Source: Dirinaria sp. TL-2023a (taxonomy: Eukaryota). From it: a DNA stretch of 46,516 nucleotides. The stretch covers positions 62,001-108,516 of the forward strand of contig JAVEBF010000001.1 in NCBI GenBank assembly GCA_051941275.1, written 5' to 3'. Position numbers and translations under genes: made by a program. Below, one piece after another: positions 1 to 46,516 of this stretch; positions within the stretch are counted from its first letter, which is position 1; each line of letters begins with the position of its first letter. A model generated the notes under the pieces. It was given only the letters and a program-made list of their open reading frames with translations. It had not been told where the DNA came from and did not search any database.

Positions 1-2576
1 ATGGCGTTCTTGCTTCATGATCGACGAATCAAAAGCGGAGCCGATCCATGTGACGCACTGGGTTCTCACAGTGCTCATTTCACTCAATGGCTAACCCGTC
101 AATAGAAAGCATGACACCCATATTTAGTAGCATGATTGATCCGTGCCCACGCTTTTCCCATGGGTCAGAGCTCGAGCTGGGACTAGCAGGCAGGGAAGGC
201 AATTCTCCGACGTAAATCCTCGGTCTTGAGCATCCATATTGGGCCACTCATAGGCGTGATTCGATTGGTAGCCCACAAGCATCACACTTTTCTCTGCATG
301 CGCTTCTGGCAAAAGTTTCACGAAAAATTGCGCCTTTATCTCCCTGCGCTGTGTGGCAATTCTGACCAAAGTTTTATGCAGAATATTGACCACACGTCGG
401 TGTGGTTTTTTGCGCCTTGGTGGGGTCCTTTGGACGTTCGGAGCATTTTTAATGACCGAGCAAAGACATAAAGTCTGGCCAAATCCATCAGAGAAACCCA
501 GTACCGCAAGCGTTGTTCGAATTCATACCCGTCTCACTGGTCAAGCACCTCAGTGTCCATTCCTCATCATGAGCTCCAAACAAGCTACTCCAAAGGGTCA
601 GCAGTCCAGCAGGAACGCCTCAACACATTCAACTGCATTCGCATTGTGCCAGGAAGTTCCAAAGCCTACCGAATCTCCTGGCGCTTCTTCCCTTATCGCC
701 AGGCCTCAGAAGGTGCCTCATACCGAGTTGAAACCCAGCAGCTACAGTATCGAGCACTGGCTCCAGCAAAATTGGTGCGAGGATCCGTGGAGTGCTGTCT
801 CCAGCTTTGGTGCGCAGCTCCCCAATACCGACCAGACCATGAATATGCCCGATGTGACCAAGAAAGAAGACGAATCCGTCAATTTTGGCGAAAATAAGCG
901 GGGTACGTCTTTGCGTTGTTGGTAGATTGTGTAAGCTGATCTTGTGATATTGATGCTTTGGAAGCGAGACGCTGAAGTGACCGTGTGGACACTAAACGTC
1001 GGCAGCTCGGACGATTAACGCGTCACATTTCGACGACGGCAAAAACAAATTTACCGGGTGGTGCAGGCGGATATAATAGAGGAAAATGTACTTGTCATGC
1101 TAGTTGATAGCTTAAAGTGATCCGTTTCTAAAGATTTCCCCTGTATGAGGTCGTTGCGCTGGCCCAGCGCTCAGGATCCCTCGAGACCATGTCCCCCGAC
1201 ATTCTCGGAAAATACTCAAGGACGCTGTCCTCCTTTATCGTTCGTATTCGGAATGATTCTGACCTTGCTGTCCATGGCTAAGAAAAATCAATTCAATGTA
1301 GCAGGTGAGATTTCATCTTCTATGGCAGTGAAAGCCCAAGGCAATGAATACTCGTCCACGACCAGCTGCATTAAAATTGTACGTAGCATTATCTTGGCCG
1401 TATATGTCAGGCGACATCTAAGGTAAGGTTCAGAGCCGCCGATGCGGTGAGTAAGCACTTGTTATAGGGCAAGATGCAAGGCCCTCGGTCCGATAGTAGC
1501 GGCGACCGTACAAGTATGTCGATCCAGAGCCGGTAGATTTGGCAGCCCTGTTGTCGATATTGAGAATATTTTCTGGCTTGTGTCAAGGTGGGATCCCCCC
1601 CTCCTTTGATTTTGCATTTAGGCCAGGCCCTGACAGGTTTTCATGAAAGTCTGAAACAATTCAATTCAAGATATGTACATTATCTGCACATATGCTTGCA
1701 AAGACATTGGTAGACACTGTGTAAGGAGCTGATAAGTAGGCTGATTTACAGCACCCTCATCTAACCTTCTTCACCGCACCAGATCGCGCTTTGCAAACGA
1801 TCAGCTGTTTAACAAGCAATTGAGCATGATTGAAAAGTTTTGGTGAAGCAAATCGCGACCTGAATGCGGATAGTCAATCTTTACCAAGCTTCTGGAGCTT
1901 GGATTCTGGCGAAAGGGAGGTCGGTGTTTGCTGAATTGATTATGGACGACACGTTCGCCTTCCGAGTCTAGCAAGGGTTGAATCAGTAATATAATTCGCC
2001 GAGAAGCTGTTCACTTGTATACTCTGTTGAAGGAAGCATCATATTACTTTCAATCGTCCTTCCTATTTTGCTATTATTATCACTTAAGGTACTGCCTAAA
2101 GAGGTACGAGGGTTTCAAGCCCAGCAAAGAGAAAGGCGTAAATTACAACAAGCTTTCGGACGATCGGTCATTCTAGCCGAGTCTAACCTAAAGAAGAAGC
2201 TGACTAGAACCCTTCGATGGGTGAACCAATTAAATGCTTCATGTGCGCAACCGAGGCCGTACTCCGTACATCTCGTTCATCATCACGAACTGATGCCTCC
2301 CAAGTTGGCTGCTGATCTTCCACCTATCATTTCAACCTTTATGCAGGATTTCCATCTAGGTACAGAAGGAGCTTCTCGGACGGCAACAAGATCTTCTCAT
2401 CTGGTTACTCCGATGGTACCTTCCACCCTAATAGCCATCCTGCATTCCTCGCAGCCCACCCACAGGAACGGGAAACGTTATCTCGTCATTGAGATGTGTT
2501 CTTGTACCTCGTACAAATAGAAGGTTTGCCATCGACTTGTGATGATACGCTCCTCGACACCTATACTTACATCAAA

Positions 2577-4587
2577 ATGCAGTTCTCTTTTTGCTCCTCC
2601 TTCCTCGCCCTCCTCTTCGCTACCGATACCGCCCTTGGCTCCCCTCTCCATACATGTTATCCTTTCTCCGTCAAAGATTCACACAATGTGCCTAGGAAAT
2701 GGTCGAGGGTTGGGCCTGCATCTGCCGAACATCCGATAACCTTAAACATTGGTCTCAAGCAGGAGAAGTTCGCCGAGCTGGAAAGGCATCTGTACGAAGG
2801 TAAGGAGCCCTTCTCGGCTGATCTCATAATCGATTGCATACTGACACACTGAATTACTAGTCTCTACTCCGTCACACGCTCGTTATGGCAAGCATCTTAC
2901 CACTGAGCAAGTCAATGCGCTTGTCGCTCCAAGTCGCGACGCCCTATCACAGGTGCACGACTGGCTGCAAGACCAAGGCATCGACTCCGCCAAACTAAGC
3001 TATACCCCCGCCAAAGACTGGATCAGCGTCAAGCTCCCCGTGAAAACCATCGAGAGGCTCCTTAACACCAATTATTCTGTCTTCAAGCACGAAGATGGTA
3101 CGCATCTCGTCCGAGCACCTGCATGGTCATTGCCCACTCACCTCCACAAACACATTGATACTATTCAACCTACAAACTCCTTTTTCCGGCCGAATGCGAG
3201 GAGGAGCACACTGAAAACCGTCAAGCCAATCGCTGAGATAGCTAAGGAGCCAGCTCGAATGGTGTCCAATGCGCTAAAGTCTTCAAAGGATCTGACAGTC
3301 GCTCAGGCCTGCAATACCAGCGCAGTCACACCTACGTGCCTACGCACCTTATATGGCACGATTGACTATGTACCTAAAGTACCAGGAAAAAATCAAGTGG
3401 CCCTAAACAATTACCTCGGGGAAGCTAACAACCGCTCTGATGTCTCCATATTCCTGCAGCGCTTTCGTCCGGACGCTGTCTCTGCTGCCCAGACTTTTAC
3501 GGTCAAAATCGTCAATGGTGGCGACAATCAGCAGACTCCCGATAACGCTACGCAACTGGCAGCTGGCAAAGATCTTGAGGGAAATCTGGATGCCGAGACC
3601 ATCCTGGGAATTGACTATCCCACCCCTCTCACAACCTACAATACTGGCGGCATGCCTCCTTTCATGGCCGATGCCAACACGCCTACCGATACCAACGAGG
3701 TACCTATACCCCTCCCTATGTCGATCCTTTTCTTCACCTCATCCACAAGCTAACAGTTTCGTATACAGCCGTACTTGACCTGGTTGCAATATGTCCTTGC
3801 TCAAAAAAACATCCCTCAAGTGATTTCTTCCTCTTACGGAGATGACGAACAATCCGTTCCCTTTTCTTATGCTAAGTCTGTTTGCAATCAATTCGCCCAA
3901 CTCGGTGCACGGGGTGTGACCTTCCTGTGTTCCTCCGGCGACGATGGTGTTGGCGCATCAGGCAAATGTTTCACCAACGACGGTAAAAACACATCTACAT
4001 TCCTGCCATCTTTCCCAGACGGCTGTCCCTACGTAACTTCAGTGGGCGCAACTAAGAATTTCAATCCGGAAGTCGCAGCCTTTGACCCGCGCAACAATTT
4101 TGCAAGTGGCGGCGGATTCTCCAACTACTTCCAACGTCCAGCTTATCAAAATACAGTCGTACCGGCATATATCAGCAGCCTAGGGACCCAATTCTCGGGA
4201 TTGTATAACAAGACGGGTAGAGGCTACCCGGACATCGCAGCGCAGGGTCAGCGCTTCGTCACCATCTGGAACGGGACCGTCGTCCTTCTTGACGGCACTA
4301 GCGCTTCCACGCCTACCGCCGCGGGCATCCTGACACTCGTCAACGACGCGCTAATCGCGGCGGGTAAATCACCCTTGGGGTTCGTGAATCCGGCACTTTA
4401 CAGCGGGCTCTATAAATCTTTCACAGACATCACTAGCGGAAGCGCAATCGGATGCAACTCGACCGGTTTTCCTGCGAAGACGGGCTGGGACGCAGTGACA
4501 GGCTTCGGTACGCCGTATTTCCCGAGCGTGTCGGCCGCGGCGTTGAATGGGACAAATTCCACTGGTGTGTATTACAAGCGCCGATAG
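2577..4587 (+). CDS. Secreted S53 sedolisin / tripeptidyl-peptidase (SED/TPP1-like), 3 exons 2577-2799, 2861-3699, 3769-4587, ~626 aa
   Basis: Signal peptide MQFSFCSSFLALLFATDTALG; prodomain (LYEVSTPSHARYGKHLT, WSLPTHLHKHIDTIQPT); catalytic E-x3-D (EGNLD), oxyanion SSGDDG, catalytic Ser GTSAS, Ca-binding GWDAVTGFGTP. Introns 2800-2860 (GTAAGG..TAG) and 3700-3768 (GTACCT..CTAAC..CAG) join the frames (NE|PYLTWL). Confidence 0.96.
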
Positions 4588-5697
4588 AGGATGCTTGTAG
4601 AAGCGCTAGTGCTCGCACCGCAGGAAACCTAGGTACGAATAGCCTGACCTAGGCTGAGGTGTGAATACAGTACATCGATCCATTTCGCCCCCACTACCTT
4701 CAAGTGATCCCTTGAGCTAGACGCCGTAGCCCCCTTCTCAATTGATACCCTTTTCGATGAAGTCCTTAGCTACTCCAGTATCTCGACTCAGATCTGGACC
4801 CAATAAACACTACATCCCTGGAGTACCACGCCTGCGTTACAAACACCAGCTCGTGATTACCCACGGATCTTCCCAGCTTCGATCTCGCTCGATCTTACAC
4901 CAGATGACCGAATCCTAGCGTTTCTAGTGGATCCAAGTAGGGTTTGAATCCGCGTGTATACGTGTGTGTATCTCTCATGGTTGCGGTATCTTAGATTTAC
5001 GTGACTTAACGCAGGCGCTGCGGGATGAGATTCCGTGTCTATCCTTCTGAGTATCCAGCTAGAAAAAATGAAATGTAAGTCTATGCAGAATTGAACATCT
5101 GTTAATTTCATCTCTCGCTGCCTGTAACATCCATGCATACGAGTGCACGTGCCTCCTTTATCTCTCGCACCTCCTGGTATCTTTGTATTCTATTAGGGTC
5201 TGAAGCTAAGATTACAATCAACCTATCCTCTCAGCCTTTGAACCGGGTCTTGCACCATTAAACCAGATTCTTCCACCCTAAAGAGCATCGAGGTCCGGAA
5301 TGGATTTGAGCTTGTAGGATGAATTTCATGCTTGCGTCATATCAACTCTTTTTTACCTTTTTTCTTTTGCTGTAGAACTTCTGGTCGAGTCTCCTATTCA
5401 ATTGCCGAAAGGAAATAAATAGGGCGCTCCCATAGAGCGTTCGCTGCGCAGCTGCAGTTCTTGAAGAAGTATTAGTGTCTGTTTCGGGTTCGTATTTTTC
5501 TCTCTCTTGACTGTGTGATATTGAAAAGTCTAGGATCAGGTTCCGTGACAGACTTGCTGAAATGGCTCTTTGATGGGCACCCATGGATTAAGTTCCTGTG
5601 GAGCCTCTAGACTCTCTATTCTTTCCTCAACCGCAGTTTATTATGTTAGGGATTAGCACCATGTGTCTGGGCTCCCTGGGGGATTCTAGATCGCTTC

Positions 5698-5716
5698 TTT
5701 TTTTTTTTTTTTTTTT
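5698..5716. repeat. poly(T) tract, 19 nt
   Basis: Run of T visible directly in an intergenic region. Confidence 0.9.
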
Positions 5717-6576
5717 CTTTATAATTATATCACGTAGTGTAACTGTACAAACATTGATGGTTGTAGCGAGGCAATCTTCGGCATGGTCATGCACATAGTA
5801 TGATCGATAATGAAACGAAGCTATAGAAAGAGGAGTTTTCATGTTGGGATACAAAGAAGGATATGTGTCGCATTTACTGGGCTGGACCCGATTCGATAGT
5901 GCCTCCTCAGGCACACCTCAACCTTAACAGGCACAAATAGTCATCCTTCACCTGTATATACCCCTGGGATCTGATCCTTAACAGTTATATTCAACGTTAC
6001 AAAATTTGGGATGTCCAGTATCTATTTATTAGATCTTAGGACTCCAAGCATCTGTTCCGTCTCTTGGTATTCCTCTTGATCATAAAGTGCATTTTCTCAA
6101 TCATTGGCAATTGTTTACGTGATAGGATGTTCGTCACTGAATGACTCTTCCATTGTTCCCAGGAAAAACACGGAATTTTGTTCTGGAGGTTCGTATTTTT
6201 TCGAGCAGTCCAGTGTATAGCTTATGAAAACAAAGCACTCTTATATGAGCGGCACGCCGTCTCTGACACATTTTGCCCAATCCGGTCTCTCTATATGTTG
6301 TACGAGTACGACTGATGAGTCTTTGATTGGCCGAAGCACATCTTGTATAGCAAGCGTCAAAATTTATAATGAGATGTAGAACTTATGTACAGCGTGCTGG
6401 ACCATTGTTGAATACACACTTGTATTCTAATGCTACTTGAACACTTGATGATGGCATTAGCTCACATTATTTTTTACTCTGCCGATAGGCGTTTACTGAC
6501 AAGTTGATGACGGTTAGCCACAGAGCTATCCTTGAGTACATAGTTTTCTATTTTCCAGGTTCAGACCCATAATCTA

Positions 6577-8430
6577 TTGATGGTCCGACTAAGTGGCAGA
6601 CCGGGCGAAAAAAAATCCTGGATAGTGGGAGTTGAGTACATTGTCTATAGCTACATGAAAGCTAATTCGCTGATAGCGAAATCAAGGTCGATTGAAAAAA
6701 GATCACGAACGGGATCCGGCATATTTTCTGATCATATCAAAGAATGCACAAACATGAAAGCTCAAAAATTGTCACTCAGCAAACTGGAAACTATGCCGAA
6801 ACTTTTCAAAGTTTAATCGAAGCAAATGGCTTGCATCGAACCATATATCAAAGCATATGCTTTTGGCATTCCTGGCCTTGATGTCATTGGCCGATATAAA
6901 TTTGAGACATTCCCGCTGCCTTTCTGCTGCTTTCAATTTATCAATGAAGAAAATAATTGAAGATCATACAAAGTGTGTGAATACATTGCGTTACAGTATA
7001 GGAAGAGCATTCCATCCTGCATTGTGAGATTGTTGAAATGGTAATTGTGTAACATGTCTCTATTCGCAAAAAATTCTGAGGCAAGGTTCTGAGAAAACTA
7101 TGGAACCATTGACACATATGGTCTCCGATGAAAGTTAGCAATGATTACGGAAAGGGATCTATGAGTTCAATCTTATGACCAAATTCCCTAAGTTGAGAGA
7201 CTACGTGGGAATGTCTTGTGGGCTCGGAAATCCAAGATGCACCCTTGTACTCACAGCTCATGAGCGTAGCATCTATTAGCTCTTGTCTTATCTGCATGAC
7301 GCTGAGACTACCATGCGCTAATATTCCGTACACCTCGATCATGCTCTAGACAGCTTAGTCTAGAGCGCTGATATAGAGTCATCTGGGTTATCGTAACACT
7401 GGCCATTGGGGGAGATCTGAAAAAAGCTGTTGGACAAGTCAGATTGGCCTCTCGCAGCACAGGAACGGAGAAATTACTCGAAGATGAATGTGAGTTAGCT
7501 TTGCGTTCACTGGAAGAGTTTACGGCAGGTCTGTAGCAATCGTGGCTCGTGTGAGAGAGGGTTTGGAGCACTGTTGAGCTAGTGATGTACAATTCGCGAA
7601 CCAGCTCTATGGCATAGTCAGCGTGAAGCAAAACAGGTGGCAAATTCGGGTGTGATTGGTAAATGGCTGCGAAATCAATCCCAAAGTTTCTATTTTGTCG
7701 GCTTTTCCGTCCCTAAGCTTTCCGGAAATATCTCCTCTCACCTCATTTCTACATAGCATCAATTTACTTAGGACCAGGCACCGCATAGTTATTGAGAAGA
7801 CTGACAATGATCTTGGAACAGTCGATCGATTTGAGAGACTGGAGCAGAATTTTATCGCGATCGAACGTGCGATGGCAAAAGGCAAAGAGAGCACCCGGGA
7901 CGTATCGCATTCCGCAACCCTTGAAGCACAATAGACTGATGTTATCAACTATTGCCAGCCTCGATGGCATCCATCTGCGCGATGTCGCACGCGCACGCGA
8001 CAGTTATGAGATCAATTTGCCGCATAGGCAAAATAGCACCTAACTGGGTCAACGAGAGCTCCTGATTGCTAGTACGTCGAGAATCATTTTAGAATATAGT
8101 ACTTACGGATTTTTTAGGACCACCGTGTTTCGTGCACCAGCCTCCGAAAGTCACAAAGTACCCTGGAAAGTACAAATGCAGAGCATGTGGGTGGTTTACA
8201 GACGATTAGTTATGTGCGCCGTCACTACCAGGAGCATTGTCCTGACAAAGACTTGGAAGACCTGAATCTTTGGCGTCGTGGCAATAGCACGAGTCCTTCG
8301 GCTCAAAAGGAGCGACCGAGACAACCACGACATAATCCACTGAGGGGGCAAGGCTCGCGGTGTCAGTAGGAGTTCGAGCACCATCATTGGTGATAGACAT
8401 GCTTTTATTCTTGAGCGACCACGTCTCATG
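6577..8430 (+). pseudogene. Probable decayed gene ending in a frameshifted C2H2 zinc finger
   Basis: Scattered + strand ORF pieces (6577-6816, 7656-7934). At 8171-8237, YKCRAC in one frame continues as GGLQTISYVRRHYQEH in another; together they give C-x2-C-x12-H-x3-H if 2 nt were lost at ~8189. Extent uncertain. Confidence 0.35.
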
Positions 8431-11400
8431 ACGCTCTATCTTTAGATTAATGGTGCCGGGCTTAGGGCAATGCAGGCCATCAGGGAAAGCTTTTGAGGTG
8501 ACTGAAAATGGCGTGTAGGGACCTGAGAGCTAAAGATTCCGTTGAAACTAGGAGTCTTGTAGAATCAGTAGAATAGGATCTTTGCAGTTGCGTGCAGGTA
8601 ATCCATCATCTAGCATGACAGCAATGAGGTTCTCTATCGCCTGAGAATGTAAATGTGCAGCTTACCTTAGCCCCTTGCCTCGCCAGAACGGTTTAGACTC
8701 CATTTTGCTCGTCAATAAGTGCAAGTATTATACAGCAGCAACAGCGCCTTCTCAAGAATTGCACACATTAATCAGTGCGAATTACTCTCGACTTTTATAT
8801 TGAAGATTAGTTACCGCATATAAAGACGATGGGACAGTAGATAGAGCCTGTACGCATCACCCTGCTGGCTGTGCGTGGGGCCAGGATATCTTGGGTTCAT
8901 GTCATGCGCGATTGTTCCTGCTATATCGACAGCGAACAAAACAGGCCATCGAAGCAAGCGGTAAGAGCAAGCTCCTAGCTGGCAAGAAGCTGAGATATTC
9001 ATCTGACCGGCGCAAGAGTGCTTTGAACAAGTTAAAGCCACGATCGCACTTGTGTTCAAAACCGTTGCCGGGGTAGCTGGTCGATTCGTTGTGGACAAGC
9101 TAAGCCGCACTTCATGTCGGAGAGCTCAGTAGCCCGCTTTTTGTCGGTTCAGGTCGCCGCTCTTGCTAAGCTCGATGAATTTTGCAAGAGATATAAGTGT
9201 TCAGCTTTTGAAGAGATAAGATCCTTGACTTTTCACTGGACTAATCACGAATCGATCCAGGCTCGATGGAACGTCGAATATGAGAAAGGGGTCGATCAAA
9301 GAACGAGAATGTCTGTGCATATATGGCGCGGGTCAGAAATCTATGCAAGCTTGAAGGGCATTGCAAGGTTGACCTAAGAGAGAGGTGTATAGTAATACAT
9401 ATTAGCGTACGTCAAATTTGGAAGAGAGTTACGAGGACTATGGATTTGAAGAACCCATATCAGGCATGATAGTGCCGTCTTTTCTGAGCGAAGCATATTG
9501 CGCGCATACTGAGATTAGTGTCTCAGTAAAAAGGGTTTCGTCGCGACGATCGATGCCGAGTGTTCTTGGTTGATTTTGGCGTTCATGTCCTCTGATGAAT
9601 GGGAACATTAGCACTTGTCCTTGTGCCTGCCAAAGGGTACAACAGACAGACGTAGTAGACATAGCGCGTTTTTGATCTCTCCAGTCTCCAATCTAGAGTT
9701 ATTAATTTGTAGTCCGAACGCACAAACATAGTTTAGCGTTACCCTTTTCCTGACCCTGTGGGTAATTCTGACGGCATCACGTAGCCTTACTCCACAGATA
9801 CCTTCCACACCAATACTTAAACGACTATTGTTATTCAGCTCTAGCTTGGAATACTGCACTATGCGCAAAGACAAGGGCAAGGCGAAGGAAGTGGTCGATG
9901 AGGGCCATGGAGAAGTGAGGCCAGAGTCCTAGTATCAAGTGAAGAATTGACCATGGTCATGTCTAGGACAACGCCGCAGTAGAGAAGGATTGCGGGGGGG
10001 CCAAAGATTCCGACGTGAAGAGCACTCAGACGGTACGAGGAGCGTTCCCATCTCAAGATGAGCCAATACGAACATCTTCTAGGGACCCACCAAGAAGGAA
10101 CAGGATCGCGGCAATCAGGTCAAGTCGGACTATAATCTTCGCTCGAAATCAAAGGCTGTACGACGAATGTCCTTACCTCAATCAAGACCCAGCTCGCTAA
10201 CAGGCCCGCGACAGGCGACCGGCCAGCAAGAAGTTGCTTCAAGTACAGTCGATGCAGCTCAGGCGAAGAGTGATGATAACAATGGGGAAAATTTGGAGAC
10301 AAAGGAGCAAGAGAAGGAGAAGAGCCTCAACGAAGGCCGGAATTCAAAAGACAAGAAGGTAGAGGATCCGCCATACTGGGGAAAGGTGGGATGGTATCGT
10401 GGGTATTGTGTCCGAGATCTGCAGGAGAGGTCTTTTCGCATGCAAAGTGCCATGCGAAAACCTTCCTAGACGCATGCTTTGCCAACTTGCACTGTCAAGC
10501 TTGTAAAAAGCTTACCTCTGCTATGTGCTATCCTGGTGGCTTCGCGCACTCTGCCTACTTACCTTTGCTCTTCACTAGGTGTGATTAGGCAAATACAAAA
10601 TTCATTTAGATGATGGCTTCTCTTATCAAGCTTCTCCGCTGACTTTTGTAGACTTCCATCAGTACTGTCTTGATAATGAATCAGTCATCAGGGGTAGAAG
10701 AAGTCTCTAAAAGGGCCCAACGTTGTATGTTAAGTCTTTGCCAAGACGCTATCAGCCATGCTACGCTCGAAAAGGCTACGTTGCTTTGCACATCTTAAGG
10801 TATATCTGAGGCTTGCAGCTCTATCTCTTATGTCATAACTTTCACAAATATGGACCTTCATAAATCTGTAGTATTTAAACTAACTCCGTAGCCTCCTATA
10901 ACTTGGCTATTTCAAAGCTCTTTGGGATCACTATTCTTTATCGTTATCTACAAGGAGGTAGATTTATCCTTATAACTTGACAGATTCTAGTGATATTCAT
11001 ACATAGAAAGCGCCTTGAAGCTCCCTTGACTCTTGCAATGATTTTTGATAATTTTTTTAAATACGATTTCAATATGTCACTAATCAGTAGAATGATTTAA
11101 TTCAAGCAAGGGAGACTCTGGATGTAATGCACGTTAGACATCTGAAGTAAGTATAACTTCGGTCGGAGCAAAATCCTCAAGGCAATCGGCTCAAACTGAA
11201 ATTCACATCCAAATGAGGTAGCACGGGGATTCGTCGGCGCTGGAGACCTCGGACGAACTCTGATAATACATAAGGAGCATATGATGTCAGTACTCCTTCG
11301 AAGCTACAAGAAAAGTCGAAAGATCCGATGGGCAGTGCAGGAACATACCATAGAGGTATAATTAATCTTCTTAAAGCACCCACATTCGACTACTTAATCG

Positions 11401-12149
11401 TCAGCGTAAAGAAAGCTAAAAGTGTACCTAATCTGTGTGATCAACAAAACCAAGAGGCTTTTGCCATCCTGGGCACCTTTTTCGGTCAGAGTGAGACATA
11501 AGGAAGCCCAAAAGCTTGTTGAACGGGACGATATCCCATGAAGTTAACCCCTTTCTTTTCGTTTTTGACTTTTCTTGGTTCGTGGGAGTAGGGAAAATAC
11601 ACTATGAAAGACCTCCAGGACACTTTGTTCAAGCCGAAAACATGCACAAGCCAAGTAATCCACACGGCTAACGTATACGACTTTCATAATATATAGCAGT
11701 CAAACATTCTCAGTGCTTAATTTAATTATTCAACTGCAATTGAGCCCAACCGAGGCCATATGTCAGACAGAGAAGCATCCTCGTTCCGCCTTCCGATAGT
11801 CAAGTTGCGTGCATCCCTTTGCACAGATTTTTGAGGAGATATTTGAAGTAGTTGCCGCCATTCTAACGAGTTCCGGAGGTGGTGAGGGCTGGTTTCAGAA
11901 CTCTGCGCAGTTGGCTGAGTAGCGCAATCGAGGAGGCCCAACCCAAAGAAGGATCTTGACCTCCCATGCTTTGTGTGCGACATCTAGGAGCAACATGTTG
12001 AGTTACTTTTCAGATGTTGGGTAACCCTAAGGAAATACTTGGCTGTACTGCATGCAGTAGCATCAACCGTCTCATAGCCGGGCTTGTGTGCATCTGATCA
12101 TCACCATGAACCACCGCCTCCATTAAGCTCAGCCGATTTTCCAATGCTT

Positions 12150-14400
12150 CACACCAGGCGGCACCTTTCCCAAGGTGTTGCCATCATACTGCTCATGCTC
12201 AAAGAGCAGCTGAACCTCCTTTTCACTAGGCTAGCACTCATTATACTCTTGCATTCCTCGTCCTGCCTCTCTGCCCTCACCTTGTTCTGCTTTTCTGTCA
12301 CCATTATCGCCAAAGATATTATCCCTGAATCTGTCCCTTTTGTGCGTATACGCTCAACAACTGGCACAAGTATTGCCCAGGATATCAGGAGGCGGCCTTG
12401 GATTGACGAGAAAAGCCATGAGATCTTCAAGCTTTTCCCATAAGCGTGAGCTACGTCCGAGGGCGATTGTGTAAATGGTATGAGAAAGAGCGATGATGAC
12501 GTGGAGGGCAACGATAGCAATGGAAACATAATCAGTCTTTGTTCTAGCGCGAAAGGCATAGACTGGAAGGCAAAAGTACCAGAAAAATTAGCATGCTCAA
12601 CTGACGAGAAGCTGTACTTGGACATGAACTTGCAATCTAATTAGGATCCCTTAATATGCATCGTGGTAAACCTTTCTGGAGAAGCTGGGCTTGGGCATAC
12701 ATGCAGTGAACGGCCGCAGTTTCATGTTACACCATCGGCATAAAATGAATATGTGGGTGATCCGAGCTGGCCTGCACAGCCAATTCTGGATAAATAGTCG
12801 GCGACAATGTTGGAGAATAACGTTCCTCAAAAGTTGAAGGGTGTATGGAGTCGATACTGAGTAATATCGGCTTATTTGGCTGTGGAAGTGTGACCTGTGC
12901 TCATGATTTTTCCCCAAGGGTGGTGGCTAGCGCTGTGAGGTTAAATATTGGGGACAGACAAAGTACTGATAGAGTTAGGGTCTCCAGGTACACCAGATCC
13001 GCAATGATAGGACTCCAGCTGCTGCCATTGACTAGCAAAAAACTTTGACTACGGACTTTGCGGTCGTTCAGCGCGTATCTATCAGTGGGTTGAAACTGAC
13101 GTTGATGCGAGGCGATAGCACCCTCGGCTACTTGTAACGGCCCGTCTATCTGCTGACTGGATGTCTTAGCCCACTGGGCGTCGACAGTATAAGCCAGCAC
13201 TGAGCGACTCTCGACGGATATTCTGGCCATGGCTTCCATGGAAACTAAGCCTGCTGTTATTGCTTGTGCCGAACATGGGATTCACAGTGTCTTGACCCTT
13301 CCAGCGTCGAAGAGACGATTACCGTCATTGCTCCACATACTGATAGATACTTGAATCGATTTTGACCATTCGGCGGATGTCGCAGATTCCCAAGTATATG
13401 CTTCGAATGCCCTCATATAAGTGGACGAAAGTGATGTGGTATTGGTCATGACATTTTTCTAGTGAGACACCGTCCTGACTGCAGCCATATCTGATGCAAA
13501 AGTGGATGAGCGAGCATTCTATTGATGTTCTGGTTGTCCGAACCATAATGGATCCCATTAGAATCCACTTTGTCGAAAAGCGGCGGCTTCCGTGCCACCA
13601 ATTAAACGTGTTCAAGTTGGTTCGTCCATTGGTAGAGTGCAGTCCAACTGGAAAAATCTGGGCACATCGTTGAAGTGGCTAAAGAGCTTCGGGTAGCCTG
13701 TAGATATATAGTGGTTGTCGAATATGCTAGTAGGAAGACCGTAGCTGTCGTTACCTAGCGTTTTAGAGAAAGATCGATCTCCAATGCGTGCTCCGGTATG
13801 ATTAGTAGGCAACAGATCATCTGATGTGCTGTTCAACCGTAATTTATGATAGAACATCGGTCGAGCCTAGATAGAGTCAGCGTCCTTGTCGCTTAACTAA
13901 TCGAGCTTTCAGTGGCTCTGATGGAACCCACTATCGTGGTGAGCAGCAATAGCACGGCACAGGTAAGTCCCAATTCAAGCGCAATAATCCCAGGGAACTA
14001 AATGTATACGACAATGGTAGCGCTGAGCTAGATAGCCGAGGCTCCGTGATTGTTCACACAGACCGAACTTCGCCAGGGGAACATTAAGTTCGTAAATTTC
14101 AAGCCTGAAATTAGGAGACTAAGGGGCAATCCATCACAATGGAGAAGCTGGCGTCGGGATATCTGAAAAATAATTTTAGTCATGCTCGTGGCAACAAGGA
14201 TTTCCTGCAGGTTGACTGTTAGAGATTGCCTCAACTCGCACAAGAAGTTTATGATACCTGTAATTTAGCAGCGACCTGTAACACCGCCAAACTGAATATC
14301 GTCCTCCACAGCCCATCACTAGAGCCTAGTAAAAATCCAATGACAAATCCTTGTAGATTCATAGCAATGAGTGTCAAAGGAATACAAATTGGAATCACAT
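12150..14400 (-). pseudogene. Pseudogene of an uncharacterised fungal multi-pass membrane protein family
   Basis: Ordered protein-like blocks on the minus strand: SLAVLQVAAKLQ|intron 14205-14257 (GTATCA..CTAAC..CAG)|EILVATSMTKIIFQISRRQLLHCDGLPLSLLISGLKF; YTVDAQWAKTS (~13.2 kb); VYAFRARTKTDYVSIAIVALHVIIALSHTIYTIALGRSSRLWEKLEDLMAFLVNPRPPPDILGNTCA (~12565-12363), then a frameshift into VERIRT. The blocks are separated by stops and frameshifts. Family match is by recalled motif resemblance only. Confidence 0.65.
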
Positions 14401-16439
14401 GTAAGGGAGCCCGCAATCGCGCCGTACGGCGAGAAATATCTATAAATTATCCTCTTTAGTTCCGGAAGGCGATCGCAGCCTTCTGGCCTTGGCTGAACAG
14501 GGGAGAGACATCATAAAGGAAAAACGCCCCAATTCCCAAACAAAAACTTTCAAATACTGGTAATTGTCTAAGAAGGCACCGAACAGCTTTTGTAGATCAA
14601 GTGGGATCGAAAAAGATAATAGGAAGTCATTCGAAAGTGCATCTAATGTTTTTGTGTCCGGCGTTCTTATAGATGTTGGAGGATTGTGGATCGTTTAACT
14701 TTGCTGTCTTCTTCCCATAACCTTGTCAGGACGATTTCAGCCTTAGCGAAACAGTGTGCAAAGAAAAGCCAATGACACATTCCGTACCGGAGCGCGCTTC
14801 GCGACACCCACGTACACTAATAATATCAGGGATAAGTTGACTTTCTGCACGGCATTCCTGGGAAGTGAAAAGTTTCCGCGCTGCCAGCTTGTGAAAGAAT
14901 GCCGCGCGTCAAGTGAGGAGTGAGGTCCGTTGGATTGCTCTTTTCTCGCCGCCAACGAAGTGCACGGAGTACGATCGGACTGCGACTTATTGTAGATAAG
15001 GAACAGGGATGATTTTCTTCTAGTTGGTGGAGTTTCACTCTCTTCAGGCGTGCGAAGAAGACCGATGCTTACAGGCTGAGTGACTGTGCAACGGGTTGGT
15101 ACGGTTTGGTGGCTTGACGATCCAGTCCCACCTGAGGACGTGCTGCAGCTTGCTTTCGAGCCTCATCAAGGCAACATTAGTCTCCACTTACTTTCTTGAA
15201 TCAATGACTATGGGCTCGGGGGGAAAGGCCAGGCTGTGTTCCATATAGTATAACAGGAATGACGATAGCGAGAAGACATCATCCGCCCCGAACAATCTGG
15301 AAAGCCTTATTCCGGCATTATACTTGGGGTTTTTTACTCTGGAGAAAACATAAGATAGGCAGGAAAGACAGAGCAGAGAGAAGGAAACAATTAGTTAGCA
15401 CTTACCTACCTCAGTCTCTATGTCTGATCCAATTGCTGGTTTTAGGCGCCTCAGCTATTAGAATCTGTACTTCTGCATGGTCAAAGTGGATCAGTATCTG
15501 TGATCGCCGATCAAAGCAATATGTAGTTACACAATGCTCTTATTTGCCAATATATTTATCGAAGTGCATATACTTCTGCAAAGACATGATACGACTAGAC
15601 GCTTTTTTAAGGTAGCCCTAACCGAAATACTGATACCGATGACTATCAGATTCGAAGCTCTGATTGCGTCTCATCAGGTATATTTTTGGCATTCTAGCGT
15701 CCGGACTAAAATATTCCACTGGTGAGCAGGAGTGAATAGCGAATTATACTTGCAAGAGGAAGGGACTCAAGGCAGCAGGCTCAACCAAAAAAGAGAGGAA
15801 TGGCTAGATGGCCAGCGAGCGACATCTGGACCTTATAGATAGCCTTGAATATATGATTAGGACCCACAAAGGCTGTCTTCAGAAGGGACAGCTGCAAGCT
15901 TGATAGCAGTATCGCACGCTCTCAGTAGAGGCTTAGAGTCGTTAGGTTCTCCGTCCTTGATAGCAACCGATCTGCTTCGGTTCTGACAATTGAGCGGCTC
16001 TGCACTCGTCGTTGCTAAACCAAGCTTCCAGTACTAAGCGCAGGCACCACAGTCGTACCGCACTTCATTACCTTCTTCCAAGATCTGTATATTTTCCCCC
16101 CGCGATTCTGATGTCAACGGCTGATATGTTGTTGCATCGGATGGCACTAGGTAGTTTGCACAGACAGGTCCATCTTCTCTGATGCAATTCCCTCGTACTC
16201 GATGTAGAATTTCCCACATTCAAAATCATTGCGTTTATGTACCTTAGAGTTTGACCACAGGCGACTAGCCAAGCTCGGCAATTAACCCTAACCTTATTTG
16301 CAGGTACCCTTAGGTACGGTAGAACGCGTAAGTCCGCATTGTATTTCTCAAGTCATTTCTCAAGCTCCTTATAATTCTGTCCAAGGCGCTCTTTTAGGCC
16401 ACGCGCACTCACTCAGCTGATGTTTACTCATACTCCAAC

Positions 16440-17384
16440 ATGGCGCCCCTCCGCCGGAGCTCCAGAACCACAACAAGTACCACCACCACCACCCTCACAC
16501 CGAGCCAGTCAACATCAAGCGCAGACTGGCAGCCCGAACTTCCATCCACGGACGAGCCACCTCCGCCAGCATGGTACCCGAACCTGGACCTCTTCACACT
16601 CTACCACCTGCGGCAAACCTCCCCCACAACCCAGACTCTCGTGCCCGCACAACGTCTATCCTCCCTTCCCAGCTACGCGTGCACGACTTCCACGACTGAG
16701 CCAACTGTACGACCCGACAATGACTGCACATTACCAACATACACAATCAAAAGCAATGCCAGCGCAAGGTTCATGAACCGCAAACCCGACATGCTCCTCA
16801 CACGCCACGATCTCTCCATCGAAACCGATACATCCAACCACACATCGAATGAGCCAAGCACGAAGACCGCTTCGACAACAGTAGCCGAAGTTCGTTTCGA
16901 CCGCGTCTCCTCCCGCACGTTCCTCACCTTCCCTTCCCACGGCCCTAAGTCCTCTTCCGAAATGGACGTGGAATCTTCGCTCACACAGAAACATCTTCTT
17001 CTCATTGATGGAAGTGTATGCATGTGGCAGCCGACAGATCCAGACAGTAAGCGCTGCCTCGAGCTCCGATCACGAGACGAGGGATTGATGGCATGCTGGA
17101 CATATGCGAATGAGCCTAATCGTTGGGGGCATGCAAAGGAGGATGCAGCGGGGGAGGTGGGAGTATTGCAGGTTAGTGATCGACTTTTTGGCTGTGGAGC
17201 AGACGATGGACAATTGGAGCGGGAAGGAGAAGGTGATGAGGAGGGAATACGCGGAGAGAACGAAAAGGTGTTGGAGCAGGTGCTCTGCTCAGCCGTAGTG
17301 CTGGTGGAGCGCATAAAACGGCGGTCGGCGAGTTTGGGTCTGGTTGGTAAGCAGCAGACAGGTAACGGTCTTGGGCAGATGTAG
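16440..17384 (+). CDS. Hypothetical protein, 314 aa (Thr/Pro-rich N-terminus, beta-rich globular C-terminal part)
   Basis: Long single-exon ORF with good start context (CCAACATGG), GC-richer than its flanks; no family recognised. Confidence 0.75.
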   Translation: MAPLRRSSRTTTSTTTTTLTPSQSTSSADWQPELPSTDEPPPPAWYPNLDLFTLYHLRQTSPTTQTLVPAQRLSSLPSYACTTSTTEPTVRPDNDCTLPTYTIKSNASARFMNRKPDMLLTRHDLSIETDTSNHTSNEPSTKTASTTVAEVRFDRVSSRTFLTFPSHGPKSSSEMDVESSLTQKHLLLIDGSVCMWQPTDPDSKRCLELRSRDEGLMACWTYANEPNRWGHAKEDAAGEVGVLQVSDRLFGCGADDGQLEREGEGDEEGIRGENEKVLEQVLCSAVVLVERIKRRSASLGLVGKQQTGNGLGQM

Positions 17385-19264
17385 TTCTCGGCGATTTTTA
17401 AGTGGGGAATTAGCGGTACTCAAAACGGGAGACACGCATGACGAAGTATTGGGTTTTATGAATAGGCTAACAACCTGTGTATGGGTTAGGACGGGAGTTC
17501 TTTGTATACCTTTTTTGGCATCATCGTAGATAACGAATCTTCGCTTTAGCCTTCGGAGTTATATCTTCATCTCGATCTGAAGTTTAACATGCGATGCTCC
17601 TCTGTCAATTATAACCTTGAAGTTTATCCTATCACCCAATTTGGTAAACAGCTATATCCTACCACGATTTCCACAAGGGGACAACCTATACCACCAACTC
17701 TCGCACCTACAGCCTCCCTTCCCGCTCGACCTAATTACAAACAAATTTTACACCCTCAATCGCTGAAGCTAACATGGGAATCATATCGATCTCCCACGGA
17801 AACAGCCTTTCGCGGCCGTTATCTAGCTACGATCTTGAAACCTCAGACTAAGAGCTGATTCAATTGTCACTCGATGGGACATCAATCACTCTTCTTCCTA
17901 CTCAGCAATAGTGATCAGCACCATCAAAGACCTCCAAAACCCCAAAATCCTCGAGATGAGCACAATGATCTTCGTAAAAAGCCGTCCTAGACTTAATGCT
18001 TCGAAGCCGATCCTTCAAAGCCTTCCCAAAAGCAAGGCAGAGCCTTCGAGAAGTATAGATCACAAGCGAAGGGGAATGTATGGAGATTAAACTGCATAAG
18101 AGCAGACTTTAGAAACTTCGGGATCCTACATTGGGATGAGAATCTGGAAGAAAGGTATAGGCATAGAGGGACAGGGCCAAAGACTGGGCGATGACGGAAA
18201 TAAAGGTATTGCGTTGCGTATGTGATGGGATGGGATGGGAGCGGATGGGAGCGGGCAGCTAGGAACTGGTGCTATTCTCATAGATAATGGGAGATTGGAT
18301 CCTTTCCCATTATTAAGGTGCTGTAGCTCTTGGTTTTGGAATCTGTGCTACTTTTTATGAGTATTAAAGAACATCAGGCAGCTAAGAGTGTATCAATGGA
18401 CTCAGCCGCTCAGATTCATACCTCTAGCACACTCAGAAAGAGAGAGACTAAAGGAGCAATCAGAAGCATTACTCCTGAACATGTACGAAAACACTGTGTT
18501 AGCAATTTGCCCAACGTATAAGGGAAATACTCCACAATTGACCTGCTGTGTGTACAAATTGCGCCAGAATCCCCACCACTCCACGACTATGGTTACTTCG
18601 AACTGCGATATTCTTTGACGTGGTAGTCATCCTTAAATTTATACTTTTCCGTGAAGTGGAATTCGTTAAAAGGCAGCTTGCCGTCAGTACCACAAGTAAA
18701 GCCGTACGGGTTAACTTCATCAATCCAAAAAAAAGTACAACAAAGCAGGAAAAGAGGAAGGTTGAGAGATAGATTAAGAGCCAAGCAAACAGCGGGCATC
18801 GCGGATCATGGTAAGCCGGGTAGAGCCGCGTTGATTGAATATGAGGGAATTGAATGGGTAAGGTGCCGACAAGTCAAAGCAAATGTGCAACTTCAATGAA
18901 AAAGTCCCTTGTCGGGACATGTATGTTATTCCAGTCCAAAGGCGTCAGAAAATAAGAGACCGTTTAATCGAACTGTTGAGCGAAGACGGACTTCGGACCA
19001 TGAGGGAAATAACTGAACACCGGTTCGTGCAGAGAATCCGAGGTCAAAGAGGTCGCCATTTCAATCTACATCAGCACCTACTCGTACCTTGACCGTGACG
19101 ACAACTATAAATTAGTGCACCCTCTTCTTATTAATTTTTGGGCCGAGTAGTAAGCTGCAGGTGATCACCACAGGTTTCGTTCACGACGTTTCCGCTAACC
19201 GAAGGCAGTGAAAGTTAACCACCGAGGACACCTTTTTCATAAGTGATGGTGAGAAATCAAGCCA

Positions 19265-20934
19265 TCATTTGACCCTTATTACCCAGCCATCACCCTCTAT
19301 CTCCCCTTTTGCATTGCTGCCACCCCATAGCACAATCCCACTTCCATCCAATCCTGCGCTGGCGAACCAACTCCTCGGTCCAGGATGGCTTTTTCCCCCT
19401 CCTTCGCCGCCTTCCATGCTCCTTTGGTCAGATTTCTCTTCATGCTGCGCTTGTTGTTTGGGCTTGCGTCCATCAGAAACTTCTTCCACATCTGCAACGA
19501 TTTTAACTTCAGCCCACGTGCCCTCGCCAGACGCGATACCTAAAGCGGACCGCGTAGCATCTTTGACGGCCGTCACGGTAGTTGGTTGCGCCGGGGCTTG
19601 GTAGCTCCAAATGTCGGACCAAGAGAGTGGTACTTCTCCTTTCTCTGCACCTCCCGAGGACAGATCAAAATCATTAGACGCAGGTGTGGAAAGACGTTGG
19701 CCGAAGCCGTAAATGAGGTATTCCCTTCCGTTGCCGGTGGTGACAGGGACGAGTCCAGCGCCTTTTCTAGGGCGGGGACCAGGTGCGATGGGGTTGTTCG
19801 GGAAAGGCAGCGAAGTCCACTCGCCTTTCTTCTCGGATGCTGGGGTCTCTGCGCTTGTGACCATCGATTGTAGATTAGCGCTTGAATTTGGATCCGCCTC
19901 TGCCGCAGAGGCTCTGGTATCGTAGAAGCTGGATTTCGGAATAGGCAGGTAATGTATCTCCGAACCAACAGTGGAGGAGCTAGACGACGTGATGACGTAG
20001 AGACGGTGGTGAGTCATGGCAACGGATGGCGGAGCAGAGATGCTTGTCGACGCAGGCATGGAAGGAAGATTTGTCCAAACTTGCGTAGCGATATCAAAGC
20101 TCCATGAATCAGTAAGGACATCGTGCGTGTCTGGGGAGTTGAGCCCAAAGCACACGAAAAGCGTCCCGTGAGGCCTGCTCTCTGGAATTCCTCCACCTAT
20201 CATCGCAGAAGCTTTCACAACGGTGTTCTGCATTGATTGCTTATAAGTGGAGGCTGGCGATTTAGGATTACCAGGCGGCAGTGGATGTTCAGTGCTTGCT
20301 GAGCCGTGCTGGAGTCTCGCGCAAGGATAAGATTGTGGCGAGCCCTGGCTATCAAGGAAGCTCCAGTGAAGAGTCATAGTATCGAATACCCATACTCTGC
20401 CCTGCTCTTCAATGACTTGCATGTTCTCGTCGGTACCACCAAAAACATAGATGCGTTCTCCGATAGCGACTGCTGTATGATCTGCCCTTGGACAGGGCGT
20501 GGCCCCTCCATCTTTCACATCCACATTTCCCTCGCCCTGCTGTCGACTAAACTCTTGCGCGAGTGCGGGCACGACTTTATACTCTGCTTCACCCTCGCCC
20601 TTTCCTTTGCCCTTGCCATTCAACTTGCTGGGCATTTGCACAATGTGCATATCGGCCCCGGCCATTGTTCCCACTGCATTGTAGCCGCCCCATATATATC
20701 CTTTGCCTTCTACAACGGTAAGAGTGTGATGAGATCTAGGTAAGAAGGCGGGCGAGGAGATGCTGTTGAAAGTTCCGTCTAATGGCTGAGTCTTCTGAGC
20801 GAGGCCTGTATCCTTCAGCAGAGCGAAGTGGACGTATGATATCCACAACTCATACCGTAGGCGGCCACGGCACCTGTCTCAACCGTGGTGGACACGACTT
20901 GCTCCGCAGCAATGAGCGTCGCTGGGTCAGCCAT
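19265..20934 (-). CDS. Kelch-repeat (galactose-oxidase-type beta-propeller) protein, 2 exons 20934-20856, 20805-19265, ~539 aa
   Basis: Kelch motifs PRSHHTLTVVEGKGYIWGG, PRADHTAVAIGERIYVFGG, VWVFDTMTLHW, PGPRSWFAS..IVLWGG. True ATG at 20934 (MADPATLIAAEQVVSTTVETGAVAAY); the 50-nt intron 20806-20855 (GTATGA..CAG) joins in frame to GLAQKTQPL. Confidence 0.9.
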
Positions 20935-21071
20935 GAGAAGTGTTAGAGATTCACACGACTCGGAACTTGAGGTTATCGTGTGGTTAGTTTACTGCATCGA
21001 CTGACTTTAAGTTAAACTAGCAGAAGGCAGAATGCTGTTCTCGCACATTAAGGTTCGTACACTAGGTGAGG

Positions 21072-21306
21072 TACCTTAAAATACAGGGATTCATGGAGTA
21101 AGGTAGGCAAATTACGCCATTGCGCATACTTACGCAAGGGTTGCATGCATCATTTAGCACTACCTTATGTACGGCATTTAAATTGATGATCCCACTTACT
21201 GCAGAAGTACCTTAGAATTACAAGGAAGATACTTTAAACTCTATATCACGTACGTAGGCGTCGTCACTGCCTCGTCGAACATTGAAGCGCCATCATATCT
21301 AAGGTA
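21072..21306. promoter_or_regulatory. Cluster of five TAAGGTA/TACCTTA heptamers in the divergent kelch/MFS promoter
   Basis: Exact copies at 21072, 21099, 21161, 21208 and 21300, in both orientations, within the 562-bp divergent intergenic region. Confidence 0.5.
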
Positions 21307-21496
21307 AGGATTATATCATTGACAGCTAGGTGACGTCAAGACAAGCGTTCGGTAAGCGGCATGCTTCCTCTTCCCCAGATCCACGTCTCGGCAGCGGACC
21401 TCGGCCCATGGGTTCAGTTGACGAATAATTCTCTCTCTCTCAAACTTCGCGCAAGCAATCTGCCGCTGATAATGGGTTCTAGTTACAGCGCTTAGA

Positions 21497-23601
21497 ATGA
21501 GCGAGCCAGTCCCGGCCAGCAATGTCACAACAAACGAGAAACAAGGCCTGCGGGAAGATCTGGCTGCGCTCGAGAAACACGATCCGCACAGTTCGACCGT
21601 GGAGCGACCGACCCAGGCGGAGAAAGAGGCGGCTGATGTAGGGAAGCATGACCCAGCTGAAAGTCTAACTGCGCCGGAAACTACGCTGTTGCCCACAAAC
21701 ACAACTGGCAACGAAAAGGCGAGGGATGAGGAGGCAGGAAGGGTCTATCATGGGACGAGTGGAGTTCAGGCCCAAGCAGAAGACGTAAAGTCTCCGGACC
21801 CCAATATCGTCGACTGGGATGGCCCGGATGACCCGGACAATCCTGTCAATTGGAAGAATAGCTTAAAATGGACCAATATCGCCACTGTCTCTGCTATCAC
21901 CTTCATCACGTAAGCTCAGCTTGCTAGTCCACCGTCGAATACTTCCGATCCCTCTCAAACTGATTACCACCATCTCGTGTCACCACTCGCAGTGATCGGG
22001 TGGTTTTTGTAACGAAGCATGACCCGTGCTGATCGACTCCAGGCCCCTGGCGTCATCCATGTTTGCTCCTGGCATCCCAGAAGTAATGGCCGGATTCCGC
22101 TCTACCAATAGCCAGCTCGCCTCCTTTGTCGTTTCAGTCTATGTTCTTGGCTACGCCTTTGGTCCCCTGATTATCGCCCCGCTTTCGGAGCTCTATGGCC
22201 GCCTCCCCACTTATCACATTTGCAACGCCTTATTCGTTATTTTCACTGTCGCGTGTGCCGTCGCCAGTAACCTTAACATGCTTATTGGCTTTCGATTTCT
22301 GGCGGGCACGTTTGGTTCCTGTCCGCTCACACTCGGCGGTGGGACCGTTGGGGATATGATTGTCCAAGAAAAAAGAGGCGGCATGATGGCTGTGATTGCT
22401 ATGGGACCGCTAACGGGGCCTGTGGTCGGTCAACCCAGTCACTAAAGTATTGGTCTATCGTTAAATGAAGACTGCTAATAGTTAAGCGGATGGAATGCAG
22501 ATTGGGCCAGTGATTGGCGGGTATCTGAGCCAGGCTAGAGGCTGGAGATGGGTGTTTTGGCTGATCACTATCGTCGTGAGTTCTCCTACCAAAGATTCAA
22601 TGCTCGTGTGAGCTGACCCAATAAGGCTGGTACAATCACCCTTGTTGGTTTTGCCTGTCTACGAGAGTCGTATCCGCCAGTCCTTCTGGAACGTAAAGCC
22701 AAGAAGCTTCGCAAAGAGACCGGCAACCCCGAATTGAGATCGAAGTTGGCATCACCATACACACCCGGGCAACTCTTCAGGCTCTCCATAATTCGTCCTG
22801 CTAAGATGCTCTGTCTCTCTCCGATTGTCCTGGCGTTGTCCACTTTTATGGCAGTTGTTTATGGCTATCTCTACCTTCTCTTCACAACGATTACTGAGGT
22901 TTTCGAAGGAGCCTACGGCTTTTCTGCCGGCGCTGTCGGCTTGACTTATCTCGGTCTTGGGATTGGCTCTTTCTTAGGTCTCTTCATCTTCGGGGCAGTC
23001 AGTGACCGAATCGTCAAAGCTAAGTCAGCTGCTGGCGAGATGAAGCCTGAGTACCGCTTACCGCCTATGATCCCAGGCGCTTGGTCAATACCAATTGGAC
23101 GTATGTATCATGAGCTTGTTCGAGTGGACACCTCTAACATGTTCAGTATTCATTTATGGATGGACAACTGATAAGCATGTGCATTGGATTGTGCCCATCA
23201 TCGGAACCGGATTAGGTATTCCTACTTTATTTGTAGCTCCAATCCGCTCACTGACAATTTGATAGTGGGCGTCGGGTTGCTGGCTGCATTTGTCAGTGCT
23301 TGACTCCAGACATGAAATAGGTCTCCAGAATGCTGACAGTTGATAGATGCCTATCTCAACGTACCTCGTCGACGCATTCACCCTTCACGCGGCTTCGGCA
23401 CTCGCGGCAAATACGGTCCTCCGCTCTCTGATGGGGGCCTTTCTGCCATTGGCGGGGCCGAAGATGTACGCCACCCTTGGTCTTGGATGGGGGAACTCGT
23501 TGCTTGCATTTATAGCCTTAAGTCTGTGTCCGATACCTTGGATATTTTACAAATATGGTGAGAGGATACGGAAGAATCCAAGGTTTCAAGTTACATTTTA
23601 G
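21497..23601 (+). CDS. MFS drug:H+ antiporter, DHA1 family (Tpo1/Flr1/Caf5-like), 7 exons, ~564 aa
   Basis: DHA1 signature [16 protein letters not shown], motif A-like [75 protein letters not shown]. Introns 21910-22042, 22425-22500, 22576-22625, 23101-23146, 23216-23265 and 23292-23346 are all GT..AG and give a 1695-nt open CDS. Confidence 0.95.
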
Positions 23602-23971
23602 GTAGGGGGCTGCAATCACATGAGGTCTCCATTTCAGATGCACTATTGCAGAAAGGGGACAAGATAAGACTACAGGATAGATGAGTGGTCAATGGTGAGT
23701 TCTATCTACATAAAATTAATGTGCCGGTTAGCCCATATTCCCTTTCTTCTATTCATTGACGTTGTTTCCTCTGAACCTTTCCACCTACTCCATATATGAG
23801 TCGCATATTTTTTGGTCGTATTCTTATCGTAGCAATGTAAGCTGGCCCACCTGGTCTACTCTCACACCCAATAGTTTCGAAAAATTGACCCCTCAGGACG
23901 GCGCATCACAAATTCTTGTGTATGTAGAACCAACCGCATCATCTATTTACAAAGCTGTAGAAGCTGTTCCT

Positions 23972-23988
23972 TATATATATATATATAT
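23972..23988. repeat. (TA)8 microsatellite
   Basis: Visible directly downstream of the MFS gene. Confidence 0.85.
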
Positions 23989-26422
23989 TATCTTTCTAGA
24001 TCTTGCAATCCAGTGCAATAGCGCACTCTAGCCGTAGACTTTTGCAATGTATGTGCGGAACATCGTTTCGCACAGAACGTGCCTTGTGTCTTTACCTAAG
24101 AAGCAAAGATATCCACTTATTGTACAAGAAATCTTCAAGACGGGGATACTATCAGATCTCACCAACTGGCTGGGAGTTGTTAAAGAAGGGCTGCTCTTCA
24201 ATGTCGTAGAGGAGCGTTGTGGCTAGGATCGCATTTGCGTTATGAATGTAAGATCCCTGCCAATTACCTAAGTCCTACAGCAGTCATATAACCTTCTTCA
24301 CTCGTACTAAAACGCTCTCGTAGCCCTTCTGAGACCTCCGTCTCGAGGCATCGGGAGCGGATTCAAAGCTATTCGCTTAGCTGTTGGGGTGGGTGCGTGC
24401 ACGCTTTTTACTCAGGGAAGCTAGAAGCAAAAGGTTTTATGATCTATTTGCGTCGGATCGCTATCCTGGAAAGATTCTCCGAACATATCTAGTAGAGACG
24501 CATCTGGATTCCGGCTTTTTATCGACGGTGGCTGTACAAGAGAGAGCAACAGTGAGCCTATCCGTAAAGCTATGCTATGTAAATTTGAGTGAAAAGTAAA
24601 ATAAGCGCAGAATTGCACAATAGGATAATAAGTTTATTGAAATGTATGGTTGGCTTCGATATATAAAGAAACTGAACGAAGAGCATTCTACCCTGCTGAC
24701 TCTACTCGGTCACCAATCGCTTCTAATCCACTTAGTTAGTAATAATTTAAGTAATGAGCTTCCAGAACATATTGATTGACAGCACCAACTTTGAACCAAG
24801 CAGCTTTTCAATGGTCATCAAGAGTTGGACGTCAGCTTCCCAAGTACCTAGTCTGAGTCTTGTGAGGTCCACCTTGAAAAGGCCTCAACGATTGGTCCTT
24901 AAGGCTTTGTATATACTCACGGCTGAAGAAGAAGACTGGACTCGAAATTAGAACGACAATGGTCTAGCGCTTAGATTTACTAGCCCATTGAATCAATATC
25001 TGTCGCAAGTTTTGCTCACAAGTTCTCAATAGGCCATCTTTGATGGTCCTCGCTTTAGGAGCTTTTTGCTTAAGGCTTTAGGGTAGGACAAGACTCTTAA
25101 ATACACGTCGGTAAGTCGGATAGCCATGAAGAACATCTTTTGCGGTGCGGGAAAAATCGAGCGTGGTGAAGACGTAGAAGAGAAGTCGGGCATCTCAATA
25201 GTATGCTTCGAAGCTCTCTCTGATAGGTGGGTATGGTGCAACATAGATTACGGATTGAGAATTTGCAGGCTCATGCCAAGCCTAGAGTTTAGGGGGTCAT
25301 ACCTGAACTTGATCATTGCTATCGGCTTATTGAAAATCGGACCTGTCCCATGGCGCTGATCGTACAGTTTAGTCTGCAGATGCATTCGGCAACGCGGTCT
25401 TCCTTTTAGCACTCGCGGCGTATTTAGCTAGCGGTTGTATGAATATTAATAATGAAGTGGTGGTCGCATAAACTACGGTAAAGCGCTATGGTGGGACACA
25501 GCTGTGCAAGTAACCAAGCGACAATTCTTATTATCGGGCCGCCCTCAACATTGATTTTCAATTTTCAGATCACGGTAATAGAACAAGTTGGAAACAAGCG
25601 TCCAAGGAGAAGCACAAGGGATTCGATACAAAGAGGCGCTCAAGCGGTATGTCTTGAAGGAATACAGTATACTGAATGCGAAATGTGCGTGACAAAACTC
25701 AGAACCATATGATCATAAGACAACGAATGTACATGAGCATAGCCACGTATTGCATGCAATACTAGGTTGTCATGCGTAGTTGCAGTGCCTGCTTATCATT
25801 CGGTCCGATCACGCATCAGTCAAGGCCTCGCTTGCTCTTCGCTAAGCACTGAAGGAAGTATGTGACGGCAGTGAGGTAGATACAGATGTAGAAGTGATAA
25901 CAATGATGACCAGGATATCCTCATGATATGATCGAGGGGGACGGTGTGTATGTGGCGGTCAGGTGGCTAATCAAGTGGCTGGTGCCCGGACATAAGAAAT
26001 AGGACCGCGAAGTACGGAGTACGGAGTTAGGGCTGTCGCGATCGTAAGTTTCGCGCACCAGGTATGCTAGCTCTAATAGTCACAAAAATTCCATTTCAGT
26101 CTTCCAAGATCGCCAGTGCAGAACCCAATTCGTCTAGATATCAATTAAGGGTGAAGGTAAAAAGACCACCTCAGTACAACTGCTCTAGCTAATCGCGCGG
26201 CTTTTAGGCAGAATACCAACTTTCAACTCCTTTGATATTCAAATCAGCGAACTCCTGTAGTCGGGTCGGCGAAGAGTGACCCACCCTGAATCCTTAATAT
26301 TCTACGTGGTTTACTCCCATACCTATGTCAATAGTATCGAACGGGCAATCGTAATAGGAATCCGCAGATGATATGACCCTATACGCAAAAAAAACGAGTC
26401 GGTGGAAGAGCCAGCATCTAAA

Positions 26423-28136
26423 ATGCAAGATCTACTCGACAGGAGTATCGACGCCAATATTTCAGGGGCGTCGAGCTTGAAATCGGAAGAAAATGCTCTT
26501 GGCGGGTTAGGCGTACATGAAGACTTTGACACGGAAGGGATAAGTGCAGAGGAATTAAAGTACTGGGCGCAAATTGCACCGGAGGACCAAAGACTGGCCC
26601 TCGTGGAAGAACCGACTTTCGAAGAGACTATAAATTCAAGAAGTTCCCACCGTGAGAAGTACCAGTCTGCTCGAAATGCGAATGGCTAGCTAATGGAGAT
26701 TGCCTGCAGGGTTAACAAGCGAGCAAGCTGTAGCCCGAGTAGAGCTCTTCGTCCGCAGCCACCACTTTTTCCAGAAAGCCGCAACATCTTTCACAACATC
26801 TGAAAGGCGAAAGTTTGAACGTGATACATACGATTTCGCGCGGTCTATGAGCTTTTCTAAAAGAGATGCCAAGAAGCAAGTCATCAAAGCGCGGCACCTT
26901 TGCGGTGAAGCAGACTATGACAGCGAACAGTCGGCGCTTGGTGGTGAGGTCGATGACCCAGCTGCAGTGACTAATATAAAGTCTACCCAAGCTGGAACAT
27001 TGATCAGTGACCAAGGAAGTACTCGCTCTGATCAGCAAAGCCAAGATCCTGCACACGCTCCATGTAAGGGAATTCCTGCAGGAGACAGATCTCAGAGCTC
27101 TAAAAAGAGGAAGTCTCGCACTGGAAGCGGCTCAGCAACCGCTACGAATGCCAAAAAGAGGAAATGCAGCAATAGAAACGTACATAAGGGCCACGAACTC
27201 TCTTCAACGACCAAGGACTGTCGGTCACATCGAGCAAACAAAGATTTGCTAAATCGACATCACGACCGAAAAGCGGATCTCCGAGGTAACGGAGTAGCTT
27301 CAAAACCTAATATAACTATGACTCGTAACACGGCATTCACCGGACGTAGCCTAGGCGTGGACTCAACGAAAGCCCAATCTCCAGCCAAGTCCAGTGGGAG
27401 AAACGGCATCCAAGGAAGGGTAGAATCCGATCAGAGGGGATCAGATGGTAATTTAAGCTCGCCTCTACTCAACGGTACAGAAGAACCAAAATTAGCGAAG
27501 CATTTAGAGCGCAGGCACAAGCGAAATCTCAGAAGGCAACGCCGCAAAGAACAGCGACTTTCTCAAATGCCTATAAACCAGGCTAGGTCGCCGGCGGGAA
27601 TCGAAGCTGCTTCTCCAGAGGCCTCGTTTGCTGGAAGCAGCTCCAGACCCTCAAACGAAGTGCAATCACTCGAACCCAGAAGTCAAAAGGAAGCGCACGA
27701 AAACTTTGTTCGATCCATGGAGCGTGATCCGGACGAACATGGACGGTTTAGCGGGCGGGAGAAGAAAGCTGGACAGCAGTCCCAAGAAATGACTCCAGTT
27801 TTAAATGCTGAACTACGGGCATTGAACGCTGACACGAGAAAACAACAGATCAATTCATTCAATCAAGGTATTCTGAGGAAAGAATCGAAAGCTCTGAAGG
27901 ATGACATCAAAGATATGAAAGCGGAGCAAGAGGAACTTGAGGAGGACGAGAGAGCCGGTAAGCGGGAGATTGAGAAAAAGGTGGAGGATCTTGAAATTCA
28001 GGGCAAAAGCAAAGAAACTCCTGAAGCTACATTGGAGTTGTCACAACTCAAGCCCAGAAAGCGAAGAAAGAAGTACAAAGGCATTGCCGACTCAGATGAT
28101 GTGGATGTGGATTTTCGCGCTCCGATGATTCCGTAG
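26423..28136 (+). CDS. Basic, largely low-complexity hypothetical protein (ORF1 of the glycosylase locus), exons 26423-26651, 26710-28136, ~551 aa
   Basis: Intron 26652-26709 (GTGAGA..CTAAT..CAG) joins ORFs 26402-26689 and 26700-28136 in phase. Small helical block FVRSHHFF..FTTSERRKFERDTYDFARSMSFSKRDAKKQVIKAR; NLS-like clusters (KKRKSR, KKRK, KPRKRRKKYK); coiled-coil near the C-terminus; ends DVDFRAPMIP*. Confidence 0.8.
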
Positions 28137-28175
28137 GCATGACCGCTGCTGATGAGGGAGCGTCCTTTGATCATC
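28109..28175 (+). other. Candidate -1 programmed ribosomal frameshift signal (G_GAU_UUU + 8-nt spacer + structured RNA)
   Basis: Heptamer 28109-28115 is in the X_XXY_YYZ-like phase of ORF1 (GTG GAT TTT). The -1 frame is open from 28100 to the glycosylase stop at 29578. GAUGAUU 28124-28130 can pair with GAUCAUC 28169-28175. Confidence 0.5.
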
Positions 28176-29578
28176 CACACCTAGTCCTAGTACCCTCGCT
28201 GAGGGAATTGCCAGAGCCAGCCTGCGTCAAGAAACGTAGAGCACCCAAAAATAGTACAAAGGCGAGAGCAAATGAGAATGAGGAAGGTCTAGCAAATAGT
28301 CCGCAAACCCTGGTTTACAAGGACATCGACACCCGCTTTCCTTGGAGCGACTCTGACCTCTCCAGCGCACCATCCAGTCCTGTGCCACCTTCGCCGGTCT
28401 TGGAGAGATATAAGCTTCTCTCTGCCCCCAAAGTATATGCCAAGGATTCCCCTCATCACTCTTCCTCTCCAGCTATCTCCACACCATCGTCCACACCTTC
28501 TACCAAGGCCGCTTCCAAAGCTCGGCTCGTCACTAAGCGCAAGCTCTCTGCGCCCAAAATCTCACCCTACTTCCCCACCCCGCCGACAGCGGTGAAAAGC
28601 AAGACTCCCCGCTCTAAACGACCCGCAGCCTCCTGTATTCCCTTCCCTCCCCTCTCCTCCTCTCGCTTCGGCCTTGTCCAAGAAGCTCTTTCCACCCAAC
28701 CATTCCGTCTCCTCATCGCCGTCATATTCCTCAACAAGACCCGTGGCGCTGTCGCACTCCCCGTCTTCTTCGCGCTGATGGAGCGCTACCCCACCCCTGA
28801 GGCTCTGGCAGAAGCCGAACTGGAAGATATAGTGGGGTTCTTCAGTACGCTAGGGTTGCAAAACCAGCGCGCGAAGAAAGTGCTGGGGTTGGCGAAGGAG
28901 TGGGTAAGCGAGGCACCGAGCCGAGGCCGGCGGTGGCGAAGGAAGGATTACCCCCAGAAACGGGACGGGAGAGACATCCGCGCGGAGGAAGAGCCGATCG
29001 CAGACGACGATGAGGATCCCAGAGTGGCGTGGGAAGTGGGCCGACTTCCTGGAATCGGAGCGTATGGGATCGATTCCTGGCGAATCTTTTGCCGAGATCG
29101 ATTACGTGGTATTGAGGCCCCGATCATGTCTGAGTACGTTTCTCCGTTGCCGAGTACAGCAGACGAGGGTGGGGATACACATGATAATGACAAAAAGGCC
29201 GAGCACGAAATGCGTGAAAAAGAGATGAAGGGCGAGTGGACGCGCGTGCTGCCGCTGGATAAAGAGCTCCGAGCCTATTTGCGCTGGCGGTGGCTTCGGC
29301 TGGGTTGGCAATGGGATCCGCTTACGGGAGAGCGGAGCCGTGCGAGTGAGCAGGTGATGAGGGAAGCGGAGGGCGGCGGTGTCATTGTTGAAGGGGAAGG
29401 TGGTGGGAGAGTGGCGACGATGAGCGAGGAGCCGAAAAGTGGTGAGGACGGAGGCAGTAATAATAAGATATTGAATGAGAACTCCGACCCGGTGACTGGA
29501 ATAGACTGCAGGGAGAAAGGTGGAAAGGTTAATGCCAGTGTAGATACTACAGAGAAGGAACAAGGTATAGTGGAATAG
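28139..29578 (+). CDS. MBD4-like HhH-GPD DNA glycosylase (G:T/G:U mismatch type); possibly expressed only as a fusion with upstream ORF1
   Basis: FGLVQEAL..PFRLLIAVIFLNKTRG..MERYPTPEALAEA..LGLQNQRAK; HhH plus catalytic Asp LPGIGAYGIDSWRIFC (compare MBD4 LHGIGKYGNDSYRIFC); PLDKELRAYLRW. No methyl-binding domain recognised. ATG lies 2 nt after the ORF1 stop. Confidence 0.9.
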   Translation: MTAADEGASFDHPHLVLVPSLRELPEPACVKKRRAPKNSTKARANENEEGLANSPQTLVYKDIDTRFPWSDSDLSSAPSSPVPPSPVLERYKLLSAPKVYAKDSPHHSSSPAISTPSSTPSTKAASKARLVTKRKLSAPKISPYFPTPPTAVKSKTPRSKRPAASCIPFPPLSSSRFGLVQEALSTQPFRLLIAVIFLNKTRGAVALPVFFALMERYPTPEALAEAELEDIVGFFSTLGLQNQRAKKVLGLAKEWVSEAPSRGRRWRRKDYPQKRDGRDIRAEEEPIADDDEDPRVAWEVGRLPGIGAYGIDSWRIFCRDRLRGIEAPIMSEYVSPLPSTADEGGDTHDNDKKAEHEMREKEMKGEWTRVLPLDKELRAYLRWRWLRLGWQWDPLTGERSRASEQVMREAEGGGVIVEGEGGGRVATMSEEPKSGEDGGSNNKILNENSDPVTGIDCREKGGKVNASVDTTEKEQGIVE

Positions 29579-30626
29579 TAGCGAGACTAATAAGCCAAAA
29601 GTGCATGAATGAGGATTGATTGACATATAGTACATAGCAAAGATATCCAAATGTAATAACAACAAGTCACATTAAATTGCTCATCTCCTATTTCCATACT
29701 TCGTGCTAAAACCGTTCTCCATCTCTGACTCCCTACTGCTACCGCGCTCTCAAGAGCGAGCACTATTCTGTGACTACGTTACGCCGTCAACCTCGACGAC
29801 GCCGATGGTCTCCGTATTTGCCTGTCTCTTCATATTTCACTGCCTCTGGTGACACTGCTTCAACAAAGATAAAGATGTGTGCGGTGATCTAATATTTTCC
29901 TGAAAGAAGCGCATCGAACCCACTCTGCATGCGGGTAAAGTGCAACCGAAAGCTTGCTCCGAGTGCGTATAAATGCAGACCCTGAGAGGTGATAGCCTCG
30001 CCCGTTTCGCCAGCCTGAACTGAAGGCCGTCATAACCGCGGAAGCAAGGGGCAGTGAGGAGCTCGAGTCGGATGAAGTGGGAGTGTTTGAGGTTGGGCTT
30101 GTCGAGGCCTTTGCCTTGACCGTGGAGATTTTGGAGGGTAGCGCTGCAGTGGACCGTCTTTGTCGGTGCCGAGGCCTTGGAAGTGGTTGATTGGGGCTTG
30201 TGAAGTCTTGGTGTATCTGTCAACTCGCCAAGGTGGACGTAGGGGACGGACCAAGTAGTAGAGCTTAAGAGCTAGGGCGTGGGGCGGTAGAGGCGGGAGG
30301 TAAAAGCGATTCTTGGTAGTATTCATTGGTTGTCGTTCAGTTATTTCAACGTGGTTTGGAAATTTGAAGTCGGCGTTACTTAATTCATCAATTTCGGTTC
30401 AAGATACTTTGTCTGGCTCTTAAGGAGTGGCGTGGTGAGAAAAGATCCTTCGTGTACTGAGAAAAGGAATCATCTAGTGACAATCCGGTCTTTCCGGGCG
30501 TAAGTCGAGGAGCAAAGGCGTTGTCTTAGAACTCAATGTAGTCCATGCATGAGGCTGCTGAGCGAAAGGCGAAAGCAATTCGTAATTTCGTAATAATTGT
30601 AACGTTTGAAGCGCAAGGCTCTCTGC

Positions 30627-30869
30627 TCAAAGACCGCCGCAACGGGGATAGGGGCTTCTGGATAGCGGAATGTCGATGCTGTCGAAAAGAGCCTGTTTCT
30701 TCGATGGTTTCCGATAATCGTCGTTGACGAGGGTAATGTCTGAATCCCTTCTCGAGGAGTTCTTTGCTGGGGACGGACCAAGTTTAGCCAACTTGCTAGA
30801 TGTGGTCCTAAGCACGCTTCTTAAGCCACCGGTGGGCTTGCTGTTGGAAACGGACGACGAAGCCGTCAT
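30627..30869 (-). CDS. Possible small Ser/basic hypothetical protein, 80 aa
   Basis: ATG in good context (ATCATG); protein-like composition with RRDSDITLV; no homology recognised. Confidence 0.35.
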   Translation of the reverse strand: MTASSSVSNSKPTGGLRSVLRTTSSKLAKLGPSPAKNSSRRDSDITLVNDDYRKPSKKQALFDSIDIPLSRSPYPRCGGL

Positions 30870-32693
30870 GATGCTTCGGAGTAAGGTAGTCGAGCGTTGA
30901 CAGGACAATGAAGAGAAGCTTTACGATCCGGGAAATAGAAGAAGCTAAGGGAAAGGGCTAGGGGTTTTGGCTTGTTCAGAAGACAAGGTATGGAAAATAG
31001 TAAGAAGGTGGAAATGATCCAGCAATATATACATCGAAAACGTCAGCCTTGCCCTGGTGCTATAAGCGCTGACTCTGCAGCAATAGCAAGGTGCATCTAA
31101 GTACATATGTGCATCGGCCATGAGCCTGGCATGACCTAGCTCCAGATCCTCATGTCCAAGGAGAGGAGTCGAGTAGAACTCCCACGTTAAGGTAGGAAGT
31201 AACAAGCGCAGAGAAAAGCATTGGTGAGGATAATCTCCGACGTGGAGAGATGTCTCAAACTACTGCATGTACCGGGTACCCATTGGGTTCAAGGTCGGGG
31301 ATTTTGTTCTTGCGCTCTGCTTCTTCGAAGCAACCTGCATAAAATACATGTGGCTCGAATTCTCCGAGCACAAACTTAATCCACTGATCATGCAAGTGGA
31401 TCTGATTCACAAAGAATTGCATGTGGTTGGTGCGGCAATATCGCATAGTTCCTAAGCGACAGACATACATTACTCGAAACTTCGTCTTGAACGCGCAGCC
31501 AGGTCGTCGCTTAAGCCTCAGCATATGGACAAGTTCGCCTGTCGGACCCTTGTATTCAAAGGCTACCACTCGCTCACGACATCGTGGGGAGTCGTCGCCT
31601 CGTTGCTTTGTTGTAGATACCGTGTTCATGATAGTCCCTCAGAAGCCGGCTTGGCGAATGTCTTGAAAAAAAGTCGATCGTGATCGATATGTGCTCAGAC
31701 ATGCTTCTTGAAGATGCCAAAGGCACTGAGAAGATCCGGTAATTCAACGCTTCCGAATCCAAATTGGTACCATGAAAATGCAAATTGTCCGGCCCCCAAG
31801 ACCATGTTCGCTCCGCGGCGGTTCCCAGAGACCGCAGGCCCCAACCATAGCCAAACAGGTGCAGAAATGATAACCATAGGCTCATCCCAGCGATTTTAAT
31901 CGAAGCGAAGCAAAAGCGACTGCCATATCGTCCATCAACACCTGGATTAATGTTCACAATGATCTGGCTTCGCATTTTCCGTTTTAGCTTTACCTCGAGT
32001 AAGGTAAGGTAGCTTCCTAGATCTAAACCGATCTTGGCTAAAGCAGGCGGGAGAAATTAGTATTCCTAATCAAGCAAGCTCTCTTGGGATGTTGCTGAGG
32101 CGCTGATCTGCCAAGACCGCCAATGGAAATGGGTTTGTTCGTCCTTGCAGTAGAAATAAGCATATCCCTGTCGTTAGCCCAATATGTTCCCGGCGATACA
32201 ATAATAGATGTGGGGAACGGGATTCTCAGACCGTCTTACTACTTCAGCGAAGATGGTTCGATAAGTTCGCTAAACTCTGTCCAGGATTGGAGGAACCCTC
32301 GGGAGTAGAACAATACTACTATCGAAAATGTCAGACGGCGAACAGTTGGGCGCTTTTCTTCGAGCTCTAAAGGCTGATCCTTTGAAGAGCTTCTGTCGAT
32401 CATCAACCCGAGCCGGTGAGTGCAAGATATTGAGTCCATGCCGCAGCCGGCGAAGTGGATAGAGCTCAACCAGTCAAAGAACCGGTGCTGCTAAGCAAAC
32501 GACGTGATAAGTTGGGCAAAACTTCGCGTTGGCTTCATCCACGTTCTCATAGCTTTGTAAGACGATGACTTCACTAGAGAAATATACAAGACTATCGATG
32601 ATCATCCAAGATCATTTCGCATGGACCACGTGTACTTCAGAGTCAACAAGGCTGATACACTGACTTCACGCAATTCATAATTTCTGAATATAA

Positions 32694-33296
32694 TTACACG
32701 TCAGGTTCCGGCGGCAGCCACTCCCACGTCACCTTCGTTCTGCCGACCGATAGGTCTTCCAGTTTCTCAAACGCGCCAGGACTGAGATCGATGTCATGAG
32801 CGGCACAAGCCTCGCAACGATCTACCACTGTCAACACGATGCTCTTGTAGGTCTTGCTCTGACTGTTGAGATGCGTGGCCTTGAGAGTATGCCCGCAAAG
32901 AGGATCCGCATTAGGATTCGCGCCCTTGAGAGCTTGGTCGTAAATGACATGGCTGACGGCGCAGATGTCGTCGTTCTCGTGATTGATATGCCCGCAAGCT
33001 CCAAGGCCTGGCGCATAGAATGTCATGTCGCCTGTGTAGGTGTCGCCATCGGATGAGCCTCCCGGACCCTTTTTGCCGCCTTGCTGGCCATCTCCTTGCT
33101 GGTTGATGCTTGGTTGATCGTTCCTAGAAGCTGTAGCATTAGAATCATTATTCATTGGGCACGACAATACGACAAATTGAGAAGGTTGAATGCCTTACTT
33201 CTTATGTGTCAGGATTTCCACCGGTATAGCAATACCTGCCGCTATGACTAGCAACGCCACACCACCAAATAATAACTTCTGTGTTCTAGTAGGCAT
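32694..33296 (-). CDS. RlpA-like double-psi beta-barrel protein (expansin-related / loosenin / Asp f 7-like) with N-terminal hydrophobic anchor, exons 33296-33199, 33123-32694, ~175 aa
   Basis: GDMTFYAPGLGACG, ICAVSH, NADPLCG, VVDRCEACAAHDIDLSPGAF, VTWEW. Exon 1 MPTRTQKLLFGGVALLVIAAGIAIPVEIL; intron 33124-33198 (GTAAGG..CTAAT..TAG) restores the frame. Confidence 0.88.
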
Positions 33297-34084
33297 CTTG
33301 AGGAATCGCAACAGCACAATTAAATAATCCAGGCATCCAGAAATCCAACAGCGAGCACATGATTATATACTCGTAAGCAAAAAATGAGCAGCAAATGAAA
33401 TGAAAGCCAGTACTCCAAAGCGCAGACTCATAAAGATTTAGTGGCACATCGACAGAGTTGTTTGTTTCGCTGATACAGGGTGTCTAGCGAGTCACAAGAT
33501 GTGGCAGGAGAGAACACTCAGCCAGAAAAGATTTCAAACCAATAATGGATGTAAAAAATGATAGACTCACGCTACCTAGAGGTTTCATCGAAACTATTCA
33601 TCTTGCAAGCAATATCACGAAGTAGAGCACGATGCGGAAAGCCATGAACTAAACAAGTATGTCCCTTCATGGTGTTTGATGTCCTGAACTGGCAAGTGGA
33701 GAAGCCGAGGATCGGACAGATGAGATTCCTTGGTTGGACATTTTGGCTCTATCATCTCAATCCATCATCTCGCTCCATCGCCATGTCAGTGTGCTATTAC
33801 CGTACTCTTCGATTATGGATTCGCAGAAAGACCATCTTATCGCGTCTGACCAATCAGCATTCCGACATTTCTGCTTTTACATATCGTCACGTGCTCAAAG
33901 CCTCGGCTAGAACGCTTCGCCATCATCGACTTCGATCCATATCTCCGTCAAACCTCAATCGCCATAAAGCGTCATTGGCAACTCTGACACTTAAGACTAC
34001 AAACTTAAAGTAGCAGAGCTTATCGTACGCGACGAGGCCCTGCGCGTACCTGCACCTCTGATCGTCCCTCTCTCTCACTCCATA

Positions 34085-35160
34085 ATGGCCTCTCTCCGCC
34101 ACACCACCCGCCGCCTTCTCCCCACCACTTTCCGGCCCTTGAAAACCCCACTTTGTCGCTCCTATGCGACTGTCGAGCCCATATCCGCTGTTGGGGAAGC
34201 AATGAGTGCCTCGCAACCGCCCGTGTCTGAAAAAAAGACGTCCACCATCCCCGAGCCCTCAAAGGACAAAGACTCCAAGATCAAAACCTTTCACGTCTAC
34301 CGCTGGTCGCCTGATTCACCCACGGAAAAACCCCGGATGCAATCATACACATTGGATTTGAATAAGACGGGTCCGATGGTGCTGGACGCATTGATCAGGA
34401 TCAAGAACGAGGTGGACCCGACATTGACCTTCAGAAGGAGTTGTCGAGAGGGTATCTGTGGGAGTTGTGCAATGAATATAGATGGAGTGAATACGCTGGC
34501 TTGCTTATGTATGTCTTGCAGACAGTACCAGTTACTCCATCTCAAAGCTCCCTTGGAGGGGCCTGAATCACTTGGGACACCACTGACCACGATCTGCGGA
34601 AAAATTAGGTCGAATCCCTACAAACACGAATCAAGAGACGAGAATCTATCCTCTGCCCCATACCTACGTTGTCAAGGATCTTGTCCCCGACCTGACGCAA
34701 TTCTACAAGCAATACAAATCTATCAAGCCTTACCTCCAGCGCGAGACGAAATCAGAAGATGTACGTCGCCTTCAACTTAATCTACCACCTCTCTCTCCCC
34801 CTCTCTTCTCAGCTAACACCCTTTTCGCTACTGCAGGGCAAAGAAAACCGCATGTCCCCAGCGGACCGCAAGAAGCTCGACGGGTTGTACGAATGCATCC
34901 TCTGCGCGTGCTGCTCCACGTCCTGCCCGTCCTACTGGTGGAACAGCGAGGAATACCTAGGCCCCGCCGTGCTGCTGCAGTCCTACCGCTGGCTCGCAGA
35001 CAGCAGAGACGAGCACCACGAAGAGCGGAAGAGCATGTTGGATAACAGCATGAGTCTGTATCGCTGCCACACGATCATGAATTGCAGCCGGACGTGTCCG
35101 AAGGGGTTGAACCCAGGGAAGGCGATCCAAGAGATTAAAAAGAGCATGGCGCTTTCGTGA
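34085..35160 (+). CDS. sdhB: Succinate dehydrogenase iron-sulfur subunit (complex II), exons 34085-34508, 34609-34760, 34837-35160, 299 aa
   Basis: Arg-rich mitochondrial presequence; [22 protein letters not shown] (2Fe-2S), [39 protein letters not shown]; introns 34509-34608 and 34761-34836 are canonical. Confidence 0.99.
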
Positions 35161-35570
35161 CGAAGATACGATAAAACGCAAATTTCTTCGAAGGGCGAGG
35201 GTGTCTGAGAGCGGGTTTGGAAGGGAAACGTCAGGAGGGGAGACTACGTTTGTTTTGTACATAGTATGGAGGTGGTAAGTTTTGGTCAATTAAAGCATGG
35301 TATGATGAATGGAACACTGATTCCTCATTCTGAACATCGTTATGGAAGACAAAGTTTGCCAGAATTTAAATTTGTGACATAAGCTCCTCCACGATGCCGC
35401 GGATCTTTCGTGTGAAACATGTTGAAAATCAGTGAGACAAACCATCGAGGCCCTCGTAGGTGCTAGCGATTAAATACCGATTCCAGAAAAACAATGCAGT
35501 CGCTATTCGGTCTCGAGACTTCCCTGGACTGGGAAAAAGAAAAGAGGAAAAAGTGTAATGAGACCCCGTG

Positions 35571-38063
35571 CTACTCGTCCGCATCCTCTCCTTCATCCTC
35601 TTCCTCCACAGGCGCAGGCGTCCTGCGCTCTTCCCTTCGCCTCGGTCTCCGCCTCCTCGTCCTGCTCACATTACTCGCGCTGTCGTCGGGGACAATCTCG
35701 CTCAACGCATCGGTGCCTCCCCACCCATCATCGGTTTCGCTGTCCGCCTCACCATGCATCCTTTCCCAGCCGGCAGCGCTAGCGGGCGTGCCCAACCGGG
35801 CGTCAAGGCTGCAAGAAGTCCCCCTGCGAGCCTGATTTGCCATTGACAATCCTGCTCCCCGTTCCCGTAACGTGCGTCGCACGCTTTCAGCTTTGAAGTG
35901 GAGCGCCTCAAACGCATCCTCGAGAGCTTCCATCCCGAGGTATATCTCCCGCTCGACTTCGGCGAGGACGGCGATCTCGATTTCCTCATCCAGTGCGACG
36001 GGTGCACCGGCTGTTGCGGGTGCAGGTGTTGGGCCTCGCGATTTCGCCAATGCAGGTGGGAACATACGAGGCGCTGGGGACGGAGCGACCGGAATGGCAT
36101 CTTCCGCGCCGCTGCGGAGGAAACCGTCGAAGCGGCCAGACGTCAGAATATCCCATTCGTGGTCACTGATGGCGGCAAGAGTGGCAAGGACGTTGTGTAG
36201 ATGCGGATTTGAGAGGAGGTAGATGGCTGATTCCGGATCTCGCGGGCGGGTTGAAAGGCGATAGAGTCGCTGGATGGCGAGACCAGTTTTTTGCAGGAGG
36301 TCGGATTCGGGGGAGTTGGTTGGGGCCTGGCTGATGGTGGACGCTATGGAAGCTGGTCGAGATGGGACAACGCCAACAAGGGCAGAGAATGTAGGACGTT
36401 GATACGGCTCAAGCCGGGTGAGCATGGCGAATGTTAGAGTTTCGTCATCGACGTCTTGAGGGGCGCTGGTTGGATTTTCAGATTGGCTTTCCAGCCATCT
36501 ATTCACAGATTGCTTTGTCTTCTTGGACTGATTTATGTAGTGTTCTCGATATTCTTCGGGTACGTCTATATCTAGTTTTTGGCATGGTGCTTCCGCGTTG
36601 GATATTCCGAGACCCGCGTGTGTTGAGTCGAGAACAAAAGCCGGCCACTGAGGTAGGTCCCTACGACCTGAGACAAATTCGAGTATCTCACCCCAGCTCA
36701 CTCCTTCCCCATCACCACAGTCCTGAGGATGGGGCGTAGCCTGACACACGACACAGATGCATGTCTCAGAGGAGATATCTCTGGCGAATACAGCCTCTAG
36801 TCTATCCAGTAGCCTGCGAGCAATAGACCGATAGCCTGTTGCGACAGCCATGGACCCGTTCTTGGTCACTACCTTGGTATAGTCATCCAGTAACGCGTTG
36901 AATGGTGCGAAGAACCTTGTGACTTGTGTCGCGTGCGAGTTTGAGATTTGAGACGAGTCTTGGTGTTGGCTTTGTCCGACGCCCAAAAGATTTCTTGGCA
37001 CGTTTTGCAGTAGCCCACCGTTTTGTAGCAGGTAATCGACCTTGGGCTGCTGGAACGGTACGTTCGGCGGTGGCGGCGGTGGCGGCGGCATTGGTGACGC
37101 TTCTACTGGCTCTGCAAAGTCTTCGCTAAGAACAGAGAAAGCAGGCGTCTCTTTCCTATCCAGCGGCGGACCTGGATCCGTTAGAGTAGGCGTCTTCGGA
37201 GACGAGTCCGGCTCGGTCAGTGGTGACGCTCTGCTATCTTGAGCCGTATAAGGTTGGATATTGGGCTGATTCGGAGCGACTGAAGTGGCATCTGAGTCGA
37301 TGGTTGAGTTGGTAGTCGTTTCTGCCGCGGAGACAACACGGGCGGGCGATGAGGTCCGCTGAGATCTTGTTACAGATGATGAGTCCTCTACTGTAGCCAT
37401 CTTGGCCTTGCTTTTGGAAGGTGTGCTTGTTTTAGACCTTCGGGGAGTGGCTTTTCCATCGTCTTTCGACTCCCGCCGACTGTTCCTAGACCTTACTGAG
37501 TGATGACGCTCGCGGGAGGTTTCGCTGACAGTGCTGGCACGACTCAGCTTCCGCTTGAGCTCATCTGCAGCTTTCTGTAAATCTGTCCGTTTGCGCTCAA
37601 TTCGGTCGACGCGCTCGACCCTCTCCACCTTCTCGACGGTCTCTGCTTGGTCCATCTGGGTCAAAGGTGGGCTCGGCGGAGCTTCACCGACGACATTGTT
37701 CGGATCCACATCTTCGCCCTGCGTCTTGCGCTGATCCAAATCCGTTGGATCAGGGGTGTAATAGCTTAGTCGAGGGTTGACCACATTGTCCCGGCTACCA
37801 ACAGCCTCCTTACTGTGTGCCTTAGAGAAATTTGGATATGGTAGGCTTGTCTTGCTAGCACCAGGTGAAGAGGAAGAGGCTCTTCGTTCCAGCTCTGGGA
37901 TAGGCATTGATGTCCGGCGTTTAGATGGCGTGCTGGGCGTAGTAAGAGTTGTGGAGGATTTTAGGCGATCTTTCGATGATGCTCGTGGGGACGATCTCGA
38001 TGACTTGTGCCGTTTCTGCTTCAGTACTCTCTCACCTTCCCGATCACGAGCCTTAGAAGGCAT
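35571..38063 (-). CDS. Hypothetical fungal protein, 830 aa (disordered Ser/Arg/Pro N-half, CxCxxC-containing folded core, C-terminal coiled coil)
   Basis: Uninterrupted 830-codon ORF; core PKVDYLLQNGGL..GSMAVATGYRSIARRLLDRLEAVFARDISSETCICVVC..WGEILEFVSGRRDLPQWP; coiled coil EVEREIYLGMEALEDAFEALH. Confidence 0.92.
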   Translation of the reverse strand: MPSKARDREGERVLKQKRHKSSRSSPRASSKDRLKSSTTLTTPSTPSKRRTSMPIPELERRASSSSPGASKTSLPYPNFSKAHSKEAVGSRDNVVNPRLSYYTPDPTDLDQRKTQGEDVDPNNVVGEAPPSPPLTQMDQAETVEKVERVERVDRIERKRTDLQKAADELKRKLSRASTVSETSRERHHSVRSRNSRRESKDDGKATPRRSKTSTPSKSKAKMATVEDSSSVTRSQRTSSPARVVSAAETTTNSTIDSDATSVAPNQPNIQPYTAQDSRASPLTEPDSSPKTPTLTDPGPPLDRKETPAFSVLSEDFAEPVEASPMPPPPPPPPNVPFQQPKVDYLLQNGGLLQNVPRNLLGVGQSQHQDSSQISNSHATQVTRFFAPFNALLDDYTKVVTKNGSMAVATGYRSIARRLLDRLEAVFARDISSETCICVVCQATPHPQDCGDGEGVSWGEILEFVSGRRDLPQWPAFVLDSTHAGLGISNAEAPCQKLDIDVPEEYREHYINQSKKTKQSVNRWLESQSENPTSAPQDVDDETLTFAMLTRLEPYQRPTFSALVGVVPSRPASIASTISQAPTNSPESDLLQKTGLAIQRLYRLSTRPRDPESAIYLLSNPHLHNVLATLAAISDHEWDILTSGRFDGFLRSGAEDAIPVAPSPAPRMFPPALAKSRGPTPAPATAGAPVALDEEIEIAVLAEVEREIYLGMEALEDAFEALHFKAESVRRTLRERGAGLSMANQARRGTSCSLDARLGTPASAAGWERMHGEADSETDDGWGGTDALSEIVPDDSASNVSRTRRRRPRRREERRTPAPVEEEDEGEDADE

Positions 38064-38776
38064 TGTGGTGCTGAATATCGATGAGAAAGCTTTACATTGG
38101 GAAGCTTTTCAGTATCATAGATGCAAGCATGCGTTGGCGACACCAAGGATATGTCATAACCGATTTATCGCTCGCCGTATTGCATGCAACCCTGTAACAA
38201 CCCTCCAACCCTCCTCGATGACCTCCACTACTTTGATACAACCATCTGCACCAGCTCTCTTATTTATTAATCTCTTCACCGCACTCTACACAGTGAATAT
38301 AGAGCTAACATGAAATCTATCGATATTTAGTTCTCTAATGGCTCTTTTGCATAGCTTGATTTTAAGCAACCCACTCCTGAGACATGAAACAAATCTTTTG
38401 ATGAAGAATCCTGGTGGGAAGCCCATTTCTCTTGAACCGTTCCCCTTGGTCAATCAACCTCCCTTATTTAGCTGCAAAGTTGGTACCCCTAACTTGTACC
38501 ACACGACGTACTAAACTAAGGTGTATGGACTCCATGGAGACTCTTTCCGAGTCACTTGCGGTGAATGTGAGAAGTGACTGCAATGACCTAGTCTATCCTC
38601 AGCCATGATGCATTTCTGAAGCGAGATGCATCATAAAGTTAGCGGTCATAACTCCCCTTTTGATGATCTGCCTAATGTTTCGAATATGATAAAACGAGCA
38701 CCTGCTCTGACGAATGGTCTTCGCATCTGTCCCTTGATACTGGTGTGAGTTGCTGACTCTATCATCTGCGCAGTAG

Positions 38777-39532
38777 TTCAGAGAATTGCATCAGCTGTTC
38801 CAAGCGATGCAATGGCACGTTCGAATGCCGTTTCTCGAGGCAATGGCAATGATCTACAGCAATATCATCCACAAGATCACACGAGAAATGACGTTGGAAT
38901 CGCTTCGTTCCGGACTGTCGAGTTAATACCAGTTCCTTGTCCGCAAAAAACCTGCCATGGAACATCCCAGAGATCTTCAGCATGCAGTTGTCTATCGCGT
39001 GTCCATCAGTAGGCACACAGGCGTGATACAGTCGCAATCGCCATTGGACGCTCGCGAGCTCCGTTTTGCGCCCGTACAATCAACGTTAGAGCTCTTCGCG
39101 GAGGTGAGACGAGTTTGCAGAGACTTTTTTAATGAAGCAGCGTCAGCGGAGGAGCTCATGTTGATTCTGCACGGCTCTCTTAAATAATCCTCAACCTAAC
39201 GACGTGGAATCCCCCCCAAGCACCAAGCAGGCAAAAAAGTCGGTCCCGTGTCTTAACACGGATTGCTGGCTGCGACTCTAGTTGATCCGATCAAGAAAGT
39301 CATCATGGGAATCTTCTCAGCCGCTGATGGAGCTAATGACAGCCTTTCACTGTTCACGAAAAACAAGCACCAGCAATTCATCACTCGCATGACTATCGAA
39401 CATCGTGAGGTCGCGCAGTCCATCACCGCGAGCGGGACAACGTTGTGGAGACCATCGAGGCAAGATACAACTCACGACGGGCTGCAACAATTCAGCAAGA
39501 ACGTTAGAGGCAATAGGGTAAGCAAATACTAG
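38777..39532 (+). pseudogene. Decayed gene: one reading frame interrupted by four TAA stops
   Basis: Frame FRELHQLFQAMQWH..*YQFLVRKKPAMEHPRD..LHGSLK*SST*RRGIPP..VS*HGLLAATLVDPIKK.. with TAA at 38924, 39185, 39197 and 39254 and no frameshift; preceded by a branch/acceptor-like CTGAC..CAGTAG. Confidence 0.55.
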
Positions 39533-40515
39533 AGCATCGAGACCTCACTCTGAGAGATTTATCGACTACTAATCCTAAGGATCAACATTGATTTCGAGAT
39601 CCACTCAGGCCTTTCCCTCAATGGCGATACACTCAAGGTCAGCTCGTGATTACCGTTATAATTTCGCTAGCTATAGGCTCAAACCTAGTATGCAGTATTT
39701 TTTTCCTTTGGCATTTAACCTTTAACGATTTACCTATTCAACGGTAGCACTTTCGTGATGAATCAGCCCATCGTCGATTCGTTAACCCGCCTTTGCTTGG
39801 AAACCGCACTCTGTCAGAGCAGAGAAATGGACATACGTAAGTCTAACCTGACATCAAAATGGTTGAATACGTTAGCAGGCGAAAATGAGTAATGGGAAGG
39901 GCGGCGTGGTGGGAGAGTAGGATGGTGTGGCAGCAGCAGGATCCGCTTTTCAAGTTTTCAAGAATGCAGTAATTCCACCATGCGTCTCGATATAGTCGAC
40001 CAACGATATGAAACTCCACTTATTGACAGTTGATAGCGAGTTGTCCCGGCTGACCATTTCCAGTGGATTACGGCGGCGTTTCATGTTTGACAGTGATATG
40101 CAATTCTGCTGTTATTATAGATTAAAGTTTCTATTGTTGTTCTCTAGCCTCATTTCGTGTTCACTGCACAACACAATAGAAGCCACCCTTAGTGCACATG
40201 CTTGTCATCAGCTGAGAGCCATCCTTGCCTGGGTGGACAATGGCAAATGGTTGGCCTACCGGATTTTTGTTCTACCACGCCTTCCTATTGTTAATCGTGA
40301 CAATAGTAGGCTCGTGGAGTATATTAAGCCCCATAACTCTACTACTTAATGGTTTCCTTTTCTCCTTGCGTCTCTGCTCTCTTTCCTTGATTTGTCTCTC
40401 TTTACTCGATTCAATTTCATCTCCTTCCTCATCGACACTCTGGCTCCTGCGCTGGTCGCATCATATTGTCCTATCGCCTTTCCGCTCCATCTCTCTGATC
40501 CTTTAAACTATAAAC

Positions 40516-41452
40516 ATGGCCAATCTTGCTCCAACTTCAGGTCGTTTTGCAGGACTTCTGCCTCACCCTGAACCGCCTATGGAGCAGATGAACGATTTCC
40601 TGAAATCAGGTGAGTTATCCCGCCTGCGACTTTCTAGCCACACAATCATGTTGCTGATATTTGCATTTAGAAGTGGAGCACTTGACAGACGTCGATAAGC
40701 TCAGCATCAAAGAAATTACGAGACAAGCAAAGCTGTTGAAGGACCTTTACACCACCATCAATGCCCACTTGAAAGGCCGGTCCGACAGGTCATCTAGAGG
40801 TTTCCTACATCAGCTTCACGACTTGCTGACTCCTGAGTGCGATCGACCTGCCGGCGCTCCGAGACCTCGCGACTCCACCATTGTTGTTGAAGGGGCCCGT
40901 GCCAGTCACGTCTTTCCCTTCGTCTATTTTGAGCCGGGCAACCAGTGTCAAAGCCCGGAATTTGATGGACACATGCACTTCGCCATCGAGGACCTAAAAA
41001 CAAACCAAACGTACAAGGAGCTTTACGAAAATCTGCCGCGGGGCGAATTGGCACCAGAAGTGAGACGTCGCAAGATCGAGAAAGTGGATCAGCGGTGGGA
41101 CCCGGACGTACACGGGCAGATAGCGGAATGGCAGCCCGCTAGACATAGGCGACAGCAGAGGCGGGCTGTCATCAATTTACGAACGCCTCCCCCAGTTACG
41201 ACTAGATGGAAGGAGACAGCCACACAGAATCCCTCGGCTGTACCGCAGAAGGCTCCACCCATCAGCCCAATCACGCCGCCTGTGAGCCCTATCATGCCGC
41301 CTGCATCTTTAGCTCCTGCTCATCCACAACCACTACCTCCTCCTCCACCGCCACCGGCTCCTACAGCACCCAAAGGTCGGAAGCGCAAAGCATCACTTCC
41401 ACCGCGGGATGACCACCCAAGAGCTGCTAAAAGACAAATAAAGTACGAGTAA
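40516..41452 (+). CDS. Hypothetical protein with Pro-rich C-terminus and NLS-like end, exons 40516-40609, 40671-41452, ~291 aa
   Basis: Start context AAACATGG; intron 40610-40670 (GTGAGT..CTGAT..TAG) joins ORFs 40516 and 40661 in phase; PPISPITPPVSPIMPP, poly-Pro, KGRKRK..AAKRQIK. Confidence 0.8.
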
Positions 41453-42975
41453 ATGAAGCTGCAGCGAAGAGGCTCGACAAGGATTCAGTAAGAGGCGAAC
41501 TTACGTGTGAAAACGCATATCATTCGATCACTTCCGTGACGAAAATACCGCTGAAGTGTGTCAGTACTCTCCATGTAAAGTATATGAGCGAGCTTTAGGA
41601 TAAGAAAGGCAAAGGCCACGAAATCAGTATTTGGCTGCTGAAAGTTTGCCCGAAAATCACAGATCGGTTGCGCACAACCTAGCTAGCAAATTCTTTATAA
41701 GATCGGTAACGCTACCGCCATCCTGTGCTCTATGCTTCTCGCGCCATAGCCTTTGAATGATAACAAAAAGATATGCGAATTGTCAGTGGAACCTTAAGAT
41801 CCAACTTCAGGACCCAACAGTTCTCTAAATTCCTTTCAAAATCACACCTTTGGGGGCCCTGCGATTCCTCTACCTCAGCCACAGATTTGTTCCAGGTCCG
41901 ACGGATTAGGTCCGTCAACTCAAACTCCAATTGTCAAATTTTGCATTAGAACGCGACAATTTCCCCAGGGCTAGTAGATGCTAGCTGAACTTGAAGCCAC
42001 ACGGCGCGAACAAACACCTGACTGTGTCGATACGCTGAATCTTTTTTTCGTCCCCCAATACCCCCGCTGCAGCCAGTTCAGTGCGTTGTTTCGCTATTTG
42101 CTTGGCTTTTGGATGCCGTAGAGCCACAGCACTCAAAGAAAAAGTAGGGCATCTAAAAGTCTGGGAAAGAATGAAAGAAGTACAGAGGCACCCTTTTGGA
42201 GGACGATGCAGCATGTGTAAGCGTTCGGTCCTCTCGCACACTTCCACTCTCGATCAGCCCTCATAATGCCAAAAAAATACGTGTTGGCATGTACGTAACT
42301 TTGCCAGTCGAATTAGAATTCAAGGTGTTAATTACATTCGATTATGGCCCTTACAAAGAGCATCTTTGATTTTCCCATTGCGCACAAAGCCACTGTTAAG
42401 GGATGAGACTTGGCTTTATTCCGGGCCTCAGATATTCTACAAATCAAAGCAGTCATTGTCAGCGAGAGTGACTATTACATAACACTTGAAAATTGTTCAT
42501 GGGACTCACAACATTAAGCTTGTCCCATCTCCATTCGGATCTTCGCAGAGGCTCAAAGGTGACCAAAGTTCGACAAATCCTTTCGATCCTCATGATAGAA
42601 TATTTACGTCACGAATGTTACCAATTGTGAGCTCATCTCTAGAAAGAAGAGCTACTAAACCCAGTAAATTACGAAGACACATGATGGAACTGAAAGAAGG
42701 AACCAACTCAGAAGAAAGATTGAAGGTAGGAAAAAGGGGCGAACTTTAAAGAGTTAATTCAAAGTAGAGCGTGGATGTAGCGACTGTCAGAGCCAAAATG
42801 CTAAGAGAGTAGACAGTGCGCAAAGAAGTGAAAAGAGAAAATCATTTTGAACATTTAAGAATAAAGAATAAGGTGAGAGATCATGAGTTTTGTAATTGAC
42901 TAAATTAAATAGCGAGCTAACATGCTAGATAGGAAGGTAGAGACTTACACTGACACTGATAAGGTGGAGACTTTC

Positions 42976-43437
42976 CTATCCATCACCCCAGACACCCATC
43001 TGCTCTCGAAAACGACCTAGATCTTCACTCTTCTCAGTTTTCACCTTGCGAATGTCCTTGTTTGAGTGCTCGATCTTGCCCTCTAGATACGCGATCTCAT
43101 CGCGTTGTCGCTGCAAAAGCATGACATTCGCCCCTCGATGATCCCGCTCCTCGAGAGTCTTAAGTTGCTTTTGTGCCGTTTTTAGGTTTTGAGTGGACTT
43201 CGAGAACTCATTCTCGTAGTGGTTGATCTTGACGTCCCAGTTCGAGCAGATCTCCGCCTCGCGACGGCAATAGCAACTCCGACAAAGCGGCGGAGTGTGA
43301 ACCACGAGAGTTTGGAGATTCATGCGGTTCCTCGTACAGCCGCGGCGAGGGTCAAATCCAGAACAGGGACGCTCAACCTCGATCCGACGATGGGCATGTT
43401 GGCAACTAGCGTATACTTTGCGCGTCGCATAACACAT
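42976..43437 (-). CDS. Small Cys/His-rich hypothetical protein with C-terminal coiled coil, 153 aa
   Basis: ATG at 43437 (ACCATTATG): MCYATRKVYASCQH..RPCSG..GC..PPLCRSCYC, followed by heptad-rich KSTQNLKTAQKQLKTLEE..LEGKIEHSNKDI. Confidence 0.7.
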   Translation of the reverse strand: MCYATRKVYASCQHAHRRIEVERPCSGFDPRRGCTRNRMNLQTLVVHTPPLCRSCYCRREAEICSNWDVKINHYENEFSKSTQNLKTAQKQLKTLEERDHRGANVMLLQRQRDEIAYLEGKIEHSNKDIRKVKTEKSEDLGRFREQMGVWGDG

Positions 43438-43985
43438 AATGGTGATGTTGATTCGGTAAGGACCCCCTGCTCTCTTGTTCTGATTTTTATGAATTGATTT
43501 TGATGTCGGATCGAGACTTGCAGTGTGGCTAGCCAAGCAAGTCGAATGATGAGGAATAGAAAAGAATGTCGAGAGACGAGCAGTGGGGCTTTTAATAGTG
43601 TGATGACTTGTTCCAAGCGTACTAGACAATGGCATTGAATGGTGGAACTGAGAGCATGTAGCTCTGTATAAAGCTATTGTCGATGTTGCGTACCTTACTT
43701 ACATTTCCTTTGTGATGCAGTTGGTGCTCATTGTGATTTCCTTTGTCCTTGTCTTTAACAAGTTAATAGATGTCACACGCTCTGTACAATAAGCCATTCA
43801 AACTTTGTCTTAGACTTAGCAGCTATTAATTGGGCCAATGCCATACTTTCCTCTACAACTTTCAATCAAGGACCTCCACGCTCTGGGTTTCAATTTCAGC
43901 GCTAGGCCGTTGCTTACAGAATCTTGAGTGACAACAGGAACACACATATATACTCCACATCATATAAGCTTCTTGAACAGCAGGA

Positions 43986-45224
43986 ATGGAGCAGATCAAT
44001 GACAACGGCGGCTGTGCTTCCGATGATACTTTGATGGACGTAAGTCTTGAAGAAGTATCTGATCAAGCGATCCAAATTTCGGACTTTGGCATCGACCTTA
44101 GCGATTCAGAGTATAGTAGTTTCAGCACTTATATCGACGAAGCGAGAAGCAAATATATTGAACGAGCCTTTGTGAGCTCGACTAATCGGTTCCTCAACCA
44201 TCAATGGGCGGAATCGATGCACGAGACAGTTGACCGAAGTTCGGATCCTTCTTCTGCGCATACGCCTACCAAAATACCTCCTATCGTTGTTTCACCACCA
44301 GAAGACTCAGAGCTCTCAATCTCTCCTGAGGAAGGTAAAATTGAGCGGATAAAAAAAGATCACGCTTTTCTGGCCCCGGAAGATGATAGAGACAGTCGCC
44401 GTATCGATCGGATTGATGACCAGCAGGTTGTCAAGCTAAATCGAGAGAAGGACTCATGGCGCCAAGGCTTTCTAGCTTCCTTGCCTCTAATAGGATCGCT
44501 CCTTGACCGGTCTAGCAGCGAATTCTCGACCTCAGATACTAACAATATGAGAGCGAGTAAAGATCTACTAGACAACTTGGAAGAGGTCGACTTGGCGGAG
44601 TCTCGGGATCTAGAGTGCCAGGGAGGCACACCCATAGCACTACCCATGAATCCGCTGAACATGCATCCCGTTGCTGACCGTGGATCAATGCCGTGTTCAA
44701 ATGAGGCTATGGTTGAAGATGATTCCGACGACGACGGGATGGCATTCTACATGGATGACCCTCCTCCCAGGCCCGCAAGCCCTTATCCGGCTCTTTCCCA
44801 AAATGGCCAAAGCCATCGGGACAACGAGCGTGATGAACTGATTGAACAGGCGCAAGATCGCGGTCTCGGGATATTCGATTGGGATTCCGACGAAGAAGAT
44901 GATCTGGAAGATTGTGATATGACTGACGCATCCTATGGAGCAGATCTTGGGAGTGAACCTGACCCGCTAGCCGAACTGTGGGCCATAGCCCACCTCCCTC
45001 AGAGCGCTATTGATTGGAATCCCCGATACGCAGATCAAGAGGTCCCAAACGCGCTTTTCGCGCAGAAAATCTTGATTGAACGGGCTCTGTATCCAGAACG
45101 GCGGCGCTCGACGTTGCCACGGCGGAAAGACATTGTGATACAGCGCGCAACGAAGGCGAGGAAGCCGTTCCATAGTAATCTGGAAGATGACGAGGAGGAT
45201 ATGGATGTAAGTGTCAATTTCTAA
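43986..45224 (+). CDS. Acidic, probably disordered hypothetical protein, 412 aa
   Basis: Long single-exon ORF rich in D/E/S; short motifs IPPIVVSPPE and PPPRPASPYP; basic patch near the C-terminus. Confidence 0.75.
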   Translation: MEQINDNGGCASDDTLMDVSLEEVSDQAIQISDFGIDLSDSEYSSFSTYIDEARSKYIERAFVSSTNRFLNHQWAESMHETVDRSSDPSSAHTPTKIPPIVVSPPEDSELSISPEEGKIERIKKDHAFLAPEDDRDSRRIDRIDDQQVVKLNREKDSWRQGFLASLPLIGSLLDRSSSEFSTSDTNNMRASKDLLDNLEEVDLAESRDLECQGGTPIALPMNPLNMHPVADRGSMPCSNEAMVEDDSDDDGMAFYMDDPPPRPASPYPALSQNGQSHRDNERDELIEQAQDRGLGIFDWDSDEEDDLEDCDMTDASYGADLGSEPDPLAELWAIAHLPQSAIDWNPRYADQEVPNALFAQKILIERALYPERRRSTLPRRKDIVIQRATKARKPFHSNLEDDEEDMDVSVNF

Positions 45225-46083
45225 GAGTCAGACTTTGTAAGGCTAGGTAATGTGGGCTTATAATTTCCAATATACTCCAAAATCTAATATCTCAGAGAAT
45301 AATCACATGAAATAGATTGCATGCTAGGACTGTAACACTGACGAAGAAAATTCACATGCCCTTTAGCACCTAGAACTAGCTTTGCATGCCGTGTGATGCA
45401 CATGGAAATGGCACATACTTCCAGGCGATTAGAGTAAAAAAAGATGATTAACGAAATGAGGGTGGACATGACCACCAATGAGTAGCCATTGCTGAAACGG
45501 CAAACCGTGAAAGAGGTATCGCGATCGAGGATAGGAACTATATAGATCACCGCTGCTCACACTTTAGACAAGAATTGTTGCTAATGATCGAAAACAATTT
45601 TTTCTTGTGCCTTCTGGAGGCGGACTGCTCAACGTTTGAAGTTGATGCCTTTGGTGGTATGCGGTTCTGCAGAAAAGCCTGGGTAGAAAATTCGCGTATC
45701 CCACGTGGCGGCGCTTTTCAATACAAACTCAACATTTATTAAGTCCATCTGGGCTTGTTAGTGCCAAACCGCGAGTCCTACTGCCAAGTCGCACGCCAGT
45801 TCTCAAATGTTTAAACCGATCTCTTCCATCATGTTCATCTGTCATCATCAGTGGAAAGTCCCTCAAGGTGTTGTGCACTTTTTGGATCAATGACTGGTGA
45901 TTCAAGTGATACCGTCCATCTTATATCCTAATATTGATCAAAGATCCAGAGACCTATGTCTCATGAGAACCGTCTTAGTGGTATCAATTCTGAAGCTAGC
46001 ATAAAGCCCCAAGGAAGTCCTGCGCTTCTTTCGCTCGTTCACTCTCCCCTTTCTTATCACCATAGATTTTCGTTAGCCCAACG

Positions 46084-46095
46084 AAAAAAAAAAAA
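46084..46095. repeat. poly(A) tract, 12 nt
   Basis: Visible directly. Confidence 0.85.
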
Positions 46096-46516
46096 CAAAT
46101 GAGAAGTGCACTTACAAGCTTGTTGGCAGATCATGAATGCTAAGATTATGGTACTGCATGTGAGCAGGCTCCAAATTTCTGCAAGTTCCCGCCACCGCCC
46201 TCCGTAAGAGACTTCGTACATTTTTCCTTTGTCAGATTGTTTGCTGCTACGAAGTTTCAGAGATATATATGTCGCTTATGACTGTTCGGTGGGATCCGGA
46301 AACCTAGACAGTCGGCACATTTTTCAATTGGCCCTAATAATGTAGACAATAATTATCTAAACAATAGTCGGCGTCACTACGATACGGCAGAGATTATTCG
46401 ACCTACAGCCACAACTTAGCATATATACCGAGATGGGAGACCCAAAACCCATGTTATGTGGTACCTACGACCGTCGCTTGCGCGACGTTAGTGCTCGGCA
46501 AGCCCACCAACTAGCG

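Follow-up and report, generated by a model that had tools for sequence, protein, structure and literature searches.

A derived frame break, shared by relatives, between a basic-protein ORF and an MBD4-type glycosylase ORF in a lichen fungus: a candidate for -1 ribosomal frameshifting

Within eukaryotes, most of the solid evidence for -1 ribosomal frameshifting comes from viruses and from genes derived from retroelements, and claims for ordinary cellular genes are contested. To our knowledge, it is very rare in chromosomal genes of non-retroelement origin, and we know of no fungal case. Several of the closest described systems are viral. The heptamer GGAUUUU is the -1 site of the yeast L-BC virus, where it operates on yeast ribosomes (PMC8780742, in excerpt), and also that of PEMV (PMC5009743, in excerpt). 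The earlier note on this DNA had called it a known type of functional -1 heptamer, and its use as a slip site by these two viruses bears this out. In gag-pol of the totivirus ScV-L-BC as well as in the umbraviruses/dianthoviruses (PEMV), the identical heptamer stands in the same phase as in the lichen fungus Dirinaria, with a stop a few codons later and an enzyme fused in the -1 frame; in the L-BC case, the host ribosomes are fungal, too. These systems are viral RNAs, whereas the present site lies in a chromosomal gene with an intron, has no significant 3' structure, and is set in an overlap that is the relic of a continuous ORF.

Other precedents are chromosomal. ABP140 and EST3 are conserved yeast +1 frameshift genes. 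Together with the OAZ1 antizyme gene, whose frameshift is conserved (PMC1874602, in excerpt), they resemble the Dirinaria locus in that a chromosomal break is conserved between species and both halves are selected. They shift by +1 at slow or stop codons and follow other slip rules, whereas the shift proposed here is -1 at a heptamer suited to tandem slippage. The signature seen here, a shared break with both halves kept and both frames conserved, is of the type that won acceptance for the yeast +1 cases. Corrective frameshifting provides a further parallel: an indel in the DNA is offset by low-level slippage at a nearby slippery run. The cases covered in the available part of Atkins et al. 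(2016) are mostly mitochondrial or viral, whereas the present gene is nuclear, its break would have persisted through speciation, and the non-shifted product may function.

Finally, termination-reinitiation in caliciviruses and fungal victoriviruses uses a stop and a next AUG that lie only a few nucleotides apart, an arrangement also found here (TAGGCATG). It differs in that the upstream ORF of Dirinaria is long and cellular, and in that a stop-restart route would leave conserved -1 codons unused.

Organisation of the locus

The window, that is, the whole stretch of DNA analysed, comprises 46,516 nucleotides from a Dirinaria genome bin (a metagenome-assembled genome); all features described below lie on its forward strand. 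The upstream ORF (ORF1) starts at ATG 26423 with exon 1 (26423..26651), whose N-terminus MQDLLDRS.. agrees with the NCBI model P0001. It is followed by a predicted intron of 58 nt (26652..26709; GTGAGA..GCTAAT..CAG), which corresponds to the junction ..SSHR/LTSEQ in P0001. Exon 2 (26710..28136, frame 0) encodes a basic low-complexity region and closes with GTG GAT TTT CGC GCT CCG ATG ATT CCG TAG, giving the protein end ..DFRAPMIP and the stop at 28134..28136. ORF1 has 551 codons; no Pfam family matched the basic region, and an ESM Atlas search with ORF1 gave no match.

The glycosylase ORF (28139..29578; 479 codons plus stop) is in the -1 frame, with its ATG only 2 nt 3' of the ORF1 stop. In the -1 frame, the TAG is divided between two codons, its TA completing Val GTA and its G opening Gly GGC. 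Upstream, the -1 frame is closed by a TGA at 28097..28099, and both frames are open only over 28100-28133, an overlap of 34 nt. This overlap contains the candidate slippery heptamer G_GAT_TTT (28109..28115) in phase with ORF1. Arithmetic on the ORF coordinates indicates that a -1 shift at this point would give 1032 residues with the junction ..DVDVDF/SRSDDSVGMTAADEG. This anatomy, as established by reading the DNA, matches the earlier note in every coordinate (the ORF1 end, TAG, -1 ATG, TGA 28097 and overlap), in the presence of the heptamer in frame 0, and in the lengths claimed for the ORF1 and transframe products.

The downstream ORF had also been described as an MBD4-like DNA glycosylase, and the domain searches support this. 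Its HhH-GPD domain (PF00730; at approximately 28649-29113) scores 31.8 bits against a Pfam cut-off of 26.2, and the best 15 of 34 matches in a PDB search are all MBD4, with E values from 5e-18 to 2e-17. The block GIGAYGIDSW aligns with GIGKYGNDSY of 4ea4, and the Asp of the G-x-G-x-Y-G-x-D-S pattern, which we take to be the catalytic residue in MBD4, is kept. The HhH-GPD domain and this Asp (GIGAYGIDSWRIF / GIGKYGNDSYRIF) are thus shared with mammalian MBD4, a thymine/uracil mismatch glycosylase. Since neither ORF1, exon 1 nor ORF2 yielded an MBD family match (Pfam, E <= 0.01), the likeness to MBD4 is confined to the glycosylase domain; unlike the mammalian protein, the fungal one shows no methyl-CpG-binding domain in this search, and its N-terminal partner is an unrelated basic region in another frame.

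The glycosylase-only record P0123 is 72.8% identical to the glycosylase ORF and begins MTAADEG at the same Met; the first 13 residues are identical, and long invariant blocks follow without disruption. RNA data were available from one lichen-metagenome RNA run, sharing 5% of sampled words, in the form of three short contigs from a 92-97% identical relative; because none covers 28104-29029, the nearest ending at 28103, they are uninformative on the junction itself. Within the glycosylase frame, the relative's contig differs by 9 synonymous and 8 non-synonymous substitutions, compared with 4:14 and 2:15 in the other frames. By these substitution patterns, purifying selection acts on the glycosylase frame in the Dirinaria lineage.

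A derived break shared by relatives

Two ORF1-only protein records, P0121 and P0122, show 56.5% and 47.3% identity to ORF1, respectively, and 49.2% to each other; relatives with the split arrangement are known here from proteins rather than from DNA. P0121 ends ..DFHAPMIL and P0122 ends ..DFRTPMIL, that is, at the same residue as ORF1. All three taxa keep the frame-0 residues D, F, P, M and I together with the stop, and the conserved DF-x-x-P-M-I end that the earlier note had predicted is therefore present in both available relatives of ORF1. Its second prediction, a conserved -1 relation between the ORFs, agrees with P0123, which starts at the same Met, although this is a single relative and a protein record. 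A scan of metagenome DNA for loci of the split clade returned only loci of its sister group, and a scan of genome contigs returned none.

The sister-group loci L001, L002 and L005 contain stop-to-stop ORFs of 775, 870 and 756+ codons, respectively, which run through ..GFPHPNDSVGVTAADEG. Wherever sister-group DNA spans the junction (3/3 loci), a single uninterrupted ORF thus encodes both the glycosylase and the basic N-terminal region. The proteins P0002-P0008 and more distant Lecanoromycetes also have one continuous frame. A quick tree placed the window together with P0123 (support 99) as sister to the L001/L002/L005 group (support 97). The break is derived, because both the sister group and the more distant Lecanoromycetes are continuous; on these alignments, it is established as real and as shared by the Dirinaria bin and at least two other taxa. 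Orthologues in one continuous frame had been named in advance as evidence against frameshifting, and they do occur in the sister group and in distant Lecanoromycetes, but the closest relatives share the break.

A tandem GATGTG GATGTG GAT (28098..28112) abuts and enters the heptamer and, from the sister-group alignment, is a possible site of an ancestral 1-nt loss. An indel at 28124/5, suggested by aligning CCC AAT with CCG AT, was considered and dropped; the motif GFS[KR]SDDS shows that the -1 frame is the ancestral one from 28109 onwards.

One further record was examined separately. The Physcia stellaris model P0025, which occupies a long, unplaced branch in the tree, reads ..GFQSPMIHDAETADEG and is shifted over the same nucleotides. 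It was rejected as proof of a frameshift shared among Caliciales: Gly-Phe stays in frame, which places its shift 3' of the T run and makes it a separate event or an error.

The -1 frame and the slippery heptamer

Upstream of ATG 28139, the -1 frame reads GFSRSDDSVGM, of which the ten codons GFSRSDDSVG (28109..28138) precede the ATG. This motif is conserved across Lecanoromycetes and starts exactly at G_GAT_TTT. It matches GFSKSDDSVS in P0019 and GFLRSDDSAG in P0022, with related versions in P0012, P0015, P0023, P0126, P0166 and P0002-P0008. Agreement with the Teloschistales models P0019 and P0022 extends to 8/10 positions and is closer than that between these models and the sister group's own coding sequence. 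Its retention requires that approximately eight sites which are synonymous or unconstrained in frame 0 have remained unchanged. If the break predates divergence of the split clade, the chance of this is 0.002-0.015, a rough figure that assumes a per-site retention of 0.45-0.6. Conversely, keeping the frame-0 residues and stop freezes positions at which the -1 frame would tolerate synonymous change (GGA, GAT, GAT, GTA). Since each frame freezes sites that are synonymous in the other, both look constrained, as in a frameshift overlap.

Entry into this segment by other routes was also considered. There is no AG dinucleotide in 28100-28134, and no -1-frame AUG or near-cognate start in 28100-28138. 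The ancestral coding frame of the overlap is intact, and only a ribosomal change of frame can translate the -1 codons; a splice delivering the conserved codons 5' of the ATG is excluded, there being no acceptor for it. The two ORFs thus overlap, the downstream one lies in the -1 frame, and the overlap has no independent entry point.

Heptamers were counted if they conformed to canonical X_XXY_YYZ with Y = A or T, or to GGATTTY, and were in phase. Such sites occur at 2/949 codon positions of the two ORFs, G_GAT_TTT at 28109-28115 being one of them. The stretch in which slippage is admissible, from 28100 to about 28115, holds GGATTTT, and a match among its 4 to 11 admissible positions is expected in approximately 1-2% of cases. 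These frequencies overstate the evidence, because the heptamer corresponds to the ancestral Gly-Phe-Ser codons GGA TTT T(CG) and is largely a by-product of them.

At a probability of roughly 0.4, -1 frameshifting at G_GAU_UUU is the leading, if tentative, explanation of the break. The earlier note's reading thereby stands in part: the shared break, the conserved ends and the -1 codons speak for it, but no significant stimulatory structure is predicted for it, and it faces a serious rival based on initiation. The proposed course of events is as follows. The ancestral gene was a single one, coding for an MBD4-type glycosylase with a basic region at its N-terminus. In a small clade of lichen-forming fungi, it carries a fixed one-base break, located within the Gly-Phe-Ser codons GGA TTT TCG or immediately 5' of them; these codons are read as G_GAT_TTT in the new upstream frame. 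Most ribosomes would continue for six more codons to TAG 28134 and release the 551-aa ORF1 protein. A minority would slip by -1, with tRNA-Phe re-pairing from UUU to UUU and tRNA-Asp from GAU to GGA. The slipped ribosomes would then read SRSDDSVGM-TAADEG and the glycosylase to complete a fusion of 1032 aa, presumably from a single mRNA and with an efficiency that is likewise presumed. The predicted transframe tryptic peptide of this fusion is GIADSDDVDVDFSR, and its neighbour is SDDSVGMTAADEGASFDHPHLVLVPSLR. The arrangement may have originated as corrective frameshifting after a 1-nt deletion beside the slippery Gly-Phe-Ser run, and would then have been kept and fixed across the clade. Alongside the fusion, AUG 28139 may also yield the glycosylase alone.

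The broader claim is put with the same reserve, namely that conserved -1 frameshifting in a fungal gene, chromosomal and of non-retroelement origin, joins a basic protein to an MBD4-type glycosylase in a fusion made at low dose. On present knowledge and the literature searched, fungi would have no earlier example. If true, a frameshift mutation was first tolerated and then fixed as an expression mechanism that sets the ratio of scaffold to DNA-incising enzyme, and the locus would be a natural example of corrective frameshifting turned programmed.

Suppressed synonymous variation at the junction, which the earlier note had also predicted, did not reach significance. Synonymous-site identity to L002 is raised around 28127-28159 (8/10 codons, against a mean of 0.43). 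This fails after multiple testing, because there are about 36 independent windows and another stretch, 27897-27929, scores higher (9/10 against L002). The raised identity could reflect an element acting at the nucleotide level instead of -1 translation.

Competing accounts and RNA structure

The account that ranks close behind, a serious rival of only slightly lower probability, is gene fission. ORF1 would be a stand-alone protein and the glycosylase would be made from AUG 28139, either via its own mRNA, started inside ORF1, or by termination-reinitiation, without any frameshifting. The distance of 2 nt between stop and AUG suits termination-reinitiation, and the stop position kept in three taxa fits a constraint on stop-restart spacing; the marginally raised identity around the AUG could mark an initiation element. 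Met 28139 is conserved across Lecanoromycetes, and a Met start so widely conserved makes a glycosylase-only product plausible. Among the 39 motif-bearing records, 12 begin at this Met with nothing upstream, P0123 included, and five more begin MS[MV]TAADE; however, Met-starting records are mostly automatic first-ATG ORF calls, and therefore do not show the real N-terminus. Glycosylases of 540-640 aa without an ORF1-like region are also listed for many fungi. What fission does not account for is that ten -1-frame codons still read GFSRSDDSVG while ORF1 fell to 47-57% identity. Moreover, no promoter or restart element was identified at the locus, and reinitiation after an ORF as long as 551 codons is normally very inefficient in eukaryotes. 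If a restart or an internal promoter should nonetheless be responsible, the locus would remain a natural, dated case in which the deletion of one base split a gene.

It is unlikely that the break is without function, with the gene slowly decaying, or with the glycosylase retained on grounds that have nothing to do with ORF1 while common ancestry alone explains the shared stop. Frameshift pseudogenes are common in fungal genomes, and the shift of P0025 over the same nucleotides suggests a mutation-prone spot. Yet neither ORF is interrupted (551 and 479 codons, respectively), the conservation of the glycosylase relative to P0123 and the preference for synonymous changes in its frame argue against decay, and three taxa keep the arrangement.

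Splicing provides a further, still less probable route. In this case, an exitron from 27958 (G/GTAAGC) to the AG of TAG 28136 would be removed from some transcripts to join the ORFs, as in the 972-aa model Q9191_000030, and retained in others to give ORF1. The donor GTAAGC agrees fairly well with the fungal consensus, joining the ORFs in this way keeps the frame, and the distant P0166 has only about ten residues between EDERARGK and FSMTDDSAS, so the removed segment is dispensable in some taxa. However, a single frame-restoring GT..AG pair means little here, because 157 of 40-700 nt exist; the route also skips the conserved -1 codons. As a constitutive intron (27958..28136, junction ERAG/MTAADEG), the NCBI model was rejected. 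The 59 codons it removes encode protein sequence that P0121, P0122 and P0002-P0008 conserve, its donor codons GGT AAG are GGC AAG in L002 and L005, and reading of the sequence 5' of 28136 revealed no convincing branch point. The segment thus has neither the conserved donor nor the non-coding character of a bridging intron. Furthermore, the RNA-library contig of the 97%-identical relative is unspliced across 27694-28103 and so crosses 27958, which counts against the ORF-joining splice that the earlier note had listed as a possible refutation.

The deposited gene model consequently bridges the break with an invented intron, as other models of the family probably do. It is taken to be an ab initio prediction. 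The available part of a 2023 Teloschistales metagenomics paper describes Illumina sequencing, assembly with MEGAHIT or MetaSPAdes and funannotate ab initio models, and does not mention Dirinaria; sequencing and annotation of the Dirinaria bin are assumed to have followed the same methods.

A base missing through sequencing or assembly error is very improbable. The source is a metagenome bin, and the break adjoins four consecutive T as well as a short tandem repeat, but this idea and that of a recent mutation, both suggested by the continuous P0002-P0008, were dropped since the divergent P0121 and P0122 share the ORF1 end and its shifted-frame tail and P0123 begins at the same Met. One error made in all three assemblies is not credible, which excludes the 1-nt assembly indel envisaged in the earlier note.

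To return to -1 frameshifting, a stimulatory structure is usually found 5-9 nt 3' of a slip site. The predicted stem-loop at 28117..28163, with a 7-bp stem pairing 28117-23 with 28157-63, starts 2 nt after the heptamer and is not significant: its folding z is +1.0, with 170/200 shuffles folding at least as well, and a second test gave z = -1.3 (16/200 shuffles). Shuffle tests thus detected no significant stimulatory structure 3' of the heptamer within predictions that cover folds without pseudoknots. Inspection by eye showed a possible GAUGAU/AUCAUC pairing.

The two open reading frames and the ancestral gene

The upstream frame, ORF1, starts at 26423 on the forward strand, carries a predicted 58-nt intron (26652–26709) and comprises 551 codons; it ends GTG GAT TTT CGC GCT CCG ATG ATT CCG TAG, with the stop at 28134–28136. 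The −1 frame is closed by a TGA at 28097–28099 and from there is open as far as 29578, its first ATG lying at 28139, 2 nt past the ORF1 stop. The heptamer G_GAT_TTT (28109–28115, + strand) is in phase with frame 0, and a −1 shift there would give a computed product of 1032 residues. The ORF1 end, the limits of the −1 frame, the ATG and the heptamer phase are as described in the earlier note, which proposed programmed −1 frameshifting here.

ORF2, the downstream −1-frame ORF, contains an HhH-GPD domain (Pfam). Among solved structures, its best matches are without exception glycosylase domains of MBD4 (E about 5e-18), and the alignment to them shows that ORF2 keeps the Asp of the GxGxYGxDS block. 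No Pfam family, the methyl-CpG-binding domain included, was found in a search of ORF1. The two-ORF unit is bounded by ordinary spacers on both sides; an MFS transporter gene lies about 0.8 kb ahead of the ORF1 ATG, and the ~3 kb downstream hold no recognisable gene. MFS transporter fragments occupy 22023–23168 upstream, and further downstream are a minus-strand ORF (32697–33194) with a DPBB_1 (expansin-like) domain and an ORF (33995–34777) with a 2Fe-2S domain of the succinate dehydrogenase type, Fer2_3. An 837-nt RNA-library contig matches the window only over 88 nt (29676–29763), just 3' of the glycosylase stop, with unlike sequence on either side; the 3' flank of the glycosylase gene differs in the 92–97% relative.

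In P0002–P0008 (790–832 aa), the top homologues of the deposited fused model, an ORF1-like region continues without a break via ..KKHKSSESGFPHPNDSVGVTAADEG.. to the glycosylase. DNA of this sister group comes from five loci on metagenome contigs, three of which cover the junction. All three are single stop-to-stop ORFs (775, 870 and 756+ codons, the third running off its contig), and all read TCG GGT/GTT TTT CCC CAT CCC AAT GAT TCA GTA GGC GTG ACC GCT GCT GAT GAG GGG at the junction. In locus L001 (3900–4000; P0010), about 95 codons of L002/L005 are missing, ..KRKSKE being followed directly by KKHKSSES, so that the conserved LRALNA..VKDDIKD..AGKRK segment of the ORF1-like region has been deleted in frame. 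The same linker motif occurs in fused models of Teloschistales and other Lecanoromycetes (GFSKSDDSVSMTATDEG in P0019, GFLRSDDSAGMTAADEG in P0022, RFSKSNDSARMTAADEG in P0012), and 39 of 234 proteins match a search for it. In a quick maximum-likelihood tree built from the glycosylase region (36 rows, eight more without the anchor motif being dropped; a careful search was unfinished), the window groups with the glycosylase-only relative P0123 (support 99), with P0002–P0008 as sister (support 97) and Teloschistales next. Judged from these sequences, the ancestral state was one continuous gene. Whatever the mechanism, a fused eukaryotic gene has here been split in an unusual and conserved way.

Relatives with the same break

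When the C-terminal third of ORF1 served as query, two ORF1-only proteins came up in other records: P0121 (428 aa) and P0122 (425 aa). Over about 428 residues their identity to ORF1 is 56.5% and 47.3%, respectively, and between the two of them it is 49.2%. Their C-termini, ..KKYKATADSDNANADFHAPMIL and ..KKYKASADSDVEDVDFRTPMIL, share the exact end point of the window's ORF1, ..KKYKGIADSDDVDVDFRAPMIP; the conserved DF-x-x-P-M-I end predicted as support for frameshifting is thus found in both. In an exhaustive profile-free search, P0123 (461 aa) proved 72.8% identical to ORF2, and it starts MTAADEGASFDHP, at the same Met as ATG 28139. Because of these shared ORF1 ends and this Met start, an ORF1 stop here together with an intact glycosylase ORF would be older than the split among at least three taxa; in the taxa of P0121, P0122 and P0123, the heptamer, an open −1 frame and the adjacency of the ORFs are presumed. 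Orthologues in one continuous frame, which the earlier note took to count against frameshifting, occur only in the sister group and beyond; the closest relatives keep the break.

In P0025, a Physcia stellaris model, residues about 583–605 read ..ISGFQSPMIHDAETADEG, where QSPMIH resembles a reading, one base out, of the nucleotides that ancestrally encode S-x-S-D-D-S, with the frame regained ahead of TADEG. Two mutually compensating frameshifts or errors at the same T-run would explain this reading, which is separate from the Dirinaria-clade break.

The overlap and its candidate slip site

The ORF1 tail DFRAPMIP* is a shifted reading of GGA TTT TCG CGC TCC GAT GAT TCC GTA G, which in the −1 frame gives GFSRSDDSV. 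Upstream of the Met, 8 of 10 positions of the −1 peptide are identical to the Teloschistales linker, a closer match than that of the sister group's coding sequence, GFPHPNDSVG. Keeping this peptide needs about eight frame-0-synonymous or unconstrained positions unchanged (28109, 28112, 28115, 28118, 28121, 28124, 28130 and 28133), the chance of which is about 0.002–0.015 by our own rough estimate, with an assumed per-site retention of 0.45–0.6 for so divergent a lineage. All three taxa share Asp, Phe, Pro, Met, Ile and the stop in frame 0, so that −1-synonymous positions are frozen (A of GGA, T of both GAT, A of GTA). Of the three frame-0 differences, two may be synonymous in the −1 frame, since Arg to His could arise via 28117 and Pro to Leu via 28132; the third would change −1-frame Arg to His, at a position varying K/R/H elsewhere. 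Since the −1 peptide is kept along with the frame-0 residues and stop, both frames look constrained over 28109–28136, the pattern of a real overlap. Identity of codons with the sister group at 28127–28159 (8/10) is not significant. Synonymous codons shared by the window and L002 are densest (9/10 over KDDIKDKAEQ, 27885–27947) inside ORF1, not at the junction, which may simply be codon bias for Lys, Asp and Glu.

Inspection of 28100–28134 found no AG, hence no splice acceptor able to serve −1 codons upstream of the ATG, and neither an AUG nor a near-cognate start in the −1 frame. For these reasons, translation of those codons would require the ribosome to switch frame somewhere from 28100 to about 28115. 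This stretch contains G_GAT_TTT, one of two in-phase slippery heptamers among the 949 codon positions of both ORFs. GGAUUUU is described as the −1 slip site of yeast L-BC virus (PMC8780742) and of pea enation mosaic virus (PMC5009743). The heptamer arises from the ancestral Gly-Phe-Ser codons when reading starts one base further on, and its presence is therefore not independent of motif conservation. Compared with shuffled controls, the downstream RNA shows no excess of folding (z +1.0 for 28116–28215, z −1.3 for 28060–28260); the sole clear predicted stem, 28117–23 with 28157–63, begins 2 nt past the heptamer. A tandem GATGTG GATGTG GAT (28098–28112), encoding DVDVD and without counterpart in the sister group, abuts the heptamer and is predicted to pair with ATCATCCACAC at 28170–28180 in a 201-nt fold. 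A second canonical in-phase heptamer, T_TTA_AAT (27800–27806, in ORF1), where no −1 ORF of at least 80 aa is listed, exemplifies chance occurrence.

We give −1 frameshifting at G_GAU_UUU a probability of about 0.4; a 1-nt deletion would have come first and then been rescued by slippage at this site. No description of frameshifting in fungal MBD4-like or lichen genes was found among the papers that literature searches listed.

Alternative readings and the deposited model

Fission, with the glycosylase initiated independently at AUG 28139, is a tentative but serious possibility. Met 28139 is conserved even in proteins where it is internal, 12 of the 39 motif-bearing records start at it and five more start MS[MV]TAADE, which makes a glycosylase-only product from its own start plausible. 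The stop and restart 2 nt apart fit termination-reinitiation too, and nucleotide-level constraint around AUG 28139 could keep some of the −1 reading intact even if it is not translated.

Functionless decay is unlikely. Over 29030–29304, an RNA-library contig of a relative has 9 synonymous and 8 non-synonymous codon changes when read in the ORF2 frame, and the other two frames give 4:14 and 2:15. The glycosylase is thus still under selection.

Exitron splicing according to the NCBI model is quite improbable. This model, P0001 (hypothetical protein Q9191_000030, 972 aa, a 100% identical protein), belongs to the metagenome-assembled genome of the lichen fungus Dirinaria sp. TL-2023a and joins ORF1 to ORF2 via a predicted intron from 27958 (G/GTAAGC) to the AG of the TAG stop, with the junction ..EEDERAG/MTAADEG. 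A constitutive intron 27958–28136 is not credible, because the 59 codons cut out are conserved as protein in all close homologues, the donor codons GGT AAG are GGC AAG in sister-group L002 and L005, the locus offers 157 frame-restoring GT..AG pairs of 40–700 nt, so that a gene finder will always come up with one, and an RNA-library contig of a 97%-identical relative, which could be pre-mRNA or DNA, is unspliced across 27694–28103. Among its 59 codons, the predicted intron deletes a KPRKRRKKYK basic patch.

An assembly error is very improbable, since the break is shared by the P0121, P0122 and P0123 records and thus appears to be neither an error nor recent. Other funannotate-type models of the family vary widely in length (951–1409 aa) and may contain similar fixes of frame breaks.

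Follow-up and report, generated by a model that had tools for sequence, protein, structure and literature searches.

The window, a 46,516-nt stretch of a Dirinaria sp. TL-2023a contig (JAVEBF010000001.1), contains two open reading frames, ORF1 and ORF2, which, judged from the sequence, are the two halves of a single nuclear gene of a lichen-forming fungus. A protein from a Dirinaria sp. MAG matches the window at 100%. The gene product is an MBD4-like HhH-GPD DNA glycosylase, of which the N-terminal part is long and disordered. The two-frame layout, an RNA element at the junction and the covariation of this element are conserved, and the two halves are probably joined by programmed -1 ribosomal frameshifting, with the conserved element as the stimulator. 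We infer from sequence comparison that the recoding is done by the ribosome, rather than by splicing or editing, and that the element stimulates it.

The gene and its reading frames

The upstream frame (frame A, Table 1) codes for an N-terminal motif, which is conserved, and for a long linker rich in K, R and E, and the downstream frame (frame B) encodes a linker and the glycosylase domain. A search against Pfam placed PF00730 (HhH-GPD) at residues 193-281 of ORF2 (31.8 bits, cut-off 26.2, E 1.9e-07). No Pfam domain was found in ORF1, and the seven upstream ORFs of relatives gave no domain in Pfam, with sub-threshold matches only, in one of the seven. The coding score in frame 0 stayed positive right up to 28111 (0.305 bits/codon over 27958-28111); in frame 2, which is open from 28100, it was 0.210 bits/codon over 28115-28260. 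The N-terminal motif and the glycosylase were found within one protein in all 13 aligned Lecanoromycete models, and the motif of ORF A is also common to a second group of loci, which is nearest to the Helotiales. The arrangement is that of a -1 frameshift cassette, with two long overlapping ORFs of which the downstream one is in the -1 frame and carries the glycosylase domain.

Table 1. Features of the split glycosylase gene and its junction (window coordinates)
Feature	Position	Strand	Remarks
Ordinary intron	26654-26711	+	annotated, first intron of the gene
ORF1	26700-28136	+	frame A
Upstream reading frame A (coordinate mod 3 = 0)	26712-28115	+	end of first annotated intron to Phe codon 28113-28115
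Annotated 179-nt intron (GTAAGC..CGTAG)	27958-28136	+	public gene model
Proposed shift site GGAUUUU	28109-28115	+	frame A reads GAU UUU, frame B GGA UUU; U-run 28112-28115
Downstream reading frame B (A minus 1; coordinate mod 3 = 2)	28115-29578	+	codon UCG 28115-17 to stop
Spacer into 5' arm of lower stem	28116-28123	+	C28122 and C28123 invariant; 28119-28123 can pair with 28156-57 and 28159-61
Nearly invariant GAUGAU, 5' side of internal loop	28124-28129	+	faces UGA 28153-28155; invariant columns
Upper hairpin	28130-28152	+	28130-34 and 28136-38 pair with 28145-52; A28135 bulged; loop 28139-44 AUGACC
ORF2	28139-29578	+	HhH-GPD glycosylase, -1 frame relative to ORF1
3' side of internal loop (UGA) and 3' arm of lower stem	28153-28161	+	invariant GG 28156-57, then 28159-61
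GUCC, possible pseudoknot partner of loop UGAC 28140-43	28162-28165	+	three pairs in the window, four in 7 of 10 sequences

Conservation of the -1 break

Relatives were found by a metagenome scan with alignment A1; the same scan with ORF2 alone found none. An upstream ORF of at least 200 codons abutted the domain ORF and made it -1 in 23 of 53 rows, against one row with another frame relation; the 53 rows include near-duplicates and represent about 17 distinct types. The same break, together with the element, was present in 26 metagenome-contig loci, corresponding to 9 further distinct sequences, in which both ORFs are open for hundreds of codons. The -1 relation was also seen at the junctions of L053 and L056, where no cassette is recognisable and introns or neighbouring genes may be the cause.

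In all nine two-ORF rows of alignment A4, both frames read Phe at the U-run, and frame B is open from the U-run in every two-ORF row. The frame overlap measures 34 nt in the window, and in relatives it is shorter (L010, 28 nt; L035 and L040, 22 nt; L019, 16 nt); a U- or A-run lies within each of these overlaps. Because the overlap in relatives is as short as 16 nt, the -1 break must fall at the U-run 28112-28115. The Phe codon is followed within 0-1 codons by the frame-A stop in L010, L019 and L025.

Indels in the flanks on either side of about 90 nt around the junction, analysed in four groups of relatives, were multiples of 3 out to -22 and +68 nt. The exceptions were a compensating pair of 1 and 10 nt in L019/L025, 5-nt gaps at one alignment edge and, in L015, an insertion of 13 nt immediately before the slip site. 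This last locus has a single fused ORF of 838 codons, in which the U-run is degraded and the whole element is kept inside the ORF.

The preliminary description had placed a slippery site directly upstream of 28116. Read as G GAU UUU, the heptamer there (GGAUUUU) differs from the canonical X XXY YYZ; five of the nine two-ORF relatives have G GGU UUU. The variants in the nine rows were GGGUUUU (five), GGAUUUU (two), GGAUUUC (one) and GCAUUUU (one), so that only N UUU Y is common to all. Slippage of a single tRNA is all that is conserved, since tRNA-Asp re-pairs poorly in the window and the P-site tRNA cannot re-pair in L017 (GCAUUUU).

The RNA element downstream of the U-run

A three-way junction beginning 8 nt downstream of the heptamer had been proposed from the window sequence. 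All the helices named for it are indeed complementary (28124-30/28169-75, 28136-39/28147-50, 28132-34/28152-54, 28155-59/28163-67 and, as an alternative, 28117-23/28157-63), but the fold is no more stable than expected by chance: the MFE of 28116-28175 was -16.7 kcal/mol, shuffles gave -16.57 +/- 2.81 (z -0.05) and 87 of the 200 were at least as stable; for 28100-28200 z was -0.44. None of the ten sequences, the window and nine relatives, folded above shuffles (z from -1.42 to +0.35). Neither was the three-way junction conserved in the 10-sequence alignment A3, where 51.6% of cells were paired and 196 of 500 shuffles did as well. Its closing stem GAUGAUU/GAUCAUC (41.4% of cells) and its second hairpin AGGGA/UCCUU (44.0%) proved to be specific to the window.

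A different, overlapping structure was strongly conserved among 10 distinct sequences of lichen fungi. Cells were paired at 93.6% and 90.0%, and neither value was reached by any of 500 shuffles. The former value is that of the hairpin and lower stem, for which slid controls gave 21-73%. These shuffle controls overstate the significance, because the ten sequences are related. Within a linker that is otherwise unalignable, the element lies in a 57-nt island where nucleotides are conserved (mean identity 81%). At positions involved in the structure, GAUGAU among them, the third codon positions of frame B do not vary. Part of the conservation could reflect a peptide motif in frame B, DDS..M[TI]A.DEG, which was also seen by eye in unsplit fungi (L050).

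In the upper hairpin 95% of cells were paired, and compensatory changes were found at 28130/28152 (AU in five sequences, UA in four, GC in one), 28133/28149 (GC in eight, CG in two) and 28138/28145 (CG in eight, UA in two), the only three pairs that show them. The window hairpin itself has a C.U mismatch at 28132/28150 and several G.U pairs. The lower stem, of which the invariant C-C starts 6 nt past the heptamer, in the usual range of about 5-9 nt for -1 stimulators, has CG in all ten sequences at alignment pairs C14-G49 and C15-G48; pairs 11-53, 12-52 and 13-51 show two-sided changes, yet are unpaired in 2-4 of the ten rows. The possible pseudoknot helix (helix 3) is paired in 90% of cells, with G33-C56 and A34-U55 present in 10 of 10 and never varying, and C35-G54 as CG in eight and UG in one; no pair of this helix changes on both sides. 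L020 keeps just two of the pseudoknot pairs, and in L011, L015 and L063 the nested MFE fold uses the pairing of the loop with the downstream sequence.

The alternative helix of the earlier fold (68.6% of cells paired, a level reached by 1 of 500 shuffles) comes nearer to the conserved lower stem than the main model did; together with a hairpin it forms the MFE fold of the window. A hairpin is conserved at the place of the first one described, which was out of register by 3 nt because of a GCUGCU repeat. The pseudoknot topology is possible as well, but by way of other partners, loop UGAC with 28162-65. As had been noticed, the stop and the start codon are buried in the structure: the 5' arm of the conserved hairpin includes the frame-A stop UAG 28134-36, and the loop includes AUG 28139-41. 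This AUG is kept in 8 of the 10 sequences; L019 has UUG there.

A model of the lichen element (R1), run over the remainder of the window and the 54 other loci, detected no additional copy, and Rfam gave nothing above threshold for the element.

A second cassette at the same junction

A textbook cassette was present at the same junction in the second fungal group, consisting of G GGA AAA, a 5-nt spacer and an H-type pseudoknot. Nine Helotiales-like loci have G GGA AAA (as in L035 and L040) or N NNA AAA/C, the 5-nt spacer and an 11-bp stem with compensatory changes, of which the loop CCAGG faces a downstream CCUGG. No AUG is conserved after the junction in these loci. The two fungal groups have dissimilar cassettes at this junction.

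Proposed mechanism

We propose that ribosomes translating frame A would arrive at GAU UUU (28110-28115), where the peptidyl-tRNA-Phe would slip back one base on U UUU (28112-28115). Reading would resume in frame B at UCG 28115 and continue through the element to the glycosylase domain; ribosomes that do not slip would end at UAG 28134 and release the N-terminal protein alone. The element (28119-28165), which starts 3-6 nt past the slip site, would be the roadblock that stimulates the slip, built of the short lower stem, the GAUGAU/UGA internal loop, the 8-bp bulged hairpin with its AUGACC loop and possibly a pseudoknot between the loop and the downstream sequence. Two products are predicted, one of them the N-terminal protein and the other a fusion of it with the glycosylase, in a ratio that would be set at translation. 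The earlier idea of a -1 stimulator at this place has strong comparative support (the conserved break, the 16-nt overlap with its U-run, the covarying 57-nt island and the cassette of the second group), but the architecture that had been proposed for it is unsupported.

Alternative explanations

Splicing is the obvious rival, since the gene is eukaryotic and nuclear. The frames would be joined if a spliceosomal intron with a length of 3n+2 were removed, either the annotated 27958-28136 or a shorter one (28107-28156 and 28133-28203 are examples), and the element would then be intronic or a splicing regulator. The gene belongs to a fungal nucleus and has at least one ordinary intron, the public model takes an intron GTAAGC..CGTAG at the junction, many GT..AG combinations leave the frame open and seven of the 10 sequences have GTRAGC at the site corresponding to 28133. 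However, no GT or AG is conserved across all ten, the GT at 28133 being absent in L019, L020 and L025. The frame-A stops of L010, L019 and L025 force a donor at or before the U-run, where there is no GT in the window, L010, L017 or L025. The element aligns without gaps, the fused locus L015 retains the whole of it within its ORF, and the frame relation is -1 (23 of 53 rows, another frame in 1 of 53), though intron lengths should vary modulo 3. As for the annotated 179-nt intron, it is open in frame 0 for 59 codons and coding-like, and an RNA-library contig (27694-28103) passes through its donor with no gap; this intron is probably not real. The RNA evidence comes from one library run, in which a small share of the sequence words was found, with two contigs only (27694-28103 and 29030-29304), and the library may contain DNA. 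No reads in that library crossed the junction, the nearest contig stopping at 28103. The solutions that gene predictors found for the break differ in each of four species (P0003, P0007, P0008 and P0009) and appear ad hoc. Models from Physcia, Gallowayella, Candelina and Lecanora seemed to be fused or joined in another way. On balance, we consider splicing an unlikely explanation of the junction.

It is likewise improbable that two separate proteins are made, ORF1 ending at UAG 28134 and the glycosylase starting at AUG 28139 by termination-reinitiation or internal initiation, with the hairpin presenting the AUG in its loop. The stop and the start are only 2 nt apart in the window, a frame-A UGA overlaps the AUG as AUGA, and the retention of the loop AUG in 8 of 10 sequences would also fit such a model. 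Against it, L019 has UUG in place of the AUG, the place of the frame-A stop varies, from as far as 24 nt ahead of the AUG to an overlap with it, and the Helotiales-like loci are without a conserved AUG past the junction. Phe in both frames at the U-run in 9 of 9 rows and a frame B that is open from the U-run in all would be left unexplained, and the unsplit and fused relatives (L015, L055 and L061) make one protein.

Recoding at the RNA level, by which polymerase slippage or editing would add one U at the T-run and so put ORF2 in frame, would rely on the homopolymer that is conserved here and lead to an identical change of frame, and DNA alone cannot separate it from ribosomal slippage. It is nevertheless very unlikely, as the run has just 4 T (3 in L010), and it leaves unexplained a conserved structure at a spacing typical of frameshifting as well as the pseudoknot cassette of the second group. 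To our knowledge, known transcriptional slippage sites are longer than 4 T. An assembly error or a recent inactivating mutation, with a structure due to chance, is extremely improbable: the window comes from a metagenome-assembled genome and its fold does not exceed shuffles, but this explanation is already contradicted by the conserved break and element in relatives (26 metagenome-contig loci, 9 further distinct sequences), in which the ORFs are open for hundreds of codons.

Three other candidates were rejected. A hammerhead ribozyme, suggested by CUGAUGA, does not agree with CUGUUGA in five of the ten sequences and CUGCUGA in one. Ire1-type or other excision of the 23-nt hairpin is at odds with the frame-A stops of L010, L019 and L025, which precede the hairpin. 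In a SECIS-like element the G.A motif would have the reverse orientation, and ascomycetes, as far as we know, are without selenoproteins.

The internal loop as a possible kink-turn

Kink-turns occur in box C/D snoRNAs and in the 5' stem-loop of U4 snRNA, where they are bound by proteins of the L7Ae/Snu13 family. The standard k-turn is described as a helix, a 3-nt bulge and tandem sheared G.A/A.G pairs, with C:G at -1b:-1n (PMC8191799). The GAUGAU/UGA internal loop would fit this description: C28123:G28156 closes the lower helix, followed by a 3-nt bulge GAU, G28127.A28155 and A28128.G28154, and then U.U. The sequence pattern, considered as sequence only, was present in 10 of 10 rows, and the positions concerned are all invariant or nearly so in the ten sequences; this invariance may be partly due to the Asp-Asp and Glu residues encoded there. 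The element itself is not a snoRNA. Box C/D matches in Rfam scored 16.7, 15.2 and 9.1 bits (E 2.3-8.9), all below the gathering scores of 39-45, and a box C/D snoRNA was rejected, its best match reaching 16.7 bits against a gathering score of 39.

A bolder reading, which we regard as rather doubtful, is that the loop would be a true kink-turn of box C/D type that recruits an L7Ae-family protein such as Snu13, so that an RNA-protein complex, and not RNA stability, would drive the slip. If this were true, the balance between full-length glycosylase and N-terminal protein would be tuned by the pool of free snoRNP/spliceosome protein, and the gene would provide the first k-turn-dependent and host-protein-dependent -1 frameshift in a cellular gene.

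Comparison with known systems

Viral -1 cassettes with H-type pseudoknots, such as that of coronavirus IBV, combine a slippery run with a stem, some 5-6 nt further on, of which the loop pairs downstream. The junction described here would have the same parts, and the Helotiales-like cassette (G GGA AAA, 5 nt, 11-bp stem, CCAGG/CCUGG) matches closely. Unlike the viral examples, it lies in a host chromosomal DNA-repair gene, neither a virus nor a retroelement, and the lichen form has an interrupted stem and a stem 2 of 3-4 pairs only. Some stimulators depend on protein, such as cardiovirus 2A; in arteriviruses, nsp1-beta with a poly(C)-binding protein reportedly stimulates frameshifting. Were the internal loop a protein-binding k-turn, the bound protein would be predicted to form part of the roadblock in a similar way.

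By analogy, the closest precedent is PaYIP3 of Podospora anserina, a Rab-GDI dissociation factor. Malagnac et al. (2013, PMC3777964) describe for it a -1 shift at U UUU UCC, followed downstream by a pseudoknot, and the conservation of this frameshift in Pezizomycotina (see also the review PMC5009743). Their evidence consists of 12 cDNAs, a fusion to GFP and a reporter assay (1% in yeast), and the IBV pseudoknot is cited as a comparator (PMC3777964). PaYIP3 and the glycosylase gene are both cellular genes of filamentous ascomycetes, each having two ORFs of which the second is in the -1 frame, and both have a U-rich non-canonical site (U UUU UCC in PaYIP3, N UUU UCN/CNN here) and a downstream stem-loop or pseudoknot with compensatory changes. 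The PaYIP3 frameshift and the proposed one here are both conserved over long evolutionary time and altered or lost in some lineages. The genes are different, however, and here the catalytic domain of a glycosylase is in the downstream ORF, preceded by a long upstream ORF of about 480-815 codons. The distance from site to structure is 3-6 nt, against 2 nt in PaYIP3; the glycosylase element has a conserved internal loop, and there are two unlike cassettes at one junction.

In our literature search YIP3 was the one fungal precedent found, and no paper was found on frameshifting in this glycosylase gene or in lichen fungi. We know of very few well-supported -1 frameshifts in cellular eukaryotic genes without a retroelement origin. 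The glycosylase would be a second case, in a DNA-repair enzyme, conserved in lichen fungi and with a different, textbook cassette in the group near the Helotiales. Together the two cassettes would show that frameshifting is kept for long periods while its signal is replaced, and they would make a natural pair of stimulators available for comparison.

Gene predictors patch the break with invented introns, and four public models contain four different fixes. It is therefore probable that, around the junction, the public proteins of this glycosylase family in lichen MAGs are wrong.

One gene in two reading frames

In the Pfam search ORF2, the downstream reading frame, matched the HhH-GPD base-excision domain (PF00730, E 1.9e-07), and ORF1 gave no match. 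A search of longer proteins (8000 candidates scored, 185 proteins at E ≤ 0.001) returned a hypothetical protein of 972 aa from a MAG of Dirinaria sp., a lichen-forming fungus, which was 100% identical, together with dozens of homologues of 850–2170 aa from Lecanoromycetes and other ascomycetes. All 13 aligned models carried the N-terminal motif of ORF1 and the glycosylase of ORF2 within a single protein, showing that the two ORFs belong to one eukaryotic nuclear gene. This motif, FERDxYD ... CGEEDYDS (ORF1 residues about 38–75), is conserved in the window and its relatives, belongs to no Pfam family and is common to lichen and Helotiales-like upstream ORFs (E 1e-6 to 1e-8). ORF2 lies in the -1 frame relative to ORF1; frame 0 ends at the UAG at 28134 and frame 2 is open from 28100.

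Features at the junction of the two reading frames (window positions)
Feature	Positions	Remarks
ORF1	26700-28136	frame 0
N-terminal motif	26830-26920
ORF2	28139-29578	frame 2
Exons of the deposited protein	26423-26653, 26712-27957, 28137-29575	mapping of the 972-aa protein
Implied intron	27958-28136	179 nt; acceptor is the ORF1 'stop'
Proposed slip site	28109-28115	GGAUUUU
Lower pairs	28122-28123 with 28156-28157	invariant C-C/G-G
Internal loop	28124-28129, 28153-28155	GAUGAU, UGA; between lower stem and hairpin
Upper hairpin	28130-28134 and 28136-28138 with 28145-28152	alignment columns 22-30/37-44; A28135 bulged
Hairpin loop	28139-28144	AUGACC
Candidate pseudoknot helix	28140-28143 with 28162-28165	UGAC; loop with downstream sequence

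The deposited intron

The deposited model joins the two frames by splicing. The implied intron is, however, doubtful, since it is open in frame 0 throughout (59 codons), scores as coding in that frame (0.305 bits per codon vs -0.127 and -0.612 in the other frames, with a small training set of 3 ORFs and 1797 codons) and is uninterrupted in a 411-nt contig from the RNA library of a lichen metagenome, a library that may contain DNA; this contig aligned ungapped to 27694–28103 with 13 differences, crossing the supposed donor. The intron is probably wrong, and some 59 genuine residues are probably missing from the deposited protein, whose frames are probably joined at the wrong place. The same break was repaired differently in the models of related species (P0007, P0008 and P0009): by following frame A (that of ORF1) to its stop and then jumping, by jumping from the slip-site G-G-U, or by changing frame through an upstream 'intron'. 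In seven further models, from Gallowayella, Physcia, Lecanora, Candelina, Candelaria and Trapelia (P0019, P0026, P0027, P0028, P0030, P0033 and P0037), the motif GF.SPMIH.. is read through in one frame or small length differences occur; these protein models hint that the shift was hard-wired independently, or that mis-modelling extends further.

Conservation of the -1 relation

Scanning metagenome contigs with alignment A1 as the query returned 80 loci. A full-length relative was present on 26 of these, all on contigs with JAABU-type names, giving 9 further distinct junction sequences. Two long ORFs, the second in the -1 frame with an overlap of 16 to about 150 nt, were found in the window and in 8 of these 9. 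The ninth (L015, identical to L016; 3929–6442) has one ORF of 838 codons, in which an insertion of 13 nt, located 19 nt upstream of the slip site, has fused the frames; the locus has a shortened U-run but keeps its hairpin (72.4 bits with R1, the covariance model of the lichen element). Flanking indels among relatives come in multiples of three up to 22 nt ahead of the site and 68 nt beyond it; the exceptions, besides this insertion, are a compensating pair of 1 + 10 nt in L019/L025 and gaps of 5 nt along one edge of the alignment. In a census of all loci (53 rows, which include near-duplicates and represent about 17 distinct types), the domain ORF was adjoined by an upstream ORF of ≥200 codons in -1 relation in 23 rows and in +1 relation in only 1. 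This fixed relation speaks against introns, which would not hold a constant length modulo 3.

A Phe codon is read by both frames at the shift spot (N UUU Y) in all nine two-ORF sequences. Their heptamers are G GGU UUU (n = 5), G GAU UUU (the window and L025), G GAU UUC (L010) and G CAU UUU (L017). Frame A stops immediately 3' of GAU UUC in L010 and one codon 3' of GAU UUU in L025; in L019, frame B (that of ORF2) opens 3 codons upstream of GGG-UUU and frame A ends one codon downstream, an overlap of 16 nt. No GT or AG is conserved across the junction sequences, and L019, L020 and L025 lack the GT that corresponds to 28133. With the shift spot this tight and no conserved splice signals, a spliceosomal intron appears to have neither room nor signals.

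A long upstream ORF in -1 relation was also seen at L053:3809-3972 and L056:1421-1632, where no slip site or structure could be recognised; these junctions may be introns or neighbouring genes.

The conserved RNA element

From the heptamer onward, 57 nt align without gaps at 81% mean identity, and the linker on both sides of the junction is unalignable between species. The structure of this element was derived from RNAalifold and pair counts in ten sequences. In the upper hairpin and lower pairs, 93.6% of cells are paired; none of 500 column shuffles scored as high, and slid controls gave 21–73%. This and the other shuffle counts on the alignment overstate significance because the ten sequences are related. 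Stronger evidence than the shuffle counts comes from the slid controls and from both-sided changes at three pairs (AU 5 / UA 4 / GC 1; GC 8 / CG 2; CG 8 / UA 2). With the lower-stem extension and the candidate pseudoknot helix added, 90.0% of cells are paired (0/500 shuffles); no compensatory change was found in the latter helix among the ten sequences. The covariance model recovered the window and 26 loci (E 1e-14 to 1e-18), and no further copies in the other 54 loci or the rest of the window.

The preliminary description had proposed a three-way junction and an alternative helix at 28116–28175 as a -1 frameshift stimulator. All its helices are complementary in sequence, but the fold is no more stable than dinucleotide shuffles (-16.7 kcal/mol vs -16.57 ± 2.81, z -0.05; z -0.44 for 28100–28200), one of the outcomes that the description itself had named as counting against it. 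The 53-nt element stretch of ten related sequences likewise gave z from -1.42 to +0.35. The three-way junction is not conserved (51.6% of cells paired, 196 of 500 shuffles equally good). The alternative helix fared better (68.6%, 1 of 500) and overlaps the conserved lower stem. The other such outcome, a lack of conservation and covariation, was not observed: both do occur at this place, in another register.

In two unsplit relatives (L050:3431-3563 and L032:3221-3368) the peptide DDSLPVIATDELGMIADEG / DLNDVPVIATDGRGMITD resembles, by eye, what the lichen element encodes in frame B, so conservation of the element may be partly at the protein level.

A second cassette in Helotiales-like loci

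Nine other loci (L035 (1855–1924), L040, L041, L042, L045, L046, L048, L052 and L058) have downstream ORFs closest to proteins named Phialocephala, Lachnellula, Coleophoma and Venustampulla, their nearest named relatives being Helotiales. Their signal lies at the same gene junction and has a different sequence from the lichen element. The slip site in frame A is G GGA AAA in L035 and L040 (22-nt frame overlap around the heptamer), UCA AAC in L045 and N NNA AAA G in the other six, followed by a 5-nt spacer and an 11-bp stem with compensatory changes that contains the frame-A stop. The loop CCAGG, found in 8/8 loci detected by regular expression (GCAGG in L052), lies opposite a downstream CCUGG, a candidate pseudoknot. 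This cassette looks like a classical -1 frameshift site; the lichen form is less canonical. A textbook cassette at the same junction makes a -1 frameshift reading of the lichen form much more credible.

Proposed mechanism and precedent

We propose that, with the ribosome held up by the element, tRNA-Phe would slip one base back on U UUU. Ribosomes that do not slip would terminate a few codons later and yield the N-terminal protein; those that slip would fuse the N-terminal part to the glycosylase. That some relatives carry the two frames fused points to the fusion protein as the functional enzyme. The U-run, the constant -1 relation and both cassettes are not jointly explained by any of the rivals, namely splicing, restart at the AUG in the loop, addition of a U at the RNA level, or an assembly error.

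We found no literature report of frameshifting in this glycosylase family or in lichen fungi. The nearest precedent is PaYIP3 of Podospora anserina (PMC3777964; review PMC5009743). In that gene the frame moves by -1 at U UUU UCC, and a pseudoknot follows after 2 nt. Compensatory changes are present, the shift is conserved among Pezizomycotina, the cDNAs are colinear, and a yeast reporter gave an efficiency of 1%. The glycosylase gene would be a further case of this kind, with an unusual candidate stimulator, possibly a protein-binding one.

The internal loop

Both strands of the internal loop are invariant or nearly so, including third codon positions of frame B; the encoded Asp-Asp and Glu residues may account for part of this. 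We take the arrangement to resemble box C / box D pairing. A standard kink-turn, as defined in PMC8191799, combines a C:G closing pair and a 3-nt bulge with tandem G.A and A.G followed by U.U. The loop fits this sequence definition and may thus form a kink-turn. Rfam gave nothing above threshold; the only matches, well short of it, were to three box C/D snoRNA models (28089–28158, E 2.3–8.9) and reflect GAUGAU and CUGA motifs. Just upstream of the slip site, at 28095–28101, there is another GAUGAUG.
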